Positions 1-64,000 of a stretch of 64,000 nucleotides of DNA are shown piece by piece (the stretch's first letter is position 1; each line of letters starts with the position of its first letter). Source of the DNA: an uncultured bacterium (GTDB taxonomy: Bacteria > Chlamydiota > Chlamydiia > Chlamydiales > JAAKFR01); assembly GCA_964350245.1 (NCBI GenBank), contig CAYGJC010000001.1, positions 4,139 through 68,138 of the forward strand, read 5' to 3'. Position numbers and translations under genes: made by a program. Under the pieces are notes generated by a model. The model ran no database searches. It was not told the origin of the DNA and saw only the letters and a program-made list of their open reading frames with translations.

Positions 1-26438: not shown

Positions 26439-27812
26439 CTATAAAAGGCCGTGAAAACGCCTTTGAAGCTCCCCTAAGTACGAGGTTCCGGGATCAAAAT
26501 ACCAATTACACGCCTCTTCATGCGTGATGGGTCGACTGTGTGCAAGATCTCTTGCAAAAACCTGATTCGCTGCCGCCGCTGCCTCAGACGATTCGATCAC
26601 CATAATGGTCTCATAATCTGACAGATCACTTTTAAGTCCCAGATTATAGCTGCCCACCACTACTATCTCGTCGTCAACAATCATCAGTTTCTTATGTAGC
26701 AGCACATCCCTGACATTATATTCGTAAATGGATGTATTTTTAGGTGTTGTACTCTTAACAGACCAATAATCCCAGAAGTGAAACCGCTGGCCATGTAGAA
26801 AAGGAACATAGGACATGCGGTTGGCCCATCCAAAAAAACGGGTATAATCCGGAGTGGTGTCACTGATTCCATTTGAGATGATGGTGAGTTTTACACCGCG
26901 GTTCACTGCCTCAAGAAGGGCATTGAAGATAGGTTCGACCGGACAAACATAGAGATTAGCAATCTTGATCTCTTTTTGAGCCCGCTTAATGAGCTGAACG
27001 TACTCTTGGGTAATGACATTTTTCTTTTGATGCGGCCCTGAAAGTAGATACTTCATTTGCCGCCCTTCCAAAGAGATCAGCTGCTCTGATGTTTCAAACC
27101 TCTCCACAAACGGTTCAGCTGTAACAGGAAAATAAAAGGGATTGTTCGAAAAAACCTCAGGATCTCGTTCAAGATGCATCGTTTCGTTATAGTGGTTCCA
27201 AAGTGCGAAAATCTTACAGAATGTCTCCCTTAATTGCTTAGCAATAGGCCCCCGTCCTACGATGTCTTGATCGCGCATGCCGGCTGGAAGATTGGCGGCA
27301 ATCATGTTGAGCTTATTATTGTCGCGACTGGGTGTAAACGTCCCCTCTGAGCACTGAGACTCATCTAGGTTGGTCCCTCCCATAGAAAAGTACTTTTCAT
27401 CAATCACGCAGACTTTGACATGGTTGTCAATCCCGGTTAAATCGGGCCAAACAACGGTCACATTGGTGGCGTGTTCAAGGTGAAAATTTTGGGGATAATG
27501 TGTTTCCAGCCGCTTGATCATGGCGTAATCTGCTGACTCAAGAAGAATGGGAGTCGCTAAAACCCGCACCTGAATATCCGGACAGACCTCTAAACGCGCC
27601 TCAATCTCTGCTAATAACTCACGCGCGATTGTCCCTCCGAAAAAGCAAGCTGAAATATCGATTGACTGCGTCGCGTGGCGGATAAATTCAAGATCCCAGG
27701 CAAACATTTCCAACCCGTTATCACACACAATGATATCGGTTTTCTCTTCACCCTTCAGGCTAAGACAAGTAAAGGCACAAAAACAAAGAAACAAAGAAAC
27801 AAAACGTCTCAT
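26439..27812 (-). CDS. phospholipase D-family protein with a signal peptide
   Basis: Two HKD motifs: HVKVCVIDEKYFSMGGTNL and HKKLMIVDDEIVVVGSYNL. N-terminal signal-like MRRFVSLFLCFCAFTCLSL. Confidence 0.88.
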   Translation of the reverse strand: MRRFVSLFLCFCAFTCLSLKGEEKTDIIVCDNGLEMFAWDLEFIRHATQSIDISACFFGGTIARELLAEIEARLEVCPDIQVRVLATPILLESADYAMIKRLETHYPQNFHLEHATNVTVVWPDLTGIDNHVKVCVIDEKYFSMGGTNLDESQCSEGTFTPSRDNNKLNMIAANLPAGMRDQDIVGRGPIAKQLRETFCKIFALWNHYNETMHLERDPEVFSNNPFYFPVTAEPFVERFETSEQLISLEGRQMKYLLSGPHQKKNVITQEYVQLIKRAQKEIKIANLYVCPVEPIFNALLEAVNRGVKLTIISNGISDTTPDYTRFFGWANRMSYVPFLHGQRFHFWDYWSVKSTTPKNTSIYEYNVRDVLLHKKLMIVDDEIVVVGSYNLGLKSDLSDYETIMVIESSEAAAAANQVFARDLAHSRPITHEEACNWYFDPGTSYLGELQRRFHGLL

Positions 27813-28534
27813 ACAATAGACTCGTTGTTAAAAGCTTTTTGAAGCGAGCAGCGCAGTTCCAGCCGCGCTTCTTTGAGTTGTTTGAGGGTCCAACCCGAAC
27901 CCAAAAGGGTAAAACTGTGGGCCCGCATGGCTTCTAAAACATGGGTTTCAGAAGCCAGCACCTCATCAAGATACTCCTCAGGCAGTAACCCAAGAGCAAT
28001 AGACCCTTGGTGCAAATAGCCATCACGTGTTTTGCGCTGTGCGGCTCCCCCAATTTTCTTTCCCGCAATCATCACGTCGTACTTGGTCGGTTTTGCCATG
28101 CAAAAATGCTTACAATGAGCATCTAAAGGCTTTGGATCTTCGGTAAGAAGCTCAGGTGAGGACGTCACCATCGGTTGGATAGCTTCAATCACACGATTGT
28201 TTACAAAAGCATAGTTATCAAGGGGATTGGAGGAAAACGCGGGATGTGTTGCAGGAACCAGAACAGAAAAGGCAAGATCGCAGTTGTGAAAGATAATGCC
28301 CCCTCCCGTCGGCCGCTTAGCCAAATCCAATGAACGGGCGCGCGCTTTTTCGAGATTTAAAAACGCTTCGGGTTTGGTAAAATAACCATAGGTGGCTGCA
28401 TCTTCCTTCCAATCGTAAAAATGCACAATCGGGTCTTCCTCCTCTTTCAAATCAGCAAGAAGTGCCTCATCAAGTGCCATGTTTTCAGCAGCGCTCCGTA
28501 TCCCGGTATCTATGTATTTCCAATTTACATGCAT
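27809..28534 (-). CDS. lplA: lipoate-protein ligase / octanoyltransferase-family protein
   Basis: RPTGGGIIFH and AGKKIGGAAQRKTRDGYLHQGSI (conserved lysine region of the LplA/LipB family). ATGA overlap with the PLD gene. Confidence 0.85.
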   Translation of the reverse strand: MHVNWKYIDTGIRSAAENMALDEALLADLKEEEDPIVHFYDWKEDAATYGYFTKPEAFLNLEKARARSLDLAKRPTGGGIIFHNCDLAFSVLVPATHPAFSSNPLDNYAFVNNRVIEAIQPMVTSSPELLTEDPKPLDAHCKHFCMAKPTKYDVMIAGKKIGGAAQRKTRDGYLHQGSIALGLLPEEYLDEVLASETHVLEAMRAHSFTLLGSGWTLKQLKEARLELRCSLQKAFNNESIV

Positions 28535-28601
28535 AATTAGCTGAAGAGCTTAACAAATTATTTACATAATTTCAATCGATTTATCCATTTTAAGAAATGT
28601 G

Positions 28602-28631
28602 TTGATAGAAGATCCCGAGGGAAGATAAAAT
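28602..28631 (+). promoter_or_regulatory. candidate sigma-70-type promoter for clpC
   Basis: TTGATA (28602-28607), an 18 nt spacer, then TAAAAT (28626-28631), about 80 nt upstream of the clpC ATG. Confidence 0.3.
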
Positions 28632-28709
28632 AAGCGAAGGGTAGCACTTGTTTAATTATCCTTTATGCCCTATACGCAGTATTCCTAACGAGATAACGGT
28701 GAGAGATTG

Positions 28710-31196
28710 ATGTTTGACAAATTTACGAATCGCGCAAAGCAAGTCATCAAATTAGCAAAAAAAGAGGCTCAAAGGCTCAACCACAATTATTTAGGTACAG
28801 AACACATTCTTCTGGGCCTTCTCAAACTGGGGCAAGGCGTTGCCGTTAATGTTCTGAGAAATCTGGGACTCGATTTTGAAACCGTACGCCAAGAAGTTGA
28901 GCGTCTTGTAGGATATGGCCCTGAAATTCAGGTGTATGGCGATCCCGCTCTCACAGGCCGTGTTAAAAAAGTTTTCGAATATGCAAACGAAGAGGCCTCC
29001 AATCTCGGACATAACTATGTCGGTACCGAACACCTACTTTTAGGTCTACTCCGACAAACAGACGGTGTGGCCGCTCAGGTATTAGAAAACCTTAATGTCG
29101 ATTTACAAGAAGTGCGCAAAGAGGTGTTGAAGGAATTAGAAACCTTTAATTTACAACTTCCTCCAGCAGGGCAATCTGCAGGTGGTCCGGGTAAAACCTC
29201 AGAGAAAGGTTCCGAAAAGCTCCCCGCTTTGCGTGCCTACGGGTACGACCTAACTGAAATGAGCCGGGAAGGCAAACTCGACCCCGTGATTGGACGCGAT
29301 AAGGAAGTGGAACGTTTAATTCTTATCCTCTGCCGCAGACGTAAAAATAATCCCGTTTTGATTGGTGAAGCAGGGGTAGGAAAAACAGCAATTGTGGAGG
29401 GGCTAGCCCAACGCATCATCAAAGGTGAAGTTCCGGACAATCTCCGCAAGAAAAAGCTAATCACACTCGATTTAGCTCTGATGATTGCGGGAACTAAGTA
29501 CCGCGGTCAGTTTGAAGAACGGATCAAAGCGGTCATGGATGAAATTAAAAAGCATGGGAATATCCTGCTTTTCATCGATGAGCTACACACGATTGTGGGG
29601 GCCGGAGCCGCTGAGGGAGCGATTGACGCCTCAAATATTCTTAAGCCTGCCCTCTCAAGAGGTGAGCTGCAGTGTATCGGGGCCACGACATTAGACGAAT
29701 ATCGCAAACACATTGAAAAAGACGGTGCCTTAGAACGCCGCTTTCAGAAGATTGTGGTTCAACCTCCCTCCGTTGAAGATACAATTGAAATCCTCCGTGG
29801 TTTGAAAAAACAGTACGAAGATCACCACAACGTAACCATCACCGATGAGGCGCTGCAAGCAGCTGCTATCCTCTCTGATCGCTACGTGCATGGACGCTTT
29901 TTACCTGATAAGGCCATCGATCTTCTTGATGAAGCAGGCGCTCGGATGCGGGTCGCTACCATGAATCAACCCTCCGACATTTCCTCTCTGGAGACAGAAA
30001 TAGAAGAGACAAGACGCTCTAAAGAAAAGTCCATCAGCACGCAGGAGTACGAAAAAGCGGCCCGACTCCGTGATGAAGAGAAAAAGCTGCGGGAAAAATT
30101 GCAATCGATTCGCACTGAATGGGAAACACACAAAGAAGAGCATCAGGTTCCTGTTGATGAAGAGGCTGTCGCTCTGGTTGTCGCTGCTCAAACAGGAATT
30201 CCTGTTAACCAACTCACAGAGGCTGAGACACAGAAACTCTTAAAAATGGAAGAGTTGCTCCGCTCACAGATCATTGGACAAGACGATGCGGTCGATATTG
30301 TCTGTCGCGCGATTCGCAGAGGACGTACCGGAATTAAAGATCCCAATCGCCCCACAGGCTCCTTCCTCTTTTTAGGGCCAACAGGTGTGGGAAAAACCCA
30401 CCTGGCTCGCCTACTAGCTATTCATATGTATGGTGGTGAGGACGCTTTGATTCAAGTAGATATGTCCGAATATATGGAGAAATTCGCTGTCAGTCGTATG
30501 ACCGGTTCCCCTCCGGGTTACGTGGGACACGAAGAGGGAGGGCAGCTCACTGAGCAAGTACGTCAACGTCCTTATTGCGTAGTTCTTTTTGATGAAATTG
30601 AGAAAGCCCACCCTGATGTGATGGATTTGCTCTTGCAAATTCTTGAGGAAGGGCGCTTAACCGATTCAGTAGGGCGCAAAGTCAATTTCCGTCATGCCAT
30701 TGTGATCATGACCTCTAACTTGGGAGCTGATTTGATCCGCCGCTCGTCAGAAATTGGCTTTGGCTCAAAAACAGGCGTGCCTGATTATAAGACCATTCAG
30801 GAGAAGATCGAAGGGGCCATGAAAAAACATCTCAAGCCCGAGTTTCTCAACCGGGTGGATGGAACTGTTATCTTTAGGCCTCTGGATGAAGAGGCGCTTT
30901 CGGTCATTGTCCACCTTGAGATTGAAAAAGTTGAGAAAAGGCTGGCTAAGCACGATCTTCATGTGGAGCTCACAGAAGAGGCGATCCATCTGCTTGTGAA
31001 GCTGGGGAACATGCCGGAGATGGGAGCGCGCCCTTTACGCCGCGTGATCGAGCAGTATATTGAAGATCCGCTCGCAGAAAAGCTCATTCGCAATCCAAGC
31101 GAGACCAAACGTTATCTAGTGAAGGTTAAAGATGAGAAGCTGGAGTTTGAGCAGATTGAGAATCTTGCTTTAGAAACCTCTGAAGTCTCTAATTAA
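28710..31196 (+). CDS. clpC: ATP-dependent Clp protease ATP-binding subunit ClpC
   Basis: Double Clp-N repeat ([12 protein letters not shown] / [12 protein letters not shown]). Two AAA+ modules ([20 protein letters not shown]). UVR-like linker [15 protein letters not shown]. Confidence 0.95.
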
Positions 31197-32223
31197 TCAT
31201 CCCGCCACCCAAACAGATCTCCCCTTGGTAGAAGACAATCGACTGCCGAGGGGTAATGGCTTTTTGGGGCTCATCAAAAGTCACATGATCCGGAGCCAAA
31301 ACAGTACACACCACATCAGGGCTTCGGTAGCGCACTTTTGCAGTGCAGCGTAGAGGAAAGCTGGGCGGCTGACCTACCCAGCTCACCTCATGCATAAAAA
31401 GTTCAGAGCGGTAAAGAGCCGGATGCTCATCTCCTTGTTCAACGATGACCACATTCCGTTTGGGATCTTTGCCCACCACATACCACGCCTCGCCGGCCCC
31501 TCCGATATCCAGGCCTCGCCTCTGTCCGATTGTGTAGTAAGCCATTCCATCATGCCTCCCCACAACACTCCCATCTAAGCGTTCAAAATCTCCTTGTTGA
31601 TGAGGAATAAAGCGCGCCAGAAACTCTTTAAAATTGCGCTTTCCGATAAAGCAGATGCCTGTGCTGTCTTTCTTTTGCGCCGTGATCAGCTCTGCTTGTT
31701 GAGCTCGCCTGCGCACCTCCGGCTTGTTGAGCTCGCCAATAGGAAAGAGCACTCTCTCCAAAATAGAGCTCTTCAAGGTGTAAAGAAAATAGCTTTGATC
31801 CTTTTCTACATCTTTGCCACGGGCTAGTTGCCATCCCTTTTCTCCCTCGACTTTCCTGCAGTAGTGGCCTGTAGCTAAGTAGTCAGCCCCCAGCTCGAGC
31901 GCCTTGTCCAAAAAAAGATGAAACTTGATCTCTCGATTGCAAAGGATATCTGGGTTCGGGGTGTGCCCCTCCGCGTACTCTTTTAGACAGCGGGAAAAAA
32001 CCGAGTCCCAATACTCTTTGGCAAAATTCACAGTATAGAAGGGGATATCAAGGTGGCCACAAACACAAGCGACATCTTCGTAGTCAGTTTCTGCAGGACA
32101 GGCTCCCTCCTCTTCCCAATTTTTCATAAATAGACCGATCACTCTGTACCCTTGCTCTTTTAAAAGAAGAGCGGTGACAGAGGAGTCCACGCCTCCAGAC
32201 ATTCCCACAACAACCGTTTTCAT
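31189..32223 (-). CDS. mnmA: tRNA-specific 2-thiouridylase
   Basis: PP-loop [12 protein letters not shown]. Conserved CNREIKF and [10 protein letters not shown] cysteine motifs. Confidence 0.95.
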
Positions 32224-32274
32224 AGGAGCACCAGTTTATCAAACCTTAACCTCTGATTACCACCTATTTTACCT

Positions 32275-32319
32275 GCAAAAAACGGCATTTTCGTTATTAA
32301 TAACGGCAAAAATGCCGTT
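32275..32319 (-). terminator. hairpin/terminator downstream of the ptsN pair (39 nt near-perfect palindrome followed by a T-run on the minus strand)
   Basis: In AACGGCATTTTCGTTATTAATAACGGCAAAAATGCCGTT (32281-32319), the 11 nt outer arms pair perfectly and the inner CGTTATTAATAACG is itself palindromic. Read on the minus strand, the stem is followed by TTTTT (the A-run on the plus strand immediately 5' of the palindrome, ending at 32280). Confidence 0.5.
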
Positions 32320-32422
32320 ATCTGCAAACAAACGGAGGGAATTTAAAAAGATTTTTTTGGAATATCTAATCCAGTTGGCCAAGTGGAGCAAAAAAAATTC
32401 AAAAATCAACCAGAGATGAATG

Positions 32423-33097
32423 CTAACCGGAGAGCCCGTTTTCCCAGTGCTTGACGAAGTCCAGTAGGCGGTCTTTGGGGGGCTTAGTCTGGAAAAAGGC
32501 GCGCGTCTTTTCACTGGCATTGATATGCGCCACTTTGGCCAAAAGATTGAGGTGATGGCGGTCCTCACAGGCAAAAAGGAAAAAGAGTGTATGCACCGGC
32601 TCACCATCCAAAGCATCAAAGTCAATCGGCTGCTTAGGATAGACAACCACAATGACATCGTAGTGGGTTTCTAAAAGAAAATCGCGTGTGTGTGGCACGG
32701 CAATCCCATGCCCAAGCGCCGTAGACATCATTTTCTCACGATCCATAAAAAGGTCGGTCAAAACATCAGGATCCAGCTCAAACTGCTGCCCCATCCGTTG
32801 CATGGTCTTCCGAATCACCTCTTCTTTTGTCTCGCCGGGGATATCATCAATCACCACTCCCCGATAAAGGGCTCGATAGAGGCTAAACTGCATGTTTCCT
32901 TTAGCATGCGGCTCTTCGTGTTGATCAAAACCGCCCTCTAGCTTCTGCTGGATCAGCCAATCTTCAATCTCTGAACGGCTAAATCGATGCTGGCGATCGA
33001 TCCGGTACGATGGAATCTTCCCATCCGCCAGCCATCTGCGGACTGTTGTCTCTGAAATATTCAGCAGTTCAGCTACATCGCGTATTTTTAAATCCAC
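32423..33097 (-). CDS. ptsN: PTS EIIA(Ntr)-type protein with an N-terminal MerR/excisionase-type HTH domain
   Basis: HTH IRDVAELLNISETTVRRWLADGKIP. EIIA phosphorylation-site context GHGIAVPHTRD. Confidence 0.85.
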   Translation of the reverse strand: MDLKIRDVAELLNISETTVRRWLADGKIPSYRIDRQHRFSRSEIEDWLIQQKLEGGFDQHEEPHAKGNMQFSLYRALYRGVVIDDIPGETKEEVIRKTMQRMGQQFELDPDVLTDLFMDREKMMSTALGHGIAVPHTRDFLLETHYDVIVVVYPKQPIDFDALDGEPVHTLFFLFACEDRHHLNLLAKVAHINASEKTRAFFQTKPPKDRLLDFVKHWENGLSG

Positions 33098-33101
33098 GCC
33101 C

Positions 33102-33590
33102 CTAAATCCCCCTAAAAAGTGCTATAATGTCCTTCGGACTGGTCAATTGCAAGATTTTTTTACGTCGCTCTTCGTCTTTAATCGCCAAAGTAAGACGGGA
33201 GAGCAGTTGAAGATACTCTGTCTGTTTATCATCGGGTCCGCCAATCATGAAAATCAACCGAACCGGTACTCCATCCAGTGCATCCCAAGCAATCCCTTTA
33301 GGGTGGATCCCAATTGCAATAAAAAATGTCTCATAACCCGGAAGCTTGGCATGCGGAACGGCAACCGCCATTCCGATCCCCGTAGAAACAATCTGCTCTC
33401 TTTCTAAAATCGCCTTGTGAAAAGCCTCTTTATCTTTGAGTTTTCCTTGAGCAGCGAGCACATCGACGAGCTCCTTTAGGGCTGCATCGCGCTCATCAAC
33501 ATCCAACAACTTTACAAGATCTGGATTGAGGTATTTGGAAATAAGGAGGGGCGGCTTTTGGCGATTCTGTTTTTCTTTGGAGGGAAACAT
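33102..33590 (-). CDS. ptsN: PTS EIIA(Ntr)-type protein
   Basis: EIIA-Ntr/Fru fold motifs GIGMAVAVPHAKL and VRLIFMIGGP. Confidence 0.85.
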   Translation of the reverse strand: MFPSKEKQNRQKPPLLISKYLNPDLVKLLDVDERDAALKELVDVLAAQGKLKDKEAFHKAILEREQIVSTGIGMAVAVPHAKLPGYETFFIAIGIHPKGIAWDALDGVPVRLIFMIGGPDDKQTEYLQLLSRLTLAIKDEERRKKILQLTSPKDIIALFRGI

Positions 33591-33593
33591 GAA

Positions 33594-34037
33594 TTAATGC
33601 ACTCCTGTATGGCCAAATCCACCGCTTCCCCGCTCACTTGCCGCCAGAGCCTCTGCCCGGATAAAGCGGACCTGAATGACGGGGGCTACTACAATTTGGG
33701 CAATGCGCATACCCGGCTCCACAACAAAATCGCTCTGGCCGTGATTGATCAAAATCACCTTTAGCTCTCCGCGATAATCGGCATCAATGGTTCCCGGGGT
33801 ATTGAGCACGGTGATTTGGTGCTTAAATGCTAAACCACTTCTAGGTCGAACCTGAATCTCATATCCCTCAGGGATCTCAAAAAACAGGCCTGTCGAAACA
33901 AGAGCTGAGGTACCGGCAGAGATCGTTAAAGGTTTTTCGAGATGGGCGCGCACATCCGCTCCAGAGGCGCCATCAGAGGCATACTCGGGGAGCTGATCTA
34001 CATCAGTTAGAACGGGAATAGCAATTTCTTGATCCAT
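33594..34037 (-). CDS. dut: dUTP diphosphatase
   Basis: dUTPase motifs [29 protein letters not shown] and [10 protein letters not shown]. Confidence 0.95.
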
Positions 34038-34057
34038 AGGAAAGGGATCATCACGAA

Positions 34058-34966
34058 TTACGCATCATCTGTCAACAAAAACAATTGATTTGTATGCATG
34101 GTGACATATTCGCGCGTATTACCGGTTAAAAACTCAAGAAATAGAGTAAGCTTCTTTTTCATCTCATGCCGTTTTACAATGCAATCGACCATGCCATGGG
34201 CAAGAAGAAACTCTGACTTTTGGGCCCCGGAAGGAAGCTTTTGACGAATCACCTGCTCCACAACCCGTGGACCGGCAAAACAAATTAACGCTTCGGGTTC
34301 AGCTATAATGATATCACCCAAAGAGGCAAATGATGCCGTTACCCCCCCAGAAGTTGGGTTAGTCAGCACCGAAATATAAGGAACACCCGCTTCATGTAAT
34401 TTGGCAAGAGCAGCTGAGGTTTTAGCCATTTGCATGAGAGAGAGAACCGACTCTTGCATCCGCGCGCCCCCGGATGCCGAAACAAGAATCAAAGGAATTT
34501 TTTGTTCGAGTGCCAGCTCGATAATGCGCGTGAGCCGCTCTCCGACAACAGATCCCATCGAACCGGCCATATATCCAAAGTTGAGCACGCCAAGCGCCAC
34601 ACGATGACCTCCTATTTGGCAGGTCCCCACAAAAACACCCTCTGTTGCCCCCGATTTTTCCGTCGCGCGCTCAATCCGGTCCGGGTAGGGCTCGGTGTCG
34701 CGGAAACTGAGCGCATCAGTGGGTCGCAGCTCTTCAAATAGAACCTCAAAAGTGCCACTGTCCACCAAGAGCTCGATTCTCTCTCGGGCTGAAAGACGGT
34801 AGTGGTAGTCGCACTTAGGACAGCAGTTGCGGTTTGCTGTTAGTTCATTGGTGTGAATCATCTCATGGCAATGGGTGCATTTCAGCCAGCCGCTGAATCC
34901 GTCGGCCTTAGACGATTCGACTTTAATTTTTGGTTTGTCGCGTGAAAATAAACGCATGCCACTCAT
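34058..34966 (-). CDS. accD: acetyl-CoA carboxylase carboxyltransferase beta subunit
   Basis: N-terminal zinc ribbon CTHCHEMI...[16 protein letters not shown] followed by a carboxyltransferase domain ([14 protein letters not shown] [20 protein letters not shown]). Confidence 0.93.
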
Positions 34967-34980
34967 TATATTCGATTAAG

Positions 34981-35011
34981 CCCTAAACCGTCCACCTAAA
35001 AGGGTGGACGG
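34981..35011 (-). terminator. GC-rich hairpin downstream of sodA (weak U-tract)
   Basis: CCGTCCACC (34988-34996) and GGTGGACGG (35003-35011) form a perfect 9 bp stem with a 6 nt loop. On the minus strand the stem is followed by TTTAGGG. Confidence 0.45.
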
Positions 35012-35027
35012 AAAGAAAGGAAATTTT

Positions 35028-35663
35028 TTATTTGGCAAGCGCTGGACAGCACTCTCTGACGGCTTGGTACCGCTCTGCTACGTTAGACCAATTCACCACG
35101 CCCCAAATTGCTTTTAGATAGTCGGGACGGACATTTTTATACTGCAGGTAGTAAGCGTGCTCCCACACATCAATCCCTAGCAATGGAATGGCATTTTTGG
35201 TCCCTCTTAAAGGGTCTTGATTGGCACACACATCAATCACAAGCTGGTGTTGCCCTAAGCAAAAGCCCAGCCAGCACCAACCAGACCCTTGAATCGGACC
35301 GGCTTTGCTGTTGAATGTTTCAACAAAAGTTTCAAATGATCCCCATTTTTCTACAATCGCATCGGCAAGCTCTCCTGTTGGCGGAGCACCTCCCCCCTGA
35401 CTTTGAGGAGCTAAATTAGTCCAAAAAATACTATGATTAATGTGGCCTCCGCCGTTAAAACGAATGGCCGGCTGCAGAGAGATCATAGTCGCAAGGTCTT
35501 CTTTCGCCTCAGCCTCTTCGTATTTCTCTAGAGCAGCGTTGAGATTGGTCACATAGGCATTGTGGTGCTTTTTGTGGTGAAGCTCCATAATCTCGGCACT
35601 GATCACCGGTTCAAGGGCATTATAGTCATAGGGAAGATCGGGTAGAGTAAATTTTTTAGCCAT
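35028..35663 (-). CDS. sodA: Fe/Mn superoxide dismutase
   Basis: [27 protein letters not shown] and [13 protein letters not shown] motifs. Confidence 0.95.
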
Positions 35664-36300
35664 CAGTCTCCTCGCTGTTTAAAGATGTACCCCCGAGCAT
35701 AGGGCACGCGAATAATTTGTTCAATGCGTTTTGGGTGATTGGTCCGATCGCCTCGCACTTTTCACGAGGCGGCAGCTGTCTACACAATTTTTGAAAAGCT
35801 GCGACGGTCGATGGACTGGTAAAAACCAGTCGATCAAATGGATCAAGGTCAGGCAATTGAACCTCATTAAAAATAGTCTTATAAAGAGGGAAGGCGTGTC
35901 CTCTTTTTTCTAGATACGTGGGCAATAAAGCGCGCGCGGAGGCCGAGTGAGGATAAAGGATCGGGCCACATTCAATCTTGTCTAAAAGAGCGATGACTCC
36001 TTCTCCACACTCTTCTTTTGCAACCCACCTTGCCTCAAGACCAAAATCCGTTAAACGTTCCGCTGTGGCTTTACCGACACTGATATAAATCTTATCTCTT
36101 CTCTTTGCGTAACCAAAAAAATACTCCACCGCTTGTCGACTGGTGAAAAGAACATGAGTATGTGGAAAACTGAGCGCATGGGCGATCTGTGCATAAGGCA
36201 AGGGCTCTGTCCGAATCAAGGGAAGGTGTGTAATCAGTTGATGCGAACCATAGCGACTCGGGTCGAGTCCAAAGTAAAGAATGGGCTTGCATCGTGTCAT
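35656..36300 (-). CDS. hemD: uroporphyrinogen-III synthase-like protein
   Basis: Two-lobed HemD-like pattern ([13 protein letters not shown] and [12 protein letters not shown]). Adjacent to hemC. The family is weakly conserved, so confidence is moderate. Confidence 0.65.
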
Positions 36301-36346
36301 TGTATTCTTTATGATTCCTTTAATTCATTCATACAAGGAGGCCCAT

Positions 36347-36805
36347 ATGGCGGCATGCGGATCATGTTTAGGTTCTGTTCAACATCATCTTAACCCCACA
36401 AATTGGGACTTTTCTGAGAAGAAGGTCACCAAAGTGGCTCTCGTAGCTCTTCTATTCAGCGCGGTGGCTCTGACAGCCTGCGCTCTGATTACGGCCTATC
36501 CTGCAGCTTCAAGCGCCTTTATTACAACCTTCAGTATTGCAGCTGTTGTGAGTTTAGCCGCTCTATGCGTCGTGCTTGTAAAAAAATGTCAAACGTCATC
36601 AACTGTAAATGCTCGCCGCCAACAATTTGAAGAAGTCCACACTCCACCACCTCCTAAACAACAACACCAACAGAGGGGAAAAGCCCGTCCTCGTTCAAGG
36701 GATGGCGATGGTAGCGGCGGAAAAACAGGAAGTCTTGCTGGTGACGCTCACACACTCGCAGAAAATGCGGCTAGGCTTGCAGAGAAAGCTGGTGCTGGTG
36801 AATAG
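36347..36805 (+). CDS. hypothetical Inc-like membrane protein (start at ATG 36347 with an AAGGAGG RBS; the ORF track begins at 36281)
   Basis: AAGGAGG (36335-36341) lies 5 nt upstream of the ATG. Bilobed hydrophobic region VALVALLFSAVALTACALITAYPAASSAFITTFSIAAVVSLAALCVVLV. Low-complexity P/Q/G-rich tail. Confidence 0.55.
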   Translation: MAACGSCLGSVQHHLNPTNWDFSEKKVTKVALVALLFSAVALTACALITAYPAASSAFITTFSIAAVVSLAALCVVLVKKCQTSSTVNARRQQFEEVHTPPPPKQQHQQRGKARPRSRDGDGSGGKTGSLAGDAHTLAENAARLAEKAGAGE

Positions 36806-37430
36806 GGTTAAACACCTCCACCATCGCTAGATCCCCCACGCGTGCAAGAACGGCTAGCCGTCCTTGCAGTGGGGTCGTTTCCCCCGGCAAGCGGATTCGG
36901 TTGAGGTGTGTTAACCCCAGCCGAATCAGCGCTGCCTCTGCAATCACCACACCATCTACTTTTCCTGCATCCATCTGCGCTAGACGCTCTTCAATCGTCC
37001 CTCGAATATCAACAAAGCGCACTTCACTCTCTACTCTCCGCACCATCTCTTCGCGTCTAACCGATGAGGTGGCCACCACCGCCCCCTTTTCGAAGCGCTC
37101 CCCTTTGCGCAAGACAAGCACATCGGCAGGATCGAGTCCTCGTGTCAATGCAACCAGCTCAAGTCCCGGGCAGAGCGGCTCAGGTAAATCCTTGGCTGAA
37201 TGAATCGCCACACGACACTCCCCACTGAGCACTCTTTCATCTACCTCGCGCGTGAAAAAATCGGTCTTATCTAGCGTACGCAGAGAGGTTGTTCGATCGC
37301 AATCCCCCGTCGTCTTTACATAAACCGGCTGAAAAGAAACTTCAGGGTGCACGTGTTGCACTAGTTTCAAAACCTCTTGTACTTGCGCTTTAGAAAGGGG
37401 TGAACTTCTTGCACTAATTGAGAGCTGCAC
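36771..37430 (-). CDS. hemC: porphobilinogen deaminase (hydroxymethylbilane synthase), short form lacking the C-terminal domain
   Basis: RSSPLSKAQVQEV, KTTGDCDRTTSL, FFTREVDERVLSGECRVAIHSAKDLP. At 219 aa it ends where domain 3 of longer HemC proteins would start. Confidence 0.85.
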   Translation of the reverse strand: MQLSISARSSPLSKAQVQEVLKLVQHVHPEVSFQPVYVKTTGDCDRTTSLRTLDKTDFFTREVDERVLSGECRVAIHSAKDLPEPLCPGLELVALTRGLDPADVLVLRKGERFEKGAVVATSSVRREEMVRRVESEVRFVDIRGTIEERLAQMDAGKVDGVVIAEAALIRLGLTHLNRIRLPGETTPLQGRLAVLARVGDLAMVEVFNPIHQHQLSLQA

Positions 37431-38760
37431 GAATCGCCTCCTCTACACGTTCGATCCCAATGATCTCAATATTTTTAAAGAGCTTGTGTCCTTTTTTAGG
37501 AACCATTGCTTTTTTAAAGCCCATATGTACAGCCTCCTTCAACCGCTCTTCTAAGCGGGGTACGCTTCGAATCTCCCCGCCCAAACCTACCTCTCCAATG
37601 ACAACAGTTTCGGGATCTACAATCCGATTGGTAAGAGAGGAAGCAACTGCCAAAATAATGCCTAAATCAATCGCCGGTTCGGTGATTTTAAGGCCGCCGG
37701 CAATCGATACAAAAACATCGCGGTTATGGAGTTGATACCCGATCCGCTTTTCCATCACAGCAAGCAGAAGAGCTAAACGATTCGCATCCAAACCGGCAGA
37801 TCGACGTGAAGGGGTGCTAAAAGCGGTATCGGTCACAAGCGCCTGTACTTCGACCAAAATCGGACGCGAACCATCTACTGTGGGAATGATCACTGAACCG
37901 GAATTACCCCGCATCCGCTCTTTTAAAAAGAGCTCAGATGGGTTTTCGATCTCAGTGAGTCCCTTTTCACTCATCTGAAAAACAGCGATCTCATCTGTTG
38001 AGCCAAACCGATTTTTCACAACGCGCATCAGCCGGTAGTTGTGTTGCCTATCGCCTTCAAAGTAAAGGACGGTGTCAACCAGGTGCTCCAATACGCGCGG
38101 ACCGGCAATCTCCCCGGACTTGGTCACATGTCCAATCAACAAGATAGATAGATTCCGGCTTTTGGCCAAATGCATCAGCTCTGTCGCTGTCTCTCGCACT
38201 TGGGTGACTGAACCGGGAGAAGAGGGAAGCTCGCTTTTATAAATGATCTGAATTGAGTCGATGATCACCAGATCGGGGTTGACCGTTTCGATCTGCTTCT
38301 TGATCAGCGAAAAATTCGTCTCAGCAAGTAGAAGTAAATTTTCACTCGAAATACCTAGCCGTCTCGCCCGCTGGGAAGTTTGCGCCACTGACTCTTCACC
38401 GCAGACATAAAGAACTACAAGTCCTTGGCGAGCAATAGCATTTGAAGCTTGCATCAGTAGAGTCGATTTCCCAATTCCCGGTTCTCCTCCCACAAGCGAG
38501 AGCGAGCCAACCGTAAGCCCGCCGCCCAGTAGGCGGTCGAGCTCTTTCATATGGGTTTGCATGCGGGTGTTCTGATCAGGAGGCACTTCATTAACACGGA
38601 CCGGTTTGGAGGGCATAGAGAGTTGCGATTCAAAGCGGGGCACAACCTCCTGCTCTTCATGGAAGGTATTCCACTCTTTACAACTGACACACTGCCCTGA
38701 CCATTTAGGCTCTTTATGTCCACACTCTTTACAGTACCAAGCTGACTTCACTTTGCTCAT
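37414..38760 (-). CDS. radA: DNA repair protein RadA
   Basis: Zinc ribbon CKECGHKEPKWSGQCVSCKEWNT, Walker A GGEPGIGKSTL, KNRFG motif and a Lon-like C-terminal domain. Confidence 0.95.
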   Translation of the reverse strand: MSKVKSAWYCKECGHKEPKWSGQCVSCKEWNTFHEEQEVVPRFESQLSMPSKPVRVNEVPPDQNTRMQTHMKELDRLLGGGLTVGSLSLVGGEPGIGKSTLLMQASNAIARQGLVVLYVCGEESVAQTSQRARRLGISSENLLLLAETNFSLIKKQIETVNPDLVIIDSIQIIYKSELPSSPGSVTQVRETATELMHLAKSRNLSILLIGHVTKSGEIAGPRVLEHLVDTVLYFEGDRQHNYRLMRVVKNRFGSTDEIAVFQMSEKGLTEIENPSELFLKERMRGNSGSVIIPTVDGSRPILVEVQALVTDTAFSTPSRRSAGLDANRLALLLAVMEKRIGYQLHNRDVFVSIAGGLKITEPAIDLGIILAVASSLTNRIVDPETVVIGEVGLGGEIRSVPRLEERLKEAVHMGFKKAMVPKKGHKLFKNIEIIGIERVEEAIRAALN

Positions 38761-39461
38761 GATGCTTTATCCTCTATTTGCAAAAGAGCCGCTTGAGCAG
38801 CAGCTGTCTGCGCCTCTTTTTTGGAAGAGCCCGACCCCTCGCCTCGTTTGATATCCTGCACCCATACTCCCACGCGGAACTGTTTTCGGTGAGCAGGTCC
38901 TGTTTCTTCCATAATGGTGTAAATGGGCGTCTGTTGAAAGTTTTTCTGCGCCCAATCTTGCAGTTCAGCTTTCCAATTGCGGTAGGGCTCGTGGACCAGG
39001 GAATCAACCGTCTCTTTGAAATGAGAGAGAAAAAAGGTACGGGCCGCTTCCACTCCCTGATCAAGATATAAAGCGCCCATCAACGCTTCAAAAAGATCAG
39101 ATAGAATCGTGTCGCGTCCCTTGCCTTCATTCATCTGCTCCCCCTTTCCTAAAAGTAAAAACTCACTGATCCCCAACTGCTGCACATACTGAGCGCACGC
39201 CGGCGCATCGACGAGTTGAGAGCGGAGCTTGGAAAGGGAGCCCTCATCGAGCTCGGGATGCTGTAAAAAAAGATACTCTGCCACCAAAAGGCCTAATATA
39301 GAATCTCCTAAAAATTCCAATCGCTCATTATGGTGAGGGACTCGATCTTGATTTTCATTCCAAAACGAGCGGTGAACAAAAGCTTGAAGAAGCAGTTCAG
39401 GCTGGCGAAAAAGCACGCCTATTTTATTTTGAACCGCATCGAGTTGAAAAAAAGTTTGCAT
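38757..39461 (-). CDS. rnc: ribonuclease III
   Basis: Signature NERLEFLGDSILG. C-terminal dsRBD (GPAHRKQF...GSGSSKKEAQTAAA). Confidence 0.95.
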   Translation of the reverse strand: MQTFFQLDAVQNKIGVLFRQPELLLQAFVHRSFWNENQDRVPHHNERLEFLGDSILGLLVAEYLFLQHPELDEGSLSKLRSQLVDAPACAQYVQQLGISEFLLLGKGEQMNEGKGRDTILSDLFEALMGALYLDQGVEAARTFFLSHFKETVDSLVHEPYRNWKAELQDWAQKNFQQTPIYTIMEETGPAHRKQFRVGVWVQDIKRGEGSGSSKKEAQTAAAQAALLQIEDKAS

Positions 39462-39529
39462 TTGGCATCAAAGATGGTATGAAGTGAAGACTGAAGAATA
39501 AATTTGGAGAGATTTTAAGGCCATCATTT

Positions 39530-39805
39530 ATGAGTAACACACACACAAAGCGCGAACTTCAATTTGAAAATGAACAAGTTAAAGTCTGGAAGACGGTCAT
39601 TTCTCCCAATCAACCCCTAGATATCCATCCACACAATGCCGGTCAGGTCGTGATTGGTCTCGATTCAAAGCGAGCCTACTGGCTCAAGCCGGGATCTCAA
39701 AAGAGCGAAAGTACTTTGCCCACTGTCTCCGAGCCGGTCGAGATTATGGTAGTGGAGATGAAGCAGGCCCAAAACCGTCCTCTGCCTAGTAAACCCCTGG
39801 ACTAG
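39530..39805 (+). CDS. small hypothetical protein, possibly a shortened cupin-like fragment
   Basis: FENEQVKVWKTVISPNQPLDIHPHNAGQVVIGL resembles the first half of a small cupin. The remainder looks too short for a full barrel. Confidence 0.4.
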   Translation: MSNTHTKRELQFENEQVKVWKTVISPNQPLDIHPHNAGQVVIGLDSKRAYWLKPGSQKSESTLPTVSEPVEIMVVEMKQAQNRPLPSKPLD

Positions 39806-39824
39806 AATACGATTTGCTTCTACA

Positions 39825-40493
39825 ATGTTTGCCATGGAAGGCATTTATCGATTAGATGGAGTTCAAGATTTTTTTAGAGTTTATAAAGACGGTTATGGAT
39901 TTAAGCCCAATGAACCGCTCTTATCTCCCACCTATAAGCAAATCCTTTGGGCCCGTGCAGCGGCTCCCCTGCATTTTGTTCTCATCACCATTAGCACTTT
40001 AGCTAGACAGTTGATGCGTATCCTCACCTCTCTTGCAGCACTGCAATTTGGGGCCGCTGGAAAAGATTGTATAGGACTGTTTTTGCAACTTCCTCTGCTC
40101 CCTGCCCTGGCTGTGCTGGCCGTGATCAACCCTCAATGGGCTGTCGATGCGTGTCATCACGTTCTTGTACAGCCAGGTGTAGATCACCCGAATGATTCAG
40201 GGACGTACTTTGAGGATAGAGGTTACCCCTGGCAGCCGTATGTACTCACCTTGATACGGGGGCTCTTTGTTCTTCCTCTTGGTTTGATCGACGGGGGTGC
40301 GCAAACGCTTTCCTGGGCTCTTACTGGTTCCTGGAGCCAGTTAAGCGCGAATCAAAAAATCTCTCCTCTGCACAGAGTTGCCTACTCTTTTGCTGTGTGC
40401 ATCCATATTCCCTATAACACGATCTATCCCGAATTAGAGCCTAGCTTGATTGAATCAATCAATTTGGTGATTTACCGTACCCGCTTCCGATAA
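39825..40493 (+). CDS. hypothetical membrane protein
   Basis: 222 aa ORF with several hydrophobic segments (PLHFVLITISTLA, LQLPLLPALAVLAVI, LIRGLFVLPLGLI). No family recognised. Confidence 0.5.
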   Translation: MFAMEGIYRLDGVQDFFRVYKDGYGFKPNEPLLSPTYKQILWARAAAPLHFVLITISTLARQLMRILTSLAALQFGAAGKDCIGLFLQLPLLPALAVLAVINPQWAVDACHHVLVQPGVDHPNDSGTYFEDRGYPWQPYVLTLIRGLFVLPLGLIDGGAQTLSWALTGSWSQLSANQKISPLHRVAYSFAVCIHIPYNTIYPELEPSLIESINLVIYRTRFR

Positions 40494-40537
40494 AATCCCG
40501 TGCAGAATATTGCCTTTCGGCAGTAAACTCTTCTGCC

Positions 40538-40978
40538 ATGGCACGCTTTATTCTCGCTCCAGAACATAAAAAATTTTTTCAACTCAACGGCTTTATCTCT
40601 TTTGAATCACTCATTCCTGCTCAAGAGATGGAGGCGATCTGGAAACAGATTGAGGGACACCGTCCAAATCTACCCGGCCTCACCCAGGAAAATCTCTCCG
40701 GCGCCTTGCCTGAGCTTCTCCCTATGGCCCGAAAGATAGGCCCTATCGCTGCAGGATTACTTGACCGAAAACCGATTCGCCTTGCCTATGACTGTGTTGT
40801 AGAGCAACTGGAGGAAACTCCTACCATTGAAGAGAGAGAGGTCGGCCTTTTGCTCGGAAAAACGGGGACCGGCTTTTTCTTCACTGACCCTTCTCATCTT
40901 TACAATCTCAAGCAAGAGTGCTACCTTCTACTTGTTTTTACCGCAAACTATTCAAATAACCCGATTCTTGTAAAATGA
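40538..40978 (+). CDS. hypothetical protein
   Basis: 146 aa ORF. The N-terminus (KKFFQLNGFISFESLIP) is reminiscent of PhyH-type dioxygenase N-termini, but I see no HxD...H metal motif. Confidence 0.4.
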   Translation: MARFILAPEHKKFFQLNGFISFESLIPAQEMEAIWKQIEGHRPNLPGLTQENLSGALPELLPMARKIGPIAAGLLDRKPIRLAYDCVVEQLEETPTIEEREVGLLLGKTGTGFFFTDPSHLYNLKQECYLLLVFTANYSNNPILVK

Positions 40979-41085
40979 TCGATCGTGAAGCTGTTGTCAT
41001 TTTTGTGATCTGCGTCGTCTTCCTCGCACTATTTGTCGTGGCGGGCGTGCGCGATATTATCCGAAGGAAAGATGAAGAAGAATAG
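40975..41085 (+). CDS. candidate 36 aa single-pass membrane micro-protein
   Basis: The ATG at 40975 overlaps the upstream TGA (ATGA). Product MIDREAVVIFVICVVFLALFVVAGVRDIIRRKDEEE has a hydrophobic helix followed by a charged tail. Below the ORF-track size cut-off. Confidence 0.25.
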   Translation: MIDREAVVIFVICVVFLALFVVAGVRDIIRRKDEEE

Positions 41086-41506
41086 CTGGTATGGACAAGG
41101 GTTGAAATTTTCGTGCACCGAATGTGGTAAATGCTGCACAGGTGCTCCCGGGTACGTTTGGGTAAACACTCAAGAGATGGAAGCGATGGCCGCCTTCCTT
41201 GATCTCTCTTTGAGGGACTTTAAGCGAAAATACACACGTAGAGTAGGCAATCGCTATTCGCTTCTTGAATCGAAGCAGACCTACGACTGCGTCTTCCTTA
41301 AAGAGAAGAAATGTCAAGTCTATGGCGCGCGCCCCACTCAATGCCGCACTTTCCCCTGGTGGCCTCAAAACATTCACTCTCAAGCTGCCTGGGAGGAGAC
41401 CGCCCGCTCCTGCGAGGGCATTCAACCCGATGCAGAGAGGGTGAGCGCCGCGACCATTGAAGAACAGGAGCTGATTCAAATTGGCCGTAATGCCGACAAT
41501 CGCTAG
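41072..41506 (+). CDS. YkgJ-family zinc/iron-chelating CxxCxxCC protein (ATG at 41072; the ORF track starts at a TTG at 41033)
   Basis: CTECGKCCTG motif plus distal cysteines (CVFLKEKKCQVY, CRTFPWWP), as in the UPF0153/YkgJ family. Confidence 0.75.
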   Translation: MKKNSWYGQGLKFSCTECGKCCTGAPGYVWVNTQEMEAMAAFLDLSLRDFKRKYTRRVGNRYSLLESKQTYDCVFLKEKKCQVYGARPTQCRTFPWWPQNIHSQAAWEETARSCEGIQPDAERVSAATIEEQELIQIGRNADNR

Positions 41507-41545
41507 TATGAGGATCATCGAAAAAAGCAAGACGGTGGGGAGCCA

Positions 41546-43315
41546 GTGGAAGTGGACATTGATGAAACAACCCAAAAAAATATTGACAGCTGGCTGAACG
41601 GCTCTTACGACGCTCAAACCAAAGAAGAGATCCGCTCCCTTCAACGAGACAATCCGCAAGAACTTGTCGATGCTTTTTACAAAAGACTCTCTTTTGGAAC
41701 CGGTGGGCTCCGTGGGATTATGGGAGTGGGAACGAATCGAATAAACACCTACAACATCCGCGCGGCCACGCAAGGCCTTGCGAACTACATTGCTACCCAA
41801 ACACCAAAAGCTGAAAGGCATGCAGTTGTAATCGGCTATGATTGCCGACACCATTCCCGGGAATTCGCCAAGCAGGCAGCGCAAGTCTTAGCAGCCAATG
41901 ACATTGAAGTCTTTCTTTACTCCTCTCTCCGTCCCGTGGCGAGCGTTTCATTTGGCGTTTTACACAAAAAAGCGACGGCCGGCATCATGATCACCGCCTC
42001 GCACAATCCCCCCAAATACAACGGCTACAAAGTCTACTGGGATTATGGAGGACAGGTGCTTCCTCCCCACGATCAGGGGATTATTGAGCAAGTGAACCAA
42101 ATCACCTCCATCGAAATGGTTAAAACAGCTCCCCTCTCTCATCCGTTGATTCATGAGATAGATGAAGAGCTCGATCACGCCTATTTAAAAGCGCTTCATG
42201 AATGGCAACTTCATCCAGGGGATAATCATACGCACGGCAAAGAGCTGCATGTCGTCTATACAAGTTTACACGGGGCTGGCATCACAATGGTCCCGGCCGC
42301 CTTACGCGACTGGGGCTTTACCCACCTCACCATTGTCAAAGAGCAAGAAACACCTGACGGAAACTTTCCTACCGTCTGTTCACCCAACCCAGAAGAACAT
42401 GCAGCACTCGAAATCGGGATCGAAACAATGAAGCGGGTGAATGGAGACCTCCTTTTGGGCACTGATCCCGATACTGATAGACTTGGGGTTGTTGTGATGC
42501 ATGAGGGAAAACCTTTCTTCTTTAATGGAAATGAACTGGCTTGCCTACTTCTCGAACACATTTGCCGTGGACTAAAGATGCCTCCAAAAGCCATGTTTGT
42601 CAAAACCATTGTCACCACAGAGCTCTTTCGTAAAATTGCTGAGCACCATGGAGGCATGTGTTTAGATGTGCTAACAGGTTTCAAGTACATCGGAGAAAAA
42701 ATTGCTCAATGGGAAGCGGATCACTCAAACCACCACTATATTTTTGGAGGTGAAGAGTCCTACGGCTATCTTTTGGGAACACACGTACGGGACAAAGATG
42801 CCATTATCTCTTCTGCGTGTGTGTGCGAGGCGGCTTTACAACTCAAAAGAGAGGGAAAAACACTGGTTGACCTGCTCTACGAGATTTACACTCAATATGG
42901 CATTTTCCGCGAGGGGCTCCTTTCACTAACATTTGAAGGAAAAGAGGGCGCCGATCAGATGCAACAGATGATGCAACAATTGCGCGATAAGCCCCCTACG
43001 CTTCTGGCAGAAAAACCTGTTACGATCATGGAGGACTATCTCACCCACACCAAGCTCCACATGGAATCAGGGGCGAAAGAGACGCTTGTGCTGCCTAAGT
43101 CTGATGTGCTGCGGTTTTGGCTAAGTGATGGAACAAAAATCGTAATTCGCCCATCCGGAACAGAGCCAAAAATCAAGCTCTACTGCGCTGTTGAGGAGAG
43201 ACATCATCACGTGGATCGGCACGATTTGGAAAAAGCGCTGGCGCGCGCTGACCAAAGGCTAGGTACGCTCCTTCAAACCCTCAAAAAGAGCTTAATGGGG
43301 AGGAGCCTTTCCTAG
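41546..43315 (+). CDS. pgm: phosphoglucomutase/phosphomannomutase-family protein (GTG start)
   Basis: Active-site TASHNPPKYNGYK, Mg loop GTDPDTDRLGV, sugar-binding GGEESYG and phosphate-binding RPSGTEPKIK. Confidence 0.92.
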   Translation: MEVDIDETTQKNIDSWLNGSYDAQTKEEIRSLQRDNPQELVDAFYKRLSFGTGGLRGIMGVGTNRINTYNIRAATQGLANYIATQTPKAERHAVVIGYDCRHHSREFAKQAAQVLAANDIEVFLYSSLRPVASVSFGVLHKKATAGIMITASHNPPKYNGYKVYWDYGGQVLPPHDQGIIEQVNQITSIEMVKTAPLSHPLIHEIDEELDHAYLKALHEWQLHPGDNHTHGKELHVVYTSLHGAGITMVPAALRDWGFTHLTIVKEQETPDGNFPTVCSPNPEEHAALEIGIETMKRVNGDLLLGTDPDTDRLGVVVMHEGKPFFFNGNELACLLLEHICRGLKMPPKAMFVKTIVTTELFRKIAEHHGGMCLDVLTGFKYIGEKIAQWEADHSNHHYIFGGEESYGYLLGTHVRDKDAIISSACVCEAALQLKREGKTLVDLLYEIYTQYGIFREGLLSLTFEGKEGADQMQQMMQQLRDKPPTLLAEKPVTIMEDYLTHTKLHMESGAKETLVLPKSDVLRFWLSDGTKIVIRPSGTEPKIKLYCAVEERHHHVDRHDLEKALARADQRLGTLLQTLKKSLMGRSLS

Positions 43316-44410
43316 CCATTCCGGCTTCCGATCCAGTACCTTAAACAAGCTTTTTACTTTCCCCAGCTCACGCCGTGTGATGAGCGTCACACAAACACCT
43401 TCTCGTCCAGAGCGCCCTGTTCGTCCCGAACGGTGCATATAGGTCTCTTCTTCAAAAGGAAAATGAAAGTTCACTACGTGCGTCACATTAGAAAAATCGA
43501 GCCCTCTTGAGGCAATATCTGTGGCCACTAAAAAGCGGATTTTACCTTTGTGAAACTTATTGGTGATCACCGAGCGCATCTGCTGCTCTAACCCTCCATG
43601 AAGAAAGTCGACACCCTGTATTTTGGACTTTAGGTCACGATAAATGGCCTCAACCTCACGACGCGAGTTGGCAAAAATCAAACACTGATTGGGATTGAGC
43701 TCTTTGAGAAGAGCCAATAAATCATCTCGTTTCTGCGCTGGATTGGGGCAAAAAATCAGCTGATGCTTGAGATTTTTAGGTGTGGTTTGCTCACTGATTA
43801 ATGTCAGTTCAACAGGATCTTTCATGTGATCTTTCGCGATCATTTTAATCTGCTTGGGCATGGTCGCTGAAAAAAGTAGTGTTTGATGCTCATGAACTAA
43901 ACAGTTAATGATAAACTCTAAATCTTCATAAAACCCCATGCCCAGCATTTGATCGGCCTCATCGAGTACAAGCGTCTCTACTTTGGAAAGATCGATCGCT
44001 TTTGAGAAAACAAAATCAATGAGCCTGCCTGGCGTGGCAATCAAGACTTGCACACCCCCTTTCAGCTTGGCACGTTGCATCTCCATATCCTCTCCGCCAA
44101 AAAGGGCGAAAGCTTTGACATGTTTCACCCGACCAATTTTTTGGGTCTCTGTTGCATACTGAAGGGCCAGTTCGCGTGTGGGAACCACAATCAATGCTTG
44201 AATGTGTTTGTACTGTGTATCAACTTTATGGCAGACAGGAATCGCGCAGGCAGCCGTTTTGCCCGATCCCGTTTCAGCTAAAGCAATAAGATCCTTGCCC
44301 TCTAGCACATGAGGGATCGCACTCTCTTGAACGGGAGTGGGTTTATCATAACCAAGTGCACGAATGGCATCTAATATGGTGGGATCTAGATCGAAATTAA
44401 GAAAGGTCAT
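43292..44410 (-). CDS. DEAD-box ATP-dependent RNA helicase
   Basis: Motifs AETGSGKTAA, PTRELA, VLDEADQM, SAT and HRSGRTGRSG. Confidence 0.93.
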   Translation of the reverse strand: MTFLNFDLDPTILDAIRALGYDKPTPVQESAIPHVLEGKDLIALAETGSGKTAACAIPVCHKVDTQYKHIQALIVVPTRELALQYATETQKIGRVKHVKAFALFGGEDMEMQRAKLKGGVQVLIATPGRLIDFVFSKAIDLSKVETLVLDEADQMLGMGFYEDLEFIINCLVHEHQTLLFSATMPKQIKMIAKDHMKDPVELTLISEQTTPKNLKHQLIFCPNPAQKRDDLLALLKELNPNQCLIFANSRREVEAIYRDLKSKIQGVDFLHGGLEQQMRSVITNKFHKGKIRFLVATDIASRGLDFSNVTHVVNFHFPFEEETYMHRSGRTGRSGREGVCVTLITRRELGKVKSLFKVLDRKPEWLGKAPPH

Positions 44411-45150
44411 AAGCGTTTTTGTATACTTTTCCAGATCAGCTTTTTGGCAATCCCGGCCGGCACCAAGAGGGCAGAGAGACGATAGAACCAGTTGGTCACC
44501 CGCTTTTCCTGAAGCTGCTCTATTTGTTTTAAAATTTCCCGGGCCACAAACTGTGGGGAGAGGAGAGGCGCTCCCTTTTGGATCACTCTCTTTCCCGCAG
44601 CACGATTGGCAAAATCGGTGTCCACCATCCCCGGACAGGTGACAAGCACTCGTACACCTCTATTAGCTAACTCGGTATTGAATGTACGCGAAAAATGGGT
44701 CAAACACGCTTTAGCTGGGCCGTAGAGCCCCATACCGGGTGCTGGGTGCTCTCCCGCCATGGAAGAGACATTCAGAATCACACCTTTTTTTTGCGCGGCA
44801 ACCAGTGCACGTGCCGCTTCGATGGTCAATTCTATAGGAGCTGTGGCATTAACCTCAAGCACGGTTAATTGATCCGAGACAGATCGACTGAGCATCTCTC
44901 CGTAATGGGTAAAACCGGCACAATTAATCAAAAGATCGGGCAGATCAGCTTGAAAAGCTGTAATGATTTTTTGACGTCCCTCTTTTTGGGCCAAATCTGC
45001 CACGATACAGGGACTTTTAACGGCTTCAGAGAGCCGTTTTAAGCGCCCCTCATCACGGCCTGAAAGAATGAGTGCATATCCCTTTTCAATAAGAAGGGGT
45101 ACCAGTGCCTCTCCAATTCCCGAGGTGGCTCCGGTCAGCAGCGCCTTCAC
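44407..45150 (-). CDS. short-chain dehydrogenase/reductase
   Basis: TGATSGIGEAL cofactor motif, NVSSMAG and the catalytic YGPAKAC (YxxxK). Confidence 0.88.
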   Translation of the reverse strand: MKALLTGATSGIGEALVPLLIEKGYALILSGRDEGRLKRLSEAVKSPCIVADLAQKEGRQKIITAFQADLPDLLINCAGFTHYGEMLSRSVSDQLTVLEVNATAPIELTIEAARALVAAQKKGVILNVSSMAGEHPAPGMGLYGPAKACLTHFSRTFNTELANRGVRVLVTCPGMVDTDFANRAAGKRVIQKGAPLLSPQFVAREILKQIEQLQEKRVTNWFYRLSALLVPAGIAKKLIWKSIQKRL

Positions 45151-47336
45151 CCCTCTTCTCCAGGATGATGTGAAGGGTATTTCACCCTAGGGTGACTCGC
45201 TGCCAGCAAGGTTTTAACTAGAGTCGCTTTGACAATTCCCAGCTCTTCAAAAGTAAGAAGCGATTCATCAAACTGGCCATCTTCCATTTTTTGTGCAATC
45301 AATGTTTCTACAAGGTTAGAAACCGTCTCCTGATTGAATAAATCCAAACAACGAGAGGCCGCCTCTAGCGTATCGGCAATCATAATAATGGTCGATTCTT
45401 TGGTACGCGGCTTAGGCCCACTATAGCGAAAATCACGCTCCTCGACTTTTCCCTTATCTCCCTTAAGCATCTCTAGTTGTTTGTGATAGAAATAGTAAAC
45501 AAGGGTGGTTCCATGATGTTCTTTAATGACATCGATAAACTGCTCAGGAAGCCCCATTTTTCTAGCCAGTGCCACACCTTCACTCACATGGGCAATGATC
45601 ACTTGCGTCGACTCAAGAGGGGTAAGTAGCTGGTGCATATCCATTCCCCCCAGCTGATTTTCGGTGAAGTATTGTGGGTTAGCCAGCTTGCCAATGTCGT
45701 GATACTGCGTTGAGACACGGCAGAACAGACCATTGGCCCCAATAGCTGAAGCTGCTGCTTCTGACAAGTGTCCCACCACCATTGAGTGCTGGTAGGTCCC
45801 CGGCGCTTCGATAGTCAGTCTACGGAGAAGCTCATTGCTCGGGTCCATGAACTCCATCAAGGTGATATCCGTTAGAATGCGGAAGGTTGACTCAAATACA
45901 GGCAACAAACCGACGACCAATATCGCTGTCATCCCCATGAAGAAAAACGTGCTGGTGAGATCACCGACAAAACTGATGGTGAAGGCTGTATTTTCGTATA
46001 AATTAAACGCGAGTATGACCAACACGCTGGCCAGCCATGCTTTGGCACAGACAACAAAAACCTCCTTACGGCGGCGGATTTTCCGTGCTGTCAAGATCAC
46101 CACCATTGCTGTGATCAGGTTGATGACCAAAAAGGGAATACTCTCTACAGCTAAAGCCATTGCAAATACAATCGCCAGAAAAGCAGAAGCAAACGCCCCA
46201 ATCCGCAGATTCATCAAGCTCGTTAATAAAATCGCTGCAAAGGGAACAAAAAGCGGGAAGCGGACTAAGTCGATGAGATTTGAAGAGGTTTGAATCAACA
46301 GAAGTTCCACTCCCTTGGCTAGTACAAGAGAGAGAGTCAAAATCGTAGCCAAAAGAGCTAGTTTGCGATTCGAATAAAAAATATCTCGGTGGTTTTCAGA
46401 GAGGTAGACACCTGAAATTCCGATGAAAATCAGGGTCATCAACAGGGAGCCTGCCACCGTGATGGGATCGAGCAGATTTCTTTTATGACTCAGCCCCTCT
46501 TTCATCGACTGCAGCATTGAAATATGGCGGGTGGTGACCTTTTCTCCTTTATCGATCAGGCGGTCGCCAGAGCGAATGCGTGTGAACTTTTCCGGGATCT
46601 TATTTTGGGCCAGTTTGCGTAGGGTATACTCGACTCCTTGGTCGATCTCAAAATTCCACGTGATGGGCTCGAAATAGTGAAGGATGAATTGAGAGATGGG
46701 CGCCGGAATCTCCACATCGGAGAAAATTTGTTTTCCGAAGCCCGACCAGAAGAGGATCGGAAGACGCCCCACATTTTCTGCCGGAAAATAGGCGTAGAAA
46801 TCGGGCCTCGTAATGGGAAGCTCATCTTGTGGAAGATCATCAATTTGTTGCAACGTTTTCACATCGGTAAACCGCTTCTGCGCTAGGCCATCGGCAAGGA
46901 GGCTCAGGGCAAGGGCGATGTCATCAAAGGCATTTTCCTGGCTCAGCTTCTCCCATTTTTCATTCCCCACCGGATCGCGGGTGATGTACTTTTGAAAATC
47001 GGTCACCTTTGTGTGGATTTCATCATCTTTGATGCGGTAGATCGTTCCGATTTCATGAGCGGCCTCCTGCTTGAGGATGATCGTAGCTTCTTCGTCCGGA
47101 AAGGCAAAATCAATTTGCGCAACCACATAGCGATTCGCCTCGCCGCCGAGTTCCAACTTTTCGATATAGGTTTCGCGGAAGTGAAGAAAAAGAAAGAGAA
47201 AGAGAGTAAAAAAGCCTCCAATGAGGAGGCGTATAGTAAAGCTTTTATCGAAATAGCTTTGCGCTCGGGAGAAGCGGAGTTCGTTGAGATCCTCTTCTTC
47301 TAACGATTCGTCTGTATCGGAAGAGAGATCATCCAT
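45147..47336 (-). CDS. 7TM-HD (PgpH-like) membrane phosphohydrolase
   Basis: Extracytoplasmic N-terminal domain, seven hydrophobic helices, and a C-terminal HD domain (HSMVVGHLSE, YHDIGKL, EHHGTT). Confidence 0.88.
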   Translation of the reverse strand: MDDLSSDTDESLEEEDLNELRFSRAQSYFDKSFTIRLLIGGFFTLFLFLFLHFRETYIEKLELGGEANRYVVAQIDFAFPDEEATIILKQEAAHEIGTIYRIKDDEIHTKVTDFQKYITRDPVGNEKWEKLSQENAFDDIALALSLLADGLAQKRFTDVKTLQQIDDLPQDELPITRPDFYAYFPAENVGRLPILFWSGFGKQIFSDVEIPAPISQFILHYFEPITWNFEIDQGVEYTLRKLAQNKIPEKFTRIRSGDRLIDKGEKVTTRHISMLQSMKEGLSHKRNLLDPITVAGSLLMTLIFIGISGVYLSENHRDIFYSNRKLALLATILTLSLVLAKGVELLLIQTSSNLIDLVRFPLFVPFAAILLTSLMNLRIGAFASAFLAIVFAMALAVESIPFLVINLITAMVVILTARKIRRRKEVFVVCAKAWLASVLVILAFNLYENTAFTISFVGDLTSTFFFMGMTAILVVGLLPVFESTFRILTDITLMEFMDPSNELLRRLTIEAPGTYQHSMVVGHLSEAAASAIGANGLFCRVSTQYHDIGKLANPQYFTENQLGGMDMHQLLTPLESTQVIIAHVSEGVALARKMGLPEQFIDVIKEHHGTTLVYYFYHKQLEMLKGDKGKVEERDFRYSGPKPRTKESTIIMIADTLEAASRCLDLFNQETVSNLVETLIAQKMEDGQFDESLLTFEELGIVKATLVKTLLAASHPRVKYPSHHPGEEG

Positions 47337-47419
47337 GACATTTAGCGCTCTTTTTCATCCTTTCAGAATAGGAAATTCAGCTTATTTAAGCAAACACTGC
47401 GCATTTTAGCTCTTCTTCT

Positions 47420-47950
47420 ATGGAAAGCACAAATCACTTCCAGCTCATTAAGGAAGCAAAGGATAAGGGGTATTTGATCAATTTAACTTTCCTATGGCTT
47501 TTGAGCCCAGATCTTGCCGTCAAGGGCTGTGTTGAAAAACTTAGGATGCTTAGATTTAGTCAGATTTGGTCGTCAGTTTTTAAGCCGCGAGCGAAAGAGA
47601 TAGCCACAGAGCTACCTCTGAGCGAGCGGCAAAAAAAATGGCGCGCCAAAGATGTCTGAAGATAAGCGTTATAAGTTTTTCAACACAGCCCCGCCAAGCG
47701 CGTTGCCCAACGGGTTTCGCAAGGCGGTCATTTTATCCCACAAGAAACAATTGTTCGACGCTATCATCTTGGGATAAAAAATTTAATAAAATATTATTTA
47801 CCTCTTGCAGATAGTTCGTTAATTATCGATAATTCTGTTGGAAAATCTCGCAGAATTATTATACAGGCGACAAGCAAGCGATTAGTGGTAAAGGACCCTC
47901 TTATCTGGAAACAAATTCAAGAACGGTATGAAAAACTCTCAGATCAATAA
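47420..47950 (+). pseudogene. remnant of a zeta-toxin-like / COG4185-type P-loop ATPase gene: 5'-truncated and interrupted by a MITE
   Basis: Left part ESTNHFQLIKEAKDKGYLINLTFLWLLSPDLAVK (to 47524). Right part RVAQRVSQGGHFIPQETIVRRYHLGIKNLIKYYLPLADSSLIIDNS... (47699-47950, same frame). The joined sequence matches the C-terminal two thirds of this ATPase family. No Walker A coding sequence lies upstream: there is an in-frame TAA at 47387-47389. Confidence 0.7.
47525..47690. mobile_element. miniature inverted-repeat element (MITE-like, non-autonomous), 166-168 bp
   Basis: GGGCTGTGTTGAAAAACTTA (47524-47543) is the exact reverse complement of TAAGTTTTTCAACACAGCCC (47672-47691). The flanks are CCGTCAAG (47517-47524) and CCGCCAAG (47691-47698), an 8 bp direct repeat with 1 mismatch. 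The element has no ORF of transposase size. Removing 47525-47698 restores the host reading frame. Confidence 0.65.
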
Positions 47951-48119
47951 ACTTCTTTTAGAGGCTCACGACCGAAGCGTAGAGTTGGCTATCGATACTT
48001 CTATTCGTACGGGTGTCCCTCTCGTAGTAGAGAAGAATGGCAAAATCATCGAAATCCAACCTAAGTACGAGTACGTTCGCATTCCTCTCAAGAAGCCAAA
48101 AAAGAAAAAAGGCAAGTAG
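47928..48119 (+). CDS. small hypothetical protein with a lysine-rich tail, possibly a partner of the decayed ATPase
   Basis: 63 aa ORF whose start overlaps the last 23 nt of the pseudogene. KLLLEAHDRSVELAIDTSIRTGVPLVVEKNGKIIEI resembles small antitoxin-like partners (from memory only). Tail KKPKKKKGK. Confidence 0.4.
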   Translation: MKNSQINKLLLEAHDRSVELAIDTSIRTGVPLVVEKNGKIIEIQPKYEYVRIPLKKPKKKKGK

Positions 48120-48177
48120 ATACTCTCTTTCTAAAAAACTTCAAATCGATCAGGGCATTTGCTATACTCCCTAACTT

Positions 48178-49491
48178 ATGCCTGAATATCAAGTTTTAGC
48201 TCGAAAGTACCGCCCTCAGCTATTTAAGGACGTCGCCAGCCAAGAGGCTATTGTCACCACCCTTAAAAACGCCATACACATGCGCAGAACGGCCCACGCC
48301 TACCTCTTCTGCGGTTGTCGAGGAACAGGAAAAACGACACTGGCCCGCCTCTTTGCCAAAGCGCTTAACTGCAAAAACCTCTCCAGCGAAGGCGAGCCGT
48401 GCAACGTCTGCTCATCCTGCAAAGAAATTGCGGCCGGACACGCAATTGATGTGCTTGAAATCGACGGCGCCTCTCATCGTGGAATTGAAGACATTCGGCA
48501 AATCAACGAAACGATTGGCTTTACTCCGACAAACGGCAAATACAAAATTTACTTGATCGACGAGGTGCACATGTTGACCAAGGAGGCGTTTAACGCCCTC
48601 CTAAAGACCTTGGAAGAGCCACCCTCACACGCCAAATTCTTCTTTGCCACCACCGAACCACATAAAATCCCTGCTACCATTTTAAGCCGCTGCCAACGCT
48701 TTAACCTTAGTCGGATTCCTCTAGATAAAATCTGTCAAACCTTAGCTTCAATTGCACGTGATCTTGAAGTGGAGGTGCAGGAAGAGGCTCTGCTCACAAT
48801 AGCAGAGATGAGTGAAGGAAGCCTGCGGGATGCCTCCTCTCTTTTTGATCAGGTGATCGCCTATCAAAAAACACCGATCACACAAGAGGTGGTGAGTGAT
48901 GTCTTGGGTTTACCTTCTCGCGATGTCCTCTTTTTACTCGACAAGGCAGGCAGCCAAAAAGACTTTGGGGCCACTTTTCAAATTGCACATGATGTCTTTA
49001 GCCAGGGGAAAAACCTTGGCTTTTTTCTGGAAGAGCTTGTACAGCATTTCCGTACACTTTTTTTACTCAAAAATGGTGTGCCCTACAAGGGACGGGATCA
49101 AAAAAAATACGTGCAGTCAGTCAAACTCTATCGAGATGATCAGCTTTTACAGATTTTAGAAATTCTCACAGAAGCGCAGCAAAACATCAAGTTTGCTATC
49201 TCTGAAAAGACGGCTTTAGAAATGCTTCTGCTGCGCATTGTGCGCACACATCAACGGATCTCAATTGATCAGTTAGTCGAGCGGCTCGTTTCACTAGAAG
49301 CGCGCCTCGATCAACCGGTAGTTGAGGTGCCCCCTACAAAAGTTTCTCCTCCAACTCCCAAGCCCGTACCCAAAGCCCCTGTCTCTGCTCCCACTCCACA
49401 ACCAGTTGGGGTGAAAGAGCAGAGTCATTTTGATACGTTAATGCGCTTTGCAGCGAAGGAGCTGAGTGGATCATTTAAAAAGGAGTCATAA
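48178..49491 (+). CDS. dnaX: DNA polymerase III gamma/tau subunit
   Basis: YRPQLFKDV, P-loop GCRGTGKTTLARL, zinc module CNVCSSCKEI, DEVHML and the SRCQRF sensor motif. Confidence 0.95.
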   Translation: MPEYQVLARKYRPQLFKDVASQEAIVTTLKNAIHMRRTAHAYLFCGCRGTGKTTLARLFAKALNCKNLSSEGEPCNVCSSCKEIAAGHAIDVLEIDGASHRGIEDIRQINETIGFTPTNGKYKIYLIDEVHMLTKEAFNALLKTLEEPPSHAKFFFATTEPHKIPATILSRCQRFNLSRIPLDKICQTLASIARDLEVEVQEEALLTIAEMSEGSLRDASSLFDQVIAYQKTPITQEVVSDVLGLPSRDVLFLLDKAGSQKDFGATFQIAHDVFSQGKNLGFFLEELVQHFRTLFLLKNGVPYKGRDQKKYVQSVKLYRDDQLLQILEILTEAQQNIKFAISEKTALEMLLLRIVRTHQRISIDQLVERLVSLEARLDQPVVEVPPTKVSPPTPKPVPKAPVSAPTPQPVGVKEQSHFDTLMRFAAKELSGSFKKES

Positions 49492-49799
49492 TGGGTAGCG
49501 GTTTCGCTAAGAAGAAAAAAGAAGCTAAGTTGCTTCAGCAGAAGTTTGAAGAGATGCAAGCCAAAATGAAGGACGAAAAAGTCACAGGCACAGCCGGCAA
49601 TGGCTTGGTGAGTATCACGTTGAACGGAGAACATGAAATGCTGGAAGCCAAAATCAAGCCTGAATGTGTCGATCCTGATGACGTTGAAGGGCTGGAAGAT
49701 CTCATTCGAGCAGCCTACAACGATGCGGCCAAACAATTAGAGAAAAGCTCTAATGAGCTTGGAGGTGGCTTTCCCGGCATGGGTGGGTTCGGATTTTAA
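49491..49799 (+). CDS. ybaB: YbaB/EbfC nucleoid-associated protein
   Basis: GTAGNGLVSITLNGEHEMLEAKIKPECVDPDDVEGLEDLIRAAYNDA is typical of YbaB. TAATG overlap with dnaX. Confidence 0.92.
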   Translation: MGSGFAKKKKEAKLLQQKFEEMQAKMKDEKVTGTAGNGLVSITLNGEHEMLEAKIKPECVDPDDVEGLEDLIRAAYNDAAKQLEKSSNELGGGFPGMGGFGF

Positions 49800-51550
49800 A
49801 AATCGGCTTGAAGCTTACGGTAAGCCTCTTCTAAGACCGCCTCTACCTCCTGAGCGGTCGACAAGGTTAGGATATGCTCGGTCATTTTGCGGGACTCAAT
49901 GATAGATAAGCGCCGCACGACGTTTTTCACAACAGGAAGTGCCGGTGACGATACAGAAAGATCGTGTACACCTAAGCCTAAAAGCAGGGCTGTATAGCGG
50001 GGATCCGCTGCTATTTCTCCACACACAGAGACCGGTTTTTCTGCTCGGTTCCCCTCTTCTACAACCATTTTGATTAGCCGCACAATACTGGGATGAGCCG
50101 GGGTATAGAGATAACTCATTGCCGGGTTGCCCCTGTCGACTGCAAGGGAATACTGCACCAAATCATTGGTCCCAATCGAAAGAAAGTCGCACTCTTTGGC
50201 TAAAATGTCACACGTGATGGCAGCCGAGGGCACTTCAATCATGCAACCAATTGGAATGTTACGCGCAAAAGGAACGGCTTTATCTTGCAGTTCTTGCTTG
50301 GCCTCCTCCACAATCGCCTTAGCCTCTCTTAGTTCAAGAACACCGGAAATCATAGGAAAGAGAATACTGACCTCTCCGAAAGCACTCGCTCTTAAGATGG
50401 CACGTATTTGCGTTTTAAATACGGTTCTCTCTTTAAGCATCAAACGAATAGCTCTACACCCTAAGTAGGGGTTTTTCTCATAACGGCTGAGATGAAAGTT
50501 ACCTAATTTATCTCCACCGATATCAAAAGTACGGATCACAGAAGGGTGGTTGCCGACTTTTTCCACAATGCTCCGGTAAACTAAAAACTGCTCATCTTCG
50601 CAGGGGAAGACCTCGCGCGCCAAAAAGAGATATTCTGAGCGGAATAACCCTACTCCCTCTCCCCCATACTGCTGTAGGGTGTCGAGTTCATTAAACATCT
50701 CGATATTTGCAGAGAGATGCGTTCTATACCCATCGATGGTTTCTGCATCAAGAGAGCCCGACTGCTGCAATCCCTTTACATGACTTTTTAACTTTTTTCC
50801 TTCGCTTTTGTAGTGGGCAAGGGTCTCTTTGGTAGGATTTAAAATCACTTCGCCCGACCCTCCATCCACAATAATCAGTGGAGTAGCAGAAACAGAGAGC
50901 TCAGGAAAATCGACATTGGAAACAAAAGGGATCCCTTTGGCTCTAGCCATAATGGCAACATGGGAGGTTTCCGCTCCACTTCGTGTGACAAAGGCTTCAA
51001 TGACATCTGTATTCGCCTCAGCAGTGTCGGAAGGCGAAAGCTCATGAGCAAATACAATAGAGCGGAAGCGAAGCTGAGCGAGTGTACAGCGCTCATGCTC
51101 ACGCAAGTGGCCAAAAATGCGGCGGGAAATATCCTGAAAATCCTTTAACCTTTCCCGGAAAAAAACATCCGTGATTTTCTGAAATTTCTGTTCATACTCA
51201 CCAATCACTGTCTTAAAAACATACTCGGTATTCTTTCCCTTTTGCCGAATGGCTTCTTCCATCTGCACGGTCATGAAAGGATCCCGCATCATCTCTAGGT
51301 GAGCCCCTAAAATAGCTGCTGCTTCATTCCCCCCCTCTTTTTGCATCCGCTGTTGTAAGGAAAGAAGATCTTTTCTAGAACTGCTCAGTGCACTGTAATA
51401 GCGGTTGACCTCATGCTCAATTTTGTCATCAGGAACAGAGAATTCAGGAACATTTTCTTCAGCAACCGTAAAAAAGAAGGGGCGCCCAATCGCAATTCCA
51501 GGGCAGATCGGGTAGCCTTTCAGACGTATTTCTTGGGTATTTTTACGCAT
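49796..51550 (-). CDS. ptsI: phosphoenolpyruvate-protein phosphotransferase (PTS enzyme I)
   Basis: Phospho-histidine region GAETSHVAIMARAKGIP. PEP-binding domain GTNDLVQYSLAVDR. CGEIAADP near the C-terminus. Confidence 0.95.
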   Translation of the reverse strand: MRKNTQEIRLKGYPICPGIAIGRPFFFTVAEENVPEFSVPDDKIEHEVNRYYSALSSSRKDLLSLQQRMQKEGGNEAAAILGAHLEMMRDPFMTVQMEEAIRQKGKNTEYVFKTVIGEYEQKFQKITDVFFRERLKDFQDISRRIFGHLREHERCTLAQLRFRSIVFAHELSPSDTAEANTDVIEAFVTRSGAETSHVAIMARAKGIPFVSNVDFPELSVSATPLIIVDGGSGEVILNPTKETLAHYKSEGKKLKSHVKGLQQSGSLDAETIDGYRTHLSANIEMFNELDTLQQYGGEGVGLFRSEYLFLAREVFPCEDEQFLVYRSIVEKVGNHPSVIRTFDIGGDKLGNFHLSRYEKNPYLGCRAIRLMLKERTVFKTQIRAILRASAFGEVSILFPMISGVLELREAKAIVEEAKQELQDKAVPFARNIPIGCMIEVPSAAITCDILAKECDFLSIGTNDLVQYSLAVDRGNPAMSYLYTPAHPSIVRLIKMVVEEGNRAEKPVSVCGEIAADPRYTALLLGLGVHDLSVSSPALPVVKNVVRRLSIIESRKMTEHILTLSTAQEVEAVLEEAYRKLQADF

Positions 51551-51834
51551 TAGCTTCCATCCTCACCAAAACGACTCTCAAAGCACTCCTCGAGCCGCTT
51601 CATCGTCTCTTCAGCATCTACCCCAGTCACCGTTACCGTAATCTGTGCATTTTTAGGGGCCGCCAACATTAATATATTCAAAATACTCCTTGCATCGATT
51701 GTCTGCTTTTTATAAGAGAAAGTCACCTCACTTCTACACTCTTGTAACAGTTTAACAATTAATGTTGCGGGGCGCGTATGCAAACCGAGTTCGTTTACAA
51801 CACGGATTTTTCGGGTCAACATCTGATCACTCAT
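51550..51834 (-). CDS. ptsH: phosphocarrier protein HPr
   Basis: His-15 context GLHTRPAT and Ser-46 context ARSILNILML. Confidence 0.93.
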   Translation of the reverse strand: MSDQMLTRKIRVVNELGLHTRPATLIVKLLQECRSEVTFSYKKQTIDARSILNILMLAAPKNAQITVTVTGVDAEETMKRLEECFESRFGEDGS

Positions 51835-51902
51835 GAACGTTTTTTACCTTATCGGCTACATCATCCCACACTTCTAGCTTCACGACAATATTAAGATTTT
51901 TT

Positions 51903-52724
51903 TTAAATGTGCCAAATGTCCTCTAAGTAGAAAACCAACCAGGCAAGAAATGTCGAAAAAGCGAGATTCTCTTCTAAACGTGCGTGATCGAAAAAGTTGC
52001 TAAGCGTCCGGTCATTTTCAGAAAAATAGAGGTTGCCCATCTCCTTTTCGGGATACCAGTCAGCATAAAAGCACTGATAACAATGCAATCCAAATGATTC
52101 ATAAAAAGGAATCAAACTTGAAGGATCGATTACTTGTCCATCCGGACGCACGAACACCTCTTCGGCAAGCAAATGCTGCAAGTGCTGAAATGTGCGCGCC
52201 ATCGTACGCGATCTAAGTACTCCTGTGTCCGTATACTTACAAAAACCATCATGCACCTGCAAAAAGGCAAGATAATCAGGAGGAAGCTGCACGTGCGCAA
52301 ACTGCTTGATCAGACTATCCAAAGCAGTCTCTGTGGCTGGGGGGCTCCCATGAAAAAAGCCTGCAGCCTCTTTCAGGCTGTAGACCATATGGACATCAAA
52401 TAGTTGATCTGACTTCTCTTGAGTAGCAAAGATTTCGATGGTATCCAAGCTTTCAAAAAACGTGTAGAGCCGCTCTTCCAAGTGGCTCTCATTAGGGGAA
52501 ATAAAGGGTATTTTTGCCAACCAAAATTCACGGGTAAATTCAATCCGGTCTTCTGCTGGCAAACGACTTAGCTCGTACCAACCTCTCGGTAAAAGGGGGA
52601 CCTGCTGCGCTAGTTCCTGCCAGTCAAGACTAGGTTCATCGTGAAGAGCGATCACTTGATGAAAGTGTCTATTTGATTTGCCGTCATCATAAATTTCATG
52701 AAAATGTTCACTCATAGGATGCAT
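51903..52724 (-). CDS. hypothetical protein with a SMI1/KNR4 (SUKH)-like segment
   Basis: QLPPDYLAFLQVHDGF resembles the hallmark LPxDYxxFLxxxNG motif of SUKH domains. The rest was not recognised. Confidence 0.55.
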   Translation of the reverse strand: MHPMSEHFHEIYDDGKSNRHFHQVIALHDEPSLDWQELAQQVPLLPRGWYELSRLPAEDRIEFTREFWLAKIPFISPNESHLEERLYTFFESLDTIEIFATQEKSDQLFDVHMVYSLKEAAGFFHGSPPATETALDSLIKQFAHVQLPPDYLAFLQVHDGFCKYTDTGVLRSRTMARTFQHLQHLLAEEVFVRPDGQVIDPSSLIPFYESFGLHCYQCFYADWYPEKEMGNLYFSENDRTLSNFFDHARLEENLAFSTFLAWLVFYLEDIWHI

Positions 52725-52747
52725 CAGTATACAATTTTTTCAGAATT

Positions 52748-54154
52748 ATGGAACGCACGTTTTTTTGGCAGCGCCATCCCGCTCTTTTATGCGGCCTAAC
52801 CCTTTTACTCAGCACCCTGTTTGTGCTGAAGACTCCTTATGCTGCCCTCCCTGTTTTGCTTTTCCTCGACAAAAAACATGTCGGAATTGTCACCCTTCTT
52901 TTTTTGCTGCCCATCGCCTATCTCTACCAAGCCTATACCTTTCCCCCTTCTGGAACTTCTCTCAACGGGACCTTCTCCATTCAGTCGATTACCGAAAGCA
53001 AAGGATTTCCACAAGGATGGGTCTATCGAGGGCTTTTAAAAACAGAAAAGGGGCGTCTGCAGTGTCAAATTCGCAGTAAAGAGCACTACAAAGCCGATCG
53101 CGCCTACCGTGTTTCCGGTTTAGCCTTCACACAAAATGAACGCTTCTATTACATCAAACCAATCCACTGGGAACCCATTCCACACACCTTTAGCTTTGCA
53201 GAGTGGCGCTTGCATGCAAAAAAGTGGGTTCAGCTCTACATCGAGCGGAAAATCAAAGGTCCCAGAGCCGCACTCTTTTTAATCGGTATGGTCACAGGCA
53301 GCCTAGAAGATCCTATGATGCTGCAAGAATTTGGTCATCTAGGTCTCTCCCACATCATGGCCATCTCCGGCTTTCATTTTGCCCTTTTGACCCTCGCTCT
53401 TCATCTTATTTTGCGCCTTTTTCTTCCGCCCAAACCAGAAGCCTTGCTCCTCATGGGAGCACTCACTATCTATCTCCTCTTTATCGGAGAGAGCCCTTCT
53501 ATCCAAAGAGCATGGATCGTGGCCATGGTTTTTCTCCTCGGGAGGCTACTTGAACGCCCTCCCAATCCCCTCAACTCGCTTGGTGTGGCTCTTTGCCTGG
53601 CCATCGCCCTGAACCCTCTCTCCGCCATAACGTTGAGCTTTCAACTCAGCTTTTTAGCAACCGGGGGCATTCTTCTTTTCTACAAGCCTCTCAATCAACT
53701 TCTTCTGCTTTGGATCCCCAAATATCCCCTCAAAGATATTGTTGAGCGTCCCCTTTTCTGGCAGCACGCCTACTTTTTTTCTGCTCTCACTCGTGAAGCG
53801 CTAGCACTGACCCTTTCTGTCCACCTCACTCTACTTCCCCTCCTCATCGCTTTTTTTCACACCTTTTCTCTTAACAGCCTGATCTACAATCTCTTTTTCC
53901 CATTCTGTGCTAGTCTTGCTCTTTTTCTTTTTCTGCTCGGCATTTTAACAGGAGGGCTCTTGCACCCCTTAAATAGTTGGTACTGTGAGCATTTGCTTAC
54001 TCTTACTGAATCTCCTCCCCTACTCTTTAAAACATTCTATATTGAAAACACTTCAGTTTTACTCACAATAATTTACATAATTTTTCTGTTTATATCGCTA
54101 ATTTGTTACAATTGTTATTATGACAAAACCCATCGGCGAGACGAGTTCTGGTGA
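52748..54154 (+). CDS. comEC: ComEC/Rec2-family membrane protein (competence domain only)
   Basis: Polytopic. Core motif GLSHIMAISGFHFALL. Confidence 0.85.
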   Translation: MERTFFWQRHPALLCGLTLLLSTLFVLKTPYAALPVLLFLDKKHVGIVTLLFLLPIAYLYQAYTFPPSGTSLNGTFSIQSITESKGFPQGWVYRGLLKTEKGRLQCQIRSKEHYKADRAYRVSGLAFTQNERFYYIKPIHWEPIPHTFSFAEWRLHAKKWVQLYIERKIKGPRAALFLIGMVTGSLEDPMMLQEFGHLGLSHIMAISGFHFALLTLALHLILRLFLPPKPEALLLMGALTIYLLFIGESPSIQRAWIVAMVFLLGRLLERPPNPLNSLGVALCLAIALNPLSAITLSFQLSFLATGGILLFYKPLNQLLLLWIPKYPLKDIVERPLFWQHAYFFSALTREALALTLSVHLTLLPLLIAFFHTFSLNSLIYNLFFPFCASLALFLFLLGILTGGLLHPLNSWYCEHLLTLTESPPLLFKTFYIENTSVLLTIIYIIFLFISLICYNCYYDKTHRRDEFW

Positions 54155-54337
54155 TAGACAGGCCCCTCTTTCAGGGACGCGAGTGCGTAAGGGAGCCTAT
54201 TTATTTGATGCGCAGCCTGCCAAGAGCACTTCAATCACGAACGCAACGGCGCAGTTTGCTCTTCATGCGCCGTTACTAGGACACAATATTGCAGCGATGC
54301 ACGCCGGCATCCCTACTGCTTTCAAAGGAATAGACAA

Positions 54338-54853
54338 CTAAAGGAAGTATAAATAGAGAAGAGCGGCAATCGTTTTAGCATCGCGAATCTCGCCGCTTCG
54401 AATCATCTCATGCGCATGCTTGAGTGAAGTGGGCACCACCTCAATTTTCTCTGTAGCATCGAGGTTCTGCCCCACATGTTTGAGATCCTTGGCCACAAAC
54501 ACAAAGAGCTTCTCATTGCAGAATCCGGGAGTGGAATAGCACTCAAAAAGAGGGGAAAGAGCCCCGGAGCGGTATCCTGTCTCCTCTTCTAGCTCACGCC
54601 CTGCGCATGCAAGCGGATCCTCACCTGCTTCTAGTGTTCCTGCCGGCAGCTCCCACAAGGTCTCTTGGACCACATAGCGCTCATTGCGAATCAAAATCAC
54701 CTGATCATCACTCAAAAGGGGCAAAATGACCACGGCACCGGGGTGGTCAACGACTTCACGTTGGATCGTACCCCCGTGAGGATGTTCTACATCAATTGAA
54801 AGAAGATCTACCCGTTTTCCCTTAAACAGAACTTGCGGATTCGTATAGTGCAT
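54338..54853 (-). CDS. Nudix hydrolase (ADP-ribose pyrophosphatase-like)
   Basis: Nudix box GTLEAGEDPLACAGRELEEETGY. Confidence 0.88.
   Translation of the reverse strand: MHYTNPQVLFKGKRVDLLSIDVEHPHGGTIQREVVDHPGAVVILPLLSDDQVILIRNERYVVQETLWELPAGTLEAGEDPLACAGRELEEETGYRSGALSPLFECYSTPGFCNEKLFVFVAKDLKHVGQNLDATEKIEVVPTSLKHAHEMIRSGEIRDAKTIAALLYLYFL

Positions 54854-64000: not shown

Follow-up and report, generated by a model that had tools for sequence, protein, structure and literature searches.

The question raised by this locus was whether a 168-bp segment at 47524-47691 of the window (the whole stretch of 64,000 nucleotides that was analysed), which has matching inverted ends and interrupts a coding sequence, is a mobile element that inserted there, and if so of what kind. 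The best explanation was very probably a non-coding MITE inserted into the remnant of a zeta-toxin-like gene, with its transposase presumably supplied in trans.

The 20-mer GGGCTGTGTTGAAAAACTTA at 47524-47543 had its exact reverse complement at 47672-47691, and two occurrences of this 20-mer were reached in 0 of 100 dinucleotide-preserving shuffles. Comparison across the family shows that the element proper is GGCTG...CAGCC (47525-47690), with a TIR of 19 bp. The outermost G/C pair belongs to the duplicated target, so the perfect 20-bp inverted repeat of the preliminary description was exact but is refined to a 19-bp TIR plus a chance flank match. The MITE proper (47525-47690, + strand; 166 bp, GGCTGTG...CACAGCC) was without coding capacity and formed a hairpin over its full length; stop codons occurred in six of six frames, in agreement with the claim that no transposase-sized ORF lies between the repeats. 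The left TIR (47525-47543, + strand; GGCTGTGTTGAAAAACTTA, 19 bp) matched the inverted repeat of IS903B at 14 of 18 positions and was extended by imperfect pairing to 47569. The right TIR (47672-47690, − strand) was the exact complement of the left one, and its imperfect pairing extended inward to 47646 and included the CTGAAG motif, which was invariant in the family. Complementarity of the arms was 80% out to 46 nt inward. The central GC-rich stem-loop of the hairpin (47584-47630, + strand) differed in sequence between subfamilies, with the pairing kept. The flanks CCGTCAAG (47517-47524, unstranded) and CCGCCAAG (47691-47698, unstranded) agreed at 7 of 8 positions, with one T>C difference, as had been described for an 8-bp target-site duplication (TSD) with one mismatch; one of the two copies was needed for restoration of the reading frame.

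The upstream fragment of the host gene (47420-47524, + strand), of the zeta-toxin/AAA-ATPase family (PF06414-type), belonged to an ORF that entered the element and stopped at 47659. The downstream fragment (47699-47950, + strand; 83 codons plus stop) was about 70% identical to P0001 and had no in-frame start codon. Deletion of 47525-47698 (174 bp) resulted in a continuous ORF (...SPDLAVK followed by RVAQRVSQGGH...). The rejoined product of 118 amino acids had 31 database relatives (E down to 1.5e-42; mostly 182-204 amino acids) which carried Zeta_toxin (PF06414) and AAA_33, one of them being named as Parachlamydiaceae. That the deletion recreates a conserved motif, as proposed earlier, was confirmed by an alignment with 11 homologues, in which the junction was gap-free and inside the conserved block LAVKRVAQRV. 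The 168 bp were therefore an insertion and not ancestral coding sequence, and they were absent from the intact homologues of the host gene. An apparent indel between L037 and L038 was merely the result of different gene calling.

The earlier claim of an insertion in a coding sequence held for the insertion, but not for an otherwise intact host gene. Homology of the window gene started at approximately residue 59-71 of the full-length relatives, with the P-loop part absent, and the divergent 7TM-HD gene starting at 47336 left no room for the P-loop region. As judged from these alignments, the host gene is a 5'-truncated remnant without approximately 60-70 N-terminal residues, including the P-loop. 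In a gene for a zeta-toxin-like ATPase, the element landed at approximately codon 114; the 5' third of this gene was also lost, and either the loss or the insertion could have come first. Because of the loss of its 5' third, the ATPase gene is non-functional; insertion into such a truncated remnant was probably neutral for the host and without phenotypic cost, and the local biological consequence is therefore small.

An intact ORF of 63 amino acids (47928-48119, + strand) followed the host gene and, in other genomes, is conserved as the gene downstream of the zeta-like ATPase. In two of these, the intact ATPase gene was directly followed by a homologous ORF of 66-68 amino acids, which suggests that the ATPase and the ORF of 63-68 amino acids form a two-gene, toxin-antitoxin-like module. 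The small ORF overlapped slightly with the end of the ATPase gene and had no Pfam match (window 47928-48119; L046 1446-1646; L044 3578-3784). In the window, it was still intact although the ATPase was dead.

Synteny between the window and its closest sequenced relative (GCA_022599615.1) ended exactly upstream of the 7TM-HD gene (47337-47420 in the window vs. 9459-10000 in L031). This was also the point of the 5' truncation of the zeta-like gene, and it is therefore regarded as a rearrangement breakpoint with small mobile elements beside it in both genomes. No comparable host-gene site was present in the relative, in which synteny was broken and another palindromic element occupied the region. 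The latter (JAHZIS010169108.1, L031 9522-9786) was a different element of 265 bp with a perfect 24-bp TIR (AACCACAGAGATCACAGAGCACAC); it was located just upstream of the 7TM-HD orthologue and was absent from the window, and the ENA scaffold L033 broke inside it. It probably represents another MITE-like family of these chlamydiae, besides that of the window.

Flanking sequences of the copies of the element, defined as GGCTG...CAGCC, were compared for direct repeats. Matches were 9 of 9 in L015, 8 of 9 in L009b, 7 of 9 in L003 and 7 of 8 in the window, that is, TSDs of 8-9 bp at four independent insertions (9 bp at three, 8 bp in the window). Among random pairs, 0.17% matched at 7 or more of 9 positions. 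No duplication was recognisable in L002, L009a and L011a. The L002 sequence was syntenic with the window at 23.5-27.8 kb, with approximately 71% amino-acid identity. With the element removed, its region upstream of clpC was collinear with window positions 28535-28710 (score 236 vs. 184.5 with the element kept); given this collinearity across the junction, the window represents an empty site for the L002 insertion. An insertion event, as previously claimed, was thus evidenced by the TSDs, by the empty site and by the intact homologues without the 168 bp.

Contigs of the source organism assembled by Logan with k = 31 from five sequencing runs ended at 47553 or started at 47661. These breaks were 30-31 nt (k-1) inside the element, and the other contig ends varied. 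The pattern is the signature expected of a repeat bounded at 47524 and 47690, and indirectly suggests more than one copy of the element in the source genome. A polymorphic insertion would have produced breaks at the flank, and flipping of the interior would have placed them at the 20th base. Two Logan assemblies (ERR3535001 and ERR3534996) also ended at window position 63453, inside an ORF, where no repeat or indel was identified.

In a scan of genomes for the exact TIR, with each species represented by one genome, complete elements with the same termini were found in two other Chlamydiae MAGs: a copy of 135 bp upstream of clpC in L002, and a copy of 168 bp in opposite orientation, bordering a long ORF on its 5' side, in L003 (KR126_chlam_2). 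The metagenome scan added a subfamily of 170 bp with copies 95-97% identical to each other. At least five of them were present in Ga0105046, on three contigs (two copies each in L009 and L011, one in L018), with two of the contigs ending inside a copy, and two were present in Ga0335394 (L014 and L015). The fetched loci contained ten places with an element, nine of them distinct, as L014 and L009b are one locus. Overall, the family comprised elements of 135-170 bp, within the size range of prokaryotic MITEs (below approximately 400 bp), in three to approximately four lineages or subfamilies with common termini and subterminal motifs, the latter distinguishing one end (...GATTYAG..GATTT) from the other (CTGAAG...). 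The search for copies in related genomes that had been recommended was thus positive, and, with several copies of 95-97% identity in single samples, the element was not unique.

A profile search found no further copies in the window or in approximately 9 kb past each end, and one copy was present in the approximately 82 kb of the source genome examined. Single-TIR metagenome hits (L004-L008, L012, L013, L016, L017 and L019) were rejected as IS ends and regarded as chance 20-mers, because both sides of the 20-mer were conserved in groups and the genes were unrelated. Among them, L004, a candidate IS end with an inward ORF, was a different small palindrome beside a Kelch-like ORF. Repeated small ATACAACCCCGGGGTTGTAT-like palindromes occurred at L004 690-860 (contig Ga0181531_10146434); one of them mimicked the TIR by chance and was unrelated to it. 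The scan of viral contigs gave six chance hits only, BLAST against plasmids gave no match with strict or permissive thresholds, and the concatenated six-frame peptides of the element had no match in a database of 5.8 billion proteins. A weak TIR-like match at window position 28955 was within the coding sequence of clpC and was discarded as chance.

The L011a copy interrupted an AbiEi-antitoxin-like gene, and the L009a copy was at the 3' end of a Fic-motif gene, beside a weak AbiEii-like fragment. Apart from these two, L003 and the window, the copies were intergenic. According to these contexts, insertions survive in accessory genes of toxin-antitoxin type and between genes. A solitary TIR-like end (GGACTTTTTCAACACAGCCC, 17 of 20 positions) was observed at L011 354-373, directly upstream of the AbiEi-like gene interrupted by L011a, and may have been left by a further copy or by a related element of greater length.

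Prediction of the RNA fold, which had been recommended, resulted in a single hairpin over the whole 168 bp (−92.4 kcal/mol, z = −12.6; −47.3 kcal/mol, z = −10 with DNA parameters). A hairpin over the entire length formed in every member of the family (z = −4.6 to −10, DNA parameters). Across seven copies from approximately four lineages, 93.7% of cells were paired, vs. 38-53% with the partners slid. Compensatory changes occurred in 13 of 51 pairs, and the observed values were reached by 0 of 500 shuffles. In each of the four lineages, RNA read in window orientation had a stability advantage of 10-26 kcal/mol over the complementary strand, and in three of them it also contained more G-U pairs. 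Orientation relative to the neighbouring genes was numerically more often sense than antisense (7 vs. 2; p ~ 0.09). In Rfam, the element had no match at E ≤ 10 and the window as a whole had none at the gathering thresholds, and no promoter or terminator consensus was found in or beside the element.

The conserved hairpin could also be read as serving mainly as a functional RNA or DNA structure, in mRNA processing or stability or as a small RNA gene, with mobility secondary or extinct. Retention of the full-length hairpin in all members despite their diverged interiors, the compensatory changes, the better folding of the window-orientation strand in all four lineages and the more frequent sense orientation relative to neighbouring genes are consistent with such a role. 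It was nonetheless unlikely, given the lack of an Rfam match and of a promoter or terminator consensus, the approximately four independent lineages and the non-significant 7:2 bias; full-length palindromy is also widespread among MITEs for which no function has been proven, and the TSDs, the different loci in related genomes and the empty sites show transposition. Improbable to a similar degree was an old Chlamydiae-wide MITE lineage with a hairpin selected at the RNA level and mobilised by an undescribed chlamydial IS type; if RNA-level selection were true, the copies would be cis modules of mRNA processing or stability, or a source of small RNAs, in obligate intracellular bacteria. Compared with a Rickettsia palindromic element (RPE), the element is likewise palindromic, occurs in obligate intracellular bacteria and is inserted into protein-coding genes, and its length together with the TSD (174 bp) is a multiple of three, as would suit an insertion tolerated as an extra in-frame peptide of the host protein. 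An RPE is, however, read through in frame and adds a peptide segment, whereas the element truncated the ORF by stops, which occurred in six frames, the host frame stopping at 47657-47659. The host gene was without its P-loop region and most other copies were intergenic or at gene ends, and an RPE-like insertion was therefore hardly credible. A palindrome arising by chance, or an error of assembly, would be compatible with the one copy in the window and with an interior of that copy present in one assembly only, but it had next to no probability: both junctions were found with zero mismatches in five independent assemblies, homologous elements occurred in unrelated assemblies from other laboratories, and the fold was far from random (z-score as above).

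For the MITE reading, a DDE transposase encoded elsewhere would bind the terminal 19 bp (GGCTGTGTTGAAAAAYTTA) together with the asymmetric subterminal motifs beside them, excise or copy the element, and join it to a target cut with a stagger of 8-9 nt, the repair of which would yield the flanking duplication. Based on terminal similarity, the parent is most likely an IS5-family element of IS903/ISAba12 type, at somewhat better than even confidence. The TIR matched the inverted repeat of IS903B at 14 of 18 positions and that of MITEAba12/ISAba12 at 13 of 16, and its start was of the IS903-group type of approximately 16-18 bp (GGCTTTGTTG...), in similarity and not in identity. IS903B has the terminal 18 bp GGCTTTGTTGAATAAATC and a 9-bp direct repeat (PMC10569121), and MITEAba12/ISAba12, of the IS5 family, has the TIR GGCTTTGTTGCACAAA and a 9-bp TSD (PMC6382973). 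The 8-bp TSD in the window argues against an IS903-type parent, as 9 bp are typical of the IS903 group.

Origin from, or mobilisation by, an element of the IS1595 family (IS1016 or ISPna2 group) instead of one of IS5/IS903 type was less probable, although it deserves consideration. ISApl4, of the IS1016 group, has the inverted repeat GGGGCTGTACTAGA and 8-bp direct repeats; the group shares with the element the tip GGGGCTGT and has repeats of 7-9 bp (mostly 8 bp) and A/T-rich targets (PMC12561309). These repeat lengths cover both the 8-bp TSD in the window and the 9-bp TSDs elsewhere, the tip GGGCTGT matches, and relatives of IS1016 occur in Rickettsia, another obligate intracellular bacterium (PMC8101967). 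However, the likeness to ISApl4 was confined to the first 7-8 nt, the rest of the inverted repeat differing, whereas IS903B and ISAba12 matched along the whole TIR. Three of the four duplications were of 9 bp, and the targets (CCGTCAAG, ACTATGATG, CTTCTTGAC and CCATTGAAG) were not A/T-rich, unlike those of ISApl4. Elements of the IS1016 group are autonomous and approximately 700 bp long.

The search for an IS with the same TIR, which the preliminary description had asked for as a possible mobiliser, found none in the DNA and collections covered. A tblastn search with the transposase of IS903B against approximately 431 kb of fetched DNA, a large part of which overlapped, gave no hit below E = 2, and no IS1595-type transposase was found in this DNA either. 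No DDE transposase with matching GGCTGTGTTGAAAAA-type ends was found in the fetched DNA or in the plasmid or viral collections, and no DDE transposase was annotated from approximately −9 to +12 kb or from +16 to +72 kb in window coordinates. A DDE transposase fragment (L046 1728-2102; DDE_Tnp_1_3/DDE_Tnp_1), putatively IS982-like from its C-terminal motifs, adjoined the intact gene most closely homologous to the host gene. This fragment was rejected as the partner transposase, its ends being unrelated to the TIR of the element.

Among known systems, MITEAba12 resembled the element in being short and non-coding, with stops in all six frames, and in its TIR (GGCTTTGTTGCACAAA vs. GGCTGTGTTGAAAAAC in the element; both of GGCT-TGTTG type). 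In both, 9-bp TSDs occur in part of the copies, a gene was found interrupted, and outside the TIR there is no likeness to the candidate parent IS. They differed in length (113 bp vs. 166-170 bp), in the full-length hairpin, which was not reported for MITEAba12, and in the host (Acinetobacter, Pseudomonadota, vs. Chlamydiota), and the window copy had a TSD of 8 bp. MITEAba12 is mobilised by an identified, co-resident parent IS, ISAba12, whereas no parent of the element was found in the DNA covered. IS903, with 1057 bp and a transposase of approximately 307-322 amino acids, had no similarity to the element beyond the TIR. Whole elements of approximately 100-170 bp that can fold into one long hairpin also occur as ERIC/IRU in enterobacteria, Correia/NEMIS in Neisseria and RUP in Streptococcus pneumoniae; they are often co-transcribed with their neighbours, with orientation-dependent effects reported, and have TA or other short target duplications, the parent transposase of RUP being of IS630 type. 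They are not known to share sequence similarity with the element or to have TSDs of 8-9 bp. A palindromic repeat of REP/BIME type (mobilised by the IS200/IS605-like RAYT; 20-40 bp, GTAG/CGTC heads, no TSD) was rejected, the element having 166 bp, TSDs of 8-9 bp and GGCTG ends.

The element is thus of an ordinary kind, and represents a new MITE family in environmental Chlamydiae; in the literature searched, no description of MITEs in Chlamydiae and no occurrence of the TIR of the element were found. To our knowledge, the classical pathogenic chlamydiae are nearly devoid of mobile DNA. The preliminary description had proposed that further copies would mark recent genome plasticity, and related copies were found across Chlamydiae MAGs and metagenomes: the family is common to sediment, freshwater and host-associated chlamydial MAGs, marks such plasticity, and explains recurrent assembly breaks in these MAGs. 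Its 19-bp TIR provides a bait for an active chlamydial transposase, which could help the development of genetic tools, scarce in this phylum.
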